Shown piece after piece: positions 1 through 64,000 of a DNA stretch of 64,000 nt. The notes under the pieces are model-generated. The model made no database searches and was not told where the DNA came from. It saw only the letters and a list, made by a program, of their open reading frames with translations. The DNA lies in the IMG/VR virus record IMGVR_UViG_3300036766_000889; one strand, written 5' to 3'. Within the stretch, counting starts at the first letter, position 1. Every line of letters begins with the position of its first letter. Position numbers and translations under genes: made by a program. Source of the DNA: a virus.

Positions 1-3000
1 GTTTATATACTGTTGACCGATGGAATCCTGTGCGAGATGAAGTTCAACGTTTTTACCAAGTGGACCTTCATCGACATTTATGAGAACACCACACGGTCTT
101 AAACTAGACCCTGCTGCTATCGGATACCCTGGAGTGCAAGAAATAACAGCACACCGAAAATCAAACTTCCAGTCTGCTGATGGACTAAGAATATCGTTAA
201 GGAATAACGGGTCAACAAAGCTATACGCTCTGTAGTCAACGTTGCTCGAGTCAGTTATCCGTAAAGTTCTGCCGAAAAGTCTCGCGGACTGCGTACCGGA
301 CATGTTCCATGGAGAAACCTCAAGTTCTGGATAATTTTCTCCAAACCATGAAACTCTCGGTTCAGGATTTGAGTCGCGTCCGAAATAAGTTCCAACTTGA
401 ATGCCAAGCTTTTCAACGGCGTGACCACCGATGACCTGAATAGACGATTCAACACCAAGAGATTTGTTCGTAAATTTGACTTTTCCATCTACGGCAGATG
501 CCATGGCAAATGGCAACTGAGAATTGATTATATTTGATATCGTTACAGCGTCAGTGATAGAGTATGTGAATGATAGAGTTTGTGGTAAACCGCCATCGAT
601 GGATAAAATCATAGTGTCACCTGACACTATAGGGAAAGGCTCAGTTAAAATACCGGTAACAGTCGAAGGTGTTGGGACTCCTTGTATAAATACAAGGTGA
701 ACGGAAAGTTCTCCGTCATCGAGAAATACACCAGATGCTCTATTGTCTAAAGAAAATGTGTAAAATCCAACGCTAGCGGTAAACTCAATGGAACTAGAAG
801 TCGTATTTTGTAAGATCGGTTCTAGTCGGATGAATCCACGATAAGCACCGGTCGATAAACCAAGAGAGTCCTCTGTCCCGACCGGAGCGCTTGATGTCGA
901 ATCCAGAATGAGTTTTCCAGAAACAACCCTGTCGTAACCACCTTGTCCTATTGTTATCCACGGAGCAAAAGGATCTTTCTCCGGAACATCGATAGGTTCA
1001 TATACGACTGATTTGTTATCTATAACTTGATCGAAGTCAAGTGGCGTTACATTTACCCGTACGAAATTCCAGAAGCTAATAGAGGAAGCTTGTCTTGATA
1101 ATGAACCAAAGAAAGCTTGCTGAACCTGGTCTATCCTAAGGTCAACATCAGAAGCTGCCGGGAGAGAGTTTATCTTGATAGAAGCAAGCGGTACGGGGTC
1201 ACCACCAGCATAGAGAGATACGACATCGTCATTTTTGTAAAGTCTGTACGTGGAAGTTATGGTCCAATCAAATGCGGATCCGACCCAACTTGTTTCGAGT
1301 TCCGGAAACTGAGCCTTTATGAGTATTCCAACTTGTCTGACAGGACCAACTACGTTAACCGTGTCTTCAACATAGTGAACGCCCGGTTGCACTCTGTGAG
1401 CATTGAAGCTGTCTGACAGTATGTTGATTAATGATATAGCGGTTTCAGGACTTGATGCATCAGGTTCGTACACAACATCAAAAACATCGGCAATGAGATG
1501 GACGACTCCATCTCCAAGAGTTCCTCTATTAATGTGTTGATTAAACAGAAACTTCAGTCTGTTTGTAAGAATTATTAAAGACGTTTCATCTGTAGCCGAC
1601 ACGACATCAACGGAATCCTGAGGAGAGTTTGGTCTATGCACACCCGTAGTAATTAGGTGAGCGTTAAACTTCTCCATGAGCGTGTTAGCTCGTGACATGG
1701 CTGATGACAGGTTGTTAGCTGTCGTTTCAAGAAGACCAGCCAAAGCAAGAGTATAACCGTCAGTGAACCCAAACCCAGGACCAACCACAACACCGTCGTT
1801 GTGTATTCCAGCAGTAACAAGTGAGCCAGCAGTAAAACCTAACCCGGAACCAAACGATAAGTCATCACTTTGACTTGATTGCGCACTCATGCGGAAAGCC
1901 GCAGAAACTGTGCTAGGAAACCCAAGATTAAGAGGATACGTATAAAACGGAGGATTACTGTATGGACCGGATTGGACGTCAATATCTGCAAGTGTGAGTT
2001 GAGAACCCCCAGGCTCGAGAAATACGACACCAGATCCCTTCGACACCCACGGGTCAGTTGACATATCCGGAAGTGTCGTCGGGTCGTATCTTACAGTAGT
2101 TTCCTCAACAGTCGTTTCAAATACTGGGTATGCAACTCGGTTACCCGGCACATTGAGAAGGAGCGTGTTTGGATCGTTCAAAACAGCGGTATAAACTCTC
2201 TCGAGACCTTTGTACTTCCAGCCAACTTTTAGTGGTTGAAATGGAGCACCAATTGTCCCATCATATGAAGTCGGATCTAAAAGGAAAGATCTGGCTCTAT
2301 AAGTGTGGCCAGGAAGGCCGACAACGCCATTGTTACCGCACTCATTCAAGACGAATTCAGGAGTGTTAAGACGTTCAAATCTCGTTGGAGGATTGGAAAG
2401 ATAACTATAATCGACCGTGATCACATCACCGTGGACCGGTTCATCAGTAAGAACTATAGCCCCGAGTAAACCAAATACAACGTCAACTGAAACTGGGATT
2501 CCGTTAGAGTAGTTCGTGCCGACTCGTACTACAACATCTGAAGGATCGTCAGCTACCTGATCGGTTCTAGGGTCTTGTATGATCCACGCAAATGGCCCGA
2601 TCAAAGGCCCGCTCCCCACGATTGATTCCGTTTCGGGAGTTGTTATACGACTATCTTTATCCCTTGACAGATGAACGATATCATCCTGTCTGTGGAGCTC
2701 CATTTTTCTGCGAAGGTCATTCGCCAGGAGCATTGCTGACGGTAGGTTATAAGCTTCACTAGCTTGTGGTAGGTCTTTCAGGTCAGGTTCAATATGGACG
2801 GGACCGCCAATACTAAACACAGTGTTTAAGTGGTTTGAGAAAGCACTCAAGAGACCATTCAACAAAATTGTGGCCGATGTTATGTCAACAACAAATCCTG
2901 CGTTTGCGTTATTAACTATGTCTTGGTTGACATGAGATATCGAGACTTTATGTTGGTTATACCTATACTGTAATTCATTTGACAAAGCCATGAGGGTATC

Positions 3001-3303
3001 AAGCGTAGCTTGCTCATCGGCCCAGTCAAAACTAGCATTGTCAAGTTCAACAGTGGAACTCGACATGACTTTCGATATGTAAAATGTTCCATCATTTCTC
3101 CCGGATGGAGAACCGGAGATCACGAGTTGTTTGCCAACATGCGATTGTGAGAAAGGCATGGATGACACTGAAACCGACCTCGGACCAGTTATCAATAAAT
3201 CAGCCCCTCCGACTAGCTGGATCGGTTTCTTGACTATAGGTCCCCTATGCGTGAACAAAGTTCGATCCGCAGCAGACCCAAGTCCCGTGAAAAATACTGT
3301 CAT
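1..3303 (-). CDS. Large virion structural (baseplate/tail-associated) protein, 3' end runs off the window; contains His-x6-His helical repeats
   Basis: Absent from the ORF track because there is no stop in the window. Manual translation from ATG at 3303 gives MTVFFTGLGSAADRTLFTHRGPIVKKP...; the frame was open where spot-checked (3303-2820, ~1700, 60-1). Contains motifs such as SNELQYRYNQHKVSISH and ANTLMEKFNAHLITTGVH. Confidence 0.75.
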   Translation of the reverse strand, partial: MTVFFTGLGSAADRTLFTHRGPIVKKPIQLVGGADLLITGPRSVSVSSMPFSQSHVGKQLVISGSPSGRNDGTFYISKVMSSSTVELDNASFDWADEQATLDTLMALSNELQYRYNQHKVSISHVNQDIVNNANAGFVVDITSATILLNGLLSAFSNHLNTVFSIGGPVHIEPDLKDLPQASEAYNLPSAMLLANDLRRKMELHRQDDIVHLSRDKDSRITTPETESIVGSGPLIGPFAWIIQDPRTDQVADDPSDVVVRVGTNYSNGIPVSVDVVFGLLGAIVLTDEPVHGDVITVDYSYLSNPPTRFERLNTPEFVLNECGNNGVVGLPGHTYRARSFLLDPTSYDGTIGAPFQPLKVGWKYKGLERVYTAVLNDPNTLLLNVPGNRVAYPVFETTVEETTVRYDPTTLPDMSTDPWVSKGSGVVFLEPGGSQLTLADIDVQSGPYSNPPFYTYPLNLGFPSTVSAAFRMSAQSSQSDDLSFGSGLGFTAGSLVTAGIHNDGVVVGPGFGFTDGYTLALAGLLETTANNLSSAMSRANTLMEKFNAHLITTGVHRPNSPQDSVDVVSATDETSLIILTNRLKFLFNQHINRGTLGDGVVHLIADVFDVVYEPDASSPETAISLINILSDSFNAHRVQPGVHYVEDTVNVVGPVRQVGILIKAQFPELETSWVGSAFDWTITSTYRLYKNDDVVSLYAGGDPVPLASIKINSLPAASDVDLRIDQVQQAFFGSLSRQASSISFWNFVRVNVTPLDFDQVIDNKSVVYEPIDVPEKDPFAPWITIGQGGYDRVVSGKLILDSTSSAPVGTEDSLGLSTGAYRGFIRLEPILQNTTSSSIEFTASVGFYTFSLDNRASGVFLDDGELSVHLVFIQGVPTPSTVTGILTEPFPIVSGDTMILSIDGGLPQTLSFTYSITDAVTISNIINSQLPFAMASAVDGKVKFTNKSLGVESSIQVIGGHAVEKLGIQVGTYFGRDSNPEPRVSWFGENYPELEVSPWNMSGTQSARLFGRTLRITDSSNVDYRAYSFVDPLFLNDILSPSADWKFDFRCAVISCTPGYPIAAGSSLRPCGVLINVDEGPLGKNVELHLAQDSIGQQYIN

Positions 3304-3333
3304 CGTTTACGCTGTTCAATAGAGAGTCTGAAT

Positions 3334-6138
3334 TTAGGGCTGGATCGGGTTTCCGAACAAATCCGACAAGCCCCCAATATCAAGACCATACGTAACAAAA
3401 TCTTTCATCCCGCGAACTTGTACACGCAAAACTCTTGGGTTACTCCAATATGATTCGCCAACCAGTAGTCCAGGCGGGCCAGTAAAACTGAGCTGAGCAA
3501 GCGTTACAGGTTCTTCGCGCATCGGCTTAGAAAAGAAGACATCGAGTTGGTCCTTTACCAATTTTTCTTTTGGCGACCCTCGTCCGGCTCCAGGTTCTGG
3601 TGAAGCAGATGCTATGAATGGTGGGTCAGATACGCCCAAAAATGACGCGCTTATTCTTCTTGTTGTTGGTGACGGGCGTGAGTATGGGTCATTCGAAAGA
3701 ACCTTCAGATCAGCTGTGATGGTATACTCAGACCCATCAGTGAGACCATCGTAATGAAACATAATAGTGTCAAAAAGCTTAGAAAACTGTAGTCTTGGTC
3801 CTTTGGCATAATGGGACGAAAGGTTATTTCTATGAGCAAAAAGTGCTCTGCTTAAAGCGATAGCGACGATAGAAGCTGATTTCAAATCAACCGCGTCTGG
3901 TTCGTAAACTGCGTCGGCCGAAGCCTGGAAAATATGATATATACCATCAACATTTGCGACATGACGGTTATATACGCTTTTCAAAAAATTAACAGCCGTG
4001 ACTATTGACTCTTCACTCATTGACGGAATGTTGGAATCGTTAAAGTCATCAAGTGTATCAGTTAGTATATGTACAGGAATTTGTCCTGATGGGGATACCC
4101 CAGATTCAGACAAATGAGTCCTGAAAACTTGCATCAGTTCTTCTATGAGAGCTTGTATCGAATAGACGGACGTCTCAAGGGATATGCTTGTAACGTTGAC
4201 AGGAAGACCATCCGTATTTGTTATCCGTACATCTTCCGTTCTAGGCATAACGAGATCAGCGGATGTTCTAATGCTTAAAGAACGTTTGCGAGGTAGGACT
4301 GACATTAAACTAACTTCACCAAATGGTGAAGTTGTGAAAACGAACGGCGTATCTTGAAAATCAGCACTATTGAGATTTACCGTTATGGTATACTTCGGAA
4401 TCGATGCTTCACTGACTAGTTTCAACCTGGCCGCATATGTAAACCCATCTCTAATGGGTGGTGCAGAATCGGGGTCAGCAAATGGAGTAGTAGAGTCAAC
4501 TTCAACAGGAAACTCATAAATTATATGATTGTTGAAAACATCCTTCATTGTTGAAGAAATTGACAGAGCAGAAACTGGGTCTATCACAGTTTGAGGCGTT
4601 AGAGTATTAACATCGTCAAAATATAGGTGTGGAGGTCTAGAAGCCAAGTGCGCAACGTATTTTATCTGTAACTCGTTCAATAACGAAATAGCTTCTGATG
4701 TGGTTGTTATAGATGGAGTGATGCATTCTGGATGCGAGTATGGAGCGTTCGGGGTGTTTACAGTATCCTCATATGAGTGCCATGGACCAAGTTCATGCAT
4801 AGACAAACGAGTTTTGAGTTCATCAGCAATGAGTGACGCGGAGTATAAATCAGATGAGTCATTCGGATCTGCAGATGTAATAATATTTTCGTTGTCCGTA
4901 GCTATGTGATAAGGAATGACTCCGAACAACGCACTTAGATGCGAGTTAAACCCGTATTTAAGAGCAGTGGCTAGTGATACAGCTTGTTGAATCGTAAATG
5001 CAGGTTCAAGGTCCACCACATCTGCCATGTCGGGGTTAGAATGTGATGGAACAGTAACGGAGTGTGAATTAAATTTTTCTAATAAATCATTCAGAAGTCC
5101 CGTTACTGACGCGACAGATGGCGGTGAATCGGCATCTGCAAAATGAACATTTTGAAATGACAAATGACTATTGAATTTAGACTTAAAATCTAAGCATATC
5201 GCAATAAGTGAAGGAGAATCAATAGGATCCGGAGCAGTGACTGGAAGAGAGTCACCAGAAAGGTGAACACCTTCTTTCGTAACATTCCATTTTGAAATGT
5301 CAGTTATATCAGTCGAAAGCATCGGGCAGCTAAAGAAAACGTCAACGTACGCGTTACGCTCTGCTGGAACTACCTTGCTAACATGTGCGGATGTGACTGT
5401 TGGAGTTGATATGTCAGCATAAGAAAAAGGAGGAGGAGAAGTAAGTCTCAAATCAAGAAAAACTTCACCGTCACCTGTATTAAAAGATGAGTCTGTGACT
5501 TTCTGATACTGAATTAGGAACTTATCTCCAGAAACGAGTCCGGGTTGAATTCTGAATCTTATGTTCGTTTCAGGAACGTCCGGAAAGCTTATAACCGGCA
5601 AAAGAACCGACATAGGTAAAACGGTGTCACCAACAATGGGAAAAATCTGAGCAGTGGCGTAAATCGTAGACGTATCTCGAACCGATTTATCGAACACTAT
5701 GTCGATACAAGACCTGTCAGAGAGGAAAGCTCCGACTGCTCGAGGTGGGGCTGGAACCGAAGCACTGAAGTTATAGGTAGAGGTTGAAGATATTCTGCCG
5801 TCCAGTGAATGAATGTCTTGAAGTAACAAAGAGTAAACAGCGGATAGTGTGAAGTCTCCAGAAAAAGTAACGGCGACAGATGTCATATCGCTATCAAAGA
5901 ATTCAACTGAAATAGCAGAAGGTATGAAAATCTCTGGAACACCAAAAACTGGTGATAAAAAATAGGCTCTTGGCCTTAAAGCACTTTCGTCTACAGGAAC
6001 CTCAAATACGACTCTTAGTGTAATAGAGTCAAGAACATGGACTCTAAAACCAAATGACGGTCCCTGATTGGGAAGAATGCCGAGAACAATCTTTCCTAGC
6101 AAACTTCCAGGCTGACCGAGGATAGACTGATTCGGCAC
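3334..6138 (-). CDS. Virion structural protein (934 aa) with Ig-like beta segments and ~9 His-x6-His helical repeats
   Basis: Long ORF in the tail cluster; repeats such as LNELQIKYVAHLASRPPH; C-terminal LDVFFSKPM...DLFGNPI resembles an Ig-like (SbsA-type) domain. Confidence 0.65.
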   Translation of the reverse strand: MPNQSILGQPGSLLGKIVLGILPNQGPSFGFRVHVLDSITLRVVFEVPVDESALRPRAYFLSPVFGVPEIFIPSAISVEFFDSDMTSVAVTFSGDFTLSAVYSLLLQDIHSLDGRISSTSTYNFSASVPAPPRAVGAFLSDRSCIDIVFDKSVRDTSTIYATAQIFPIVGDTVLPMSVLLPVISFPDVPETNIRFRIQPGLVSGDKFLIQYQKVTDSSFNTGDGEVFLDLRLTSPPPFSYADISTPTVTSAHVSKVVPAERNAYVDVFFSCPMLSTDITDISKWNVTKEGVHLSGDSLPVTAPDPIDSPSLIAICLDFKSKFNSHLSFQNVHFADADSPPSVASVTGLLNDLLEKFNSHSVTVPSHSNPDMADVVDLEPAFTIQQAVSLATALKYGFNSHLSALFGVIPYHIATDNENIITSADPNDSSDLYSASLIADELKTRLSMHELGPWHSYEDTVNTPNAPYSHPECITPSITTTSEAISLLNELQIKYVAHLASRPPHLYFDDVNTLTPQTVIDPVSALSISSTMKDVFNNHIIYEFPVEVDSTTPFADPDSAPPIRDGFTYAARLKLVSEASIPKYTITVNLNSADFQDTPFVFTTSPFGEVSLMSVLPRKRSLSIRTSADLVMPRTEDVRITNTDGLPVNVTSISLETSVYSIQALIEELMQVFRTHLSESGVSPSGQIPVHILTDTLDDFNDSNIPSMSEESIVTAVNFLKSVYNRHVANVDGIYHIFQASADAVYEPDAVDLKSASIVAIALSRALFAHRNNLSSHYAKGPRLQFSKLFDTIMFHYDGLTDGSEYTITADLKVLSNDPYSRPSPTTRRISASFLGVSDPPFIASASPEPGAGRGSPKEKLVKDQLDVFFSKPMREEPVTLAQLSFTGPPGLLVGESYWSNPRVLRVQVRGMKDFVTYGLDIGGLSDLFGNPIQP

Positions 6139-6140
6139 TA

Positions 6141-6602
6141 TTAGCCCCTAGGATAGCGAAATAAACTCGCCATCTTTTCCATAGCACTTAGGTTCTCTTG
6201 TGTCTGAGTCTGACCTGTACGAATACAGACAATATCACCGATTTCTGGATTTTTAAGTCCTTCCTGATTAGGGATGAAAATGTAGTTCGTTAGATCTCGA
6301 ATCTGAAGCCTTCCGATTCCGATAGACTTAATCGGCCCAGCGGCATTCTTAAACATTTCAAACTCACATTTATGATATGAAGACAAAATGGATGTTGATG
6401 TGAATCTCACCAAAACAGAACCGTTAGGAAGAATAGTTGAGACTTCTCCCATCGGAGGATCCATAGTCTGATCTAGACCAGGGTTAGCAGACATCTTAGA
6501 TGAGTTCCCTCCTTGAACACCAGAGACTGTTCTCATTTGCGTAGGTACAAAACCCGCATTTGAGTTTTGAAAAAGTAACTGTCCGGGTTTTTTGGGATCC
6601 AT
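6141..6602 (-). CDS. Hypothetical protein (153 aa)
   Basis: ORF with upstream AGGAGAGG RBS, tightly packed in the operon. Confidence 0.6.
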   Translation of the reverse strand: MDPKKPGQLLFQNSNAGFVPTQMRTVSGVQGGNSSKMSANPGLDQTMDPPMGEVSTILPNGSVLVRFTSTSILSSYHKCEFEMFKNAAGPIKSIGIGRLQIRDLTNYIFIPNQEGLKNPEIGDIVCIRTGQTQTQENLSAMEKMASLFRYPRG

Positions 6603-6610
6603 CTGTCAAC

Positions 6611-6648
6611 CTCTCCTAGAAAGTGTCCACGTTGAGCGTGCGAGCAAT
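6611..6648. repeat. 38-bp direct repeat, copy 1 (duplicate of the tail-fibre gene 3' end plus RBS)
   Basis: ctctcctagaaagtgtccacgttgagcgtgcgagcaat matches 7256-7293 at 36/38. Confidence 0.9.
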
Positions 6649-6657
6649 GTTTACCCG

Positions 6658-7245
6658 TCATCGGTTATCGACGATCGCGTTGATGCTATCTAGCGTGGTC
6701 GCCGCCACCACCTGTGCCTTCAACGCAGCTCCGCCATCGCGGATTGCGCGGATTGCAGTCACAGCCGCAGCATGGAACTCCTCGACCGCCGCCGCGTCTT
6801 CCAGCGATACGGAATCGAGATCGTTCTTCACGAAGAAGACGACCGGATACGCGAAACTTGGCGCATTTCTGCTGTTGAATGCGCCAGTTATGTTCAACTG
6901 CGACACCTCGGACAAACCAAACAGTTTGCCGCTTGCAGAAGGATACTCGAAGCCACCAGCCGCAATCAGCTCAGACGTCTTAGATTTGATGGCCCTGAGT
7001 TTTCCCTCCTTGAGCGCGACGAGCACTTTGGAAGGCTGGTTGTGCGTAGCAACCACTGCGTTCAGCAGCGATCGATCCCCTTGCGACACCGGCCCCGCGA
7101 AACCAATGCGCAGCCCCGATCGAAGACCTCGCACAAGAGACGGTCGCTGTGAAAGCCCAGCTTCCGCCAGCTCTTTTGCGAGCGCGGAATAATCGACTTC
7201 ACCGTTCGCTGTTGCGGAGAAGGGGTATTCAACAATGACGTTCAT
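6658..7245 (-). CDS. DUF4376-like tail-fibre-associated protein (195 aa)
   Basis: LKEGKLRAIKSKTSELIAAGGFEY...SQLNITG...LKAQVVAATTLDSINAI is typical of DUF4376-type proteins; lies directly downstream of the fibre gene. Confidence 0.65.
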   Translation of the reverse strand: MNVIVEYPFSATANGEVDYSALAKELAEAGLSQRPSLVRGLRSGLRIGFAGPVSQGDRSLLNAVVATHNQPSKVLVALKEGKLRAIKSKTSELIAAGGFEYPSASGKLFGLSEVSQLNITGAFNSRNAPSFAYPVVFFVKNDLDSVSLEDAAAVEEFHAAAVTAIRAIRDGGAALKAQVVAATTLDSINAIVDNR

Positions 7246-7255
7246 GTGCGACCAG

Positions 7256-7293
7256 CTCTCCTAGAAAGTATCCACGTTGAGCGTGCGAGCGAT
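7256..7293. repeat. 38-bp direct repeat, copy 2 (fibre C-terminus [10 protein letters not shown] plus RBS)
   Basis: ctctcctagaaagtatccacgttgagcgtgcgagcgat. Confidence 0.9.
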
Positions 7294-8796
7294 TGTAAAC
7301 AACGTGCCTGCGAGGACTACGCGACGACCGTTGGAAGCGAGAGCGGCTCCGTTGGGGTTGATGTTGAAACCAAGCTCGCCTGGGTTTCCAGGGCAAAAAA
7401 CTTGAGACCACGGCTGATCCAAGCCTTGCAGAGAAACGTGAAGCCCGCCCAGGTTGTCTCCCACTGTTGAGTGCGCGACAAAGGCTTGGACGCCGCTGAA
7501 GTACGCGATATGCGGGATGTAGTTGTAACGACCGGCAATCGGACCAGGCGGAAACACGTCTGCACGTTGCGTCCAGGTGATGCCGTCCGGCGACGATATG
7601 ATGTACGCAAAGCTATCAAGACCGTTGTAGCCGACAGCAACAAACTCGCCATTGCCAAAGGCAACGTCTTCAAGCGACACGAAGTTCGCGGCAATTGAAG
7701 GAGACGTCCGGGAGGTCCAGGTCACTCCGTTAGACGACGTCAGGATGACTCCGCGATCCGCAGCCGGTCCATTGCCAACGGCGACAAACGTCCCATTACC
7801 ATAAGCGATTCCATACAGTGACACGGGGAGGATTTCGGGTTGTGGGCGATGAGTCCAGGTGACTCCGTCTGGAGAACTTTGAATTTCTCCAGAAAGGCCA
7901 ACTGCCACCCACATGCCGCCGCCAAAGACCACATCTTCCAGTGTCGATGCAGGGAAGAAACCGGCCCCGACCGTTCTTTGGACAGTGGCACCGAATAAAG
8001 TGTCCAGCGTGTGGATTACCATGTTACCAGGCGCGTACCCGCCCACAAGAACGAACCTACCAACGCCGTCGCTCGCAACGCCTGTGAAGGTGCCCGAAAA
8101 AACGGATCCCGGCGTTACCTGTACCCAGTATTTGGCATCAGCATAGGAAGCAAAAACGGAAGCGCGGGTACCGAACGGTGAACCACCGCACGTCTCGCCA
8201 CATACCACCCAATACTCGTTTGGGAAGCCGAAATCGGTGAGAGGACCAGATGCTGCCGCACGAAGGTCATTCGTGCCAGTTGGGCTTGGCGCATACGGAA
8301 TCTCGATATTGAAAGCCAACGGTCCTTGAGGACCAGGACCGGTAGGTCCCTGAAGTCCGGTAGGTCCCTGAAGTCCGGTAGGTCCCTGAAGTCCGGTGAA
8401 CCCTTGAGGACCAGTAGCGCCCTGAGGACCAGTAGGTCCCTGAAGTCCGACCGATCCAATAGACCCAGTGGGTCCAAGCGGGCCAACAGGACCAAGTGCC
8501 CCGGTAGGACCAGCAAAATCCTGAGTAAGTTTACTAAGAGCACCAGCCGTCAAAACATGAAAACATGCCGCCCCGGATTGGTGAGAATTCGGAATTGTCC
8601 CCTCTACCCCACGCTGAACGGAAAATACGTTCCCGGTAACACCAACAACAAGCATTATCTCGCTATCGATGAGGATTCGAAATTGGGGTTGAAGAGGGAA
8701 TATGGAACCGGAGGTAACCTGACAAAAGCCCACAGATGAGTCCATGGATAGGTTAATGGTCCCCTGAGAATTATTAGCAAAACGTTCAAGTGCCAT
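7261..8796 (-). CDS. Tail fibre / receptor-binding protein: N-terminal anchor, collagen-like G-X-Y stalk, BNR/Asp-box beta-propeller head
   Basis: (GPTGLQ)n collagen repeats (~8320-8511); repeated [24 protein letters not shown] and [10 protein letters not shown] motifs. Confidence 0.8.
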
Positions 8797-8849
8797 ATTA
8801 ATTACTCAGCATAAGAGACCCAGTCCATTAACCCAAATCAACAAATATT

Positions 8850-9659
8850 CTAGTAGTCGTTGCTATGATCCTCATTGGTCACATTCACGGCTTTTTTAAA
8901 CCCTTTTCTATCTAAACCAGCAACACCTTCTGTGAATTTCCGAAAGTCTTCGTATGAATAATTCGATAAAATTGATTTAGAAGAGTCCCCAATCTTTCCT
9001 TTATGGGATTGGGTTCTCTTCCCTAGATAAACATCCTGCAAAATGAACTTTAGGTTGTAGAGAGTATGAGATGGTCTAATGATGGAAAGAAGAATGCGTA
9101 TATTTTTTTCTGCAAGAATTGTATTGATGGACCCGGGGTTTGGAAGAACAACATCTATTGTTATACCAAACTCGTCAGAAATATCATAACCGGAGTCTTT
9201 CTTTCTACCATTAAGAAAGTTCTCACGAACTATTATATTTCCTCCAGTAACGAGTTCAACAGCCTTTTGAATTGATTGAGGTATACTTCCATTGAAATAA
9301 ACCGATATGACTTGGTTTAAGAAATCTCTAAACTCAATGTCTGTTTTCTCAATGTCCGGTGCCCCGTCTGTACCTGGAAAAACGGAAGATGTAAGAATTT
9401 GATATAAGAATTCAGTTCTTGTAGTTGAGTATGACTGGTCGATCTGAATATCTTCAAGTGATAAACGAAGACGCGCAATCGAAATTGCCATGGCCTTCAC
9501 TTCACGAGCATATAACGGACCGTCGATGGAAGACTTCCAGTAATCAGAAAGCAACGATAAAATAATCTTGAAGTTACGTTGAGACTCGTCATCGAGTCTT
9601 GATATCCACTCTTCACCGGCTTCGTACGTATTGAAATTTTTGCGGACTATTATGGCCAT
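8850..9659 (-). CDS. Baseplate wedge subunit (P2 gpI / T4 gp7-like)
   Basis: Follows the J-like gene; NGSIPQSIQKAVEL and ILLSIIRPSHT resemble the gpI-type motifs. Confidence 0.55.
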   Translation of the reverse strand: MAIIVRKNFNTYEAGEEWISRLDDESQRNFKIILSLLSDYWKSSIDGPLYAREVKAMAISIARLRLSLEDIQIDQSYSTTRTEFLYQILTSSVFPGTDGAPDIEKTDIEFRDFLNQVISVYFNGSIPQSIQKAVELVTGGNIIVRENFLNGRKKDSGYDISDEFGITIDVVLPNPGSINTILAEKNIRILLSIIRPSHTLYNLKFILQDVYLGKRTQSHKGKIGDSSKSILSNYSYEDFRKFTEGVAGLDRKGFKKAVNVTNEDHSNDY

Positions 9660-9663
9660 AATA

Positions 9664-12600
9664 TCAAGCCGGTCGGTAGGTAATCGTTATGTCGCCCGGG
9701 GTAACGTACTCAATAGAAGAAACATTAATATCTTTGGATCCTAAATCTCCATGTACGACGTATGTAACTGAGAAACTGTGCATCGACGGTACATCAGGCG
9801 GACTTTGACTATTATCAAGAGAAAGGAACACTTTGTTAGCGGTAAGAGAAAGACGTTTTGAAGTTATGTCTTCTTGACCCACCCCATCAGCAAGAAGAGT
9901 CGCGTCATCTGAGTATCCCTGTATGACAGAACCTTTGGCCCCGATCACCCAGGCTTGATTCGGGTAATAACCAACAGTGTCGATTGATTCCGATTGAATC
10001 ATAACGAGATTATCTTTGAAAACGCCATTGAATACGTTTTTGTCAACACCGCTGTCAACAGTATTGAATGGAAGAGGTTGATCAAGTACGTATACGGCAT
10101 TTGCAAAGAGTGACAAACTAGGAACAAATATATAGTCAGATGGGATTGGTTCACGAATACGCACGGCCCCATCTTTAAGAGTCATCTTAAAGAATGGCTG
10201 TATGATATAATCAACGCCGGTAACACTTTTCATTGCAGCAGTTATATCAGTCTGGTAGATTGATTGACCAACTCCCTTACCATCCGTCATTACAGTAATG
10301 GCAGTCCTTATATTTGAATCAACAGTAGCTTGCACCGAGTTCGGTTTAAGTTGAACGGTAGCTTCAATTGACAAAGGATTTTCAGTTGCTTGCTTTGCTA
10401 TTGCATCAGCTGTCGTGTGCTTTGATTTGTTAATGTTAGCCTGAAGCTGTTGAAGTACATCGTTAACGACATACGTGATAACAAAGTTCTCATCATGTTC
10501 GTAATCAACTGATACGACAGACCCAGTATTGATTGCCGAATCAGCAGAACGAATGATCTTAGCTGGTACTGTCTGCGTTCCGGAAATGATAAAGTAATCG
10601 GGGTTTACCGTATTCGGACCGTTGTAGACTAAAGAACGATCCTTCGAAAGAACTTTGATAGTCAGTACGTTCACACCGACTTTCCCGAGTGATTCAACAA
10701 ACTCTCCTATCATGACATGTTGTTCATCGTTCACCGGGATAAGAATACCACTCGGAACTCCGTCAACCTGTTCGATAGAAACATAATCTTGAGAGATCGT
10801 GCTTTCACCTTCAACGAGCTGGTCCTGATTTTTATATAAAGAAAAACCAGAAGATGAATCCAGTTCGCCAGATGATTCGCCTACAACAGAAACCACGCGA
10901 CGAACTGGCTGAATTTTAGATATAAACCGGTTACTGCTTTGATACCTATAATCACCTTCAATAAAATCATCAAATCTTGTTTCAGGTTGGGGTATTAAAG
11001 TAGACACCTTAATAGTTCGGTAATCTATGATCATAACGCCAGTAAGGTCATAAGATGAAGTAGGAAAGTTTGAGTGGTTCCTCAGTCCAAAATTTTGAGA
11101 AGGGTTATATAACATTTCCTGAATTGAAGATTGAGGCGACAGACGTGAATCTCTAGCTCTAAAAATGAGCTCCGATGAATCAACAATTTCAAATCTTACA
11201 GATTGTGCGATATTGAATTGAAACGCAAACGTTTCCGATACAGTTCTTTCCAACAGTCCCTTTACGTATAAGTCTACTTTTCCACCCGTGTGTTTAAAAC
11301 GGACCGGATCCCAATCACGCATCATGAACTCGTCACCAGACTTAACAACTAGTGCTTGGAAAACCCCGGGAGTCCCATTCGCAATTCTCTCATACCCACC
11401 GGATGTTCCAGTATCAAGAGATGAAAGAGCGTTAAGACAATCCTCGGATAAGTCAAGATTGTTTTGACGGTCACTACCAAAATTAGATGCAACATCATTA
11501 ATAGTTGATAGTCCTGACGCTCCAGATGTGACAGTGTTAAGATCGCCAGCAGGAACATTTCCAATGGAACCAGGCGATTCCGCTATCATCTGAACCTGAA
11601 TCTCGTATCGCTTACTATCGTTATTGTAATAAGCTTGAGCATTTGCCGCAAATAACGTCACTTGGCCGAAAGATCTGAATCTTGGGGCCGTTGAATTTTG
11701 GTTAGAAGCAACCACGGCATTCTGCGAAACAACAAGATTCCTTGTTGGTTTCGTCATTGTGTAAAATGTCTGAAGAACCGACGCAAATTTTTGACCTTTA
11801 CGTTTTCTCCCGTAATTTTGAGCAAGTGAATCAAAAGCCCCATCTATGAGAGACTGGACAGATGTGTCATCGGAAACATTCAAAGCCGTTTTTAGGTTCG
11901 ATTTGTATGCCGAATTTGCAACAAGAACAGATGTTCCTGTCATTCCAGGGTCGTCAATTGCAAGAAGAGCTGGAAAAGATTTAGCACGATGAACGAAGTC
12001 CAAAAGAAAGTAAGCTTTTTGGATTTCGTTAGAAAATGGTTCTATATGAACTTCACGAATGGTAGAACCGGGTATGAGAGACAACGTTGGTTCGGTTTTC
12101 GAAATTTCGTTAATGTAGTCAGCTGCAACTTGACGTTGATCTCTGATTTTTATGCCGCGAATTTGAGTATCGAGCGGTAACGGTCCACCGGAAACTTCTG
12201 GAGAGAAACGACTCTCCATCAATTGACTTGTCGTAGGATCCGTATATACAGCCGTTACAACGTAAAAAATCGGGTCATCGGGTTGAACGGCAGAAAACGT
12301 ATCAGTGTTAAGTATACCAGCATTTGCAGTCGAGTTTCTGTTGTGGTTGAAAACGAACTGTTTCAACTCAGTACGACGAATGATTTCACCGTGGAAGCTG
12401 AAATCCGGACTAGCAAACAACGGCCAAGACGTAGTACCCTTTAGCTCACTGATCTCACCGGTTATTGAATCCGCAGTTTGTAACTGCACCTGAAGCTCTA
12501 AATTTTCGTCAGGTTCAGTGAAATTATAAGTGAAATCAAGCATAACCGTCTCGTCTGTGACGGTTTCCGTAGCTTTTGAGCTCGGGATGATATCAAGATT

Positions 12601-13092
12601 TATTTTAAGATAACCATTCGTTCCGCCACCGGCTGCCGGAGAACCATATACGTTGTACCCAACAGCGGATTCAGAGTTCAGATTTGACCAAACAATATCT
12701 AGAGTAGTTGCTCGACGTCTAACATTCAAACCAGATGGGGGAGCAAAAGCTAGTTGGGACTCAACACTTGGAACAGCGTTTACTGTAACAGTAGATGGGG
12801 TGCTTACTGAACCTGATATGTCAACTGACCTGATCTGGATAGTATTATACCCGGTCTCTAAAGCTATACCCTCGGGGAAGCTTAACGGGTTAGGCACTCT
12901 AAAATTCGGCAGAACGAGGCCGACGAGAGTGGGGTCCGACACAAACCCGGCATCGTTAATGTTGATCTGAACATCAACAGTGTTCGGATCAACAGTTCCA
13001 GAAAATTGGATCCCACGAAGATTCGTGGTAACGACCAGGTTCGTGGTTGTACCAGTACTATCGAATAGGTTAATTCTCGGTGCTGTCGCCAT
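9664..13092 (-). CDS. Baseplate J / gp6-like wedge protein with N-terminal Ig/FN3-like domains (1142 aa)
   Basis: IPGSTIREVHIEP, FDSLAQNYGRKRK, AESPGSIGNVPAG, GGKVDLYV and VTGVDYI are baseplate-J hallmarks. Confidence 0.8.
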   Translation of the reverse strand: MATAPRINLFDSTGTTTNLVVTTNLRGIQFSGTVDPNTVDVQININDAGFVSDPTLVGLVLPNFRVPNPLSFPEGIALETGYNTIQIRSVDISGSVSTPSTVTVNAVPSVESQLAFAPPSGLNVRRRATTLDIVWSNLNSESAVGYNVYGSPAAGGGTNGYLKINLDIIPSSKATETVTDETVMLDFTYNFTEPDENLELQVQLQTADSITGEISELKGTTSWPLFASPDFSFHGEIIRRTELKQFVFNHNRNSTANAGILNTDTFSAVQPDDPIFYVVTAVYTDPTTSQLMESRFSPEVSGGPLPLDTQIRGIKIRDQRQVAADYINEISKTEPTLSLIPGSTIREVHIEPFSNEIQKAYFLLDFVHRAKSFPALLAIDDPGMTGTSVLVANSAYKSNLKTALNVSDDTSVQSLIDGAFDSLAQNYGRKRKGQKFASVLQTFYTMTKPTRNLVVSQNAVVASNQNSTAPRFRSFGQVTLFAANAQAYYNNDSKRYEIQVQMIAESPGSIGNVPAGDLNTVTSGASGLSTINDVASNFGSDRQNNLDLSEDCLNALSSLDTGTSGGYERIANGTPGVFQALVVKSGDEFMMRDWDPVRFKHTGGKVDLYVKGLLERTVSETFAFQFNIAQSVRFEIVDSSELIFRARDSRLSPQSSIQEMLYNPSQNFGLRNHSNFPTSSYDLTGVMIIDYRTIKVSTLIPQPETRFDDFIEGDYRYQSSNRFISKIQPVRRVVSVVGESSGELDSSSGFSLYKNQDQLVEGESTISQDYVSIEQVDGVPSGILIPVNDEQHVMIGEFVESLGKVGVNVLTIKVLSKDRSLVYNGPNTVNPDYFIISGTQTVPAKIIRSADSAINTGSVVSVDYEHDENFVITYVVNDVLQQLQANINKSKHTTADAIAKQATENPLSIEATVQLKPNSVQATVDSNIRTAITVMTDGKGVGQSIYQTDITAAMKSVTGVDYIIQPFFKMTLKDGAVRIREPIPSDYIFVPSLSLFANAVYVLDQPLPFNTVDSGVDKNVFNGVFKDNLVMIQSESIDTVGYYPNQAWVIGAKGSVIQGYSDDATLLADGVGQEDITSKRLSLTANKVFLSLDNSQSPPDVPSMHSFSVTYVVHGDLGSKDINVSSIEYVTPGDITITYRPA

Positions 13093-13126
13093 GTTGACGA
13101 CTATACCTGATAGAAAGCCTGATGAA

Positions 13127-14284
13127 CTAGACTATTCTGAACGATTTACCACCGGAGGAGAGAAAGAATGGATTCGGGTTACCAATTAGTCTTTTCAGAA
13201 CCACTGGTTCACGGCTTCTAGATGTTATTCCCGTAACAACTACGGCAACTGTCGGATCCTCGTCTGGAACTTGAACAGTCAAGCTCCCAAGAGAGTATGG
13301 AAACTCCGCGTCAGAAACTTCCTGAAACGGGAATTGTTGGTCCTGCTGCATTTTAATATTCTGATATGTTTTGAAGGTCTGGCTGATATCAAGAGTGATG
13401 AGAGAAGATGCTGATACCCCTCCAGTTATATTCTTACCACCTATACGATCGGTTAATCTAGACCCCAACCAAGGCCATTTGAAGTGCGATCCGGCTCTCG
13501 TAAATAAAAATTTCCCGAATTCTTGAGCAAGCAGATCAGAGTCTGTAACTGTTTCATATGATCCATTTAATGGGCTATAGTCAAATTCAATTTGAATCCC
13601 ATGACATCTTCGACAGTTAGATGGAATTGTGAAATATCCAATCTGAAAAGTTGGACTGGAATTTCTAATCGGTTCTGAAAATTTGATTAGTTTCCCATTC
13701 CCGCCAGCGACAAGGGTGAGATCATCATCTATAATATTCCAGGAAGGAAAAGTCCTTCGACTAACAACTTTCCTACCAGGTATTATCCCAATTTGAGTGT
13801 ATCCGGCGAGCACCCGATGTGTGGTAGGTAAAGAACTTGTACGATCTGTCCATCGTGGATCTGGGAATGAAAACGAAACGGCCGATGGGCCAGATATTGG
13901 AGATTTAAAGAACACCCTTCCGTTGGAGGATGTAATGGATAATTCAGGTATCTTTAAAGATAAATCTTTCGCCAGGTCAAAAGCTTTTACGTTATTTCCG
14001 GAGATCATCTGAATCAGTCTGGACATCCCAGAGCCGACTTGAACGTATAGCATGTCGCTAACGCCAGAAACTATTCTATATGGTTCTATGCGAGATAGTG
14101 GAAGTTCTGGAACAGACCATATTCCGGATGGAGGAACAAACATCCCGTCCATCCAAACAGTGACGTTTGAATTGGACGGGTTCTTCGGAAATCTGATTGA
14201 GTCGTCTGAGTCAGCGATAAGACTAACAGTCTCGAGCTTCACTTCGTGGGAACAAACTTTTTCCAACGCGAAATCGTAACTCAT
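13127..14284 (-). CDS. Baseplate wedge protein with probable C-terminal gp25/gpW-like domain
   Basis: LLAQEFGKFLFTRAGSHFKWPWLGSRL resembles the gp25 T..GE....P.FG motif; lies upstream of J. Confidence 0.55.
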   Translation of the reverse strand: MSYDFALEKVCSHEVKLETVSLIADSDDSIRFPKNPSNSNVTVWMDGMFVPPSGIWSVPELPLSRIEPYRIVSGVSDMLYVQVGSGMSRLIQMISGNNVKAFDLAKDLSLKIPELSITSSNGRVFFKSPISGPSAVSFSFPDPRWTDRTSSLPTTHRVLAGYTQIGIIPGRKVVSRRTFPSWNIIDDDLTLVAGGNGKLIKFSEPIRNSSPTFQIGYFTIPSNCRRCHGIQIEFDYSPLNGSYETVTDSDLLAQEFGKFLFTRAGSHFKWPWLGSRLTDRIGGKNITGGVSASSLITLDISQTFKTYQNIKMQQDQQFPFQEVSDAEFPYSLGSLTVQVPDEDPTVAVVVTGITSRSREPVVLKRLIGNPNPFFLSSGGKSFRIV

Positions 14285-15054
14285 ACTGGTGTAGTCCCCC
14301 CGCCATCGTTTAAACCACGTAAGGAATTCGCATCTTCTGTCAAAAGATCTTCCTCAGAATTCTTGTCTCCGATTCTCCCGATATCTTTCCCAAACTTGTC
14401 TTTGCTAATAACCACATTCATAGCGCCGGGGGTAAACATTTCGCCCATAACGGCGGCAATCTGGTCATCAACAGACCTATTGGCAGAACTACCTATCATT
14501 CTACTGAGGTCTCTAACTTCATTACTGAGTTGGTCAGAGTAATCGAGACATCGTTTGATCTTGAACTCCAGGTGCTCCCTCTTTCTTTTGATGACCTCGA
14601 GTTGCCAAAATTTAAGTCTCTGAACTCTCAAACCAAGGTCACGGTCAAATCGTTGGTCACCTCTATTTCGACGTCCGTTTGAAAACACGTCAGAGTAACC
14701 GGATGTAGGACCCCCGTCAATGTTCACACCGCGTGTCAGAAAAACAGGTTTATCTGACGTCCTCAATAACATATCTCTTTCTGGAACGCCACCAAGAATT
14801 TTGTAAGCTTGAATAAGCTTAGCGCCATAACTATTCGGAGGGTTACATGAAAAACTCAGCGGGTCATTGTTGTCGTCATATATCGTTTCAAATATACCAT
14901 TCATCCCAAGCTGACGATTGAGCCAGTTTATTCTATCCTTGATGTCTTGGTCTTGGATCTTGGAAAAGTCGACAAGTTCGTCAAACTGCCCAGTAGTAAA
15001 GGTTCCAAAGAAATTAAAACTAATAACCCACCTCGATCTTTCTCTGGTGGACAC
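14281..15054 (-). CDS. Hypothetical virion protein; start uncertain (GTG 15054 or ATT 15024 rather than 15207)
   Basis: The 5' part of the 308-aa ORF overlaps the HNH gene; RBS-like GGAGG and GAGG precede 15054 and 15024. Confidence 0.55.
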   Translation of the reverse strand: MSTRERSRWVISFNFFGTFTTGQFDELVDFSKIQDQDIKDRINWLNRQLGMNGIFETIYDDNNDPLSFSCNPPNSYGAKLIQAYKILGGVPERDMLLRTSDKPVFLTRGVNIDGGPTSGYSDVFSNGRRNRGDQRFDRDLGLRVQRLKFWQLEVIKRKREHLEFKIKRCLDYSDQLSNEVRDLSRMIGSSANRSVDDQIAAVMGEMFTPGAMNVVISKDKFGKDIGRIGDKNSEEDLLTEDANSLRGLNDGGGTTPV

Positions 15055-15703
15055 ATACTCCTCCACCAAGATATTTGCTGAAGTTACAATTCCAACAAAG
15101 TAATTGAAATAAAGACATATCGATTTTCTTATCAAGAATAAGTTTATAAAGGTCTGCTCCACCTCTCGGCCCAAGGCAAGAAGAACCATCATTATTAATA
15201 TGATCAACTGTCAGTCGGAAAATTCCGGTGTCTTCACAGCATTTACATATACCACCCAGAAAATTTATCACTTCCAGACGTATCTCAATGCTTTTGATAC
15301 GACGGTTTTCATTTCGCCGTGTAGATGATGAATGTTTCGGCCGAGTCATTTCTATTTCATCATTGCAATTCCGACATAGTATCCTGTACCTAGACCTACA
15401 CTCCGGATTTTTAAGTATAAACTTCTTTATTTGATCAGGATGTTTTGACTGACGTTCAATTGAACCATCACCATCAACATGGTCTACTGTCAAAAATTCA
15501 CGTTCTGTAATTCCACAAATATCACACTTCGCACCAAGTAATTCAATACATTTATTACGAATTGATTGATTATAAAGACGCAAACGAATAGCAGAACAAT
15601 CAGCACATACTGGTCGAGTAGGTCTAGTACGCGAATATTTATGAAATCCACATAACGGATCAAAACGAGAACAAGAACCACACGTTTTTTGTTCTCGTAT
15701 CAT
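15020..15703 (-). CDS. HNH homing endonuclease (two HNH/Zn-finger units)
   Basis: CDIC...LTVDHVDGDG...LCRNCN and CKCC...LTVDHINNDG...LCWNCN. Confidence 0.85.
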   Translation of the reverse strand: MIREQKTCGSCSRFDPLCGFHKYSRTRPTRPVCADCSAIRLRLYNQSIRNKCIELLGAKCDICGITEREFLTVDHVDGDGSIERQSKHPDQIKKFILKNPECRSRYRILCRNCNDEIEMTRPKHSSSTRRNENRRIKSIEIRLEVINFLGGICKCCEDTGIFRLTVDHINNDGSSCLGPRGGADLYKLILDKKIDMSLFQLLCWNCNFSKYLGGGVCVHQRKIEVGY

Positions 15704-15733
15704 AAATTGTGGTCATTAACACTTAACACGTGT

Positions 15734-17893
15734 TCAAGCCCATCCGCCGCCAAGAATGAAACCCAACGCTTTAAAAGCTCCTAAAAACGCAGGACCGGGA
15801 CCACCAGCACATAAAACTATTCCGGAGTGAAGTCCAAAAGGGGAACTACCGGGTTTGTTGTCCGATGTCATAATGGCTGATGCAAGACCAGCAGAGGAGT
15901 CTCCCGTGGTAAACAATATAGAAACAGACACTTCTATATTCAGAAGGTCTATCAAATCAATAATAGCGACTATGAAATTTTCAAGTTGTTGAATTTTTGA
16001 GATTATGTTTTCAATTATGGCAATGATGTCTTTAATTACTGAGTCGAGAGCCTTTAGAAGATCTTCGATAAACCTCAAAAAATCATTCAAAAATGGTGTG
16101 AGAGCAGGAAATATATCCCCGATTGTTAACGAATACCATTGTAAATAATCCGGACTAGAGGTACTTGTACCTATTGCTAAGCGAAGGAAATTCGCTAATG
16201 CTTGTCTTTGATCTTTACTAATGGCAACTTCATCTTTACCGAACTTGATGCGTTTGATCGGATATGGACCATCAAAAGGTCCGCCATTTTTATAAGTTGA
16301 TTCCTTACCAAGATAGTTATTTATCTTTGAAACAACCGACGGCGTTATACCACTTTTTATTCCAACAAGACCCCATTTGAACTCAGATTCCAGAACCGTA
16401 TGTACGGTTTCAGCAACACCATCATTCCATTTTTCTGCCATCATATCCAAAAGTTCAGGCTTTGAATTAGATGATGATGCCACTATATCTGATAAATGAC
16501 GAGCTGCCCATTTAAAAAAGACCGCATCTCTTATTGATGACGAGTTACTATAAGCTCCTTTGAGCGGAGCCACTTGACCAGATAACAACCCAAGACTTCC
16601 CCACCCTGTTTTTTGTTCAACTATATCTTCAGATTCGTCACCAGTAGCAGCCGGGAATTCAAAATTGAGAAGAAGTCCTGCTTTAACAGCATCGTAGACG
16701 TGCTTGTAAACATTAAAACTGTGTACACCAGCGTTAGGTCGAGGACAGTATCCACGAACCGGTGTGCTGGCGTCTCCCATAACCACGCCTTTTCCGTAGT
16801 TAATGCGAGGAATGCCGTTCTCATATTTAATTAGTCTACTTTTTATTACGTCATCAACCGTTTTCGAGTCGAGATAATCTTTCGGATCTCCAAAATACGC
16901 TCGAATTCTATACCAATAGTTTTTCCCAGCAACAAGAGCGTCGTCGTCGTCAACATAACGATAGGTTCCAGAAAGTTGACCACGAATAAGACTCAACTCA
17001 GTTGACATTTTGAATTTATCAGAGAAATGTTTATATGCATTTCCATTAAATTCTTTTAACTCTGCTTTTTGAACTGGCTGAGGGAAATTGAACTTTTCTA
17101 TAGTTGATTTTACAGAAGATCCATACATCAGACCCTTTATCGGAATTAGAACTTCTTCTCCTGTAGCAAAATCAGATCTTTCGATTATGAAATTTGGAAA
17201 TGTGAACGAATTTACGAAATTCGTTAGTGAGTTAACGAATGTCGGCCCGACTGCTGAAGATGGCTTTGAAGGCATCTTCCATTCGAGAGATATTTTCTTA
17301 TCAAGGTCTTGTGTGAACGTGTCTTCAAAAGATTGAACAATTTGAGCTAGTCCATCAGACCCTTTAAATATTGGTGAAGTTTTGACACTAACAGGAGCGG
17401 GTAAACCGGTTAGTGATTTCGGATGACGAAGAAGAGAAAGAAGAGCCATGAGTTGAGCCATCAAGTCTCCCGGAGACTCAACGCCGATATAAAAAACAAG
17501 CATTCCGGCGAAAGAACCGGAAGGATACTGTGGACGGAAAATATCGGTGTTGTCAAAGAATTTTGAAACAACCTTCGTTTCGAATTCCGTATAACCACCG
17601 GATACTGACTGGATCGTTGCTTCAAAATCTCCGGCTGAAAAGTCCGGATGAACAAGGAGAACGGCTATTCCTGATGATTCGATCTGATTAATGATCGTTC
17701 GAATCGCAGCTAAAAGAATTGCGATCAGGGCTTTTATCGGACTCAAGAAATCTATTAAGAATGTCTTGAGTAACGCAATCAAAGCTTCGAGAATAGCCTC
17801 TACTGTTTGAAGTATCGATAAAGCCCCCTGCAGAGGTGGCTTAAGTGGCTCAAATGGTGCAAATTTGAACTGAATGCTAGACCAAGTGCTCAT
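15734..17893 (-). CDS. Virion structural protein (719 aa) with helical termini and a central FN3-like domain
   Basis: YVDDDDALVAGKNYWYRIRA is FN3-like; amphipathic helices at both ends; baseplate context. Confidence 0.5.
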   Translation of the reverse strand: MSTWSSIQFKFAPFEPLKPPLQGALSILQTVEAILEALIALLKTFLIDFLSPIKALIAILLAAIRTIINQIESSGIAVLLVHPDFSAGDFEATIQSVSGGYTEFETKVVSKFFDNTDIFRPQYPSGSFAGMLVFYIGVESPGDLMAQLMALLSLLRHPKSLTGLPAPVSVKTSPIFKGSDGLAQIVQSFEDTFTQDLDKKISLEWKMPSKPSSAVGPTFVNSLTNFVNSFTFPNFIIERSDFATGEEVLIPIKGLMYGSSVKSTIEKFNFPQPVQKAELKEFNGNAYKHFSDKFKMSTELSLIRGQLSGTYRYVDDDDALVAGKNYWYRIRAYFGDPKDYLDSKTVDDVIKSRLIKYENGIPRINYGKGVVMGDASTPVRGYCPRPNAGVHSFNVYKHVYDAVKAGLLLNFEFPAATGDESEDIVEQKTGWGSLGLLSGQVAPLKGAYSNSSSIRDAVFFKWAARHLSDIVASSSNSKPELLDMMAEKWNDGVAETVHTVLESEFKWGLVGIKSGITPSVVSKINNYLGKESTYKNGGPFDGPYPIKRIKFGKDEVAISKDQRQALANFLRLAIGTSTSSPDYLQWYSLTIGDIFPALTPFLNDFLRFIEDLLKALDSVIKDIIAIIENIISKIQQLENFIVAIIDLIDLLNIEVSVSILFTTGDSSAGLASAIMTSDNKPGSSPFGLHSGIVLCAGGPGPAFLGAFKALGFILGGGWA

Positions 17894-17961
17894 AACTACC
17901 CCGCATTGCGTTCAAAAGAATGCAAAAACAAAAATTCAATAATGTGTTAAACGGGTATATG

Positions 17962-18147
17962 TTATTTCTTTCTTTGAATAGAATCTCTAGCGCCTACCAT
18001 TTGTGCTAGTTTTGCTTTCTCGTGGTTTATTTGTTTTTGTATCGCGAGTTTAAGAACTTCTAGATGAGGAACAAACTTTCTAAAGTTTACTTGTTGGTCG
18101 TGTTGCCAAGACCCATCGGTTGACTTCTTCTTTTCTTCTTCCGTCAT
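17962..18147 (-). CDS. Small hypothetical protein (61 aa)
   Basis: ATGA-coupled to the upstream gene. Confidence 0.55.
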   Translation of the reverse strand: MTEEEKKKSTDGSWQHDQQVNFRKFVPHLEVLKLAIQKQINHEKAKLAQMVGARDSIQRKK

Positions 18148-21100
18148 AGAGCTAGACTTTCAGCAATTAGAAGTTTCCTCTGATTTGAAATAAGTTTTCC
18201 AGTGTTCTCTTCTCTCTGAGATTTTGACTGATTCCTTTTAGAAATTGTTCCATCCTTCTTGTCTGTTCTTTGTTGAATCCATAAGTATCTAACATCATAA
18301 AGTTCATCTTCTACAGATAAGAGATCAGATACTTGACTTATAAAATCCGCGACATAAGTTATTCGTGCTCCAACAGTACTAATTCTACTAGAAACCCCAC
18401 CGAGTGTAGGTGAAGAATACCACGCAAGTGTGGAATTGTAGAAAGCGATGGTCTTTGACAAAAATTCAACACATGCTTGTGGTTCTCTTTCAGAAACAAA
18501 CGACCAAGGTTGTATGACGATGTACGGGGTGGAAGAACCAATTGATGGAAATGCCGCATAAGGAAATTCAGTTGAAATTGTAATAGTATTAATTGTAGAA
18601 GAAACGATCTTATATAACCCACGGTTTGAACCGCTCGATACATACAAAACGCTAGAAGAACTAAAAGGCGGAAATATTGAAGTAAAATTACCTGACGGAT
18701 CACTAAGGACGGTCGGGGAAGATGCTACGCCAGTACCGGAAGCACGTTGTTGACCAAGGCTTAAAATTATCTGATCTACGCTAATAAGTTCAGAGTTAAC
18801 GTTGCCGATAAGAGCAGGTGGAACTGCAAAGGATTCCACGAAATTGTTAAGAACTCCGAGTTCTAAAGAATACAAATTGACGAAAGAATCGTTTTGTGAT
18901 TGATGCACCACAAAATCACTGCCGATCGTGTCAATTTGCAAAACAAGTGGTGGATGCACGACAACAGCCGTCGTAGGAGTCGGAGTCGGAGTCGATGCTA
19001 TTTGAACTTTTTTCCCAATATTTGGACCATTAACAAACTCTATGTAGGATCCGGCAATGAGTTGAAAAGTCGTATTAGTGACCGTAAACAAGTCAACAGC
19101 GACTCTGGCGTTACCAACCCCACTCAAAAGCAACAACTCATCTGATAACAAGCTAGTCTCAGAGGGTCTAAACAGCGGAGGAACCGACGGACGTCCGGAA
19201 TCTGTTAGAACACTTCCATCTAGAACAGGGATACGTCTTGGAGCGATATCGGTGTTAGAAAACGTGACATCAGATTGAATGATTTCACTTCCCATAACCG
19301 GAGTTTGTATAGAGCTAAACGGAGGAGGTAGAGAAAAATTCTTAATGTTTCCATTTTTAAAATTGACATTCAAATCTCTTCCTACCGAGTAATAACTTTT
19401 CTTGAGTTCTTGAACGATACTACCAGCACGAAGAGATGTTGGTGTGTCAATTTCAACATAAATAGTAATAACAGATAATAATGAAATTGATGTGACAGAT
19501 AAAATTGTAGCAGAAATTTCCAATGAACCATTCGGAGTATAAACATCGACAGGACCCGGTACGAATTCCGGTATCAGATTATCAGGATCACCATTTTGTG
19601 GGATTATGAGAGTCGTCCCACCGTTAGTCGTGGTAAACAATGAAAAAGACGGAGCTGAAGACATGGCTCCAACTCCTGTCAGATGCGGAACCATAAGACT
19701 CCCCATTTGTTTTTTAAAATTACCAACACCTATATTGTCATTAAGCGCGGCAACAACCAGTGTTCCTATAGGAAAGATTCTTGACAACTCATTTGGCTCG
19801 TACATGTAAGAATAGACAGGAACCTCTTTAAAATCAAAAAATCCAGTTAAAACAAGGTCTACGTAAATTAGAGCACTGTCGTCTATGTCGTTCGTGATTT
19901 CACCATAAGAGGAAGCTACAGGATTGGAAAGATTACCGTCAAATCTAAACTTACCAGATATTCCACCGACTACGCGTCCATCTAGGTCAGATAAAATATC
20001 TTCCCAAGAGTTAATAAGGTCGTTGTAAAACTTGAGTAGTCTTGATATAACAACGTCAACATTTGACATATGTTGTTCATTGAAGTACAGACTTGGGTTA
20101 CCCATATCCTTTAACTTCAGTGAGCTTTTGCTTTCAATATTTGGACCAGAAGAAGCCCCGGTCGTTAGAGATCCTTTCAGTTCATCAACTACTTCAGGAA
20201 TGAATGTTACTATAGATTCGCGACGAAAGAAAAATGTGTCCGGAGAATATAAGTTATAATTTAAAACAAGCTTTTGACCCTGAATCCCATTTGTTTGGGT
20301 AGGGGCAATCTGAGAAGAGTAGTTAAAAGTAAATGTAGTTCCAGCCGGTTTAACGACACTGTAAACATACATGGCTTCAAGTATGTCTCCATATCCAACT
20401 TCAGACAATAAAGTAACCAAACCTCCTTCAGAAACGTTAAAGTCAACACCTTTCTGAAGAACGGCAGGCGTTGGCCCGTCTTTTACGAGTGTGAATGGAT
20501 AAGACTTAATGCTTGCTGGTTTATTTGTTTGAAATTTTCCGCCAGGCTCAAGAACTGGACGAATTGTATACCTAAGTCCTGCAAGTATGTAATTTCTTGT
20601 GGAAGGACTTGCAATAACAACATCCGTGTTTCCAGTTTTCTGATTAAATGAAACAGATATTGATTTGTAAGGATCTCCATCAATAAAAAATATCATTCCT
20701 TGTATATATGACTTTTTTCCAGACACAGAAATGATGTTACCGCCTTTTGTGACGGTATCAACCATTGAAGTTTCAGTAACAAGATAATTTTCAAAATCAG
20801 ATATTGGTCCAGTAACAAGCATTTTAGCGTTAGTTACAGTAACATCAGGAGCAGGGAAAAACACGACTGTGGTTGAATCAGTTACACTATTATATAAAAC
20901 TGATTGAATTGAAAAAACTTGTATATCAGACGCGAGAACAGCACCACCTTGGACAAGAATAGAGGTTTGGTTACCATTGAATATAGATGGAGGTGCTATT
21001 CCAATATCATTTGAATCGAGAGCATCATATGGAGAAGCAATAGCATCTCTCCCAAGAATTACAGGATAGTCAACGTCTATGGGTGCGTACGGAAGTGTGA

Positions 21101-23570
21101 AATTAGACTCTCCTCCAGTTGCTTCAGCTACGTAATAATCAATGATAACAAGAGGGGCAGTACCGTCAATTCCAAGAGGAGCATTCATCACCAGAGTGTC
21201 AGGAAATAAGAATGAATAACTCGATGGATCTGCAGTTACATTTTCAACGTACACAGTTATCGGTGTGGCGGGAGAAACGATTACCGTATTATGAGAAGGG
21301 TTGAATTTCACACTAGAAGAGTTTACGGTAACAATTCCTTGTTCTTGACGAACCTTAAACGTAGCGAAATCAGTCTTTGGTGTGGGAACAACAGTGACAC
21401 CATTGTCCGTTGACTGTTGCCACACATAATCAACCTTATATTTATCTCCAGGCTTGGCGGAAGAAACTAAGTTAATCTGTCCGATTGATTGAATCGTACT
21501 AAATTCATCATCATCTAATTTCAAAAATTCTTGATCATCAGTACCTTTTCGATAAACTGATATCTTTTTTAATGGCGGAGAAAATTTCGTCCAAAATCTG
21601 TCAGCAACAATTTCTCTATCGGTTCTTATATCGACAGAAAAAGTTCCTGACGACCTAAACGGAGAATTTACAAGAACTGTTTTTGAATCAAGAACGTCAG
21701 TTATTTTGTATAAACCAACATTCGGACCAGAGTTAAAGAAAACAAAATACCCTATGACTCGTGAATCAAATACTGATGTCTGAGAAATAAATGTTTTTGG
21801 TAGTTGAACCGTTCCAGAAACGTTAAGAATATTGTTTGGATCATCTTCCCCGATACCTGACACGAATTCAATTAAACCACTATCCTGATCAAAATCGAAG
21901 TCGACACCGGGTATGATGGCAGATCCATCAATAGATATCTCTAAACCGTCACTAATTACCATCGTCTCAGAAAGTTTTACAGAAGACGATGGAGATGGTA
22001 TAACAAATTCCAGGTTTCTACGAGCACTGAACTTCAATTGTTTTTTGTCTAAATCTAAAAGATACCCGAATCCTTGAAGTAAAGGATTGGTTCCATCAGA
22101 CAAATCACCAACCAACGTGCTACTACTGCCAGATGCCTGAGCTATAGATACTACTAAATCAGAGTCAATAGTAGGAATTGTAGGAAGAATGACAAGTGGT
22201 GATTGCGATATACCATCGCTAACAACTTGTTCAGACACTTTATATATCTCGGTGAAATCAGATTTTATCGTAAAACCAGTTCCGTTAACGCCACTTCGAA
22301 AAACTTGTATGGATGCACCGTGCTCCATTTGTAAGAGTGTGTCTACATAAAAAAGAGTCGTGGATTGGAATTTTTTGGCATCTTTTCGTGACATGTAGAC
22401 TGACCCGGTAAAAGAGTCTACAACCACAAATCCTGATTTTGGTTTAGGAAAAGTTCCTAAAGATAAAGAGTTACCAACGACAACTTGAAAATAATACCGT
22501 CTAGTGTCTCCAATTGGAGTGAGAAAAAATGAAAATCTCGTAGCAGCTACAGACCCCCAAGAAGATGAATCCTTCGGGTCAAGTATCGGGTTGAAACCAG
22601 GATCGAGTAAACCGGCAAAATCATTAGAAGACCCAACAAGTACAGGCGTACTATTCGGAATTTGAATAGAAACGTCTACGGTTATGGTTCCAACAATCCC
22701 ACGGTTTAATGAAACTCTCCCGATGATGACACCGTCGTAATATACCGGGCTGTTTGGGTATGCATCGATATCTTGAGAAGAGAATAGAACTCTTCCAGTG
22801 TCAAGAGATAGTAAAACCGAACCAGGAGGTGGAGGAGAGAGAAGTGACTCCGTTAATACAAACAGAACGGACAAATAAGGTCTGTAACCAATACGAATTC
22901 TAGGAGTTTGTCCAGAACCAGGAATTGGGTTTAAAAATAAAAAGTGACCTTCGGACGATGAACTTGGAAGATTTCCGAATTGACCTTTCGTCTTCGACCG
23001 GTCGAAAAACCCCTGTCTTGTTAAACGAACTTTTTGACTTTTATATGCAGTGTTTTCAACATCAAGTGAATTGAAATTCAGTTCACCTTTATCGAGAGAA
23101 ATTTCGACAGAACCGATAGGTGGGTTACCGAAGTCATCGGATTTACTTACAGTTATCACAGAAAACGTAACAAGCCTGACAGGGTACCCGATATAAATAG
23201 AGTATGGAGACTCAGGAGCAGTCGGATCCTGAATCGGAGCCATGAGTCTTCCAGTATTGCTGATTACTCCAATTTCCTCCGGAGCAGCTCCGGGCAGAGT
23301 ATTCCATCGTCTTGAGTATGAGTCGTAATCGAATCTATTGACAGTCCCGTTATTTCGACTCCAATCAAAAAATAATCCCGGGTCCCCGATATCGATGCCG
23401 GATGATCCAACAGGCTGACCACCGACAAACATTAGATAGTCAGCTCTTCCAGGTGAAGAGTTTAAAGCATCAACACTCGAGATAACACTCCTAGGTGGAT
23501 ACGTAAACGGGTTATTCCCGACCGCAACTTTAACGCCTTCAAGAAGAAATCCTGATATGTCTAATGTCAT
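18144..23570 (-). CDS. Very large beta-rich baseplate/tail structural protein (1808 aa)
   Basis: Long ORF rich in S/T/V/G/P with repeated GPNVGLYKI/GSNRGLYKI-type motifs; lies between spike and wedge genes. Confidence 0.65.
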   Translation of the reverse strand: MTLDISGFLLEGVKVAVGNNPFTYPPRSVISSVDALNSSPGRADYLMFVGGQPVGSSGIDIGDPGLFFDWSRNNGTVNRFDYDSYSRRWNTLPGAAPEEIGVISNTGRLMAPIQDPTAPESPYSIYIGYPVRLVTFSVITVSKSDDFGNPPIGSVEISLDKGELNFNSLDVENTAYKSQKVRLTRQGFFDRSKTKGQFGNLPSSSSEGHFLFLNPIPGSGQTPRIRIGYRPYLSVLFVLTESLLSPPPPGSVLLSLDTGRVLFSSQDIDAYPNSPVYYDGVIIGRVSLNRGIVGTITVDVSIQIPNSTPVLVGSSNDFAGLLDPGFNPILDPKDSSSWGSVAATRFSFFLTPIGDTRRYYFQVVVGNSLSLGTFPKPKSGFVVVDSFTGSVYMSRKDAKKFQSTTLFYVDTLLQMEHGASIQVFRSGVNGTGFTIKSDFTEIYKVSEQVVSDGISQSPLVILPTIPTIDSDLVVSIAQASGSSSTLVGDLSDGTNPLLQGFGYLLDLDKKQLKFSARRNLEFVIPSPSSSVKLSETMVISDGLEISIDGSAIIPGVDFDFDQDSGLIEFVSGIGEDDPNNILNVSGTVQLPKTFISQTSVFDSRVIGYFVFFNSGPNVGLYKITDVLDSKTVLVNSPFRSSGTFSVDIRTDREIVADRFWTKFSPPLKKISVYRKGTDDQEFLKLDDDEFSTIQSIGQINLVSSAKPGDKYKVDYVWQQSTDNGVTVVPTPKTDFATFKVRQEQGIVTVNSSSVKFNPSHNTVIVSPATPITVYVENVTADPSSYSFLFPDTLVMNAPLGIDGTAPLVIIDYYVAEATGGESNFTLPYAPIDVDYPVILGRDAIASPYDALDSNDIGIAPPSIFNGNQTSILVQGGAVLASDIQVFSIQSVLYNSVTDSTTVVFFPAPDVTVTNAKMLVTGPISDFENYLVTETSMVDTVTKGGNIISVSGKKSYIQGMIFFIDGDPYKSISVSFNQKTGNTDVVIASPSTRNYILAGLRYTIRPVLEPGGKFQTNKPASIKSYPFTLVKDGPTPAVLQKGVDFNVSEGGLVTLLSEVGYGDILEAMYVYSVVKPAGTTFTFNYSSQIAPTQTNGIQGQKLVLNYNLYSPDTFFFRRESIVTFIPEVVDELKGSLTTGASSGPNIESKSSLKLKDMGNPSLYFNEQHMSNVDVVISRLLKFYNDLINSWEDILSDLDGRVVGGISGKFRFDGNLSNPVASSYGEITNDIDDSALIYVDLVLTGFFDFKEVPVYSYMYEPNELSRIFPIGTLVVAALNDNIGVGNFKKQMGSLMVPHLTGVGAMSSAPSFSLFTTTNGGTTLIIPQNGDPDNLIPEFVPGPVDVYTPNGSLEISATILSVTSISLLSVITIYVEIDTPTSLRAGSIVQELKKSYYSVGRDLNVNFKNGNIKNFSLPPPFSSIQTPVMGSEIIQSDVTFSNTDIAPRRIPVLDGSVLTDSGRPSVPPLFRPSETSLLSDELLLLSGVGNARVAVDLFTVTNTTFQLIAGSYIEFVNGPNIGKKVQIASTPTPTPTTAVVVHPPLVLQIDTIGSDFVVHQSQNDSFVNLYSLELGVLNNFVESFAVPPALIGNVNSELISVDQIILSLGQQRASGTGVASSPTVLSDPSGNFTSIFPPFSSSSVLYVSSGSNRGLYKIVSSTINTITISTEFPYAAFPSIGSSTPYIVIQPWSFVSEREPQACVEFLSKTIAFYNSTLAWYSSPTLGGVSSRISTVGARITYVADFISQVSDLLSVEDELYDVRYLWIQQRTDKKDGTISKRNQSKSQREENTGKLISNQRKLLIAESLAL

Positions 23571-23589
23571 AATGTCTAAAATCCCAAAC

Positions 23590-24486
23590 TCATACAGTAT
23601 CTTTTGATCGTGTATGATTTTTAGAAGCGTTAGATACAGCCATCCTATACTCCGGATCTTGCCATTGTTTTTTAGCTATTATAGATAATTTAGTCCGATA
23701 CTCAGGTATACTAGCAATTCTTTTTGATACTAAAGATCTTTTCGCTTTCGATTCTGGTGTGTTCATTGATAATTTAGCAGCTGCGGATCTTCTAGCTTTC
23801 GATTCTGGAGTATTTAGTGCGGCTCTGATAGCAGCAGACCTTTTTGCTTTCGATTCTGGTGTGTTAAGAGCTATTTTTCTGTTTATGCATGCTTGAGATG
23901 TACGAAAATATTTAACAGATTGAATTGACTTTGATACTGTAGATTTTTTCTTTTTTGATTCTGATGTGTTAGCAATTTTTTTAAATATTTTTGATAATTT
24001 AGTACGATATTCTGGTGTATTAGCAATTGCCTTCATGACTGCAGATCTTCTAGATTTAGATTCTGGAGTATTTAATGATGCTTTAGAAGCTGCTCGCGCT
24101 TGAAGCGTATGCAAATATTTAACGGATTGAGTTGCTTTAGCTATTTCGGATAGTTTAGCTCGGTATTCTAATTGATTTGAATTTAAAGCATGCTGGCCAC
24201 CGAGAGCTAAATTGAAACCATTTTCAGAATTTCGCGTATCTTCTTGTTCAATTATCGTACGTTCAGTCTCATTCGCACCTTCAAGATCCCATGACTGGGC
24301 AAGAACTTTATGTTCAAATGCATCATATCCATACTTACGAATAGCATTTTGAAAATATGATCTTCCGCTTTTTGAATTCTTTATGTGTTCCTTCCAACGT
24401 TTTTCCATGGTATGACTAGTCAAACCGATGTAACGACGTCCATCGGTCTTAAGAGTATGGCAGTATATCGTCCATTTTTCATGCAT
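23590..24486 (-). CDS. GIY-YIG homing endonuclease with C-terminal tandem NTPESKAKRS (NUMOD3-like) repeats
   Basis: TIYCHT...RRYIGLT...RWKEH...FQNAIRKYG...E...GFNLALGG. Confidence 0.9.
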   Translation of the reverse strand: MHEKWTIYCHTLKTDGRRYIGLTSHTMEKRWKEHIKNSKSGRSYFQNAIRKYGYDAFEHKVLAQSWDLEGANETERTIIEQEDTRNSENGFNLALGGQHALNSNQLEYRAKLSEIAKATQSVKYLHTLQARAASKASLNTPESKSRRSAVMKAIANTPEYRTKLSKIFKKIANTSESKKKKSTVSKSIQSVKYFRTSQACINRKIALNTPESKAKRSAAIRAALNTPESKARRSAAAKLSMNTPESKAKRSLVSKRIASIPEYRTKLSIIAKKQWQDPEYRMAVSNASKNHTRSKDTV

Positions 24487-24539
24487 TTATCTGAAAACCT
24501 CTGAAGTGTCTAATGACATTATGTAACAGTCTTTCTCTT

Positions 24540-25115
24540 TCAATTAACGGTAGCAAACCCTATCCCCCCACCAGGAAGTATACTTGGCGGACCAATAATG
24601 GCAACAACTCCTTGAGCAGATGATATTGCTGAATCCAAAGCTCCGCCTATTGCTTGACCTAAAGAAGGAATCGAAGAACCCGTCATACCTGACGATACGA
24701 GGGCAGACGTAAACAAAGTCCCTCCAGTCCCATTAGGTATGCATTGAACTTTTCCGACACCTATGCCAACTCCAGCGTTTATCGTACTGATGTTAGCGGT
24801 CAGTAAAGAACTTGAAATTCCAAATGATATAGCCTCCGCAGTAATTGGACTAAATGGTCCAGCAATGAGAGATGCTACAAACAAACTTGACATGATTCCC
24901 GTAAGAAGTGGTCCCGGTAAAAACATACCAAGTCCAATTCCAGACCCAACACCAAGGGTACCCACATCAATGCTGATAACGGTACACCCACCAGTCATAT
25001 ATAACTGAAGACCAGTGGCGCAACCAACAGCGAGTTGCGACATACCAACGCCAGTCATCCCGTGAGAAATGAAAAAACCTTCAAAGATCGGAACGGTAGG
25101 TGGACCGAGAGCCAT
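24540..25115 (-). CDS. Gly-rich protein downstream of the spike (possible spike-tip or cap protein)
   Basis: Two internal Gly-rich halves; adjacent to the spike gene. Confidence 0.4.
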   Translation of the reverse strand: MALGPPTVPIFEGFFISHGMTGVGMSQLAVGCATGLQLYMTGGCTVISIDVGTLGVGSGIGLGMFLPGPLLTGIMSSLFVASLIAGPFSPITAEAISFGISSSLLTANISTINAGVGIGVGKVQCIPNGTGGTLFTSALVSSGMTGSSIPSLGQAIGGALDSAISSAQGVVAIIGPPSILPGGGIGFATVN

Positions 25116-25120
25116 CCTTA

Positions 25121-27484
25121 CTAGCCTACAGATATTGTTGGTAGTCCAAGTATAGGAATACCCGTGATATAGTCAAGATGCGGGCCAGGCGGGCCAGGGA
25201 TCCCGGCCACAAGAAATCCGACCGGAACAACTCCGATTTTTGTAGTCGGAGACGTCAACGAGATGTTCGAAGCTGCTGAAATAGCAACGGCCGCTCCAGA
25301 AGTCACGGAAACGGGGCCTCCGCCAGCAGTAAGGGACATAGCACCAGAACCGCAAAGGGCGCTCCAGCTACCAGTACCGACAAACGAAGACATATTCCCT
25401 GTGGCAACGGTTTTTGTCATATTTCCCGTGATAACCGTATCGGCCATAGAAGCACCGGAAACAAGAGTACGAGCAATGGAACCAGCAAGGACAGTAGTTG
25501 AGTCAACAGCTGTGAGTACCAAAGAGATTCTTCCGAGAGCAAAAAAATAGTTACAAACTTGAGCATAATGAGCTTGAGTTTTCCCTAAGACAGTTTCAGA
25601 TCTGTCACCAGCACAGCTTAATGAGTAACCGCCAGGACCGGCGTTATCCGTCATCTTCTGGCCCTTGTTTGACATTTCAGCGCCAGATTCACTGACAACA
25701 GAACCTGACGCTATCGCCATTTTGGTCCCATTAATTCTCTCAAGGGTGCTTCCACCCATGACCCCTGAGTACGCAAGACCAGTTATTGGATCACCGTGAA
25801 CTATGTGTGTTACGCCACCGTGAAGTTCAATACGAACAGATTCACCGCCCTTGGCAGATTTATCGGTGACTGCAGGGTCCGAAGCAAATCTCCCTATTTC
25901 TAATTCAAGACCACCTTCAAGCTTAAGGTCAACACTTTTGTGTTCATGGTTCGGAGACGCGCCAATAATGGCTTTCATCATTCCGACAACATTTAGATCT
26001 ATAGATCTACCTACATCATCCGCTTCCCCGTGATGCGCCATCGGCACGTGGATCATGACGCGCCCTTCTTTAGTGACGCCAAATACATATTGATTACTAG
26101 TGGTTGGGTGTCTGATGGCAAATAAGCGAGCAAGACCAACGAAATCAACATCCTCGAGACGAGAAATTACGTCTAGAGGGTCAATTACTGGATTATCTGC
26201 AACCTTCTTGTCCTTCGAACTATTGAAGATTTTCATCCCCAAAATTCGCCCATACTGACTTCTACCAGATGCCGTATGGAAATCGTTACCTACAACAGTT
26301 CCTCGAACGTCTTCAATGAAGACTGGATAGGGTGGGTCAATCTGAAAACCATCAACTTCGTCCGTGACTTTCATCACGCCATCATCGATCATTCTCATTT
26401 CGAAACGGTCTTCGGTATATGAGACCGGTGTAACGTTAAAACCTTGCGTAGCAGAACCCTGAACTATATACGAAGCTCTCTGTCCGTCAGGATGGACTAC
26501 ATAGGGGTAGTTTGGTACGCCAGGAAGAGCATCACTCCCGCCAAAGAATTCCGAAACTAACTCAGGATTTGATTCAAGAAGTGCGAGAAGTTCAGGTGAT
26601 GTACTAACGGAAAAATTAGGAGAACCATCGTTTTGAATTAATCCAAAGTTATGAAGTATGTTATAAGCAGGGTTTCTATCTAACGGATCTCCGTCCTCAT
26701 CGACGCCATTTGCTTCTTTACCAGGGTTAATAATGGCATATGGTTTTCCAGTAGCATTATTTATCGGAAAAAGATCCGGAAGGAGATTAAGAGCTGATCT
26801 TTTGATTAAACCGCGCCGGTAATATCCAGCCGCATTCGTAACAAATTCATTTCTGACATTTAGTATGGAAGTTTGATCAGAGTCCCTTAAACGGAATTCG
26901 TTACCTGCGCGGTTTGTTACGAATGCGTCCCGGTCAAGAATGAAATCGGATCCGGAACTTGATGAAGCAATGAAGTCTCCAGGATAACCTTTCCGGGCTT
27001 TAAGACGCGTTACCCCGAAGTTAGCATGTGGATCGTCTTCATACTCAGGAAAGTCTAAAAGAATTTCTGCCGCTTCATTTGGGTCTACGGATGAATATGG
27101 TTCATACTCACGAGCGGGGAAAATGCCGGATGTCAAAAACTCAATTATGTATGGGGTGTGATTCCCGCGATTATCAAATTTTTTCCAACCAATTATTACT
27201 TTTGTTCCTACTTCAGGAATAATGCCTGCCCAACTACGTGGACCAGAACCTCCTGGAGCAGGGAGGGGGATATCTTGCCGTTCCCCTCGCATCGAATCGA
27301 ATGCGACAGAGCATACCATCGTTTCAGTATCAACATGGACTATTCTACCCGAGTGTAGGTATGCTTTCGCATCCTTTGCGTTGGTTCCTTGTGTTTTATA
27401 ACCACCTACAGTATATGGGTCCGGTGATGTACGGATACCCTTCGGGGGCGGGGGTAAGTGACCTCTTCTTCCACCTTTTGCCAT
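25121..27484 (-). CDS. Baseplate central spike (gp5/gpV/VgrG-like)
   Basis: N-terminal OB-fold-like GRIVHVDTETMVCSV...IPEVGTKVIIGW; C-terminal Gly/Ser/Thr/Val beta-helix repeats. Confidence 0.7.
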   Translation of the reverse strand: MAKGGRRGHLPPPPKGIRTSPDPYTVGGYKTQGTNAKDAKAYLHSGRIVHVDTETMVCSVAFDSMRGERQDIPLPAPGGSGPRSWAGIIPEVGTKVIIGWKKFDNRGNHTPYIIEFLTSGIFPAREYEPYSSVDPNEAAEILLDFPEYEDDPHANFGVTRLKARKGYPGDFIASSSSGSDFILDRDAFVTNRAGNEFRLRDSDQTSILNVRNEFVTNAAGYYRRGLIKRSALNLLPDLFPINNATGKPYAIINPGKEANGVDEDGDPLDRNPAYNILHNFGLIQNDGSPNFSVSTSPELLALLESNPELVSEFFGGSDALPGVPNYPYVVHPDGQRASYIVQGSATQGFNVTPVSYTEDRFEMRMIDDGVMKVTDEVDGFQIDPPYPVFIEDVRGTVVGNDFHTASGRSQYGRILGMKIFNSSKDKKVADNPVIDPLDVISRLEDVDFVGLARLFAIRHPTTSNQYVFGVTKEGRVMIHVPMAHHGEADDVGRSIDLNVVGMMKAIIGASPNHEHKSVDLKLEGGLELEIGRFASDPAVTDKSAKGGESVRIELHGGVTHIVHGDPITGLAYSGVMGGSTLERINGTKMAIASGSVVSESGAEMSNKGQKMTDNAGPGGYSLSCAGDRSETVLGKTQAHYAQVCNYFFALGRISLVLTAVDSTTVLAGSIARTLVSGASMADTVITGNMTKTVATGNMSSFVGTGSWSALCGSGAMSLTAGGGPVSVTSGAAVAISAASNISLTSPTTKIGVVPVGFLVAGIPGPPGPHLDYITGIPILGLPTISVG

Positions 27485-27538
27485 AAGTTACGTTACTTTA
27501 TTAAAAGCATCATTTGATGCGGAAGATAACACATAATC

Positions 27539-27979
27539 ATGAAACCAAAGTATAGTTTGGATGGAAGGTTTAAGATGCCAACAATTGTTCAAGTATGTAC
27601 GCTCGCTGGAAAAATAATCGAAAAAGCGCGTTGGGAAGTTGAGTTTCCATCTGGCATTCAAGAGGGCCATACCGTAGCTGTAAACATTCCGTTCAACGAT
27701 TCAGCCCTAAACGGATATTTGGCAAGGTCCAAGTCACCAAACTGTCTAGTAGACAAAGGACCGTCTGGCTACAGTGTTGGATTGACATTCCAAGTTAAAC
27801 ACATTAGCCACATGATCGATACATCAGTAAAAGAGGAAGTGGAAGCAACCTCTATGGCTACTGTTCAACCAGTGAACCGTCTCGTAGAAAATGTGATTTT
27901 GTATTTACTTGATGCTACAAAATGCGATCAAAAATTCGTTCAAGGAATTCGTGGAGAAATCAGGATTTCTTCAGAATAG
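27539..27979 (+). CDS. Hypothetical protein (146 aa), opposite strand to the operon
   Basis: Fills the gap between the hub and spike genes. Confidence 0.55.
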   Translation: MKPKYSLDGRFKMPTIVQVCTLAGKIIEKARWEVEFPSGIQEGHTVAVNIPFNDSALNGYLARSKSPNCLVDKGPSGYSVGLTFQVKHISHMIDTSVKEEVEATSMATVQPVNRLVENVILYLLDATKCDQKFVQGIRGEIRISSE

Positions 27980-30900
27980 TAATATTCGGAACGCCACTGG
28001 GGGTGGGAACAAAATCTGGCGGTGGTACCGGACCAACCATTCGGCCATCTAAAGGGAAATCTTGATCGTTCGAGATTATCACCGGAGCATTAAGGATAGC
28101 TGACCCAACCGTAACGCTTTTGAGGCGCGAGACGTCTTTTTGACTAATAATAGTAGGTAGAGGAAGAGGCTGCCCATGAGGTTGAGTTTGTGGTACTGGC
28201 GTAGTATTGATTTGCCCAGTGATTCTACCCTTGAAAGAGTCATTAGGATCTCCAAAGTGCAGGTCATTAATAACAACTTCAATTTTTTCTTTTCCAGATT
28301 TCCAAGCGTCCTTAAGATTACCTAGTGCCTTCTGGGTAGAACCGAAATTGAAGTTTGCCTTTTGCTTAATGGCTTCAATGGCATCTTTATCTCCTCGTGC
28401 TGCAGCCGCAAAAAGTGGACCAATAGGGTCACCAAACGCTGGATCGTCAGCAGCGAGTATGTTGTCCTCAGGGTTTCCAAAAAGTGGAGATCCTAGATTA
28501 TTAGAAAATACAGATTGACGTATAACAGGGTCATTTTGAGTCGATCTTTCAATGGACCTGTTACCAACGGTGTAATTCTTTTCTCTCTGGACGTTGAACG
28601 AATACTTTCTAGTAAATTCAGACGATAAGAAATCATTAAGAGCATCGAAGAAAGAGTTACTACTTACACTTCCAGTAAAAACGGATTCTTTCGGGTTTAT
28701 ACCATGCGTCGTGAGGGATGATATCGTGTTAGGTAATGACGATATTCTTTGACGACGTGATTCATTTTGTGAATCAGTGAATTTCTTCATGTTAAGTTCG
28801 ATTTCGGCTTTAGCTTCACTTATACTCATTGAAGATGGAGTCAAATCGGCTGATAGGTTTGTTATCTGGGTCTCACCGAAAGATTCTTTTAACGACAATT
28901 CTCCAATTTCGGCATCAGCACTGGCTTGTTTAGCAGAAATAACAGCATCTATTTCAGAGTTAATTCCTGTTATCTTCTCTTGACTCTCAGGGTTCACTTC
29001 ACTGTTGAAAGTTTCTCTGATAGACCCGATCATGTCCTTACTGTTTACTATCTTTGTAATAAACTCCACCGGCAAAACACTCAACCAATCACCACGACTG
29101 AGTCCGCAACTGCACGGTTTATGAGCAGAGTCGAGACCGGGAAGGTCTATCGTAGGAGAGAGTTCACCGAGAGTCTTAGACTTTCGTAGGGAGTCAGCTT
29201 CTATGAAAACACTTTTCCCCGTATTTGAATTCATTAAGTTCGTGTATGTATTCTGAGAAGTTTGAACCACGTCCGTAGGACCGCCAGTAGCGTACCCCTT
29301 AAAACTCGCTCCAGTAACGTAATCATCAGGCTGCATTTTTTCGAATGAACTTGCATATGACACGACGTGTCCTGTAGCACTACCGATCACAGACGGGTCT
29401 GTCAAAAAACCACCCGACGGAGCAAATTGAAGATTAATTTCATTTGCAAGGTTTTGTGGGTCACCCGTGTTTATTTTAAGCTGGCCCCTATCGATGAAAG
29501 AACCTCGACCATATTTATAATGCCCTATGACTTCAAATCCAAATTCATCGGATACTGGCCTAATCATCATATTCAAAGATGCGAATCTTTGAGTATCTCC
29601 AAGGTTTTTCTTAACCAATAAGTTGTTTTCCTTCGCTTCATCGAGAATCTTTTTTGCTTCTCCTAGAGAATTTTTCTTCACCTCGATATCTGAAGCTGCA
29701 TTGGAAACTTCAGTATCACTACCAACTGTGACTAACGAGTCTTTTTTATTTCGTGCCTTGACGAGTGCGTTAAAAGTCTTTGTAGACTTTATGAGTTCAT
29801 TCGATGCTTCCTTAAATGACTTTGTAGCCGCGTCAACATCGTCCTGCGTTTTCTTTATGTCTGATTTCTTTTGAACTTCAAGAGTCTTCTTGTTAGCTTC
29901 GGATACAAAGCTTCCTCCTGAATTGGCAGGTTGCCATGTTACTGAGTCGATCGGAATGAGTTGAAAATCTTTAATTTGTCTCGAGACATCAAATGCATAA
30001 TCGTATGCACCAGCATTAGTCATACCAGCTTCATACCTATGAGCACGAAGACGATCAATTATGTCTTTTTTCTGTTCAGACTGAAGTTGTAAGAAAATGG
30101 CCTGCGCTACTTCTTTTTGTTTAAAATTAATACTTTGTTCAGTTTCATCTGATTGAGTTTGACTTTGCTTAGGCGGAGGATTACCCATTCTCTCAGCCAA
30201 ACTTTTTAGACTCTTATCGTCATCATATTTAGCCCTATAAACCATGACAACGTTCGGGTATCCGAGCATTTTTCCAGTTTTTGGGTCTCTTAAAAAAACT
30301 GGGCTGCCTTCTTGCACACTCTGAGTTTGACCCGTTGTAGAACCAGGCCTGTCAGGAAATTCAACCGTATAAGTAGGAACTTTTCTTTTAGTTCCCGCTT
30401 CACCACTTCCTTTAGGCGGATTAGACTCTTTAACACCAGATTGTTTAATAGACCCGATGTTACTAGGTGCAATAAATTTAGATCTCTTCGCTGTTAGGTT
30501 TAACGTTGTTGTAGCCTGTCCACCGACTGAATACTGATGTGATATCCCTTGGATATAAAAGAAAGAGTCGTACTTTGGGAACCACATAGGGAAACCCATT
30601 CTGATTTCAGGACGCAAAGGAATCGTTACAGTTCCATTCTGTCTTTTCGAGTTTAATCGATCAAGGTAATCCATCATATGGAAAAACAGTTTTCGTGGAT
30701 TACCGGACCACTCACATTGATAATCGTGTTTCCTCCATCCGTATCTACGTAAGAGGTGAAAGTCATAAACTCCGGAATTAGGTGATGTGATTGAGTCAGT
30801 AAGGCCCCAATCCATGACGCCGCCGAATGCGTTCCCAGACCCGGTTATGTGAGTAACGACCTCAGCTTCAGTGTCAGTAATACTGTCTTCTATTATTTCA

Positions 30901-31973
30901 AAATCCTGAACCCAAGATATTGGTTTATTTGGTAACACGTTCAAGTTATAAAATGGTGGTTTGAAAATTATGTCGCCAGTAGTGTCACAGTAAAATTCAA
31001 AGCCATTCTGTAAAGCACACGTGGTGGCAAGAGATAACTTACTTTGTTGTTCATTCTCGTTAAGCTGAAAATCGGCTGCCTTATCAAGTTCTTTTTTAAC
31101 AGCAGCGATTTCATTCGGTTGAGGACGAAACATCGTTGTTGTTTGATTTACGAACGACCTTTCAAGATCATCTTTAAATATTAAAGCGGCTAACTGATTT
31201 TTTGAAGCTGTAGCGGCTTCTGAGCCGAAAGAATAAGCTTGTCCACTTGTTCCATATAAAACAAGTGAATTCCATATGTTGCTGAATTTAAGCTGCCAAT
31301 ATGCCATAATATCTTTGGCATATGAAGCTATGACTTGACCCTCAGGACCATGTTCCGGAAGAAAACTTTTGAATGATCCGGTCGTAACAGAAAAATCGCC
31401 CATGGCTTCTTGAGCCAACGAAATTATGATTGTGTAGGGGTTCATACCAGCGTACTGATTTCCCCAGAATTGGAAATTTCCTGCACTAGATCCGAATTTG
31501 TCGATGAAACCGGGGTTCGTCGTTGTCATCGTAATTTCCCACCATCTCAGTATATCTTTGCAAGAAATTGAGATGGTTGTAGTTCCTCCGGACCAACTTT
31601 TCGACACACTTGATACAAGACCCCAAAATATTCGATAATACTGAGGAAAACCTCCAACCAAGAAATACCCTTTAGAATAAATCTCAACTTCCATCATCGG
31701 TATGATGAGTAGTTGACCGTCAACATAAAAATCATTGACATCATTGTCTGGAATCGATAAATTGATGGTGGCAGAACCGGGAGCTCCTGAGTCAACAGCG
31801 GCATTTGTACTAATGCCGGTGACATAGTCATTTACAGATACTTGTCTAAGGCACTCTCCGCACCCAATAATTGATGTTTCTCCCTGGAAAGCGACATACA
31901 CGTCCGGAGTTACAACTACGTACGGACGTTTGTTTGGACTGAACGTACCACGGAAAGCTGATTCTCTACTCAT
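27960..31973 (-). CDS. Baseplate hub protein (gp27/gpD-like) with long C-terminal extension
   Basis: FWGLVSSV...ISISCKDILRW, FEFYCDTTGDIIFKPP, RPEIRMGFP...YIQGISHQYSVGGQATTTLNL. Confidence 0.7.
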   Translation of the reverse strand: MSRESAFRGTFSPNKRPYVVVTPDVYVAFQGETSIIGCGECLRQVSVNDYVTGISTNAAVDSGAPGSATINLSIPDNDVNDFYVDGQLLIIPMMEVEIYSKGYFLVGGFPQYYRIFWGLVSSVSKSWSGGTTTISISCKDILRWWEITMTTTNPGFIDKFGSSAGNFQFWGNQYAGMNPYTIIISLAQEAMGDFSVTTGSFKSFLPEHGPEGQVIASYAKDIMAYWQLKFSNIWNSLVLYGTSGQAYSFGSEAATASKNQLAALIFKDDLERSFVNQTTTMFRPQPNEIAAVKKELDKAADFQLNENEQQSKLSLATTCALQNGFEFYCDTTGDIIFKPPFYNLNVLPNKPISWVQDFEIIEDSITDTEAEVVTHITGSGNAFGGVMDWGLTDSITSPNSGVYDFHLLRRYGWRKHDYQCEWSGNPRKLFFHMMDYLDRLNSKRQNGTVTIPLRPEIRMGFPMWFPKYDSFFYIQGISHQYSVGGQATTTLNLTAKRSKFIAPSNIGSIKQSGVKESNPPKGSGEAGTKRKVPTYTVEFPDRPGSTTGQTQSVQEGSPVFLRDPKTGKMLGYPNVVMVYRAKYDDDKSLKSLAERMGNPPPKQSQTQSDETEQSINFKQKEVAQAIFLQLQSEQKKDIIDRLRAHRYEAGMTNAGAYDYAFDVSRQIKDFQLIPIDSVTWQPANSGGSFVSEANKKTLEVQKKSDIKKTQDDVDAATKSFKEASNELIKSTKTFNALVKARNKKDSLVTVGSDTEVSNAASDIEVKKNSLGEAKKILDEAKENNLLVKKNLGDTQRFASLNMMIRPVSDEFGFEVIGHYKYGRGSFIDRGQLKINTGDPQNLANEINLQFAPSGGFLTDPSVIGSATGHVVSYASSFEKMQPDDYVTGASFKGYATGGPTDVVQTSQNTYTNLMNSNTGKSVFIEADSLRKSKTLGELSPTIDLPGLDSAHKPCSCGLSRGDWLSVLPVEFITKIVNSKDMIGSIRETFNSEVNPESQEKITGINSEIDAVISAKQASADAEIGELSLKESFGETQITNLSADLTPSSMSISEAKAEIELNMKKFTDSQNESRRQRISSLPNTISSLTTHGINPKESVFTGSVSSNSFFDALNDFLSSEFTRKYSFNVQREKNYTVGNRSIERSTQNDPVIRQSVFSNNLGSPLFGNPEDNILAADDPAFGDPIGPLFAAAARGDKDAIEAIKQKANFNFGSTQKALGNLKDAWKSGKEKIEVVINDLHFGDPNDSFKGRITGQINTTPVPQTQPHGQPLPLPTIISQKDVSRLKSVTVGSAILNAPVIISNDQDFPLDGRMVGPVPPPDFVPTPSGVPNITILKKS

Positions 31974-31983
31974 ATTTCATCAC

Positions 31984-33873
31984 TCAAACTGGGGTTAGAT
32001 CCAACTGGGTATCAATAAATTGTTCAATATCAGTAGCATCAGTGTCCGATGTCACGCCAGTAGGAGCTTCACTTTGTAGAAAAGTCGGGTAGAAAGTCGG
32101 ATCAGGTCCGGGCTCTTCACTAGGAACGGCACTACCTTCGTCTACGGCTTTCGAAATTGACAGTTTTCGTGGGAAAACACCGGAGTTAAAATTAACACCG
32201 GTCGTTTCGGCAACAACTTGATCATTGATTTCCGTCACTTCAAAATCGTACCTTGAAGTAAACTTCCATGAATATGATAAATTAAATGGCTTCTCTGCGT
32301 CATCTGAAACGGAGAAATCATCAAATGACCCGATATAAATGTGACTGTCATAGTAAATGAAAACACTCATACTAATAACAGGGATTCCCCAGTTATGTTG
32401 GTCGCCAGTAACTGCTTGCGTATATAAATGTCCGTTATTTCGGTACATCATTACAAGCGACATTAAATTGGCATACGACAAACTGTGGAGTCTGTGTATA
32501 TGAGTTAATCCTCCACCCGTAGGACCGAACGCGTACTGCGCTGCAGTGACACCCTTACAACTAATGGTCAATGGTTTTTCTAACCACATGTGAGTTATCT
32601 GTCCGCGACGACCTTTAGGATAGTCTACTTGGTGTTCATAATTACGAGTAAACTCACTCGGGTTGATTAGCATCAACAAACTTGGTATTTTATTCGCTGA
32701 ATCAATTTGATTCTTAAGTTCATTTAGTTGTTTATTAGCGGCATCTTGTCTTTTATCAGAAACAACTATGTTCCTACCTGTGATACTTAGCGTGTCTTTC
32801 GGATCTGTAGAATCGATGTTTCCGGACATCATTACGGAAGCATTTGGGTTACCCGACGGATCCTCAGAACTAGAAGCAGTAGAAATCGTTTCTGTCTTGG
32901 ATCTAGAACCTGCAGGTTTAGCAACTGCCACGTCATGACCAACTACGGATTCCATGCGTGCTAATTGTGACAAAAACCCAGGACTTTTTGAGTGTTTCTG
33001 AAGCTTAATCAACATGTCATTAACAGTGATATCACCATCAGGATCTAAACTACCACTCTTAATACCTCGGTTCTGTGTCCATCTGTTATCTATGGTTTTC
33101 CCATCAGCTTCATATTTCTTGTATATGACCGCTTTTGGGTCACCTGCTTTTTTTACTTTAGAAGGGGCAAAATTAGCAAGTTTAACTTGAGCTGCGTTTT
33201 CATAAGGTCCCCTAAAAGAGTGTTTAAGAAATTTTTCAACGTAAGGAAGTTGTTGCTCAGCCGTTAGTTTATTGTAGTTATTCTCCCAAAAATCCAAGTT
33301 CATTCCAGAAGATACCATGGCACGTCGAGTTACCTGGTTTATTCCACGTGCTTGAACAGGTTTACTCTTGTCTCCATCCACGTGATTATTACCATCAGGA
33401 CCGGCCTTAATTCCAGACTCCATGTATAGCATAAGAAGAAGATCAGATGGTCTACATCTTACATTATGTGCTACTTCTACTAATTTGCGGTAAAAAGAAT
33501 CAGGTAATCCAGAGGCATCTCTGACTCCGCTAGTATCAAGTGACTCAGTACCTTGAACATCGACAGTTGAAGGAGTTGAAGGTACACTGATCGAATTATC
33601 AATTGATCGATTAACAGGTACAAATGCCACACGAACATCCGGTGGGATAAAACCAATTATGAATGGCTTAAACGCCGGACGAACGCCGGTTAAAGAGTCT
33701 AACTCATCACCAGCAGAAGAAGATGAGGAAAATGCTGATGACCCGCTAGCTGATTTAGATGACGAACCTGGAGCAGTACTGCCTCGTCCTTGTACATATA
33801 ATTCACTGATGCTGCGAAGTATATCAGGGACAGCCCTCAGAATCTTCTGATATGTATCTGAGGGGTTACTCAT
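31984..33873 (-). CDS. Tail-associated lysozyme-like / transglycosylase domain fused to a tube-initiator-like domain
   Basis: DLLLMLYMESG...ARGINQ...LTAEQQLPYVEKF is lysozyme-fold-like; C-terminal LINPSEF...YIGSFDDFSVSDDAEKPFNLSYSWKF. Confidence 0.65.
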   Translation of the reverse strand: MSNPSDTYQKILRAVPDILRSISELYVQGRGSTAPGSSSKSASGSSAFSSSSSAGDELDSLTGVRPAFKPFIIGFIPPDVRVAFVPVNRSIDNSISVPSTPSTVDVQGTESLDTSGVRDASGLPDSFYRKLVEVAHNVRCRPSDLLLMLYMESGIKAGPDGNNHVDGDKSKPVQARGINQVTRRAMVSSGMNLDFWENNYNKLTAEQQLPYVEKFLKHSFRGPYENAAQVKLANFAPSKVKKAGDPKAVIYKKYEADGKTIDNRWTQNRGIKSGSLDPDGDITVNDMLIKLQKHSKSPGFLSQLARMESVVGHDVAVAKPAGSRSKTETISTASSSEDPSGNPNASVMMSGNIDSTDPKDTLSITGRNIVVSDKRQDAANKQLNELKNQIDSANKIPSLLMLINPSEFTRNYEHQVDYPKGRRGQITHMWLEKPLTISCKGVTAAQYAFGPTGGGLTHIHRLHSLSYANLMSLVMMYRNNGHLYTQAVTGDQHNWGIPVISMSVFIYYDSHIYIGSFDDFSVSDDAEKPFNLSYSWKFTSRYDFEVTEINDQVVAETTGVNFNSGVFPRKLSISKAVDEGSAVPSEEPGPDPTFYPTFLQSEAPTGVTSDTDATDIEQFIDTQLDLTPV

Positions 33874-33885
33874 GTTTCGCCTGAG

Positions 33886-34800
33886 CTAGCCTGGAACAGC
33901 AGAACCGCGAGATACTCTAGCAGATCTCCTTGCTGCTTTGATGGATGCAGATATTTTTTCTCTATATTCAGGATCATTCCACAATGCTTTAGAAGCAACG
34001 GATCTTTTAGCACGTGATTCTGGCGTATTAGCAGCAATTTTAGCAATTTTAGATAGTTTTATTTTTACTTCTGGCTTGTTCATTGCAACTTTAGAAATAC
34101 TAGACCGCTTTGCTCTTGATTCCGGGGTATTCATATGGTTTTTAATGGCGGCAGATGTTTTTTCACGATATTCAGAGTCATTCCATGCTGATTTAATTAT
34201 TTCAGATATTTTTGTTTTAGCTTCTGGTGTATTTGCGGATGCTTTAGAAATGATGGACATTTTAGCTCTGTATTCAGAGTCATCCCACAATGCTTTAGAA
34301 GCAACGGATACTTTAGCTCGATACTCAGGATCACTCCATTTAGCTTTAATGATTACTGACTGTTTTACTTTTACCCCTGGCATATTCATTGCAACTTTAA
34401 CAGCCGCAGATATTTTTTCACGAAATCCAGGGTTATCCCACATAATCTTAGAAGCAGCAGATCGTTTAGCATGAGTTTGTTGTGTATTGATAGGAACATA
34501 AAATCCACCGGGAGCTGTATTAAAACCGTACTTTGGATCTCGAGTCTTCCACCGCTTGATTAAACATTTTTCTGCTAAATTCGCTTCTTCAAGCGATTCA
34601 AAAACTCGAATAACTTTTCCTTCAAATGCCTCAGGTCCATACTTCCTGATTGCATTGGGGAAATACCATCTACCGCCCTTCGAATTCTTGGCTTGGGCGC
34701 AATGTTGAGACCAACGTCGTTCCATCGTACGACTAGTCAAACCAATGTAACGACGCCCAGATTCAATATGTGTATGACAGTAGATGGTCCAGCATTTCAT
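33886..34800 (-). CDS. GIY-YIG homing endonuclease with ~17-aa C-terminal repeats (probable start ATG 34800)
   Basis: MKCWTIYCHTHIESGRRYIGLT...FPNAIRKYG...GFNTAPGG. Confidence 0.9.
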   Translation of the reverse strand: MKCWTIYCHTHIESGRRYIGLTSRTMERRWSQHCAQAKNSKGGRWYFPNAIRKYGPEAFEGKVIRVFESLEEANLAEKCLIKRWKTRDPKYGFNTAPGGFYVPINTQQTHAKRSAASKIMWDNPGFREKISAAVKVAMNMPGVKVKQSVIIKAKWSDPEYRAKVSVASKALWDDSEYRAKMSIISKASANTPEAKTKISEIIKSAWNDSEYREKTSAAIKNHMNTPESRAKRSSISKVAMNKPEVKIKLSKIAKIAANTPESRAKRSVASKALWNDPEYREKISASIKAARRSARVSRGSAVPG

Positions 34801-34823
34801 ACCGGACCTGTTCCACAAAAACT

Positions 34824-35387
34824 CTAGGGAAATCGATAAAGAACTTGCTCTACTTTGAATTCCCACGAAAGCTCAAAAGAAAAAGCGTGTGAATCATCTT
34901 CGTTAATGCTGAATGAAGTGAAATGTCCGATGAAAATGCCGCGATCATAAATCATCATGATGCGACCTCGTATAGCTGGTCTTCCTGAACCATCGAAAAC
35001 CATTCCATTATTATGGAATAGCTCGAGTAAATCTTCTTGTCTTTCCCAGGCTATGGTTTCTTTTCTTCTGGTAGCCGTTAACCCACCACCACTATCGTTT
35101 GAATTGATGAACGCACCGGTTGAATGAGAACAAGATATCGAATCGAAATCGTCAGGCCATACGAATTCGACAAAACCACCGTAAGTAGGGACGACGGTCT
35201 TACCCTTCGTCATTTTTTCTTCGACAGAATTTGGATTCGTGTGTAAGGCGAGGAGATACGGATATAACTGCGTGTTTGAACCCGGCATAGTAACTTGGAA
35301 TAAAAAGGGGCGTCCACGTTTTGTGGTATACGACTCAGAGCTGTCAATTGGCGGATTAACGTTATATGGTATTTGAACTGCAACCAT
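34824..35387 (-). CDS. Tail tube initiator-like baseplate protein (gp48/gp54/gpU-like)
   Basis: LHTNPNSVEE...FIGHFTSFSINED...FELSWEFKV, paralogous to the C-terminus of 31984..33873; follows the tape measure gene. Confidence 0.6.
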   Translation of the reverse strand: MVAVQIPYNVNPPIDSSESYTTKRGRPFLFQVTMPGSNTQLYPYLLALHTNPNSVEEKMTKGKTVVPTYGGFVEFVWPDDFDSISCSHSTGAFINSNDSGGGLTATRRKETIAWERQEDLLELFHNNGMVFDGSGRPAIRGRIMMIYDRGIFIGHFTSFSINEDDSHAFSFELSWEFKVEQVLYRFP

Positions 35388-35399
35388 CTGAAATTATTC

Positions 35400-35453
35400 C
35401 TAACTATGACAGTAAATGGTCCAGTATTTCATACCGGACCTGTTCCACAAAAA
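35400..35453 (-). pseudogene. Relic of the GIY-YIG gene 5' end (MKYWTIYCHS*); 49-bp repeat of 34773-34821
   Basis: 35405-35453 matches 34773-34821 at 47/49. Confidence 0.85.
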
Positions 35454-35456
35454 GGA

Positions 35457-38400
35457 CTAATGCCCCTGATTGAAAATATCATCGACAACACGTTTTATTT
35501 CATGAGGATCATTTGTTTGTATGTGAATGTTCACAGTCCCGACGTTAACGCCTTTACTGCCGCCACCGGACACGAGAGCACCACCTTTAGGGATTACAAA
35601 CTCTCCTCTATGAACAACGCCAGCGGGTTGCATGGTAGGACCATCTCCGGTGTAACCACCACCCCACTTTGGTGGTCCAAGAATATCTTTTTTTGCTTTG
35701 TACGCTAACTCTTTAGATGCCCCCAAGGAAGTTACGCCTTTTTTCAGGGCCCACTGGTCTTCAGCTTTAATTGCATCCGTGATCAAAGCATAGTCAAAAA
35801 GAGCTGTTGCTACGTTATCAAGAACAATCTTATTAAGTGTGCTTTTCAAACCAGAAGATATATCTTTTATCGTAATGCCGCTCTTCAGTTCAGCTAGGAT
35901 CTGACTCATCGTTTGATCCTGATTTTCTCCTGTGGAAAGCTGTTCTTCCGCTATACCAACATGTTCTGCAACAGCTGTCGATATATCGGCACTCTTAGCT
36001 GCTGCTTCATCACTCTTAGCTGCCGATGGACCTCCAACAGCTTGCCCTTCTAGGGGAAACAGATGTGCGGCTCTTGGTGCGGGTGCGACTGCGGGTGCGG
36101 CTGCGGGTGCGGCTGCAGCTGCACCTTTACGACCTTTACCTTTACGTTTCGCCGCAGTCGCCGCTTTCGCCGCATCTGCAGCATCCATATCACGTATATG
36201 ATTTTTTTCTACGTCAGCATCAAGTTTGGCCTGATTAGCATTCTCTATTTCGTTTGATTTATTTTGATGCGCAGTATGTGTTGCATTCGGATCTCCGGCA
36301 CCAGCAATTTTAATACCAGAGCCAACAACAGCAGAACCAATATGTCCGGCTTGAGTTATAGCTTCTGCAGCATGACCTGTTTTGATTTGATTTGTTAAAA
36401 AGTCTCTGGCGTATTTCTTTGCCTCTTCTCTTGCTTTTTTCTCACCTACAGGATCTTTATTCTTCTTTGCCTCTTCCGCCTTAGAAAGAAGTGCGCGAAA
36501 TCCCTGACTACCCTTAGTATCGCCCTTAAAAAAATTCCCGCCCCGAGCTTTTGACTGAGCATCAAATGCTTTGGTACTAATGTCACCAGCACGTTCTAAA
36601 ATAGGAGCTAGTTTAGTCATCATGCCTTTTGGATCGGCTTCATAGTGGGAACCGGCCCTTGAGCCTGTGGTATTTTTGACGAGTTTTTTCCCTATTTTTG
36701 TATCAGCAGCGTCTTTGATGATCTGGGTCATGCCAGACATAGCATCTTTATTTTTATCTGTTGAACCTGCCATCATAGTTTTGGAAATATTACTGGCAGA
36801 TTTTCTCTGAAGGTCAAGTTTCTTTTTTTCAGCAATTATTTGTCCTTTTTTATCATCGTCACTAGTAAACCAGTCAAAAGCACTATTAAGAACATCCAGT
36901 ATCGGTTGGAGCACATAGAAAACTTTTTCAAGCCAGTAACCTATGATGTTTGAAAGTTTGTCACTAATAGATGTCTGAATATTATACTGATCAGTCGCTA
37001 AATCTTCCATCGTTGCCTGTTGTGTATCAAGACCGTCTACATTCATCGAAGCAGCCTGCATGATGGCGTCTTCCATTTCCTTAGGGTTTTTCGTAGCCAT
37101 AGTCTTCATGTCTTGTGCGAAATTTTCTTGAGTTTTACCGGATTTCTCCATCGCTTCAAGGTCTTCTTTACCCCCTTTCTGTTCAAGCTTGTTTTGTTTC
37201 CATATCTTCATAAGATTAGCATTCATGCTCTTAGATGAAGTTTTTCCGATTTTAGCCAGGCCTGCTTGATGCATGGCCATATTATCCATGAGAGATAGCA
37301 TGGCCTTATACTCCGGTTCTGATTGACCAACTGACTTGGCAACGTGTTCGCCAAGACCGGAAACATTGCCACCGGTAAATTTCCCGGCCATTTCTTTCAT
37401 CATTTTCATTCGAGCATACATACCTGCACCACGCATGGCGGTTGCAGTATCAAGAACATTTCCCTTCTTCAAAGAAGCCATGTTACGAGCAAGCTTCTGA
37501 GCGTCACCGATTGCGGCCGGGGTGACCCCCATGGCAGAAGCTTTGGATACAACTTCGGCCATGGCTTTCACCGGGTCTGCGGATTGAAGTGCATTCTTAA
37601 CGTCGCCACCTAGGTCCCCGAAACCATTTTTAAAATTTTTAGCTATGGCATCTCCGGAGTTCTTAAAATCTTTTTGCAGTATATTAGCAACTTTTTTCGG
37701 ACCAATAATGAATGCCATCTTCATTCGTTGCTTAAAGTCCATTTCATCGAAGCCCTTACCCATGGAGTCCATGAAATTCTTGACATCTCCAGCACTCATA
37801 GATTTTGACAGTAGTTTAATCGTTCCTGTTAGTTCCTCAATCCTGTTCGTAAACATGTCGATATTCGGTAAAACTTGACCGAAAACACCCATGAACTTCT
37901 GAACTGGCATACCAGAAGTAGAAGCAGTCTTAACAAGACTCTCCATGTTCTTCATCGCTTCATTGCCAGTATAACCGATGTCAGAAACCATGTCACCCAT
38001 CATCTTTGCGACTTCTGTAGTTTCAATACCCAAATGAGAACCGTAAAGCTTTGCATTCGTAACGAATTTCGTCATACCTGCTGTCAAGTCGTTGCCGCCC
38101 ATATCTTTAAGCATGGCTTCGGTTTTACCAAGAGAACCAGTGGCTCCTTTGGCAAAAGCGTTTACAGCTTCCAGGGCAGCTTCAGAGTCTACGCCAAATT
38201 TGAGAAGTGAACCATGCGAATCCATCGCAGCTTGCCTAAGATTATTAACAGTGTTAGTGTACTGAGCGCCAGTCATGGCGAAGTCATTAGCAAGACCAGT
38301 CCCTGCTATGAGGGTTTTGTTGAGCTTCGTCATATGATTAGAAGCCGTCATCAACATTTGGACGAATATGCCAAAAGAAGCACCTACACCAGCCAAGGCA

Positions 38401-39101
38401 CCCATGGCTTTTCCCATAGCGGCCATTGCGCCAACGTCTCCGCCAGCCATGGTGCCGCGAGATACGGCTCCCCCAACACCTTTAGTTGCCGCTCCTCGAG
38501 CTTCATCGGCACCCGCACGCCACCCAGACTTACCACCAGCAACGGCTTTCCCTAAGCCCTTTAAAATACCTTTCATAGCATCGCCACCGCTAAAATCAGC
38601 AGATGACTGAATTCGACGAAGATTTGCGTGCTGAGTCTTGATTGCACGCCTGGTTTCAGCGTCGTGTTTTATAACGGTTTTTTTATTTCGTTCTAGAGAT
38701 TTGGTCAGCGAGTTGATGGTTCTATTCATCCTCTCGAAACCCTCATCAGCCTCAGCTTGGGCTGATGAGTCACCCGCAGAACCGGCTGCAGCGGATGCCT
38801 TTGCAAATTTCATCTGCTTCCGCTCTGCTGCAGCGATTCTTTTTGAAGTTTTTCCTAGGTCTTCATACGATTGTTTAGCAGCTTTAGATAGGTTATTCCC
38901 CAAAGCTTTGGCCTGGGTAGAAATATCTTGCAGTCCCTTAACATTCAACTGAGAAATTTTTGCGAGATTTTTGTAGTCAAAGCCAAGCTTACTAAGATCC
39001 TTCGTAAGTCCCGAAAGATCTTTTCTCAACCTGGAAACGGCGCGTTTGTCGAGTTCCGGTGATACCGGTACCCGAATCTTTAGATCTTTTTCGTTAGCCA
39101 T
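35457..39101 (-). CDS. Tail tape measure protein (1214 aa)
   Basis: Long helical protein rich in A/K/M/G; C-terminal GGYTGDG...AGVVHRGEFVIP motif typical of tape measures. Confidence 0.85.
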   Translation of the reverse strand: MANEKDLKIRVPVSPELDKRAVSRLRKDLSGLTKDLSKLGFDYKNLAKISQLNVKGLQDISTQAKALGNNLSKAAKQSYEDLGKTSKRIAAAERKQMKFAKASAAAGSAGDSSAQAEADEGFERMNRTINSLTKSLERNKKTVIKHDAETRRAIKTQHANLRRIQSSADFSGGDAMKGILKGLGKAVAGGKSGWRAGADEARGAATKGVGGAVSRGTMAGGDVGAMAAMGKAMGALAGVGASFGIFVQMLMTASNHMTKLNKTLIAGTGLANDFAMTGAQYTNTVNNLRQAAMDSHGSLLKFGVDSEAALEAVNAFAKGATGSLGKTEAMLKDMGGNDLTAGMTKFVTNAKLYGSHLGIETTEVAKMMGDMVSDIGYTGNEAMKNMESLVKTASTSGMPVQKFMGVFGQVLPNIDMFTNRIEELTGTIKLLSKSMSAGDVKNFMDSMGKGFDEMDFKQRMKMAFIIGPKKVANILQKDFKNSGDAIAKNFKNGFGDLGGDVKNALQSADPVKAMAEVVSKASAMGVTPAAIGDAQKLARNMASLKKGNVLDTATAMRGAGMYARMKMMKEMAGKFTGGNVSGLGEHVAKSVGQSEPEYKAMLSLMDNMAMHQAGLAKIGKTSSKSMNANLMKIWKQNKLEQKGGKEDLEAMEKSGKTQENFAQDMKTMATKNPKEMEDAIMQAASMNVDGLDTQQATMEDLATDQYNIQTSISDKLSNIIGYWLEKVFYVLQPILDVLNSAFDWFTSDDDKKGQIIAEKKKLDLQRKSASNISKTMMAGSTDKNKDAMSGMTQIIKDAADTKIGKKLVKNTTGSRAGSHYEADPKGMMTKLAPILERAGDISTKAFDAQSKARGGNFFKGDTKGSQGFRALLSKAEEAKKNKDPVGEKKAREEAKKYARDFLTNQIKTGHAAEAITQAGHIGSAVVGSGIKIAGAGDPNATHTAHQNKSNEIENANQAKLDADVEKNHIRDMDAADAAKAATAAKRKGKGRKGAAAAAPAAAPAVAPAPRAAHLFPLEGQAVGGPSAAKSDEAAAKSADISTAVAEHVGIAEEQLSTGENQDQTMSQILAELKSGITIKDISSGLKSTLNKIVLDNVATALFDYALITDAIKAEDQWALKKGVTSLGASKELAYKAKKDILGPPKWGGGYTGDGPTMQPAGVVHRGEFVIPKGGALVSGGGSKGVNVGTVNIHIQTNDPHEIKRVVDDIFNQGH

Positions 39102-39103
39102 TA

Positions 39104-40318
39104 TTAACCTTCATCACCTGAGGGTTCGCCGTCTATCTTCTGACTGAAACCTTCTGCCTCAAGATTCATCTGCCGACTGGCCTTCTTAAGCTGTTCGGCT
39201 TGGAGGACCTTCATACGACTTAGATACCCATCGGCAATTGCCTTATCTCCGATGACTCTGGTACTAAGGCCTCCAATATTTTCTTCGGAATCAGAATCCG
39301 AATCAGATGACATAGGGGGTAACTGGAAGAATGATTGTTGAGCCGCCTTTATGGCTCGAGCGCGAACCCGGAGTTCACGTTCTTTAGCTTCAATAACGAG
39401 ATCGTGGAAGTCCTTTTCACCAGCGAGAGCACGTTCAAGTTGGTCGGCAAGTTCTTCAGCCGTTTCAGCACGAAACTTTCCGTCAGCCTGCGTTCCCTCA
39501 ACGACTTCAGCAAAACGACCATCAGGGAGATGAACTTTCGGTTTCGGTTCTTCAATTCCAGATTTCCGGTTTAAATATGCGTGGAGTACTTTTATTTTTT
39601 GCTCTTCACGATCAATTCTCTCCTTCTCTAGTCTCATTCGGTCTTTTTCATCAATTGACCGAATACCCTTCCCGGCCATACATGAACCCACAAATTTGGC
39701 ATTTTGCCATTCCCGTTCCATGATGTCACGACGGTCAAGAGTCCGGTTAACGGCAGTCCACATTTGTTGACATTGATTCATCCCGAGCTCATCAGTACCC
39801 GGTATGCCGGTTGCCATAGGGGAATGAATAGGAATCCCACTTACTTGCAACCAACGATATCTCGATCGATTTTCGTGACAATAAGATTCAGCAATAGGAA
39901 AGAGTCTAACCGCACGTTGATTAATCGACGATAGATTTTCCAAAATTTTATCTTGGAGCTTCAGAGGAAGCTTCTTGATTACTTTTACGAGTCGATTGAT
40001 ATGACGGGGACGTTCATATAGAGTGTTAGATCCATCGACCATGAAGATGCTATAAGCGATGAATATCGCTTTGAACGGATCTGAACCGTCCGGTGTCACC
40101 CCACGTGTAGGTCTCATGAAGTTGACGTTGCGCATCTCAAGCGCGTTCAGGGTTTTAAAAACAAACGTCTTTCCTGCAATAACAGCAGTTGCAGTCAAGA
40201 ACCCCTGAAATATGTATGACTCCAGTTCCTCCCATATGCTTTCGTCAACTACTTTATACGTCTCCGGAACCCGGATACGTATTCGCTGGCCATTCTTATC
40301 TAAAGTAGGCTCGTTCAA
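39104..40318 (-). CDS. Probable tail assembly chaperone (404 aa)
   Basis: Position immediately upstream of the tape measure; FVFKTLNALE. Confidence 0.5.
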   Translation of the reverse strand: MNEPTLDKNGQRIRIRVPETYKVVDESIWEELESYIFQGFLTATAVIAGKTFVFKTLNALEMRNVNFMRPTRGVTPDGSDPFKAIFIAYSIFMVDGSNTLYERPRHINRLVKVIKKLPLKLQDKILENLSSINQRAVRLFPIAESYCHENRSRYRWLQVSGIPIHSPMATGIPGTDELGMNQCQQMWTAVNRTLDRRDIMEREWQNAKFVGSCMAGKGIRSIDEKDRMRLEKERIDREEQKIKVLHAYLNRKSGIEEPKPKVHLPDGRFAEVVEGTQADGKFRAETAEELADQLERALAGEKDFHDLVIEAKERELRVRARAIKAAQQSFFQLPPMSSDSDSDSEENIGGLSTRVIGDKAIADGYLSRMKVLQAEQLKKASRQMNLEAEGFSQKIDGEPSGDEG

Positions 40319-40421
40319 GTAGTCCCCCTAAATCGAGACATACTTCTGTGCATATAACGGATCGTCCAGGCCATTATGGACGATACCGACAATTCAACCG
40401 AAATTTAAATTAAAATTGCGA

Positions 40422-41372
40422 TTATCGAGGCGGCGGGCGAAATCGCGGGTTTACGGATACGTTTGTTCGGTCAATGATCGGTGGTTCAACAGGTTCTTTT
40501 GAAGCCGGTCGATCAATGACGTCCTGACGAATAGGTGGTTCAATGGCAGGGGTACTTTTAGGGGCCGGGGCCGGTTCACCAGGCTGAGGAAACGACTGTT
40601 CAATTTCAGCCGCTTCACGAGCACGTTGAGCAGCTGCACCACTAGGAACCGGTGATTCTGTCGGGACCGTGGGAGCTGTCGGGACCGTGGGAGCTGCCTG
40701 GGCTTTACGTGCTTCAAGATGCTGAGCAACACGCCTGTTTTGTTCAACTATAGCGAACGGGTCAAATGCGTCTTCAGGTGATTCTTCGTCATCCTGGTTA
40801 TCCTGGTCGGGTTCTTGGTCGGGTTCTCGATCATCATCTGGGATGCCCGTCCCTTCGACCAATGGAGGCATATTCAGTTGTTCTCTAATTTCGTAAACTC
40901 TGACCTGAAGTTCAGCAAGTTCTTCGCGAATATCTTTAGCATTCTCAAATTTAACGTCTCTAAGATTTTCCTTCTGGAATGTTTCCATCAGGTCAGCGTA
41001 GACCAAGAAAACGTCGTCTACAAACTGGGCACCCCACGTTCCGAGCTTATAGTATAGATATCTATCGAGAGTTGTTTTTACTGTCTTGCCGTCTTTCCCG
41101 GAAACTGGGAAAACGGCAGAGCCATTTCGGTATTGGCAGAGATCAATCTCTCCGATGCCAACGATGGCGTGGGATAACGTCGTGCGTTTGGACTCACTAA
41201 CAATATTTGCACCAAGATCCATCTTGGTGACGATGTCAGCTACTTTTTCTTGTCCAATAAGTTGTAGGGGAGAGATCCAAAGTTCTATGCCCCCGATAGT
41301 CTTTCTCCAAACAACGTCGGAGCCGACATTTGATAAGGCGGCATCCAGTTCGGCAATAAAATCTTGGTCCAT
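40422..41372 (-). CDS. Probable tail assembly chaperone with acidic/Pro-rich tail (316 aa)
   Basis: Position between the tube and tape measure genes. Confidence 0.5.
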   Translation of the reverse strand: MDQDFIAELDAALSNVGSDVVWRKTIGGIELWISPLQLIGQEKVADIVTKMDLGANIVSESKRTTLSHAIVGIGEIDLCQYRNGSAVFPVSGKDGKTVKTTLDRYLYYKLGTWGAQFVDDVFLVYADLMETFQKENLRDVKFENAKDIREELAELQVRVYEIREQLNMPPLVEGTGIPDDDREPDQEPDQDNQDDEESPEDAFDPFAIVEQNRRVAQHLEARKAQAAPTVPTAPTVPTESPVPSGAAAQRAREAAEIEQSFPQPGEPAPAPKSTPAIEPPIRQDVIDRPASKEPVEPPIIDRTNVSVNPRFRPPPR

Positions 41373-41388
41373 TGCCGAACACTACCGT

Positions 41389-41547
41389 TTACACAGCTTC
41401 CGAACGTTGTTCAATTTCAGAAATTCGAGCTTTCTTCTCTTGGCGCGTCTGGTTGTTCAGCTTGCCTTTAGAACCATTGCCTTTATGTGGCTTACACATC
41501 AGGCAACCCGCCCGCCGCGATTTCTTTCTGCCTCGTTTGTGATGCAC
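41389..41547 (-). CDS. Small basic CxxCxxH protein (52 aa, GTG start)
   Basis: GGAGG RBS before GTG at 41547; HHKRGRKKSRRAGCLMCKPHKGNG. Confidence 0.6.
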   Translation of the reverse strand: MHHKRGRKKSRRAGCLMCKPHKGNGSKGKLNNQTRQEKKARISEIEQRSEAV

Positions 41548-41897
41548 TGAGTTATCCTCCCCCGTGCGACCGGCGCTACCGGCCTGACGGGGGTGGCACC
41601 CAAGCAACGTCGAGCGTAAAGCCGCCAACGTACTGCTTCAGGCACACGGGGCGCGCAAACTCGCGCTGGCTTTCGAAATTCCGGTCTTCGCCAACGAGCA
41701 GGCCGTGTCCCAGGTGGAGTTTTCGGCTCCAGGCTGTACGGATACTCGGGTTCTAAACTAGATTCATAACCAACGGGTATATTATAAATGACATTTGAAC
41801 CCGTGCTATTCGTGCTATTCGTAATGTGTATGACATATGGCGAATGACCATATGTCATAATCGTAGTCAAACCGGGATCATTAGGCCACACTGCCAT
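41499..41897 (-). CDS. Hypothetical protein with Arg-rich C-terminus (132 aa)
   Basis: ORF fills the gap after the Pth gene; no recognisable family. Confidence 0.4.
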   Translation of the reverse strand: MAVWPNDPGLTTIMTYGHSPYVIHITNSTNSTGSNVIYNIPVGYESSLEPEYPYSLEPKTPPGTRPARWRRPEFRKPARVCAPRVPEAVRWRLYARRCLGATPVRPVAPVARGRITQCITNEAERNRGGRVA

Positions 41898-41925
41898 GAT
41901 TTCACTTTACAACAAAAGTGAAATC
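41898..41925. other. 11-bp inverted repeat downstream of the Pth gene (possible terminator, processing hairpin or operator)
   Basis: GATTTCACTTT-acaaca-AAAGTGAAATC. Confidence 0.5.
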
Positions 41926-41932
41926 GAGTCAA

Positions 41933-42238
41933 TTAACCAACTAACTGAAGAGTCTTCACAAGCTTACGTGCAGAACAACCAGGTCCAAGCGCAACAGCTG
42001 TAAGGGCGTTCTGAAGGTCGGGTTCAAAATTTAACGCAATTGGTATGAGAGCATCATTGGCAGCCTTAGCTAGGCCCCAAATATCAGGAGATTTGAGCAA
42101 TACAAGTGTTTTGGAGTCAGCATACCAACTTCGTTCGAGCTCTGGATAACCCTCCTGGAATTCACGCATTGCGTGGCATGCTTGCGCAGCTTGTAAACCA
42201 ACAGGAAGGTCATCTCGAACTATTACATAAAGTTTCAT
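41933..42238 (-). CDS. pth2: Peptidyl-tRNA hydrolase, Pth2/PTRHD1-like
   Basis: KLYVIVRDDLPVGLQAAQACHA...W...KTLVLLK...EPDLQNALTAVALGP...LQL are PTH2-superfamily motifs. Confidence 0.85.
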   Translation of the reverse strand: MKLYVIVRDDLPVGLQAAQACHAMREFQEGYPELERSWYADSKTLVLLKSPDIWGLAKAANDALIPIALNFEPDLQNALTAVALGPGCSARKLVKTLQLVG

Positions 42239-42606
42239 GGTTTGGTCTCCTGTTGTAGATCACCCGATGAGTCAAATAGTGCTTCCGCAGGCGTGGCTCC
42301 ATAACTAGAGTGCAGAAATCGTCGTTCGGACTCATGTTGAATGAATCGACGACGATATCTCAAAGAATCGATGGCACCGGTATGTAACTCGATTAACCAG
42401 TTTAAATGCATATGGTCCAGTGTACGCAGCCAGACCTCATAATCCCCGGCACCACCAAAACTACGAGGTTTATCTTTAGACCAGAGTTTACGCAAGGAAT
42501 AACTTTTCATCGGCACAGCTTGAAAAATTAATTTATTGAGACGGATTATTTCTTCTTTGAGCTGTTGGATAACTTGAGTTTGAAGCTCATTTGATTCTTG
42601 AACCAT
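42235..42606 (-). CDS. Hypothetical protein (123 aa, MVQESNELQ...), coupled to pth2
   Basis: AGGAGAG RBS before ATG 42606; ATGA overlap with pth2; the upstream extension in the ORF track runs through the RNA array. Confidence 0.7.
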   Translation of the reverse strand: MVQESNELQTQVIQQLKEEIIRLNKLIFQAVPMKSYSLRKLWSKDKPRSFGGAGDYEVWLRTLDHMHLNWLIELHTGAIDSLRYRRRFIQHESERRFLHSSYGATPAEALFDSSGDLQQETKP

Positions 42607-42626
42607 GTTCTCTCCTATAATAGACA

Positions 42627-42709
42627 TGGTCCAGCGGGGACGAGTCGAACGTCCGTCTTGCCGTTGCCTTGCGGCACGGGCATGTCCTGCCTTTTTGGAC
42701 GACCGCCAG
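42627..42709 (-). ncRNA. tRNA-like RNA 4: extended anticodon arm capped by GCAA; G3.U70, A73, encoded CCA
   Basis: CTGGCGG TC GTCC AAAAAGGCA GGAC A TGCC CG TGCC GCAA GGCA AC GGCA AGAC GGACG TTCGACT CGTCC CCGCTGG A CCA. Confidence 0.8.
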
Positions 42710-42713
42710 ATGA

Positions 42714-42788
42714 TGGCGGGGCTGCTTGGAGTTAAACCAAGAGTCTTCGGGCTTTCGACCCGTCGCTCTATCGTTGAGCTACAACCCC
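42714..42788 (-). tRNA. tRNA-like RNA 3 (nominal GAA anticodon but C33, folds as C-GAAA-G tetraloop); encoded CCA
   Basis: GGGGTTG TA GCTC AACGATA GAGC G ACGGG TCGAAAG CCCGA AGACT CTTGG TTTAACT CCAAG CAGCCCC G CCA. Confidence 0.75.
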
Positions 42789-42789
42789 G

Positions 42790-42831
42790 TGGCGGGGCTC
42801 CGGAGACACCCGAAGGCGTCTCAAGAGCCCC
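42790..42831 (-). ncRNA. CCA-ended minihelix hairpin with cUUCGg loop
   Basis: GGGGCTCTTGAGACGCC TTCG GGTGTCTCCGGAGCCCC G CCA (17-bp stem, one mismatch). Confidence 0.7.
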
Positions 42832-42832
42832 A

Positions 42833-42917
42833 TAGCGCGCAGGGCTGGTACCGCCCCAACTACCTCCCTGGAAGCCCTTACGGACCCCAGGGCGCTCTAC
42901 TAGTGAGCTACCTGCGC
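42833..42917 (-). ncRNA. tRNA-like RNA 2: 11-bp anticodon arm capped by GUAA; non-canonical T-loop
   Basis: GCGCAGG TA GCTC ACTAGTA GAGC G CCCTGG GGTCC GTAA GGGCT T CCAGGG AGGTA GTTGG GGCGGTA CCAGC CCTGCGC G CTA. Confidence 0.75.
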
Positions 42918-42928
42918 AAAGTTGAAAG

Positions 42929-43002
42929 CGCGCTCGGAGGGAGTCGAACCCACAGCCGCCCCGATCATTAATCGGGTAGCTCAACCGTTGAGCTTCAAGC
43001 GC
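42929..43002 (-). tRNA. tRNA-like RNA 1 (atypical; nominal AAU anticodon, A8, no encoded CCA)
   Basis: GCGCTTG AA GCTC AACGGTT GAGC TA CCCGA TTAATGA TCGGG GCGGCT GTGGG TTCGACT CCCTC CGAGCGC G. Confidence 0.7.
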
Positions 43003-43012
43003 AATACTGAAA

Positions 43013-43116
43013 GTGGTCAGTGCCCTCGCTGGGCCTTTTGGCGCGAGGTATTGAACTAATCCCCTGAAAGGGAGCGCCTTCCCGGCGCAACGGTCAATGC
43101 GAGCTGATCACGGACC
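43013..43116 (-). ncRNA. Structured multi-hairpin leader RNA of the array
   Basis: Ends can pair (GTGATCAG/CTGACCAC); internal hairpins GCGCC-GGGAA-GGCGC, TCCCT-TTC-AGGGGA and CCTCGC...GCGAGG. Confidence 0.5.
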
Positions 43117-43117
43117 A

Positions 43118-43146
43118 AACATAACACTGAAATTTTCAAAGCGCAA
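43118..43146 (-). promoter_or_regulatory. Sigma70-like promoter for the tRNA-like array
   Basis: TTGCGC - 17 bp - TATGTT with an extended -10 TG. Confidence 0.55.
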
Positions 43147-43158
43147 GTATTTCAAATA

Positions 43159-43190
43159 CAAGTGAGGCCACGAAATCGTGGCCTCACTTG
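43159..43190 (-). terminator. Perfect 14-bp hairpin after the tail tube gene (probable intrinsic terminator)
   Basis: CAAGTGAGGCCACG-aaat-CGTGGCCTCACTTG followed by TATTT on the minus strand. Confidence 0.75.
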
Positions 43191-43209
43191 ATACTAAACG
43201 TTTGTTCAA

Positions 43210-43905
43210 CTAAAAGCCGTTTGCGGATCCACCGGTCGCTGTATATAGTCTTGAACCAGCGCCCGGTTGAGTGATCGGATTGTTTCCTGAATCCAGGAAA
43301 TCACCGTACGAATCAGAAGAGTTCCCATAGAAACTAGTACCATCAGTAACATCAGTACAGCTTGCGGAAGCGTCTTCAGCAACGATAGCAGAATCCGACG
43401 GGAACGAAATCGAGACTGACTGGAGCCAACACGCTTCGAAATACGTGATCAAAGCAAGCTGACCGTCAACTCCGAGAGTCTGGTTAAGGACCATGGCCGA
43501 GGCATCCAAGGCTTGAACGAGTTCCGAAAAAACAAGTTCAGAACGAAGGTCAAACGGCCACTTATGCTGACGAAGTGAACGAACAAGACCGTCAACACCG
43601 GCCCGGTATCCAACTTCCTGTGCAATGCCAGCGGTATACAAAAGTGTACGGTTAAGCGTCAAGCTCATCGGCTCTGTAACGCCAGGCACGAGCTCTTGAA
43701 TCTTATCGCCGAAACCAACACCACGCACTGGGTCAACCGCACGATTTTCACTATAATCAAATGTAGACAACACTCCCACTTGTTTTAATGATGGAGTCTG
43801 AGTAGTAAATGGTGTTGAGAAGACCCGGTTCTTTTGGCTGATGGCTACGCGCGTATTCGGTGAACTGCCTTTGCGATAAATGTAAGTATCACTGTTTCCT
43901 CGCAT
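43210..43905 (-). CDS. Tail tube protein
   Basis: VRGVGFGDKIQELVPG...LTLNRTLLY...ITYFEACWLQSVSISF matches contractile tube proteins; GAGG RBS; own terminator. Confidence 0.75.
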   Translation of the reverse strand: MRGNSDTYIYRKGSSPNTRVAISQKNRVFSTPFTTQTPSLKQVGVLSTFDYSENRAVDPVRGVGFGDKIQELVPGVTEPMSLTLNRTLLYTAGIAQEVGYRAGVDGLVRSLRQHKWPFDLRSELVFSELVQALDASAMVLNQTLGVDGQLALITYFEACWLQSVSISFPSDSAIVAEDASASCTDVTDGTSFYGNSSDSYGDFLDSGNNPITQPGAGSRLYTATGGSANGF

Positions 43906-44039
43906 TTTAGACCTCGCTTAAAATCCTAATACACATTGTTTTAGTGTAAAATCAAGTGTAGTAGAACGACAAACCACTACTTGACACTTCTAATTTCAAA
44001 ATCAATAAACAGTGTAATAGTTGATTTAAGTATAAATAT

Positions 44040-45791
44040 ATGAGATCAGAAGTGCAAAAACAAACAAGACAAGAGCAAAATAAAGTTAATTCTATTCAGT
44101 ATACTGAATACTATGACAAAAATTTAGGTAAACTAACAACATGCGAAAAATGCAGTCAAGAATATGAGTTAAAATACTTTGTTAAAAACTACTCATTCAG
44201 AAATGTATGTAAAAATTGCCATGCTTTACAAATAAAAAAATGGAGACAGACGAAACCGGGATTAGCTCAAAAGGCTAGATTTCGTTCCTTTCGAACATCA
44301 GCAGACTTCATAAAATCGTTTAAATTGGGTAAAAGTTGCACAGTATGTAATAAAGAATATCCGCCATGTGCAATGGATTTTAACCATCAGGATAAATATA
44401 CCAAATTAGATTCAATCTCAGGTTTATACGGGAAATCAAAAAAGAGAATAAGAGATGAAATTGAAAAATGTGAATTAATTTGTGCAAATTGTCATAGGGA
44501 TATAACTCAGACTCAGTTAGAAACTGTTCCGACTAGTAAAAATAGAATATATAAACCAGAATTGGTAGATACCAACATATCAATTGGAAGTGAAACAAAA
44601 TTTTGCATTAAATGTGAACAAAAAAAACACGTTGAAGATTTCACTTTGTTGAAAATAGGAAAAAGACATTCATATTGCAAGAAGTGTTTGAGAGAATATA
44701 ACAAAAATTTGCAAAGACCTGATAAATTTTCAAAATCAGAGAGATTGATAATATTATTAAAGGACAATAAAACATGTGCCGACTGTGGTGTTCAGTATAG
44801 ATACTGGGTTATGGACTTTGATCATATTTCAGATGACAAATTTGATAGTATAAACAAATTACGAAATAAAAATACTGAAACCGTAGTACATGAAATAAAC
44901 AAATGTGAATTGGTTTGTGCAAACTGCCATAAAATAAGAACTCATAGAAAAAAACTTTCAAAAGATAACAATGGTATTTATTGTCCATGTATAGATCATG
45001 GTAATGACTCATATGATTTATTAAATTTTGTGAAGTCTCTAAGTACAGAAGCGAAATTAGAAACAATAAATGACATTCAATTTGTCACAACAGAACAGGC
45101 AAAGGTATCCATACTTAAATTTGAAACAAACAATAAAAATGTTTTGAAAAGTATAAATGATGATAAAGCGATATTAATTTTTGAAGACGAATGGCGAGAA
45201 AACCAGCACAAAGTTAAAAATCTGTTAATAAATCGATTCAAGTCATACCAACAACAGAAGAAACTTCGACCGTCTCAGTGCAAAATCAGAACGATAAATC
45301 ATCAAGATGCCGATAAATTTCTCAATATACATCACTATATAGGAGCGTGTAAACCACACGTAAGTTACGGCGTTTTTTATTCAGACCGATTGATTTGCGT
45401 AATGAGTTTCAAAACGCCAACCAGACAATCTAGTCATCCGTGGGAATTAGTCAGAATGGTATCAGATCCAGAGTTCCGTGTTCATGGAATTTGGTCAAAA
45501 CTTCTTCAACAATTTATTCAAGAAAAAAACCCAGATTCAATTGTTAGTTTTTCTGACAACAGACTTTTTCCGGGTGCGGTTTATCAAGCGATCGGGTTCT
45601 TATTCGATGGAACAATCGTACCTGATTACTACTGGGTAAAAAACAAGAAAAGATTCCATAAATCAGGACTTCGTAAATCAAAACAGGAGAAACTAAGTAA
45701 TTTAACTGAAACGGAACTTAGAGAAGCCCAAGGATATAGGAAAATTTGGGACCTCGGGAAAAAAAGATGGGTATATCGGACCACCAAATAG
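44040..45791 (+). CDS. Composite homing endonuclease: tandem HNH/Zn units plus Hef-like (FEDEW and GNAT/Mom-like) C-terminus
   Basis: MDFNH...KCELICANCH twice; IFEDEW; FLNIHHYIG...WELVRM...SFSDNR...YQAIGF...KIWDLGKKRW; strongly AT-rich. Confidence 0.75.
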   Translation: MRSEVQKQTRQEQNKVNSIQYTEYYDKNLGKLTTCEKCSQEYELKYFVKNYSFRNVCKNCHALQIKKWRQTKPGLAQKARFRSFRTSADFIKSFKLGKSCTVCNKEYPPCAMDFNHQDKYTKLDSISGLYGKSKKRIRDEIEKCELICANCHRDITQTQLETVPTSKNRIYKPELVDTNISIGSETKFCIKCEQKKHVEDFTLLKIGKRHSYCKKCLREYNKNLQRPDKFSKSERLIILLKDNKTCADCGVQYRYWVMDFDHISDDKFDSINKLRNKNTETVVHEINKCELVCANCHKIRTHRKKLSKDNNGIYCPCIDHGNDSYDLLNFVKSLSTEAKLETINDIQFVTTEQAKVSILKFETNNKNVLKSINDDKAILIFEDEWRENQHKVKNLLINRFKSYQQQKKLRPSQCKIRTINHQDADKFLNIHHYIGACKPHVSYGVFYSDRLICVMSFKTPTRQSSHPWELVRMVSDPEFRVHGIWSKLLQQFIQEKNPDSIVSFSDNRLFPGAVYQAIGFLFDGTIVPDYYWVKNKKRFHKSGLRKSKQEKLSNLTETELREAQGYRKIWDLGKKRWVYRTTK

Positions 45792-46069
45792 AACGTGCAA
45801 AGACTGCGGCCCGTAGGCGTTTTGAAGCTCGCGACCTTCTCGAGCGTATAAAGTCAGGTCCATGTCAAGATTGCGGAAACGATAATCTAATGTCTTGTCA
45901 AAAAGACTTGATTAGACCCAGTGGTGAGACGGCTCAACTCTCAAAACGCCTCTTGATGTCTCAGTCTCGTATGATTGAAGAAGCTTCTAAGTGTCTCCTG
46001 GTGTGCGCAAACTGTGGAAGACTCAGAATATGGAAAAAACATAGAGCTAGTCGCGCCGGGTTGACCTGA
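45746..46069 (+). CDS. Degenerate HNH-like Zn-finger protein
   Basis: PCQDCG...EEASKCLLVCANC. Confidence 0.55.
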   Translation: MGPREKKMGISDHQIERAKTAARRRFEARDLLERIKSGPCQDCGNDNLMSCQKDLIRPSGETAQLSKRLLMSQSRMIEEASKCLLVCANCGRLRIWKKHRASRAGLT

Positions 46070-46373
46070 TGAACATCGATATGGTAATATACCATAAGAT
46101 AAAATCTTCAAAAGTTTATACGAAGAGACATATAGGAAGAATTAAAAAGGGACTGGTCAAGTGTAAATTAACGTGTTATAATGTGTGAAATCATTCTCAA
46201 GCTCTGAAAACTCGAGCATTCTCAAAATCCATACTCCCGGCAAATTAATACGGGATTACATACCAGTTTTTGAATCGATAGCATTTGCGTTATTCAACCA
46301 ACTTACCGGTTGACTCACCCATTCGAATTTAGTTTCAGGAAAACCAAACACCATTAAACAACTTGAGAGAACT

Positions 46374-46982
46374 ATGAACGATAATATTGCAGAAATCGCG
46401 GAAACATCGGAAACGACAGGGTCATCGATAAGCCGAGCTGGCGATGTAGATTTACTTGATGAAGAGGAGTTGTTACTTGAACTGATACGAAGCATTGTAC
46501 TAAAACCTCAGAGCGTGACGGTTGAAACAGAACGAAGTACGGATAGAACGGTGTTAACGATAACCGTAGACCCGTCAGATCGAGGCCATGTGATTGGTCG
46601 TGATCGTCGAACCATAGATGCCATCATCCATCTGTTTACAAAGTCTGCAACTCTTCTAGAAGGGCGAAGAGTTCTCATTCGTTTGACGGGTGCAGACATA
46701 TATATGAGGAGCAACAAGCCCGACAATAGGCAGCAGCAGCCGTACGACAACAGGCAGCAGCCGTACGACAACAGGCAGCCGTACGACAACAGGCAACAGC
46801 AGCAGCCGTACGATAACAGGCAGCCGTACGATAACAGGCCGTACGATAACAGGCAGCCGCAGCCGTACGACAACAGGTACGACAACAGGCAGCCACGACA
46901 ATACGACGACAGGCAACCTGATAACAGACAGCGCACCGTTCGTCGAACGTCTACGAATTCAGGACCGCAACGAAACCGTTGA
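46374..46982 (+). CDS. khpA: KhpA/YlqC-like KH-domain protein with C-terminal (QPYDNR)n low-complexity tail
   Basis: LIRSIVLKPQSVTV...LTITVDPSDRGHVIGRDRRTIDAI...RRVLIRL follows the KhpA pattern; GGAG-like RBS (GAGAG). Confidence 0.75.
   Translation: MNDNIAEIAETSETTGSSISRAGDVDLLDEEELLLELIRSIVLKPQSVTVETERSTDRTVLTITVDPSDRGHVIGRDRRTIDAIIHLFTKSATLLEGRRVLIRLTGADIYMRSNKPDNRQQQPYDNRQQPYDNRQPYDNRQQQQPYDNRQPYDNRPYDNRQPQPYDNRYDNRQPRQYDDRQPDNRQRTVRRTSTNSGPQRNR
46719..46930 (+). repeat. Tandem 15-27 bp coding repeat (ccgtacgacaacaggcag)
   Basis: About 10 DNR-containing units. Confidence 0.9.
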
Positions 46983-46995
46983 TCGTAATAGGTTC

Positions 46996-47026
46996 AAGCC
47001 TCATGGGTGTCATACCCGTGAGGCTT
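46996..47026. terminator. Intrinsic terminator between convergent genes
   Basis: AAGCCTCATGGGT-gtcat-ACCCGTGAGGCTT followed by a T-rich tract. Confidence 0.75.
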
Positions 47027-47046
47027 TCCTTTGTTTACAGTTCGGT

Positions 47047-47658
47047 CTAAACGAGAGTCTTAATAACTGGTCCTTTTCGAACCAGTTCAAACTCTATTTT
47101 GATTTCAGATACATTCCCACTGGGGTCAGCTTCGTTTAGAATGGCTGAAATCGTATTAGTTTGGTCGTCTAGTCGGATAATGAAGTCATTCGCAGTGCTC
47201 AAAAGATCATCACTGCCTTTAAGATGATTCACTGATCTAATAATTTCGTTTACTATTTGACTCTCTGAATAACCACTATAAGCTGGTCCAACTGCGGCCA
47301 AAATTTTCTTCAGGTCTCGGGCGACAAGTGCGCGGTCAGGATTACTCGAAGCGTCGATCTTAACTAATTTACGCTGTCCGAAATCGTGTCTGAAATCTCG
47401 AATGCCAAGACCAAAAGTATTGCCGTTTGACTTCAATTTATCTAGTGCGCTTTTCGCAGCACTAATGTAGTCTTGTCCTTCAGTTTGAACATAGATACTT
47501 TCAGTTCCCTCAGTCTGCACGTCAAGGCCCGCTTCACGGAATGCCTCGGCCATACTTTTTACTTGAGTAGGACCAGTATGAACGCGGAAGACATACTGAT
47601 AAACATCGTGACTCAGTTTATCAGCGGCAATTCTAGCGGCTATTCTCAAGAAGTCCAT
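47047..47658 (-). CDS. Leader-family protein (MDFLRIAARIAA; internal NPDRALVARDLKKILA)
   Basis: Shares both leader motifs with neighbouring genes. Confidence 0.7.
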   Translation of the reverse strand: MDFLRIAARIAADKLSHDVYQYVFRVHTGPTQVKSMAEAFREAGLDVQTEGTESIYVQTEGQDYISAAKSALDKLKSNGNTFGLGIRDFRHDFGQRKLVKIDASSNPDRALVARDLKKILAAVGPAYSGYSESQIVNEIIRSVNHLKGSDDLLSTANDFIIRLDDQTNTISAILNEADPSGNVSEIKIEFELVRKGPVIKTLV

Positions 47659-47665
47659 GATTGAT

Positions 47666-48046
47666 TCAGTCCACTTCTGTACGTGGTTTTTCTACAGGAG
47701 GCGGTGTGTTATCCCGATCAATACGTATGAACGTATATAAGTTATTGTCAGGGTGATTTCTGAAAGGCCAGTATTCAACTTTAACACGTTCAGGAGTGAC
47801 TACGAGGCCTTTGGCCTCAAGCTTCGATATCAGACCTGCTTTATTTTTGTCATGATCTGGACTACCACACAACCAGCCCGGACCAGCATATAACCAGCTA
47901 GGTTCTGACCAGTCAGCTTGGGCGATATCTCGAGGAAGCTTTACTCCAAGCCCCCTGCAACGACGCTTAACATCCTTGATATGATATGGAGGAGGGCCCG
48001 CAGCTACCCGCGCAGCTACCCGCGCAGCTACCCTCAAGAAATCCAC
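47666..48046 (-). CDS. Leader-family protein (MDFLRVAARVAARVAA)
   Basis: Shared N-terminal motif, expanded by a 12-bp tandem repeat. Confidence 0.7.
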   Translation of the reverse strand: MDFLRVAARVAARVAAGPPPYHIKDVKRRCRGLGVKLPRDIAQADWSEPSWLYAGPGWLCGSPDHDKNKAGLISKLEAKGLVVTPERVKVEYWPFRNHPDNNLYTFIRIDRDNTPPPVEKPRTEVD

Positions 48047-48049
48047 AGC

Positions 48050-49366
48050 TCAGGAATTTTCAGGAATTTCAGGAATTTCAGGAATTTCAGGAATTTCAGG
48101 AATTTCAGGAATTTCATCAATACTAGCCAGTACCTTCTTCAGATCTTTGGCGACGAGATCACGATCAGGTTGCTTTGAATTATCGATCGCAGAAGCGATG
48201 CGACGAAGTTGACTTGCGAGTTGTGATGGTTTCATAGATGCCTTCTTCTTCTTTGAAGCCCCGGACTCGAGGCCGTTACATAAAGCTTCAATTTCTTGAA
48301 GCAAACCCTGACTAATGATCTCAACTCGGGCTCCTGCCTGACTGAGCATTTCTGAAAACTTCCCGTGTGCCAGTTGACGAATCTTTGGGTTCTTGGAGTC
48401 CGGAATTTCGGACTTGAAGTCCATCACGTCATGGAAGGCGTCGTCGAAGATTTTCTGCATCTTCGGAACAGTTTTACGGGCTTCTTTACACCATTTAATG
48501 ATGTCTTCATCATATTTAACATCGTCATGACCGTGTGGGCCATTCGTTTCACCATTCAAGATATCGTCTACTTGGCTAACTATATTAGAGCTGTCAGCGG
48601 TTCGGGAGAGATATTTTGCGGCTACGCGTGATGCAGTATTCATAATGTTTGGACTTTTACCAATAGTGTTAGACGGGAATTCGATAGATTCACCAATAAT
48701 ATCAGTGATCACTTCGTAAACGTTGTCATCTATTTCAGACCCATCATCTGGCTCAAATAGAATCTCGCCACCCTCAAACATAGTTGCGATACCAGAAAGT
48801 GAAGCGGGGCCGGAAATATCTCCGAGTACACCTTCTAGTCTGAACTTACTTTCAATATGCGACACAGAAACGTCATCACCTTCTCTCGGTGAATGGTGGC
48901 TTTCTGTGGCTACACGTGAAGATGTCGTGTCCATCGAATTAACCGGTTCACTAAAGTTTGAGGAGGAAATCCAAAGAACCGTTGGTTGAATGCCTAAAAC
49001 CCGAGCAGCCATTAGACGGGTATTACCCCCAACCAACGTAATGGTGTTATCCGGGCGCTCGAGCACAACAGGCATCTTCATAGAGTTCCCAGTTTGGAAA
49101 CCCTTCATTACACTATCGATATCACGACCATAGCTTGAAGCCGCTTTGCTCGCTTGAGTAAGGTTTTCAGTATTATAAGAATCGGTATTCTCGAGCCGAG
49201 CCCAATCAGAATCAGTAAGAATGACTGGCTTAGAAGCAGCAAAAGCCATTTTTAGAGCTTCGAGGTCAATACCTTCATCAGAACTGACTCGCTCAAGCTC
49301 AGAAATTTCATCAGTAAGACTAGGTTTCACCCATCTGGGTCGAGAAGAAGTGGTTTCCGGAGTCAT
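48050..49366 (-). CDS. Modular protein: ParB/Srx-like N-terminal domain, internal SRVA motifs, C-terminal MKPSQLAS module and (EIP)n tail
   Basis: MPVVLERPDNTITLVGGNTRLMAARVLG is ParB-like; 9-bp tandem repeat at 48051-48116. Confidence 0.65.
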   Translation of the reverse strand: MTPETTSSRPRWVKPSLTDEISELERVSSDEGIDLEALKMAFAASKPVILTDSDWARLENTDSYNTENLTQASKAASSYGRDIDSVMKGFQTGNSMKMPVVLERPDNTITLVGGNTRLMAARVLGIQPTVLWISSSNFSEPVNSMDTTSSRVATESHHSPREGDDVSVSHIESKFRLEGVLGDISGPASLSGIATMFEGGEILFEPDDGSEIDDNVYEVITDIIGESIEFPSNTIGKSPNIMNTASRVAAKYLSRTADSSNIVSQVDDILNGETNGPHGHDDVKYDEDIIKWCKEARKTVPKMQKIFDDAFHDVMDFKSEIPDSKNPKIRQLAHGKFSEMLSQAGARVEIISQGLLQEIEALCNGLESGASKKKKASMKPSQLASQLRRIASAIDNSKQPDRDLVAKDLKKVLASIDEIPEIPEIPEIPEIPEIPENS

Positions 49367-49380
49367 GAATGCGGCTCAAA

Positions 49381-49872
49381 TCACTCATTTAGTTTCGGAG
49401 TTCGTTGACGCCATTGGAGTTTACCAGTGACGGCCACACGGGCGGCGATCCTTAAAAAACTCAGTTTGGGTCGAGAAGACGCGGTCGACGGGATCACCGG
49501 GAAGAAATGACCGTTCGAACAGCATGCACTATAACCCCGGACATCGACAGCCTTGCCACCGCATTCAGGGCACTTTTTGGATATGTCCGGTTCAGGATGC
49601 CCTTTAGATGAGGCAGTGGCGGGAGTGGCGGGAGTGGCGGGAGTGGCGGGTGTATTAACCGACTTTTGCGCCCACATCGATAAATCGGGCATTTCAAAAA
49701 CTGAACACCTATAACCGTTGATGGTCAAGTGTCCAGAAAATTCCGATTTATCAAGAACGTTGTGGGGTAGTTTCTCTGGCGACCAAGACCCGTCAGGTTG
49801 TAGACGGAAAGCTATGCCAGGCGAGAGCTTAGGCTCCTGTTCATGGTCAGGGTCAGGCATGGTGAGTCCCAC
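49381..49872 (-). CDS. Hypothetical Zn-ribbon protein with C-terminal FLRIAARVA motif
   Basis: CPECGG...CCSNGH; (PAT)n linker. Confidence 0.6.
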   Translation of the reverse strand: MGLTMPDPDHEQEPKLSPGIAFRLQPDGSWSPEKLPHNVLDKSEFSGHLTINGYRCSVFEMPDLSMWAQKSVNTPATPATPATPATASSKGHPEPDISKKCPECGGKAVDVRGYSACCSNGHFFPVIPSTASSRPKLSFLRIAARVAVTGKLQWRQRTPKLNE

Positions 49873-49893
49873 AAGATTATAGATCAGAGTTAA

Positions 49894-50514
49894 TTAGAAC
49901 TTTCCATTACCATCAACTTTAGAGTATAACTCATTATACTTTTCTATAGAAAATCCAGCTTTCTCAAGAGCGCCGCGCATAACCTTATTTATTTTTAAAC
50001 CGCTTCGCACACCTTTTGAGAACGCTTCGTTAGCGGCGTGTTCAATTACTTCGTCCATATCTTTCAACAAGGCTTTTTCGTCGTCAGTTAATACTTTCGG
50101 AGACTGAGTATCACCAATAAGGTCAGCTAGTGAGTCACGAGCTGTATCACGACCCATCATGGTTTCTTCTGGATACCCAAAAAGAATACCACGAATGTAG
50201 TTCCATTCGTCGGTATGTGGTTCACTATTTTCATCAAACCACTTAAATGCTTCAGCAATATCTCGATTTTTAGAAAGAAAAACTATTTTAAAGCCATGTC
50301 CCATGTCAATGGAATCAAGTCCTTCTGAATTAGCATCATGGTTCACCATCGATACAGGTTTTTCACCTCGACGCGTTAGTTCGATGATTTCATCATCCTG
50401 TTTTCTATACGCACCAACTGCCTTCGGAGTCCATCCGTAAGCTTTACGGAAGGCATCAACAAAAGAAGAAGGAAATTTACCTATGATGCGGGCAGCTATC
50501 CTAAAAAAATTCAT
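49894..50514 (-). CDS. Leader-family protein (MNFFRIAARII)
   Basis: Shared N-terminal motif; GILFGYP. Confidence 0.65.
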   Translation of the reverse strand: MNFFRIAARIIGKFPSSFVDAFRKAYGWTPKAVGAYRKQDDEIIELTRRGEKPVSMVNHDANSEGLDSIDMGHGFKIVFLSKNRDIAEAFKWFDENSEPHTDEWNYIRGILFGYPEETMMGRDTARDSLADLIGDTQSPKVLTDDEKALLKDMDEVIEHAANEAFSKGVRSGLKINKVMRGALEKAGFSIEKYNELYSKVDGNGKF

Positions 50515-50533
50515 GTAGCGTTATTATCATATT

Positions 50534-51001
50534 TTATTCCATGGATCCTTTAATATAAAAAACTCGAAATCCGGGGTTATTTTTCAAGTATTCAATGATG
50601 GCTTCTGGTAGGAATCCATGGACTTTCTGTCCATTAATTGTTTCAGGCACAAGAGTTACATATTTATTACCAAATTCTTTTTGAAGTTTCCACTGAAAAT
50701 TTTCGTCATTAATCAAATCGATAACTGCATTATCATCTGCAACTTCTTCTGGGTAGTCATGTTCATCTTGTACTTTAAATGTGACTGAACCTGAAGCATC
50801 AGTACTGTCTGCATTCTTCCAATCATAATCACATTCCGCAAAGCATGAAACACCGTCTTTATCAAACGTCATACCATTAGCACTAACTGTGGCTAGGACC
50901 TTTTTAAGATCCTGCGCAACCAGACTACGGTCTGGTTGCTTCGAGTTATCGATCTTACTGGCGATGCGGCGAAGTTGACTGGCGAGTTGTGATGGTTTCA
51001 T
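50534..51001 (-). CDS. Leader-family protein (MKPSQLASQLRRIASKIDNS...)
   Basis: 37-aa conserved module; AAGGA RBS. Confidence 0.75.
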   Translation of the reverse strand: MKPSQLASQLRRIASKIDNSKQPDRSLVAQDLKKVLATVSANGMTFDKDGVSCFAECDYDWKNADSTDASGSVTFKVQDEHDYPEEVADDNAVIDLINDENFQWKLQKEFGNKYVTLVPETINGQKVHGFLPEAIIEYLKNNPGFRVFYIKGSME

Positions 51002-51039
51002 AATTATTCCTTAGTGAAAGTAGACTCGATAGCAAGTAT

Positions 51040-51558
51040 CTACTCAGAATGATGACCTTTATTCCTGCGCTGGAAAAAGTAAGTCGCGTTCTTCGACTGA
51101 TCTCCGTATAAGCCATGGACCGCTTTCTCTATTTGCGCGAGCGGCTTGTCTAAATCTTGAACCGTGTCAACTTCACTGAACACGCCAGCGACCTTCTCGA
51201 CGATAGCAGCAATGCGGGGTCGAAGTGCGGCGTACTGCGGACGTTCACACGCCTGTGCGGCACGACTCAATCCCTTGAAAATCTCAACCACGCGCATATA
51301 GTTATTGGCGGGTATCTCAGCCGCCATCTGGAGCTTCGAAATCTGACTCTTCAGAAAGTCAAGACTTTCGACACTAGAACTACCCTGTGTAGAAAGACCG
51401 GAGACGTGGTTCTTAAGCCCTTCCACGAAGCGCGCAACGCGTTCATCCGTCGGGTCCAGAGTAACCAAACGGCTGGTAGCGGTCATCAACTTGCGGGTGT
51501 CTTCTTGTGTAATACTCATATCATATCCTCTCACTTGGTTATTCGATTGGAAGCTCAA
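51040..51558 (-). CDS. Hypothetical helical protein (start may be the internal MSITQED)
   Basis: ORF; GAGAGGA RBS precedes the internal ATG. Confidence 0.6.
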   Translation of the reverse strand: MSFQSNNQVRGYDMSITQEDTRKLMTATSRLVTLDPTDERVARFVEGLKNHVSGLSTQGSSSVESLDFLKSQISKLQMAAEIPANNYMRVVEIFKGLSRAAQACERPQYAALRPRIAAIVEKVAGVFSEVDTVQDLDKPLAQIEKAVHGLYGDQSKNATYFFQRRNKGHHSE

Positions 51559-51568
51559 AACTGCAGAA

Positions 51569-52321
51569 CTATAAAAGTTCAGTAATTTCCGGGTCTAAAA
51601 CAGCTTTTATGCCATTACGCATTGGTTTCTTCAAAGAATTGAAGAAATCCTTCATGTTATCAATGTCACCGTTCTTGAACATTTCTTCAACTCTGTTAAC
51701 AGCGTTCTCGACCGTCATACCACGGTAATACCAAAGGGTGTTTTTATAACTACCTACAATATCATACCCAGAGGTATCGAAAAAAACGGCTTGAGAAAGT
51801 TGAGACGGCTCGTCATACAAAATTCCGGAACCCTGATCGACTAAACCTGAATATCCGAGTTTTTTAAGAAGCATTGACCAGGCAAGTTCTTTTTTACCAC
51901 CATTAGTAAGTTCTTTTGTGATATCTAGGATAACTCGACCCGGTTCTTTGTCAGAAGTATTATTTACATCAAAACCAAGGTTAATCAATTTCTTAATATC
52001 AGTATCAAGGTCTGAGGTGGAATAATGGTTAAGATCGAGTACGTGTCCTTTAGACTGAAGAATGTTCAAGTGTTCTTTCTCTATCGAGAAAAGACTGTCA
52101 CCTGATTGGAGCTTATCCATTATATGACCATTTAGTGGATAAGCATATATGCCAAACGGTGTCCCGTAGTGTCCAGACAAATTGGGGGCAATGCGATCTA
52201 CATCCCCGAAATTAATATAATACCTATCCGAGTTGGCCAAACTTTGAAGCATCTGGAGTTGATCTTCATAGTCACCAGACTTTGAAATAGAAACTCTTGC
52301 AGCTATTTGAAATAAATCCAC
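51569..52321 (-). CDS. Leader-family protein (MDLFQIAARVS) with possible ADP-ribosyltransferase-like fold
   Basis: TPFGIYAYPL...LKKLGYSGLVD...EPSQLSQAVFFD resembles phage ART-like (polyvalent) domains. Confidence 0.5.
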   Translation of the reverse strand: MDLFQIAARVSISKSGDYEDQLQMLQSLANSDRYYINFGDVDRIAPNLSGHYGTPFGIYAYPLNGHIMDKLQSGDSLFSIEKEHLNILQSKGHVLDLNHYSTSDLDTDIKKLINLGFDVNNTSDKEPGRVILDITKELTNGGKKELAWSMLLKKLGYSGLVDQGSGILYDEPSQLSQAVFFDTSGYDIVGSYKNTLWYYRGMTVENAVNRVEEMFKNGDIDNMKDFFNSLKKPMRNGIKAVLDPEITELL

Positions 52322-52322
52322 A

Positions 52323-52817
52323 CTACTGGACCAGCATCAATCCATGATGTCTACCGGTATTAATAATCACAACTGATCCAGGACCAGACAAGAAATTCTG
52401 ACGTTTTTGATTTTCAGTTTCATCTGAAAAATGATCACCAGGGGTGACAACTGAAAGATCCGGAACTTGATGCACGGACTCGATTTCCCATTCTGGAACT
52501 TCATCAGCTTCTAACGAAAAACCAGCATTATTTTCTTCAATTTTCCTGTTAATTTCATTTAATTGATCAGGTCCGACTGGACCTGAAATTGAAAAGGTTC
52601 CATGATCTGACCATTCATCACCAATCTCATCCCATGTAATGGCTCTTGCAGTAGAAGAAGCCACACGCGAAATACCAGCAATAACTCGCTTCAGATCCCG
52701 CGCTACAAGAGTGCGATCGGGATTCTGAGAGTTATCGATCGCACTGGCGATACGGCGAAGTTGACTTGCTAACTGTGATGGTTTCATTTTGCGTGTGTCC
52801 ATATTGTTATCCAGCAT
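52323..52817 (-). CDS. Leader-family protein (MKPSQLAS module at 52787)
   Basis: 37-aa conserved module followed by an acidic domain. Confidence 0.7.
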   Translation of the reverse strand: MLDNNMDTRKMKPSQLASQLRRIASAIDNSQNPDRTLVARDLKRVIAGISRVASSTARAITWDEIGDEWSDHGTFSISGPVGPDQLNEINRKIEENNAGFSLEADEVPEWEIESVHQVPDLSVVTPGDHFSDETENQKRQNFLSGPGSVVIINTGRHHGLMLVQ

Positions 52818-52834
52818 TTTGGTCTTTCGTAACT

Positions 52835-54319
52835 CTAAACACCACTCACCACAACGTCAGGGTGATGATGCTTCTTGGCGCGTTTACCAATAGCAAAATT
52901 CTTCATAACTTGTTCAACGGCCGCGTTCAAATGGTCAACCGTGAATGTACATCTCTGACCTGTCGAACACCCATCTCCGACAGCACGGATGACGACAGCA
53001 CGAGCAAGACTCTTAATGTAGTCACCGGTTAGACCATCTGTCATTTTTATGACAGTCAACCAGGCATCCTGGGTTACGGAGATATCAGGACTAGAATGGA
53101 ATTCCCTAAGGAAATTCTTAAGCATACTTGAACGGTCCTGGTCATCCGGGAGGGGCATGTCGATTTTCATATCAAAACGACCCGGACGATTAACAAGAGC
53201 CTCATCCATTGAAGCGATGTCATTCGTACTAGCCAAAACTACGACGCCAGAATTCTCGTGAGCGCCATCGAGGCACGCAAGGAACTCATTTAGAACGTGG
53301 TTGTCTTGACCGAATGAAACAGTAGACCTATCACCGCCGAAAAGGTCCATATCCTCGATGATTACAATGCACGGCGAAAGAGACCGTGCGGCTTCAAACA
53401 AAGAGGTAACATCGTCAGAGTTATTTATCGATTTCCCCGTACACCAAATTCGAGTGATGCGACCTTCAACGTCGTTTGAGATAGCACGGAAAATAGTCGT
53501 TTTCGCCATACCGGGAGGCGAAATGAGAATCATATTCTGGTTCGGCGTCATGCCGAGACTTGAGAATTTATCCATCGAGTCAAGAATAGAAACCGTGTTA
53601 CCGTGAATCTGTTCTTTCAAAGCGGGCTTGATAATGATCTGATCCCAGGTGGTTGGCTTCACTTCCATGAAGTCAAGACGACCTCGAACGAATGAAAGGC
53701 ATTTCTTATAATAAATATCGTTTGCGACAAGAGAAGTCGCCATGTCAGCGAAAAATTGCACAGCCGATTGTTGGTCAGACAATTTCGAGATAACAGATAT
53801 CTGACAACCCATGCTCTCAATGCATAGATCCAGTGACACGAACATGCGTTTCTTAGTAGCGATGTGTTCTACGAAGAAATTCCCGTAGACGGGTAGGGTA
53901 ACGTTTTGGTTGAGAGATATTGCAATTTGCTCAGACTGCACTCTATACGCGAAACTCCCCTTGAGCATCTCCTTGAATTCATACGTGTCAAGGAAAGAGA
54001 CTACTTTATAAGTGGCAGACGGACCATCGAATAACTTCGAAAAAGCGTATGCACTTAAGGACCTAGACCAGGTCGGATATTTCTGATTAATGGTGGACGC
54101 CGTGTGCAAATCACATCCGAGCCACAGTTCCTTGATGTGGGTGTCTGGGTCGGACGGATACCATTTCGGAGGCCCAAAACCACGGGCACGTTCGTCAACC
54201 TTATTCCACCAGCTGTCTAAAAGGTAATTGATGGCACCAGATATTGGTGCGGGGATGCCGTACTCTAAATGAGTAAGTTGCGAGAGATATACGGCAGTCC
54301 GTTTAGTAAATCCAGCCAT
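52835..54319 (-). CDS. AAA+ ATPase (classical AAA clade, FtsH/Cdc48-like)
   Basis: Walker A variant SPPGMAKT, Walker B IVIIEDMD, sensor-1 ASTN, SRH MDEALVNRPGRFD. Confidence 0.85.
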   Translation of the reverse strand: MAGFTKRTAVYLSQLTHLEYGIPAPISGAINYLLDSWWNKVDERARGFGPPKWYPSDPDTHIKELWLGCDLHTASTINQKYPTWSRSLSAYAFSKLFDGPSATYKVVSFLDTYEFKEMLKGSFAYRVQSEQIAISLNQNVTLPVYGNFFVEHIATKKRMFVSLDLCIESMGCQISVISKLSDQQSAVQFFADMATSLVANDIYYKKCLSFVRGRLDFMEVKPTTWDQIIIKPALKEQIHGNTVSILDSMDKFSSLGMTPNQNMILISPPGMAKTTIFRAISNDVEGRITRIWCTGKSINNSDDVTSLFEAARSLSPCIVIIEDMDLFGGDRSTVSFGQDNHVLNEFLACLDGAHENSGVVVLASTNDIASMDEALVNRPGRFDMKIDMPLPDDQDRSSMLKNFLREFHSSPDISVTQDAWLTVIKMTDGLTGDYIKSLARAVVIRAVGDGCSTGQRCTFTVDHLNAAVEQVMKNFAIGKRAKKHHHPDVVVSGV

Positions 54320-54395
54320 GACTCAACAATGAAAAAAGAGTCTAGTATTATTTAAGGCACTCGTAAATTTTAAAAGATATTCCGTAACAGTACGT

Positions 54396-54710
54396 ATGAA
54401 GGAAAGAATGACGAAATTGAAATCGAAACTGGAAAGACTGAAAATTAGGGACGATATCGAGAGCTTCCTTAAAAAATTACCTCTAAAAGATATGGAAGAA
54501 AGTCAGATCGGGGACTATGTATACTCCGGAAAGGGAAAGATGTACGTCGGGAGTCGTTCTGTCCCGGTGAAAATACGTATTAAAATTATGGATGGGGGTA
54601 TAGTAGTAACTGTTTCATCCCCACTAGCGGGCATCTTAGTTAAGTGCCCATTTGAACCCGTAGAAGCCGCCAAATCAGTACGTCAGGAAATCAAGAAGAG
54701 TTTCAACTAA
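54396..54710 (+). CDS. Hypothetical protein (104 aa)
   Basis: Fills the intergenic gap; no family recognised. Confidence 0.5.
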   Translation: MKERMTKLKSKLERLKIRDDIESFLKKLPLKDMEESQIGDYVYSGKGKMYVGSRSVPVKIRIKIMDGGIVVTVSSPLAGILVKCPFEPVEAAKSVRQEIKKSFN

Positions 54711-55135
54711 CCTGACATTAAATCGTCGAAACTAGAATCTTCAATTTTTGGCCATGTGTATTCATCAGAATCCGTATCATACTGAATCAACCCAGCATTA
54801 TAAAGGGCTTTAAGAAGACCTTCATGCTCACCTTCATCAATGTTGTTCTTGATATCGGCCAAAGTTTTAGCAATAATAATCTGCTCTCCATTAGGGAGGG
54901 TTATCATGTCAAACGGCTCAGTTGATGACACCGTTTGTGATTGCATTATGAGATAGTCATCCCCATTATTTCCGCTAATAATTTGAATAATGATCGATCC
55001 CGAGCCAGCGATTTTTGACACATTAGCGAGAACCTTCTTCAGATCACGCGCCACAAGAGTACGATCCGGCTTCTTCGAATTATCAATAGCACTGGCGATG
55101 CGACGAAGTTGACTGGCGAGTTGTGATGGTTTCAT
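54707..55135 (-). CDS. Leader-family protein (MKPSQLAS module)
   Basis: 37-aa conserved module; AGGA RBS. Confidence 0.75.
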   Translation of the reverse strand: MKPSQLASQLRRIASAIDNSKKPDRTLVARDLKKVLANVSKIAGSGSIIIQIISGNNGDDYLIMQSQTVSSTEPFDMITLPNGEQIIIAKTLADIKNNIDEGEHEGLLKALYNAGLIQYDTDSDEYTWPKIEDSSFDDLMSG

Positions 55136-55171
55136 GATTATTCCTATACAGAGTTACGACTCAACACGTTA

Positions 55172-56155
55172 TCAAGAGGTTACCATCGATTGCTTTCTCT
55201 TGATGGATAACCGGATATAATCAGACCAGGTCGCGCACCCGGACTCGGCCAGAAGACGGTCACGGCGTTCTGCGAACTGACGCTTCATGTCTACCCTGGA
55301 CTCATCGGTATGGCGAAACTTGGATGAAGCGGCCGAGATCTTAGCGCGAGTCTCGTCCGACGTAACCCGAGTAGCATGCTTAGCACGGACTTCAGGGCGG
55401 TTTTGAGCTTCCTTAACGGCGGCTCGATGACGTTCCTGGACCTCTGGTTTCTGGAAGGCAGCCTTGATACCAGCCGATCGTCTGACCTTGACTTCAGGTC
55501 GAGCATTGGCTATCTTGGCTGAAGCGGAGTGTCGGGCCTTGACCTCGGGGTCAGCCAAAGCTAACTTCGAAGCAGCAGAAATACGCGCCCGATAGGCGGG
55601 GTCTTTCTGGAAGACCGCCCGTTTCGCCTGAAGTTCTGGAGTCGCCATCGCGGCCTTGGTTGCGGCCGAACGCTTTTCCGGGGTCAGGGAGGCCCTCTGC
55701 GCGGCTCGAGCAGCAGGGGAGAAGCAATGGTGAATAGTGCTCGGATGCTTTTCACGAAATCCAGGACGATCCCATGGGTTCTTGACGGGGTGCGGCGTAT
55801 GGGAGCCACCACGGGTTAGGTTAAACCCGAATTCCAGTTCATTTGAATGAAAATGAGCAATCCATTTTGCCTCAACAGCATTCGCGGATTTCAGGTCATG
55901 ACAAATTTCGAGAACTTCATGTGAGAAAGCGTCAGGACCATACTTCCGAATCGCGTTATGAAAATGACCATAACCAATTTTCACATGTTTTGATTCAAAC
56001 ACATGGCGATTCCAGCGTTTACGCCATGTCTTCTTAGTCTGACCGATATAACGGCGACCAGATTCAGTGTGAATGTGACAGTAAATCGTAAATACATCAG
56101 AGGCCGCGATCGGTGTTTCCGACGCGGCCTCTGAATTTGATGGTTGAATTGTCAT
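55172..56155 (-). CDS. GIY-YIG homing endonuclease with NUMOD3-like repeats
   Basis: TIYCHIHTESGRRYIGQT...FHNAIRKYG...GFNLTRGG; HTDESR. Confidence 0.9.
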   Translation of the reverse strand: MTIQPSNSEAASETPIAASDVFTIYCHIHTESGRRYIGQTKKTWRKRWNRHVFESKHVKIGYGHFHNAIRKYGPDAFSHEVLEICHDLKSANAVEAKWIAHFHSNELEFGFNLTRGGSHTPHPVKNPWDRPGFREKHPSTIHHCFSPAARAAQRASLTPEKRSAATKAAMATPELQAKRAVFQKDPAYRARISAASKLALADPEVKARHSASAKIANARPEVKVRRSAGIKAAFQKPEVQERHRAAVKEAQNRPEVRAKHATRVTSDETRAKISAASSKFRHTDESRVDMKRQFAERRDRLLAESGCATWSDYIRLSIKRKQSMVTS

Positions 56156-56192
56156 CTGGCCATTCTACCAGATCCGACGATTCCTGTCAAGG

Positions 56193-59100
56193 CTATAGAC
56201 GTACTCGTATGGATAGGGTACTTACTACGTATTCAAGTGGGAAAACCGGAACGTAGATGGCTTCAGCCCGCATGATGGTCGGGTCAGCCGGGTCAACGGA
56301 AACCGAGATTCCAGCGACCTTCGTGACAATTTGCTGATCAATCATTGTGGCGAATGCGCCAGTCATGGCAGTTTCAGCAGATTTCAGAAGAGCACCAGTG
56401 AACTTCTGACCGATAAACGGATCAAGAACCCGACGCATCGTCTGTTGGACGTGGTGGATTGTCAACGTCACAGACGGGGTCCTCGTGATGACCGTCGCCG
56501 GGTTCGTTGTCAAACCGTGCCGGATGCGCATTCCGTTATCTGATTGTTCGATAATCGAAACACCAGCAACGGCAACCTGATTAGCCTCAGTCGGATCAAG
56601 CACTCGACCCAACTGAGAAAAACCGACAATCTGACGACGTGTGAGAGGCGTTGCCACGTCAATCGACGGGTTACAGGTAGAACCCGCTACAGCCGCTGCC
56701 ATGTACGACGCATCAACAAGCTGTTGCGATGAATTTCCAAGATTATCCGTAATCGAAATTACGTACGAATCCGGGTATGTGAAAATCATCAATTCCGAGT
56801 TCAAACCCTTGGCAATCGACTGAGCGCCGAGTGCCGTGGTTCCAACTGCGGGTCCAGTGACCGCAATACGCTCACCCTCTTGACGCGGGGAGCTCATGAA
56901 AATGCAGTGTTGGTTCAAATAACCAAAGACCTGCAGATCCGTAGCGAGCGGCGTAATGACATCCGGCTTGATATTTCCGGACATCGGCTTCTGTTGTTCG
57001 TCAATTGCTGCCTTGTAAGACCCGAGGCTAGCCTGTGATGAACCAGCAGCACGGAAGACCTGCTTGAGACCGATGAGAACCGCTCCGTTGAGAAGAGCAA
57101 GACGTGCACCAAGAGAGATTGGGTTATCCGGGGTAGGAGTACCAAAGTTCTGTTGGATGGTCTTCAGATCACGGAACAACGATGTTGCCAAATTCGTCTT
57201 GGCAAACTGGTAAGAGGCGTAATAAACATCTCCGACCTTCGGTTGTTGACCAGTTCTCTTGAAAGTGCTCAAGAGAGCTGTAGTGCCAGGGTTCATCCCA
57301 ACCGTGTTATAAACCGACACTTCAATGCCAGAGATTTCCTTCACAGGAATCGAAGCATCGGCAGTATAAGTCTGATTTACGATCAGAGTGAAATTTCCTC
57401 CGGAGGTATAATCCCCGGCTGACGCAGGAAGCACCGTGAAGCGGAGACCAGTGGTCGAATCCGTGTAGGTCTGACCTGGAATGCCCGTGCCGTGTGAGCC
57501 CAAGAGGCCCGCAGAACTCGTTACGTTAAACCCGGACTGGGCCGCATCGCCAATAGCCCCGGAAGACCCAGGAATAATCCCAAGACCCGTGTCCGGAATA
57601 AAGGCGGTGTTCACCACGTTAGAGAAAGCAATCGTTGAGGTTGAACCCGCCGAGAGCGAATTAATCTCAAGGAATGTTCCAAGGCCAGCCGATAGAATCG
57701 GGTAGGCTACCGCGAGTGCCGAGAACGAAGCATCTCCGTTGAGAGCTGCCGAGATGGACGTTGCGGACGGCTGAGTTCTGGACGCTGACGATCCCGCAAC
57801 AATCCCAAGAGGTGTACCAGAGGTACTCAGGCTCTTGAATACGACTGCCGAGATAGGCGTGTTCACTCTCGAGACCAACACCAGCTTACCCGCTTGTGAA
57901 CCCTGACCAACCTTGGCAACGATCTGAGACAAGACCGCCGTTGAAACATCAACCAGGTCATTCGTTCCGTGAACGTTGTATGCCCCCTGTGTTTGAGCCA
58001 GGTGAGTGTTATATGCAGCCTTGATGGCGTTTGCCAGAGCAATGACCGAGGGTAGACTGACAGCGGTCGAGTCCGGAACCAAGATCATGTTCGTAGTGTC
58101 GGCAACGTTATGGTAACTCGTTGACGCAATATGAACGTTGAACTTCGCCTTGATCTCATTAGCGAGAGCAGAGAAGTTCGTGTATGGACCACCACCTGCG
58201 TCCGGAACAGTAGATCCAGTGATCGTATCCGTGATGTCGTTCGTTAGATGGACGCCAAGCTGTAATAGGTGGGCGTTAACCTGCGTATTAAGATCCGTGA
58301 GGAGGGCTTCTTCAGTCAACTGGTCGACTGCATTCGCAACTGCCTCAATGTTCACCGTGTCATCGTAACCGTGAACGCCAAGCTGCGAAAGGTGGGCGTT
58401 ATACTTCTTCTGCAGGTCGTATGCAAGAGCAACGGCCGTTTGAAGACTGATCGCAACCGGAAGGGTTTCGATATTGATCACATCGCTGAGTTGATGGACA
58501 CCAGCCTGTGAAAGGTGGGTGTCGTACTTCGTCTTCAACTCGTTAACGAGGATTATGGACGTGGCAAGATCCGTAGCGTTCAGTGCTGAGATCGTGTTAA
58601 CAACGTCCATGATGAGGTGATATGACGTCGATGCAATGTGCGTCGTGTATTCCGTCTTGATGTCATTCACCAGAGTGACCAAAGAAGCAGTAAACGCGGA
58701 TACGTCAGCTGACGAAGCGATCGTCATGTACGAATTGTTGATGTTCGCAACAATATCACTGATGGAAACCGCAGTACCGGACGGTAGTATGGTGCTGAAA
58801 TCAGACCCATCAACAGACATTTGTGCAGAGTCATTGACCCCGGACTGAATGTTGAACGGACCCGTCTTCGTTCCAGCAAGAACGGCAGGTTGGTTGATGG
58901 CGTTGTACGAACCCAAGCTCGTAAGATTGGGTGCAAGACCCGCCCTCGAAGAGCCATTCGTCTGACCAACGCCCGTTGGAACCAAGACGAGAATGGACGA
59001 TGTAAGTCCATTGGTCGAAGACAAAAGATTCCGTCCCTCGATCTTCAGAATCGCTTTCGATCCGTAGACCAAGGCTGAAGCAAGTCCATTCGGAGACGTA

Positions 59101-61265
59101 CTGGCGAAAGTTCCCGATCCATCGGAGTGGACCTGGACGTCCGCATCAACAACCGCGTTGATTGCTGTAGCAACCTGCGCAACCGTCGTCAAACCTGTCA
59201 AAGCGACAGCAGCAAGAACAATGCCATCAATCTGAATGGTTGCGAAGTCGGTTGTCAAGAACGACAGAGGCTCCGTAATCGGTTGACCGAGAATGCATGC
59301 CGCGTATGGAAGCGACAAATCAACGGAAACCGCAGGATTCCCATCAATCACTACTCCGCCAAAAATGCGGGTATACTGATAGATGTCATACGGTGATTGA
59401 CCGGAATTCGAGAACGAAGCATTTTGCGCGGGCAAAAGGCTGCTATCGAATGTGACCGTAACGGTTTCAGAAACCTGAACGCCATCACCCGTGTGGAATG
59501 CGTCTGGAATGGTTTCAGAGTCAGACGGCCATTGAATGGTCTGGGAAAGACCAGTCTTAGTACCGAATTTCACACCGAGAAGGTATTGATTCGTCTTCTG
59601 ACTGAAGACTGTGTACTGACCAATCCCAGATGGGCCACCGGTTACAACATTCAACGTGTAAGTGTCATCACCGATGCGGTTATACCAGAACGTGGCGAAA
59701 ACTTCATAATCAGCAGGAACCTGATCGCGCAAAACGAACGTGTTGGTGGCCGAATCAACCGACAACACGACCGCAGGTGGCCGAATCTGGGCATCTCGGA
59801 AGTTCTTCCCAACGTAAACCGTGACCAAGTCAGGTCGATTGGTTGGAAGATCAATACGGCCGTTCGTAACCGTCTGATAGAGCGACTGACCAAGTGGCGT
59901 ATCACGGCCATTGCCAGTTGTCGGAGACAACGGCATCACGAACTTGACTTCAGACACCTGAGAAGTCACCGGGTCAGTGAACCGGGTGCAAGGGACGCCG
60001 AAGATATGATCATCAACAAGCAGGCCGGTAATCTGAACTGAGTCAAACGTGTTCGTTCCGGTCTTCTCACCAGACACGACCTGCCAAGCGGTACCCCACT
60101 GGATCTTAGACTGATCGCCGTCATTAACAACAACGAAGTCAGGACCATTGAGGTAATCACGACGACCTGGGGCAATGCCCACATTGCCAACCGAAGTGAT
60201 GTTGTTGTTCGGCAAATAGTCGAACGTATCCTGGAACGTATTGAAGTAATACGTAATAGCAACGATCGCACCAGCAACCGGTGCCGCTGCAAGGACCACT
60301 TTGTAGTTCTGACCATCGACCGACTTAGCAAGAACCGGGGTTCCGTTAACGGTAACTGACACCTTTGACGGATCGGTAGTAGTAATACCACCATCTGATC
60401 CATCAACGATCGGTCCGTTGAAAACGGTGAACGACTTATTACGGTTCGTGTAGTCACCGGGGTTTAAACCAAGTGCTCCATTACCGTTTCCGCCACCAAT
60501 CAGGATATTCCCCAGAGCAATGAGACGGACGTGATTGAGGCCTTGAGCGTCAATATGAATCGACGCGGTCAGACCGGGAATTGCCGCAGCATTGATATCG
60601 TTGGCGATGTCAGCAGCAAGTCGAGTCGACCCGGACGTCATCGTGATCGTTCCGGTAGTTACATCGTTAACGGTTACGATGAGGGAGTCACTTGAGCCGG
60701 TCGTGATGTTATACGGCTCGGCCTTTGGGGCGACGAGAAGTGCAGGAGAATCAGTAACCTGCGATGAAACATCATCAGTAATCCGGGTATCCTTACGGTG
60801 GAAGAAGTAATCAACGAGAACTACGTCCTCCAACTGCGGAGGAACAAGCAAAGACACCAGACCGTTCGGGCCGTCAACTGACGACACGACTACCTGTTGT
60901 CCATTTACCCTAACGGAAACCTTGCTCACGTCATAGGTGACTCGACCAATTCCGTCACCATCAACAATTGGATAATTCCTTACCCGAAATTGTCCGTGAA
61001 CACCATCGGCGTTCCCGAGATTTGGATTGTTGGGAGGTCCACTGAGGACGAACCTACCGGCAGAATCCTCACCGAAAACAGGAGTGTCGGCAACGGAGCT
61101 TGACCCACGAATGAGTTCAAAGTCCGATTGACTCAGCGTTTCCTTTCCGGTGCCGATCAGAACTGGTATTCTGAGGCCGACGAGAAGCTGGCCAACGACC
61201 GGCTCTGCAATGGTTCTTGTGTAAACTCCCGGGGGAGCATAAGTGGTAAAAGGTCCGATGCCCAT
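56193..61265 (-). CDS. Contractile tail sheath protein, greatly enlarged (1690 aa)
   Basis: N-terminal YAPPGVYTRT...IPVLIGTG; C-terminal sheath core EANQVAVAGVSII...RIRHGLTT...FIGQK...YVPVFPLEYV. Confidence 0.9.
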   Translation of the reverse strand: MGIGPFTTYAPPGVYTRTIAEPVVGQLLVGLRIPVLIGTGKETLSQSDFELIRGSSSVADTPVFGEDSAGRFVLSGPPNNPNLGNADGVHGQFRVRNYPIVDGDGIGRVTYDVSKVSVRVNGQQVVVSSVDGPNGLVSLLVPPQLEDVVLVDYFFHRKDTRITDDVSSQVTDSPALLVAPKAEPYNITTGSSDSLIVTVNDVTTGTITMTSGSTRLAADIANDINAAAIPGLTASIHIDAQGLNHVRLIALGNILIGGGNGNGALGLNPGDYTNRNKSFTVFNGPIVDGSDGGITTTDPSKVSVTVNGTPVLAKSVDGQNYKVVLAAAPVAGAIVAITYYFNTFQDTFDYLPNNNITSVGNVGIAPGRRDYLNGPDFVVVNDGDQSKIQWGTAWQVVSGEKTGTNTFDSVQITGLLVDDHIFGVPCTRFTDPVTSQVSEVKFVMPLSPTTGNGRDTPLGQSLYQTVTNGRIDLPTNRPDLVTVYVGKNFRDAQIRPPAVVLSVDSATNTFVLRDQVPADYEVFATFWYNRIGDDTYTLNVVTGGPSGIGQYTVFSQKTNQYLLGVKFGTKTGLSQTIQWPSDSETIPDAFHTGDGVQVSETVTVTFDSSLLPAQNASFSNSGQSPYDIYQYTRIFGGVVIDGNPAVSVDLSLPYAACILGQPITEPLSFLTTDFATIQIDGIVLAAVALTGLTTVAQVATAINAVVDADVQVHSDGSGTFASTSPNGLASALVYGSKAILKIEGRNLLSSTNGLTSSILVLVPTGVGQTNGSSRAGLAPNLTSLGSYNAINQPAVLAGTKTGPFNIQSGVNDSAQMSVDGSDFSTILPSGTAVSISDIVANINNSYMTIASSADVSAFTASLVTLVNDIKTEYTTHIASTSYHLIMDVVNTISALNATDLATSIILVNELKTKYDTHLSQAGVHQLSDVINIETLPVAISLQTAVALAYDLQKKYNAHLSQLGVHGYDDTVNIEAVANAVDQLTEEALLTDLNTQVNAHLLQLGVHLTNDITDTITGSTVPDAGGGPYTNFSALANEIKAKFNVHIASTSYHNVADTTNMILVPDSTAVSLPSVIALANAIKAAYNTHLAQTQGAYNVHGTNDLVDVSTAVLSQIVAKVGQGSQAGKLVLVSRVNTPISAVVFKSLSTSGTPLGIVAGSSASRTQPSATSISAALNGDASFSALAVAYPILSAGLGTFLEINSLSAGSTSTIAFSNVVNTAFIPDTGLGIIPGSSGAIGDAAQSGFNVTSSAGLLGSHGTGIPGQTYTDSTTGLRFTVLPASAGDYTSGGNFTLIVNQTYTADASIPVKEISGIEVSVYNTVGMNPGTTALLSTFKRTGQQPKVGDVYYASYQFAKTNLATSLFRDLKTIQQNFGTPTPDNPISLGARLALLNGAVLIGLKQVFRAAGSSQASLGSYKAAIDEQQKPMSGNIKPDVITPLATDLQVFGYLNQHCIFMSSPRQEGERIAVTGPAVGTTALGAQSIAKGLNSELMIFTYPDSYVISITDNLGNSSQQLVDASYMAAAVAGSTCNPSIDVATPLTRRQIVGFSQLGRVLDPTEANQVAVAGVSIIEQSDNGMRIRHGLTTNPATVITRTPSVTLTIHHVQQTMRRVLDPFIGQKFTGALLKSAETAMTGAFATMIDQQIVTKVAGISVSVDPADPTIMRAEAIYVPVFPLEYVVSTLSIRVRL

Positions 61266-61441
61266 GTTAGTATGCCTCTCTCATGAAAGGTTCACGAGCC
61301 ATATAGGCTTTCATGTACGAAGTATTAATATGCATATTTATACTCGAGGCTGTCAGACGCCTCAGTGCATTGGATCTCGGTGTTCGTATGCGTATTCATG
61401 GAACCTCAGCAAAATGAATCGCATAAGAGTTCGATAATTGA

Positions 61442-62014
61442 CTAAACAGACAGAGCAGAAAGGCGGAGCCTGTGATGATCTCGAGTGTGAGTTCGAACAG
61501 CATGACAGTTTGCACACACAAGCTCGCATTTGGCGACTTCTTCAATCAATCGAATCATGCTAGCACCCAGTTTTAACCGGGCTATATTATCCACTTTTTC
61601 TCCACGGACGTGATCAAAATCCATCGCTTCCGGAGAAAATTGAAGACAACAGTCCAAACATGAAGAAGCTTTCAACCCACGAATAAAAACGAGTCTTTCT
61701 CGAACAGGTCGAGGAACCGTATTCAGGTCCAGTGAAGGACTTCTATGGGAAGTCCGCATTCTATGACATACTCGACAAACCAAGTCACACTTGGATATCT
61801 CGATCATGACTCGCGGCAAACCATACCTTGAAACCATTTCCCCGACCGAACGGAGCTTGGTTGAAGGATCTATATGATCCCAATCCATGCAATAAGGTGG
61901 AAATGAATTCAAGCAATCGGAACATGGAGCCGACTTCAGGTTATTAACGATTAGTAGTTTCCGTTGCGTAGCTTCACGGAATTTCCTGCGATAACGTGAA
62001 CGCAGGTCTTCCAT
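61442..62014 (-). CDS. HNH endonuclease-like protein (two units)
   Basis: PCSDC...MDWDH...KCDLVCRVCH; CLDC...MDFDHVRG...KCELVCANCH. Confidence 0.8.
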   Translation of the reverse strand: MEDLRSRYRRKFREATQRKLLIVNNLKSAPCSDCLNSFPPYCMDWDHIDPSTKLRSVGEMVSRYGLPRVMIEISKCDLVCRVCHRMRTSHRSPSLDLNTVPRPVRERLVFIRGLKASSCLDCCLQFSPEAMDFDHVRGEKVDNIARLKLGASMIRLIEEVAKCELVCANCHAVRTHTRDHHRLRLSALSV

Positions 62015-62042
62015 TGTCTTAACAATTCAGTAAAATTGATAA

Positions 62043-62504
62043 CTACCTAACCCCGGACTTCATTTTAGAATTCTGGTCTTTCGCCTTCCGAAGCGTCTTT
62101 AAACCTTTTTCACGAAAATCAGCTGTTTGAGAATCGAGAGCTGTAACTACACCATCAACTTGTTTAACAGCGTTTGTTCCAAGTTCACGACGAGCTTTAT
62201 CGCGTGCTTTCTTCCGGTCGTAGTAGTACTCCCATTTTTTCGTCGAAGATCTACCAATTGCTTTGTCAAGACTCGGGTAGTCAAGATCATGCACCCCCGA
62301 TTGCCCGTGGACACCGGAACCCTGAGTCTGCCCATTAGGAGCTTTAAAAGAAAAGCTCACCGAGTTGACTTTAATGCGTTTGGCGCGACGTTTACATTCA
62401 GGGCATGGGTGATGCTCAGAATATTTCTTAGTATCTTCTTGATGGACGATGAGTTCTTCAAATTCAACTTCGCACGTTCGACACTCATATATAAATATTG
62501 GCAT
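62043..62504 (-). CDS. FmdB-like zinc-ribbon protein
   Basis: MPIFIYECRTCEVEFEE...CPEC. Confidence 0.75.
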   Translation of the reverse strand: MPIFIYECRTCEVEFEELIVHQEDTKKYSEHHPCPECKRRAKRIKVNSVSFSFKAPNGQTQGSGVHGQSGVHDLDYPSLDKAIGRSSTKKWEYYYDRKKARDKARRELGTNAVKQVDGVVTALDSQTADFREKGLKTLRKAKDQNSKMKSGVR

Positions 62505-62519
62505 ATAAATTTCGTTATT

Positions 62520-63728
62520 TCACGAAGTCCGCTCGAATGAAACGCTTTTACCTATAACTACTGATACCCCATTTGCAGAAGAAGGATTTCCAAGTCCGAC
62601 TAGATCGTTCGGGTAATTCGTTGTTAAATGTCCGTTTTCTTGTTCTGCCTGAAGAGACGTTAGTTCAGCGCGCTGAACAACCACAGGAAGGGGAACGTAA
62701 ATTTCCCAATCAACACGAAAAGACAGGGAAATCGTGCTGTCGTAAAAATAATCATCCGTTTCTGCGTTATATACTTCTTCATTCTCTCCTCCCGGAGAAA
62801 CATCGAGGAGTTCAATACCTTCAAATCCGAGAGAATTTTGTATTTCTAAAATTTTAACAATTATATAGTCAGACATCTTCTCGCGGTCGTCGGAGTCTTT
62901 AGTAAAAGCAAGTAACTCGAAATTTATTTCAAATTTTCCGCCGTACACATCCATGGTGTGTACCCGTTCGTCAGTTACAACAATGTCGATTTGATCAAAT
63001 TGTTGAACTCTATCACCAAAAGCTAGAACGACTCCTGGAATTGCGTCAACATCAGAGTGTTCCATGTAAAAAGGAAAGTTTCCAGTGTTAGGCGAAGCAT
63101 ACCTGTAATCAGCGGTGATGGACTCACCCGCTGGAGTTGATTTAAGGAAAGTAACATAACCAGACACGTAGTCAATGCTATAATCAACATCGGGTATGAG
63201 TGCAATCCGATTGTCTAACCAAAGACGTAAAGAACCTTGGTAAATATTTTCATGTGAAATTTGAGCATCTTGATCAGCTGAACTTTGAAAGACGATCAAT
63301 GGCTCATCATGGACAGTAAGAATCGTGTCAACAGTGAAATGTCCAGGGGTGTTATGCGCTTCATCTGGTAAATCGAGTATCTTTACTCGATAAACTCCAG
63401 GAGCGGACGGGAAAATGTCCCGTCTTGGAGAGATTTTGCTAAGTTCGTTGACGTTTTCTATCACCCATTCAATGGAAGTACAGGGAAAATTCTCCACAGG
63501 AGTTAACATGACAAAGGACGAGTGTCGTCCTACGTAATTATCAGCGGATAAACGAACGCGATCAGCGGACGTTCCGTTTATGACGACGCCACGATTAGGC
63601 CGTTCAGAAAACGAAAATTTATTTTGGACATTTTCAGAATCAGCACGATAACGCGGATGATCATAGAGAATTTTCTTAATCTCTCGTATGACCCTCTTTT
63701 TAGTAGCGTTAGTTAAGTAATTCTTCAT
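62520..63728 (-). CDS. Probable neck / tail completion protein (402 aa)
   Basis: Lies upstream of the sheath; DYSIDYVSGYVTFL...ITADYRY; GGKFEINFELLAFTKD. Confidence 0.5.
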   Translation of the reverse strand: MKNYLTNATKKRVIREIKKILYDHPRYRADSENVQNKFSFSERPNRGVVINGTSADRVRLSADNYVGRHSSFVMLTPVENFPCTSIEWVIENVNELSKISPRRDIFPSAPGVYRVKILDLPDEAHNTPGHFTVDTILTVHDEPLIVFQSSADQDAQISHENIYQGSLRLWLDNRIALIPDVDYSIDYVSGYVTFLKSTPAGESITADYRYASPNTGNFPFYMEHSDVDAIPGVVLAFGDRVQQFDQIDIVVTDERVHTMDVYGGKFEINFELLAFTKDSDDREKMSDYIIVKILEIQNSLGFEGIELLDVSPGGENEEVYNAETDDYFYDSTISLSFRVDWEIYVPLPVVVQRAELTSLQAEQENGHLTTNYPNDLVGLGNPSSANGVSVVIGKSVSFERTS

Positions 63729-63762
63729 ATAACATTATGAACAAATTACTAATGCTGATCTA

Positions 63763-64000
63763 TTATCTAGATCTCTTTGATTTAGGAATGACCGGAGAAG
63801 ACTCAACTTTCGATTGAGCCTCCATGGGTTCTTCTTCAACCACGGGTTCAACCACGGGTTCAACCACGGGTTCAACCACGGGTTCAACCACGGGTTCAAC
63901 CACGGGTTCAACCACGGGTGCTTCTTCAACCACGGGTTCAACCACGGGTTCAACCACGGGTTCAACCACGGGTTCAACCACGGGTTCAACCACGGGTTCA
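63763..64000 (-). CDS. 3' end of a protein with an (EPVV)n acidic repeat; starts outside the window
   Basis: 12-bp tandem repeat caaccacgggtt (~63837-64000) in frame with the stop at 63763. Confidence 0.65.
   Translation of the reverse strand, partial: EPVVEPVVEPVVEPVVEPVVEPVVEEAPVVEPVVEPVVEPVVEPVVEPVVEPVVEEEPMEAQSKVESSPVIPKSKRSR

What the first reader, a model, noticed from the sequence alone, without database searches (positions are those of the whole stretch)
41933..43146. Candidate new system: operon of anticodon-less tRNA mimics plus an unknown protein plus Pth2
Seen: after the tube-gene terminator, a sigma70-like promoter precedes a tightly packed GC-rich array. It contains a structured leader, four cloverleafs with intact acceptor, D and T stems, and a CCA-ended minihelix, spaced only about 1-11 nt apart. 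The array is followed by a 123-aa gene ATGA-coupled to a Pth2-type peptidyl-tRNA hydrolase. In three of four cloverleafs the anticodon loop is replaced by, or can fold as, a GNRA-capped stem (GUAA, GAAA, GCAA), so they should not decode. Established: Pth enzymes remove peptidyl or N-acyl-aminoacyl groups from tRNA 3' ends, and several antiphage/toxin effectors attack tRNA (PrrC, RloC and PARIS nucleases, CCA-modifying toxSAS, GNAT acetylases). Inference: this may be a phage module of tRNA decoys with a deacylase for counter-defence, or a tmRNA-like ribosome rescue/manipulation system. I know of no described family with this architecture.
Basis: partly seen in the sequence, partly recalled or inferred. 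Interest (0 to 1): 0.95.

Follow-up and report, generated by a model that had tools for sequence, protein, structure and literature searches.

The report
Anticodon-less tRNA mimic operon with PTH2
A phage operon encodes a conserved string of tRNA-shaped RNAs, most with the codon-reading loop replaced by a closed hairpin, always followed by a peptidyl-tRNA-hydrolase-like gene; the RNAs are real and under selection, but what they do is untested.

Summary
On the minus strand (43146-41933) a promoter drives a structured leader, four cloverleaf RNAs and a CCA-ended hairpin. A 123-aa gene follows, ATGA-coupled to a PTH2-fold gene. ARAGORN and Rfam call only two units as tRNA (Ile-AAU, Phe-GAA).

Homologous arrays were found in 16 metagenomic loci (about ten distinct variants). 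All helices are kept through compensatory changes, including the long GNRA-capped "anticodon" arms of units 2 and 5. The tertiary 19:56 elbow pair of unit 4 also covaries.

Unit 4's "Phe" loop always has C33, G38 and a GNRA sequence. In two lineages it is a clean 6-bp stem with a GCAA loop, so it does not decode.

A PTH2 gene lies within about 0.7 kb downstream of every array that has enough flanking sequence. Its closest cultured relatives (42% identity) are the annotated hydrolases inside the tRNA clusters of Bixzunavirus mycobacteriophages. PTH2 linked to tRNA genes is therefore known; anticodon-less mimics are not.

The phage PTH2 clade lacks the Lys conserved in archaeal and human Pth2. 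G3.U70 in unit 5 is not universal.

Function (decoy, partner RNA of PTH2, or processing element) is inferred only. The scan had noted this same stretch before in an overlapping window, not on other DNA.

The parts
43161..43188 (-). 12-bp hairpin with a U-rich tail after the upstream 231-aa ORF (likely terminator)
   Evidence: Read from the sequence. Conserved in the closest relatives L009, L012 and L013. Not listed by the simple scan.
43118..43146 (-). Promoter: -35 TTGCGC, 17-nt spacer, -10 TATGTT (TANNNT type)
   Evidence: Read from the sequence. The same arrangement (TTGCGC/TTGACA ... TAGACT/TAGGCT) lies upstream of every homologous array. Below the threshold of the consensus scan.
43003..43114 (-). 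Structured leader: invariant single-stranded GCAUUGACCGU, then three hairpins (H1 GCGCC/GGCGC; H2 UCCC/GGGA; H3 with a GNRA cap and a 3-nt bulge)
   Evidence: RNAalifold on 10 sequences gives 19 pairs. H3 pair 69:89 is U-A in 7 sequences and A-U in 3. No Rfam family matches.
42929..43002 (-). Unit 1: tRNA-Ile-like cloverleaf (anticodon AAU here, GAU in relatives). Loop consensus is K-U-R-A-U-G-M with G37. Position 8 is A or C. D arm is a 5-bp stem with a 5-nt loop. Discriminator is mostly G. No encoded CCA.
   Evidence: ARAGORN and Rfam, 41.8 bits. 94.7% of cells paired and 9 pairs with compensatory change.
42833..42917 (-). Unit 2: cloverleaf whose anticodon arm is an 11-bp helix with one bulge, capped by GUAA. 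T loop is non-canonical (GGCRGYA). Ends G-CUA here and G-CCA in relatives.
   Evidence: No tRNA call. 97% of cells paired, 10 compensatory pairs, 5 of them in the long arm, 0 of 500 shuffles reach this. The MFE fold is this cloverleaf.
42790..42831 (-). Minihelix: 7-bp stem, internal loop, 8-bp stem, UUCG loop, then GCCA
   Evidence: MFE -33 kcal/mol, z = -5.9. Present only in the window group and in L003, L004 and L016.
42714..42788 (-). Unit 4: cloverleaf scored as tRNA-Phe(GAA). Its loop is U-C-GAAA-G (C33, G38). Encoded GCCA.
   Evidence: Rfam 55.4 bits. C33-G38 is C-G in 7 of 7 variants. Positions 34-37 are GAAA or GCAA. Tertiary pair 19:56 is A-U in 4 and G-C in 3. The counterparts in L016 and L023 are a 6-bp stem plus GCAA, called 'tRNA-???'.
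42627..42709 (-). Unit 5: cloverleaf with a canonical T loop (UUCGACU) and a 9-bp, two-bulge anticodon arm capped by GCAA. Has C1-G72, U2.G71, G3.U70, A73 and CCA.
   Evidence: 99.5% of cells paired, with 2 compensatory pairs in the long arm. Pair 3:70 is G.U in 7 and A-U in 2 distinct sequences. No tRNA call.
42235..42606 (-). ORF123: helical protein with an invariant GGA.DYEVWLR...LHTG.ID.LRYRRRF.Q.E.ERR.LHSSYG core. An optional member of the operon.
   Evidence: 13 homologues (alignment). No Pfam, PHROG or PADLOC hit. Low-confidence fold. Occurs with PTH2 but without an array in L024, and without either in L015.
41933..42238 (-). PTH2-fold protein, 101 aa; its start overlaps the ORF123 stop (ATGA)
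   Evidence: PF01981 E=5e-6. phrog_1866. AF2 pLDDT 93.4. Foldseek TM 0.82-0.84 to archaeal Pth2 and human Bit1. The Lys of the GK motif is replaced in all 13 family members.
41899..41924 (-). A+T-rich 10-bp hairpin after the PTH2 stop. It overlaps a promoter-like site for the next gene.
   Evidence: Read from the sequence. Promoter-like TTGACT-17-TAAAGT at 41932-41904.

Best explanation
This is a self-contained, mobile phage operon. One transcript carries a structured leader, four tRNA-shaped RNAs, one CCA-ended hairpin, and the mRNA for an optional small basic protein and a PTH2-fold protein.

Shown here: the RNAs are under purifying selection for the full tRNA L-shape (acceptor stem, D and T arms, and in unit 4 the 19:56 elbow pair). 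Most end in an encoded CCA, 0-4 nt before the next unit. In units 2, 4 and 5 the anticodon loop is replaced by a closed, GNRA-capped helix of variable length, so they cannot read codons.

Inferred: host RNase P and 3' trimming or CCA-adding enzymes cut the array into discrete stable RNAs. These RNAs present only the parts of a tRNA that are read away from the decoding centre (acceptor end, elbow, body). I think they most likely act as non-decoding tRNA mimics that occupy host proteins which bind or attack tRNAs. The most plausible targets are tRNA-directed immunity effectors, either acceptor-end modifiers or anticodon-arm nucleases, which the capped arm would resist. The co-transcribed PTH2-like protein would act on acylated 3' ends of tRNAs or of the mimics.

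Unit 1 keeps a 7-nt Ile-type loop and may still pair with AUY, or with the leader's invariant CAUU.
For: Structure and selection:
- Cloverleaf pairs are kept with compensatory changes against shuffled and slid controls. Unit 2 has 10 such pairs, unit 1 has 9, unit 4 has 5 including the tertiary 19:56 pair, and unit 5 has 2 in its long arm.
- Unconstrained MFE folds give the same cloverleafs.

Loss of decoding:
- Units 2 and 5 are invisible to ARAGORN and the Rfam tRNA model.
- Caps are GNRA in 9 of 9 unit-2 variants, 8 of 10 unit-5 variants and 8 of 8 unit-4 variants.
- Unit 4 has C33 and G38 in every variant. In L016 and L023 it is a 6-bp stem plus GCAA.

Processing signals:
- CCA is encoded in unit 4 (9 of 9), in unit 2 (all but the window group) and in the minihelix. 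Spacers are 0-11 nt.

Linkage:
- A PTH2 gene lies 0-0.7 kb downstream of every array with enough sequence.
- All five PTH2 homologues of 54-82% identity whose DNA could be read (P0016, P0017, P0018, P0022, P0023) have an array or a reduced array directly upstream.
- The module sits in different genomic contexts with its own conserved promoter.

Plausibility (established knowledge and papers):
- toxSAS and GNAT toxins read only the acceptor stem and CCA, and accept minihelices (bioRxiv 10.1101/2024.07.05.602228).
- Cas12a3 cuts tRNA tails (PMC12851939). [quoted passage not shown]
- Phages evade anticodon nucleases by changing tRNA loops (PMC10264068).
Against: - No expression, processing, aminoacylation or defence data exist.
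- The PTH2 clade lacks the Lys that is conserved in all aligned archaeal and human Pth2, so hydrolase activity is not assured.
- G3.U70 of unit 5 is A-U in two lineages, so a fixed amino-acid identity is unlikely.
- Unit content varies. The minihelix and unit 4 are dispensable, and L017 and L023 have only one or two cloverleafs. This fits several roles.
- A stoichiometric decoy must be very abundant, and nothing here measures abundance.
- The family is rare: no hit in IMG/VR or in GenBank phages.
Confidence: 0.35

Rival explanations
1. Partner or regulatory RNAs of the PTH2-like protein (with or without ORF123). The mimics are the protein's own ligands. They could form an RNP, act as a scaffold or chaperone, or act as an inhibitor released by processing, loosely like the RNA antitoxins of type III toxin-antitoxin systems. 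The Lys-less PTH2 fold would then work mainly as a tRNA 3'-end binder.
For: - Gene order is strict: array, then PTH2, on one transcript in all loci.
- The reduced arrays (L017, L023) still keep at least one cloverleaf directly before PTH2.
- The conserved Lys of Pth2 enzymes is absent in the whole clade.
- ORF123 has a basic RYRRRF motif.
Against: - PTH2 homologues of 38-46% identity occur without such an array. They sit beside ordinary tRNAs (Alice, L001, L002) or only protein genes (L024).
- The units are not tandem repeats.
- The units differ from one another, unlike type III antitoxin arrays.
- No nuclease is present.
Confidence: 0.2
2. Relic tRNA genes kept as processing and stability elements. 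A piece of a phage tRNA cluster moved together with pth2. The former tRNAs now serve only as RNase P or RNase Z cleavage signals and stable 5' structures that release and protect the pth2 mRNA.
For: - PTH2 sits inside genuine tRNA clusters in Bixzunavirus and in jumbo-phage contigs, which gives an obvious origin.
- A hairpin (GGACC-N4-GGUCC) or an SD-sequestering stem directly follows unit 5.
- The number of units varies between lineages.
Against: - A cleavage signal does not need a maintained elbow pair 19:56.
- It does not need GNRA caps kept across lineages while the stems beneath them covary and change length.
- It does not need four or five units, or encoded CCA ends.
- The array is more conserved (81-95% mean column identity in the unit and leader alignments) than the proteins it precedes (PTH2 mostly 64-85%).
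Confidence: 0.15
3. Dedicated aminoacyl carriers or a ribosome-rescue device. The anticodon-less units are charged (for example unit 5 with alanine through G3.U70 and A73). They would feed a non-ribosomal transfer reaction, or enter stalled ribosomes like the tRNA-like domain of tmRNA, with PTH2 recycling them.
For: - Unit 5 has G3.U70, A73 and CCA in 7 of 9 distinct variants.
- CCA ends are encoded.
- The canonical T loop and GG-containing D loop of unit 5 resemble a tRNA or a tmRNA tRNA-like domain.
Against: - G3.U70 is A3-U70 in L005/6 and L011, and 1:72 is C-G.
- ARAGORN and Rfam give no tmRNA call, and there is no tag reading frame.
- The capped arms are several base pairs longer than an anticodon arm, so they should clash with the decoding centre (inference).
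- No transferase or SmpB-like gene lies in the operon.
Confidence: 0.1

Closest known systems
tRNA gene clusters with an embedded PTH2-like 'peptidyl tRNA hydrolase' in cluster-C mycobacteriophages (Bixzunavirus, e.g. phage Alice gp150)
   Same: The protein is homologous (42% identity over 97% of its length; 211 phage records, 206 of them Mycobacterium phages). It lies on the same strand within a run of tRNA genes. The TANNNT promoter style and these hits suggest an actinobacterial host.
   Different: There the neighbours are ordinary decoding tRNAs that score 47-69 bits in Rfam. Here they are a dedicated promoter-driven array in which most units have lost the anticodon loop. According to unverified scan notes, the phage's real tRNA set lies elsewhere in its genome.
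tRNA-like domain of tmRNA
   Same: An acceptor stem, T arm and CCA without an anticodon. Unit 5 carries G3.U70 and A73 in most variants. tmRNA also occurs next to PTH2 homologues in phages (L002).
   Different: There is no mRNA-like part, no pseudoknots and no tag ORF. A full D stem and a closed 'anticodon' helix are present. ARAGORN and Rfam give no tmRNA call. G3.U70 is not universal.
YrlA / bacterial and phage Y RNAs (tRNA-like module bound by Ro60)
   Same: Both are non-decoding tRNA mimics found in phage tRNA regions. A weak Rfam YrlA hit spans units 1 and 2 (23 bits). Scan notes report Ro60 and Y RNAs elsewhere in this genome (not verified).
   Different: YrlA is circularly permuted: its acceptor is closed by a loop and its ends lie in the Ro-binding stem. 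Here the acceptor ends are free with CCA and the anticodon side is closed. The score is far below the cut-off of 69. Covariation supports the ordinary cloverleaf, not the permuted fold. The 5' GGUCCG partner of the leader is not conserved.
Phage tRNAs with altered anticodon loops that escape anticodon nucleases (PMC10264068; T5 tRNAs against PARIS and retron Eco7, PMC11555353)
   Same: These are phage-encoded tRNA-derived RNAs whose anticodon region differs from the host's, in phages rich in tRNA genes.
   Different: Those tRNAs still decode, so they replace the cleaved host tRNA. Units 2, 4 and 5 here cannot decode, so any benefit must come from binding rather than from translation.
Phage T4 stable RNAs 'species 1 and 2' in the T4 tRNA cluster; tRNA-like RNAs of murid gammaherpesvirus 68 (from memory, not checked here)
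   Same: Both are non-tRNA structured RNAs co-transcribed and processed with viral tRNA-type genes, and their function is unknown or non-decoding.
   Different: There is no sequence or structural relation. No GNRA-capped anticodon arm or PTH2 linkage is known for them. My one literature search for the T4 RNAs found nothing usable.

Membership tests
tRNA (Rfam RF00005) | Score at or above the curated gathering threshold (29 bits) | tested here: inconclusive
   Unit 4 scores 55.4 bits and unit 1 scores 41.8 bits, both above the cut-off. Units 2 and 5 give no match even at E<=10.
tRNA (Rfam RF00005) | Four-helix cloverleaf with covarying stems | tested here: met
   95-99.5% of cells are paired, and compensatory changes occur in all four units.
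tRNA (Rfam RF00005) | Seven-nucleotide anticodon loop with U33 and a purine at 37, presenting a conserved anticodon | tested here: not met
   Units 2 and 5 have a closed 9-13-bp helix with a tetraloop. Unit 4 has C33 paired with G38, and is a 6-bp stem plus GCAA in L016 and L023. Only unit 1 keeps a 7-nt loop with U33.
PTH2 peptidyl-tRNA hydrolase (Pfam PF01981) | Pfam gathering score and PTH2 fold | tested here: met
   27 bits against a cut-off of 23. AF2 model pLDDT 93.4. Foldseek top 14 hits are all Pth2 or Bit1 structures, mostly TM 0.74-0.84.
PTH2 peptidyl-tRNA hydrolase (Pfam PF01981) | Conserved Lys of the N-terminal G-K motif and Asp of the D-x-G-x-T motif. From memory of the Sulfolobus Pth2 work these are catalytic; I did not verify this in a paper here. 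| tested here: not met
   Lys is replaced (V-G-L, with a two-residue deletion) in all 13 family members, while every aligned archaeal or human Pth2 has K there. The Asp aligns with the invariant E-P-D.
PTH2 peptidyl-tRNA hydrolase (Pfam PF01981) | Hydrolysis of peptidyl- or N-acyl-aminoacyl-tRNA | not testable with these tools
   Needs an enzyme assay or complementation of a pth(ts) strain.
tmRNA | tRNA-like domain plus an internal tag reading frame and pseudoknots, detected by ARAGORN or Rfam RF00023 | tested here: not met
   No tmRNA call in the window. The same tools find a tmRNA in L002.
YrlA / Y RNA (Rfam RF02553) | Gathering score of 69 bits and a permuted tRNA-like module closed by a Ro-binding stem | tested here: not met
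   Best hit is 23 bits. The permuted pairing of unit 1's 3' acceptor strand with unit 2's 5' strand is not maintained in L007, where unit 1 covaries within itself.
Type III toxin-antitoxin RNA array | Tandem near-identical RNA repeats upstream of an endoribonuclease toxin | tested here: not met
   Tandem Repeats Finder finds no repeat at score 30 or above. The downstream protein has a PTH2 fold. No PADLOC hit.
T-box leader | Rfam T-box model match with a specifier loop and T-box sequence | tested here: not met
   No T-box hit at E<=10 over 42500-43300. Only a 4-5-nt CAUU/AAUG complementarity between the leader and the unit 1 loop was seen by eye.

The most novel reading that the evidence does not exclude
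The operon is a new kind of phage counter-defence. It would be an array of processed, CCA-ended, anticodon-less tRNA decoys, each mimicking a different acceptor and body type. The decoys would soak up or jam host tRNA-targeting immune effectors. A Lys-less PTH2-type enzyme would keep the decoys' or the cell's tRNA 3' ends free of acyl groups. A second element may be a leader (CAUUGA) and Ile-type loop (URAUG) pair that forms a codon-anticodon-like contact controlling the transcript.
Probability: 0.25. Interest if true: 0.9.

Novelty: new variant of a known kind. Interest (0 to 1): 0.68.

Why it matters
tRNAs are now recognised as a main battleground between bacteria and phages. Known host weapons include PrrC, PARIS, retron effectors, toxSAS, GNAT toxins, MenT, Cas12a3, Schlafen and OLD. 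Known phage answers are replacement tRNAs, repair enzymes and hydrolases.

A conserved family of tRNA-shaped RNAs that have given up decoding while keeping the acceptor end and elbow would be a different answer: mimicry rather than replacement. It would also add a new structured-RNA family absent from Rfam.

It offers natural minimal tRNA mimics (a 42-nt CCA minihelix and GNRA-capped bodies) for studying what tRNA-binding enzymes read. The Lys-less PTH2 clade is shared with about 200 cultured mycobacteriophages and has never been assayed. The question can therefore be opened experimentally in Mycobacterium smegmatis.

Tried and rejected
- DNA search of GenBank phages with the whole module: no match.
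- IMG/VR scans with ORF123, a unit-2 motif, a leader motif and a unit-5 motif: nothing. With PTH2, only two distant jumbo-phage loci with normal tRNAs.
- Own genome: none is held.
- ORF123: no Pfam, PHROG or PADLOC family. The AF2 model is too weak (pLDDT 65.6, pTM 0.32) to justify a fold search. ESM Atlas gave only sub-threshold leads.
- Complex prediction on PTH2 with ORF123: no verdict. I do not use it either way.
- Intron reading of the long arms: rejected. The arms are continuous helices (perfect 10 bp in L011) with no bulge-helix-bulge and no conserved triplet.
- Y-RNA or Ro-helix reading of the leader: rejected as a conserved feature. The 5' GGUCCG strand exists only in the window group and lies at or before the likely transcription start.
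- Permuted YrlA fold across units 1 and 2: rejected by covariation.
- tRNA-Ala identity of unit 5 as a fixed property: weakened by A3-U70 variants.
- Leader-to-unit-1 pairing: a 4-5-nt match is expected by chance somewhere in a 110-nt leader. Only its conservation in diverged loci is notable, so I keep it as an observation, not a claim.
- Relaxed ARAGORN on phage Alice: many false calls and no clear GNRA-capped cloverleaf.
- Papers: no description of anticodon-less phage tRNA mimics was found in six full-text searches. I could not confirm the Pth2 catalytic residues from a held paper.
Full report
**1. What is in the window**

Everything lies on the minus strand. A 231-aa ORF (43905-43210) has no Pfam or PHROG hit, so the name 'tube gene' is unverified. 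After it comes a 12-bp hairpin with a U-rich tail (43188-43161). Then come TTGCGC-17-TATGTT (43146-43118) and a G+C-rich stretch (0.58-0.64 against about 0.46 around it).

ARAGORN and Rfam call two tRNAs in the whole 64-kb window, both in this stretch. They are 'Ile-AAU' (43002-42929, 41.8 bits) and 'Phe-GAA' (42788-42714, 55.4 bits). A permissive Rfam scan of 42500-43300 adds only a 23-bit YrlA fragment and noise.

- a three-hairpin leader;
- unit 1, a cloverleaf;
- unit 2, a cloverleaf with an 11-bp GUAA-capped arm;
- a 42-nt hairpin ending GCCA (z = -5.9);
- unit 4, a cloverleaf;
- unit 5, a cloverleaf with a bulged 9-bp GCAA-capped arm, ending ACCA.

ORF123 (42606-42235) follows an AGGAGA site. 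Its TGA overlaps the ATG of a 101-aa PTH2-family gene (42238-41933).

**2. Relatives**

Neither GenBank phages nor IMG/VR hold the module. The large protein collection gave 13 ORF123 and 10 PTH2 homologues. Their contigs and one metagenome pattern scan yielded 16 loci with a homologous array, about ten distinct variants:
- L003-L014 and L016;
- the reduced arrays L017 and L023.

The alignment shows the same order everywhere: a promoter (-35 TTGCGC/TTGACA/TTGCAT; -10 TAGACT/TAGGCT/TATGTT), then leader, unit 1, unit 2, unit 5.
- The minihelix occurs only in the window group and in L003, L004 and L016.
- Unit 4 is missing in L003-L006.
- ORF123 is missing in L003-6, L008, L016, L017 and L023.

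A PTH2 gene follows in every locus with at least about 700 nt of downstream sequence. L010 has an extra small ORF in between. L014, which has the same ORF127, runs 900 nt without reaching one.

The genomic context differs between loci. It is a tail-gene region here, and lies next to an HNH gene and a real tRNA-Leu/Met/Arg cluster in L003, L005 and L016. The operon therefore moves as a unit.

**3. The RNAs are selected structures**

Pair counts on MAFFT alignments, each compared with shuffled and slid controls:
- Unit 2: 97% of cells paired, 10 pairs with changes on both sides (5 in the long arm), 0 of 500 shuffles reach this.
- Unit 1: 94.7% paired, 9 such pairs.
- Unit 4: 95% paired, 5 such pairs.
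- Unit 5: 99.5% paired, 2 such pairs, both in the long arm.

Slid registers drop to 26-58% paired.

The long arm of unit 2 changes length between lineages: 10 bp in L005 and L011, 11 bp here, 13 bp in L003. It always stays closed and capped by GYAA.

In unit 4 the D-loop and T-loop positions that form the 19:56 elbow pair switch together (A-U in 4 variants, G-C in 3). This argues for selection on the L-shape itself.

The leader has three invariant or covarying hairpins (H3: U-A in 7, A-U in 3) and an 11-nt invariant single strand, GCAUUGACCGU.

**4. Loss of decoding**

Units 2 and 5 have no loop that could present a triplet.

Unit 4 is scored as tRNA-Phe, but several features argue against decoding:
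- position 33 is C in all variants (U33 is near-universal in tRNAs; established knowledge);
- position 38 is always the complementary G;
- positions 34-37 are always GNRA;
- in L016 and L023 the counterpart is a 6-bp stem plus GCAA, which ARAGORN reports as 'tRNA-???'.

The GAA is therefore part of a tetraloop, not a conserved anticodon.

Unit 1 is different. It keeps a 7-nt loop, K-U-R-A-U-G-M (anticodon GAU or AAU), even in the distant L018 and L023. It also has unusual features:
- G37;
- usually A or C at position 8;
- a 5-bp D stem with a 5-nt loop;
- mostly G73;
- no CCA.

It may or may not decode.

**5. 3' ends**

CCA is encoded after unit 4 in 9 of 9 variants, after unit 2 in all but the window group (GCUA), and after the minihelix. 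Unit 5 ends ACCA, ACCG or GCUA. The next unit starts 0-5 nt later in most cases. This is the layout of a tRNA operon matured by RNase P and 3' trimming. That maturation is inferred, not shown.

**6. The proteins**

The 101-aa protein passes the Pfam PTH2 cut-off and belongs to phrog_1866. It models confidently (pLDDT 93.4) and matches archaeal Pth2 and human Bit1 at TM 0.82-0.84.

All 13 clade members have V-G-L where every aligned Pth2 has G-K, and they keep an invariant E-P-D. As far as I recall that Lys is catalytic in Sulfolobus Pth2. I could not confirm this from a held paper.

The nearest cultured homologues (42% identity) are the 'peptidyl tRNA hydrolase' genes of 206 cluster-C mycobacteriophages. 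In phage Alice, gp150 lies in the middle of the genuine tRNA cluster. More distant homologues in jumbo-phage contigs also sit among normal tRNAs, suppressor tRNAs and a tmRNA.

ORF123 is helical and basic (RYRRRF) and has no family. It is linked to PTH2 without an array in L024. It occurs with neither an array nor an annotated PTH2 gene in L015.

**7. Host and setting**

Three lines point to an actinobacterial host (inference):
- the TANNNT -10 boxes;
- the mycobacteriophage homologues;
- a homologue in a Microbacteriaceae MAG (L019).

Unverified notes from other windows of this genome report about 37 tRNAs, a tmRNA, Ro60 with Y RNAs, RtcB and EF-Ts elsewhere. If true, the phage already has a full decoding set, and this array is something extra.

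**8. Interpretation**

Solid: this is a conserved, mobile operon of tRNA-derived structured RNAs, most of them non-decoding, linked to a PTH2-fold gene.

Not shown: what the RNAs do.

I favour off-ribosome mimicry, that is decoys or competitive ligands for tRNA-binding host factors, with the PTH2-like protein acting at acyl-tRNA ends. The features kept are exactly those read by acceptor-end and body-reading enzymes, and the feature discarded is the one read by the ribosome and attacked by anticodon nucleases. Papers show that toxSAS and GNAT toxins need only the acceptor stem and CCA and accept minihelices. They also show that several newly described defences cut tRNA tails or arms.

Rivals are:
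- an RNA partner or regulator of the PTH2-like protein;
- relic tRNAs reused as processing signals;
- aminoacyl carriers or rescue RNAs.

The last rival is weakened by the A3-U70 variants and by the absence of tmRNA features.

**9. Novelty**

PTH2 in phage tRNA clusters is known and annotated. Non-decoding tRNA mimics exist (the tmRNA tRNA-like domain, YrlA). An array of free-ended, CCA-bearing cloverleafs with GNRA-capped anticodon arms is in neither Rfam 15 nor the papers I could search. I file it as a new variant of a known kind, with a real chance of being a new counter-defence principle.

Noticed in passing
window 43090-43100 (leader GCAUUGA) and 42965-42971 (unit 1 loop); also L003, L017, L018, L023: The leader's invariant single-stranded CAUUGA contains an Ile codon (AUU). 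It is complementary to the invariant U-R-A-U-G core of the unit 1 loop: 4-5 bp here, 6 bp in L003 where position 38 is C, and 7 bp in L018. Both motifs survive in diverged arrays (L017, L018, L023) where the rest of the leader has changed. A match of this length is expected by chance in one sequence, so only its conservation is notable.
   Followed up: partly
L003:3970-3985, L005:3969-3984, L008, L013, L016:2970-2985: In loci without ORF123 a perfect or near-perfect 14-nt palindrome (GGACCGCGCGGTCC, GGACCACGTGGTCC, GGACCGTGCGGTCC) starts inside the ACC of unit 5. In the window the same position pairs with the start region of ORF123 and encloses its Shine-Dalgarno sequence in the loop. This is a possible processing, stability or translational control element.
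   Followed up: no
L022 (Mycobacterium phage Alice) 3997-4063 and 4398-4523: The un-annotated spacers of the Alice tRNA cluster are strongly structured. Directly after the PTH2-like gp150 lies an acceptor-stem plus T-arm element (GGGAGAG ... GGGUGGUUCGAAUCCACCC UCUCCC). Further on lies a YrlA-like permuted tRNA module (Rfam 24.6 bits, below cut-off).
   Followed up: partly
L018:100-445 (contig binned as Anaerolineales, 176 kb): A diverged array lies 2 kb upstream of a 44%-identical PTH2 gene, separated from it by genes on the other strand. It has a leader-like GUCAUUGACAGU, a tRNA-Ile(AAU)-like unit with loop CCUAAUG, and an odd 80-nt 'tRNA-Val' with an irregular anticodon arm.
   Followed up: partly
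L024:1348-3577; L010 and L014 downstream of the array: ORF123-family, a 386-aa family (TPF.T..G.W.YTQGLV motif) and PTH2 recur together in varying order, with and without the RNA array. This suggests a protein module of which the array is one optional neighbour.
   Followed up: no
window 44040-45791 (+): A 583-aa HNH or homing-endonuclease protein with a Mom-like C-terminal domain lies in a region of 26-34% G+C, against about 47% around it. It is probably a recently acquired selfish element next to the module. HNH genes also flank the module in L003, L005 and L016.
   Followed up: no
window 46374-46982 (+): A 202-aa ORF whose C-terminal half consists of PYDNRQ-type repeats. Not examined.
   Followed up: no
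L002:3001-4665: A jumbo-phage contig carries a Lys-less PTH2 homologue followed by an amber-suppressor-type tRNA (CUA) and a full tmRNA (137.8 bits). L019 and L020 also have CUA tRNAs beside the PTH2 homologue.
   Followed up: no

Follow-up and report, generated by a model that had tools for sequence, protein, structure and literature searches.

Which role could a phage RNA have that keeps the body of a tRNA and has no anticodon, and could it carry an amino acid? The question is raised by the last unit of an RNA gene array of a large uncultured phage, in the 64,000-nt stretch of DNA analysed here (IMG/VR record IMGVR_UViG_3300036766_000889, hereafter the window), which tail fibre, baseplate and homing-endonuclease matches mark as phage DNA. 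The usual explanation for tRNA genes in phages is either codon supply or escape from anticodon nucleases. An earlier note, made from the letters of the window alone, had proposed that this unit, named mimic 4, carries alanine identity elements and could be alanylated. Its parts, in positions of the window, are as follows.

42627 to 42709, minus strand: mimic 4, an 83-nt anticodon-less tRNA-shaped RNA gene including an encoded ACCA tail; its minimum free energy (MFE) fold is a cloverleaf, it is the sole strict tRNA-body match in the window, and it is 94-100% identical in eight other loci.
42703 to 42709, minus strand: acceptor 5′ strand, C1 U2 G3 G4 C5 G6 G7, with G3 at 42707; it pairs with 42631-42637 in all five distinct sequences.
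42684 to 42700, minus strand: D arm, a 4-bp stem and a 9-nt loop with A14, G18, G19 and A21, invariant across homologues.
42659 to 42682, minus strand: the helix in place of the anticodon arm, with 4 bp, a 2x2 internal loop, 4 bp and a GCAA tetraloop at 42669-42672 in the MFE fold.
42638 to 42654, minus strand: T arm, a 5-bp stem with G53-C61 and the loop UUCGACU, invariant except for loop position 59 (C or A).
42627 to 42637, minus strand: acceptor 3′ strand with U70 at 42633, A73 at 42630 and CCA at 42627-42629; the strand is invariant and the tail variable.

MFE folding of an 86-nt stretch gave a full cloverleaf for mimic 4 (minus strand, 42709 to 42627). The 7-bp acceptor stem CUGGCGG/CCGCUGG consists of C1-G72, U2.G71, G3.U70 (42707/42633), G4-C69, C5-G68, G6-C67 and G7-C66, and the minus strand continues with the discriminator A and the encoded CCA, as the earlier note had read them. 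Its canonical T arm was likewise found, the loop UUCGACU closing a 5-bp stem. Two bases link the acceptor to the D stem, one base links the D stem to the arm helix, and the variable loop has 4 nt. The replaced anticodon arm takes up 24 nt, and the fold agrees with the double UGCC/GGCA stem, GCAA loop and missing anticodon described before, adding the internal loop between the two 4-bp helices, both of which are UGCC/GGCA. The universal tRNA core residues U8, A14, G18, G19, A21, G53-C61, U54, U55, C56 and A58 are all in register. Mimic 4 thus shows the body of a canonical tRNA (7-bp acceptor with discriminator, D arm, T-arm residues), and the 5-bp anticodon stem with its 7-nt loop (U33, anticodon 34-36) is absent. 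The folding energy by itself was not significant (z = −1.42).

The tRNA body was then looked for with search models. A strict pattern that demands 7/7 acceptor pairs, 5/5 T-stem pairs, a TTCRA loop and a D stem with GG, and that has no anticodon requirement, matched once in the 64-kb window, at mimic 4, versus a mean of 0.02 matches in 100 dinucleotide-preserving shuffles. ARAGORN and Rfam (RF00005) left mimic 4 uncalled, even at E ≤ 10 in a 3-kb search; within the array they called only tRNA-Phe(GAA) at 42714-42788 and tRNA-Ile(AAU) at 42928-43002. From mimic 4 we built a covariance model, R1, which matched genuine tRNAs of five other phage genomes at 25-37 bits. Because this reciprocal search recovers real tRNAs, the body of mimic 4 is tRNA-like. 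The best R1 matches in those genomes were tRNA-Pro, tRNA-Gln and tRNA-Thr, ahead of tRNA-Ala. A weak R1 match at L037:14-88 has no cloverleaf fold and was dismissed.

Copies of the element elsewhere were scarce. The array had no blastn match in the INPHARED phages, the body pattern had none in GTDB genomes, and DNA patterns of the element found only one chance 24-nt match in IMG/VR. As far as exact patterns can show, this absence from the three collections means that no host tRNA is being copied. A 24-nt GTDB match to the 3′ half of mimic 4 was rejected as chance, lying inside a coding region and without a cloverleaf.

Mimic 4 closes a series of small RNA genes, listed here from its upstream border.

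43160 to 43189: terminator-like hairpin, after the upstream 231-aa gene and before the promoter-like motif.
43118 to 43146, minus strand: promoter-like TTGNNN-N17-TA(T/G)NNT upstream of the leader, read from the sequence.
43014 to 43117, minus strand: structured leader RNA at the array head, partly conserved in all homologous arrays (75% mean identity).
42928 to 43002, minus strand: tRNA-Ile (AAU), called by ARAGORN and Rfam; its stems covary among homologues.
42836 to 42917, minus strand: mimic 2, also tRNA-shaped, its long arm GNRA-capped and its T loop non-canonical, as seen in the sequence; 89% mean pairwise identity among homologues.
42790 to 42831, minus strand: CCA-ended minihelix, only in window-type arrays.
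42714 to 42788, minus strand: Phe-like RNA (GAA), 4 nt upstream of mimic 4, called a tRNA by ARAGORN and Rfam.

On the minus strand the order is leader, tRNA-Ile, mimic 2, minihelix, Phe-like RNA and mimic 4, with 1-11 nt between units. The promoter-like motif stayed below threshold in a consensus promoter scan; a promoter is proposed because the alignment places promoter-like hexamers at the same position in L034, L036, L040 and L042. The minihelix is present in the window, L032, L043 and L044 and absent from L033, L034, L036, L040 and L042. Many compensatory stem changes separate the tRNA-Ile homologues, and isoleucine decoding seems to be what this slot preserves; in L042 it has the anticodon GAU, AAU in all other arrays, and the L042 copy is not called by ARAGORN. 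The Phe-like RNA may also be non-decoding. It has C at position 33 and a discriminator that varies among G, A and U, and its apparent anticodon loop most likely closes to 5 nt with bases 32 and 38 paired, a pair proposed because U.G changes to C-G and G.U among homologues. In L036 (1857-1933) the Phe-like stem is GGGGCUG/CAGCUCC, with G1-C72, G2-C71, G3.U70 and G4-C69 and with U73; apart from that discriminator it is of fuller alanine type than mimic 4 and reads like the stem of a tRNA-Ala or a tmRNA.

Two protein genes follow the array in the window.

42235 to 42606, minus strand: p123, a 123-aa, Arg-rich, all-helical protein with 13 homologue clusters.
41933 to 42238, minus strand: PTH2-like gene of 101 aa, phage subfamily phrog_1866 (Pfam PF01981, 27 bits).

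The AUG of p123 lies 20 nt past the CCA of mimic 4, and p123 overlaps the PTH2-like gene. p123 matched neither a Pfam nor a PHROG family, and Foldseek against the PDB and tblastn against phages likewise found nothing; its AlphaFold model is all helical and weak (pLDDT 67). The PTH2-like protein shares 42% identity with genes annotated as peptidyl tRNA hydrolase inside the tRNA clusters of cultured mycobacteriophages, and its phage subfamily lacks the Lys of the GK motif. Jumbo phages are known to carry PTH2 genes (PMC7824862). A PTH2-like gene follows the array in seven of the nine loci, and the remaining two contigs end too early to show it. In L040 it stands directly after mimic 4 with no p123 between, and in L035, L037 and L038 p123 and PTH2 occur together without a visible array in the available DNA. 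The p123-like genes of these last three contigs have an invariant RYRRRF..ERR..LHSSYG core and adjoin a 375-388-aa protein as well as PTH2; a 2H-phosphoesterase/LigT-like gene is nearby in L035 and a CYTH gene in L038.

Related phages show what the segment interrupts. Fifteen IMG/VR contigs (23-436 kb; L003-L017) encode a homologue of the upstream 231-aa tube-like gene, 68-78% identical, and in these contigs no tRNAs, p123 or PTH2 follow it; the next gene is a homologue of a 316-aa gene or one of the HNH/Mom-like genes. Because these closest jumbo-phage relatives have nothing of the kind behind the tube gene, the segment of about 1.8 kb with array, p123 and PTH2, lying in the gap between the 231-aa and 316-aa genes (window 41390-43200), is, as judged from this gene order, an accessory cassette in an insertion hot-spot. 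Nearby, at 44040-45791 on the plus strand, the window encodes a 583-aa protein with HNH endonuclease modules and a C-terminal Mom-like domain; related phages have paralogues and homologues of it at scattered places close to the tube gene.

Homologous arrays were found through contigs encoding p123 homologues and through one metagenome pattern scan. The array occurs in eight further metagenome loci (L032, L043, L033, L034, L036, L040, L042 and L044), so that the mimic 4 family is known from only a handful of metagenome contigs, in nine loci with five distinct sequences. In a joint alignment, mean pairwise identity was 75% for the leader, 71% for tRNA-Ile, 89% for mimic 2, 91% for the Phe-like RNA and 97% for mimic 4, in which 74 of 80 columns are invariant and 6 variable. 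At third codon positions of p123 and PTH2, the window is 25-46% identical to L033, L036 or L040, which amounts to saturation. Because mimic 4 is that conserved beside neighbours so diverged, it is a selected RNA and not a decayed tRNA. Conservation starts at the first base of the cloverleaf and stops at the discriminator, and the flanks are unrelated.

Six sites of mimic 4 vary. At base 2 both U and C occur, so that pair 2:71 is U.G or C-G; the replaced arm has U-A as its outermost pair in the window and G.A in four of the five sequence types; the tetraloop is GCAA or GUAA, with GNRA kept; and the other variable sites are one variable-loop base, T-loop base 59 and the discriminator. Compensatory double substitutions were seen at no pair, the sequences being too alike, and because no pair has changed on both sides, covariation speaks neither for nor against the fold. 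Constraint on mimic 4 appears unusually strong on sequence as well as on shape. Since the arrays are mosaic, visibly so in L042 and L044, cassettes may recently have recombined in this segment, which could account for part of the extreme identity. Its tRNA body and sealed GNRA-capped arm are conserved among loci that also carry a nearby PTH2-like gene where the contig is long enough. Mimic 4 is a real, strongly selected, non-decoding tRNA mimic.

What would such an RNA do? We think it on balance probable that mimic 4 is a functional, non-decoding product of the array that works in trans, as a decoy or as a substrate of factors reading the acceptor end and the elbow of tRNA. Acceptor stem and CCA readers include synthetases, EF-Tu and Pth, and a decoy or substrate role towards such factors is plausible. 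The array would be transcribed as one precursor with mimic 4 as its final unit, from which RNase P would cut mimic 4 at its 5′ side, and 3′ trimming with CCA repair would complete its 3′ end. The folded RNA would be L-shaped, its acceptor arm and elbow normal and its GNRA-sealed arm about five pairs too long. Because this arm is over-long and sealed, mimic 4 should be unable to decode, and it may act through its perfectly kept acceptor arm and elbow. The PTH2-like enzyme, of a family that acts on acyl-tRNA ends, is the partner constantly encoded with it. The likeliest purpose would be to protect or manipulate tRNA and the translation apparatus during infection, for example against host toxins that target tRNA ends. 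Such defence toxins pyrophosphorylate, extend or acetylate tRNA ends (bioRxiv 10.1101/2024.07.05.602228).

The alanyl model of the earlier note is the strongest rival, and we judge it rather unlikely. It holds that AlaRS charges mimic 4 through G3.U70 (with A73), so that the RNA serves, independently of codons, to carry alanine or to bind EF-Tu, and that the PTH2-like enzyme possibly turns it over. For an RNA that lacks the anticodon, G-1 and a long variable arm, the known identity rules leave alanine as the only plausible amino acid, because among the synthetases that do not need the anticodon AlaRS alone fits, G-1 being missing for HisRS and the long variable arm for SerRS and LeuRS. The note had proposed to look at the conservation of G3.U70 and took its loss among homologues as a point of refutation; the pair was kept in all nine loci (five distinct sequences) while the adjacent 2:71 wobble changed to C-G. 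G4-C69 is present, and ACCA is encoded in three of the five types. Among the phage loci compared, G3.U70 occurs in 2/2 tRNA-Ala genes versus about 2/41 distinct non-Ala tRNAs, and G3.U70 moved into other tRNAs gives alanine acceptance (PMC9976931). A precedent is also known in irregular tRNAs that are charged yet unused in translation (PMC5389517).

The rest of the proposed alanine set fared differently: G3.U70 is invariant, whereas A73 and CCA vary among homologues. The discriminator is A in the window, L032, L043, L036, L040, L042 and L044 and G in L033 and L034 (2/5 types). L040 and L044 have the tail ACCG, L033 and L034 the tail GCUA, so that the CCG or CUA of two of the five types would need trimming and CCA addition. 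Position 20 of mimic 4 is C, and G20 is a minor alanine determinant in E. coli. The earlier note had cautioned that C1-G72 and U2.G71 are not optimal for AlaRS. Pair 1:72 of mimic 4 is C-G and pair 2:71 is U.G or C-G, while every known non-mitochondrial tRNA-Ala has G1-C72 and G2-C71, and E. coli AlaRS can be blocked by a deviation at 1:72 (PMC9976931).

Nor does the constancy of 3:70 say much in an RNA with 74 of 80 columns invariant. The sister Phe-like RNA has its G.U pairs at changing places, at 5:68 in the window, at 2:71 (as G2.U71) in L033 and L034 and at 3:70 in L036, which implies that G.U at 3:70 can arise in the array without obvious selection. The ranking by R1, with tRNA-Pro, Gln and Thr nearest and not tRNA-Ala, also runs against the model. 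Alanine identity of mimic 4 is possible, with the presence of G3.U70 as its one support, and what selection keeps need not be this pair. We also considered descent from tRNA-Ala(UGC), as the inner hairpin equals the anticodon arm of tRNA-Ala minus three loop bases and a look-alike exists in L002; the idea was dropped because R1 ranks other tRNAs higher and because GNRA caps are also found in mimic 2 and the Phe-like RNA. That mimic 4 is truly alanylated and forms, with the PTH2-like hydrolase, a phage codon-independent acceptor system, either a minimal device for ribosome rescue or alanine tailing, or a charged decoy taking up host toxins directed at aminoacyl-tRNA ends and recycled by the hydrolase, is in our estimate a long shot.

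It is quite improbable, if slightly less so than that full acceptor system, that mimic 4 works in cis. Here RNase P would cut at its 5′ side, parting the array from the p123/PTH2 mRNA, and the fold would be left as a protective 5′ structure. Mimic 4 indeed ends the array in every case, with the next start codon 10-35 nt downstream of it; its 3′ tail is variable, and the acceptor stem in L033 and L034 directly adjoins the ribosome-binding site. The tail ACCAUGU of the window can pair with ACAUGGU at the p123 start (42596-42637, minus strand), with the ribosome-binding site in the hairpin loop, but this hairpin is peculiar to the window and is not kept in L033, L036 or L040. An acceptor/T minihelix would suffice for such a role, yet the D arm, the tertiary core and the GNRA-capped arm are kept, and the downstream gene differs by locus (p123 or PTH2).

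Far less credit goes to a reading of mimic 4 as an analogue of the tRNA-like domain (TLD) of tmRNA, which would titrate SmpB or block trans-translation; we hold this very improbable. Both mimic 4 and the TLD, including the phage-encoded "TLD only" gene of mycobacteriophage DS6A (PMC4131195), have G3.U70, no anticodon and a helix at the place of the anticodon arm, and could be decoys; a TLD-like molecule inhibits tmRNA whether chargeable or not (PMC4131195), and the related PTH2-carrying phage contig L002 encodes a tmRNA. However, ARAGORN and the Rfam tmRNA families gave no match to mimic 4, and its C1-G72 and U2.G71 differ from the G1-C72 and G2-C71 of the TLD. A tmRNA has a GGGG-type acceptor with G3.U70, and its D loop, the site of SmpB, lacks a D stem. 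The acceptor of mimic 4 starts with CUGG or CCGG, its D stem is a regular one of 4 bp with a normal loop, and its helix fills the space that SmpB takes in tmRNA. No SmpB gene was present among the neighbours scanned.

That mimic 4 is a decaying tRNA pseudogene, or a recombination or homing site acting at the DNA level, without RNA function, is scarcely credible: tRNA finders do not call it and its cassette sits in an HNH-rich insertion hot-spot with mosaic arrays, but its identity far exceeds that of its neighbours' third codon positions, the few changes retain pairing or the GNRA cap, and it lies inside the cassette and not at its border.

Among known systems, the canonical tRNA (RF00005) shares with mimic 4 the acceptor with discriminator and CCA, the D and T arms with their tertiary residues, the 4-nt variable loop and the head-to-tail place in an array, and differs in that mimic 4 has a two-part GNRA helix and scores below the ARAGORN and RF00005 thresholds. 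The RNAC and RNAD of phage T4 (PMC3014915) are likewise unexplained small non-tRNA RNAs within a phage tRNA cluster. Odd tRNA-shaped arrays also occur in the irregular tRNA polycistrons that Mukai et al. described in soil metatranscriptomes (PMC5389517); some of their tRNAs are chargeable yet unused in translation, and a connection with conflict systems is suspected. Those RNAs keep anticodon loops and have 8/4 acceptor/T stems or extra loops, whereas mimic 4 is 7/5, sealed, phage-borne and PTH2-linked. YrlA, or Y RNA-like RNA (RF02553), has a comparable non-decoding tRNA-like module with an acceptor-like stem and D and T mimics. Unlike YrlA, mimic 4 has no match to RF02553 and no Ro-binding stem; a weak 23-bit RF02553 match sits elsewhere in the array, no Ro/Rsr gene was seen nearby, and no Ro/TROVE domain occurred among 10 neighbouring proteins scanned. 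Our literature search found no published description of PTH2-linked anticodon-less tRNA mimics.

Beyond codon supply and nuclease escape, a near-invariant tRNA body minus its anticodon suggests that infection puts the tRNA shape to a second use, namely mimicry of the acceptor end and elbow. The PTH2-like enzyme, its constant partner, is widespread in jumbo phages and mycobacteriophages. If mimic 4 is a decoy or substrate, mimic and PTH2 would together make a new counter-defence or translation-control module and give the PTH2-like family a function. Mimic 4 would also offer a natural experiment on whether G3.U70 is enough for AlaRS when the neighbouring pairs are C1-G72 and U2.G71.

Some further observations were made in the contigs compared. 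In L033, which is without mimic 2, about 360 nt (2390-2750) are inserted after the leader and before the tRNA-Ile(AAU), which is a different one here and of more canonical form. In the tRNA cluster of Mycobacterium phage Alice, a gap without annotation beside the PTH2-like gene gives a weak full-length YrlA match (L053:4398-4523), which at 24.6 bits is below threshold. The phage contig L002 has at 5446-5527 a tRNA with the opal-reading anticodon UCA, which ARAGORN does not call, together with a CUA suppressor tRNA, the tmRNA and a PTH2-like gene, and this combination suggests stop-codon recoding in that phage.
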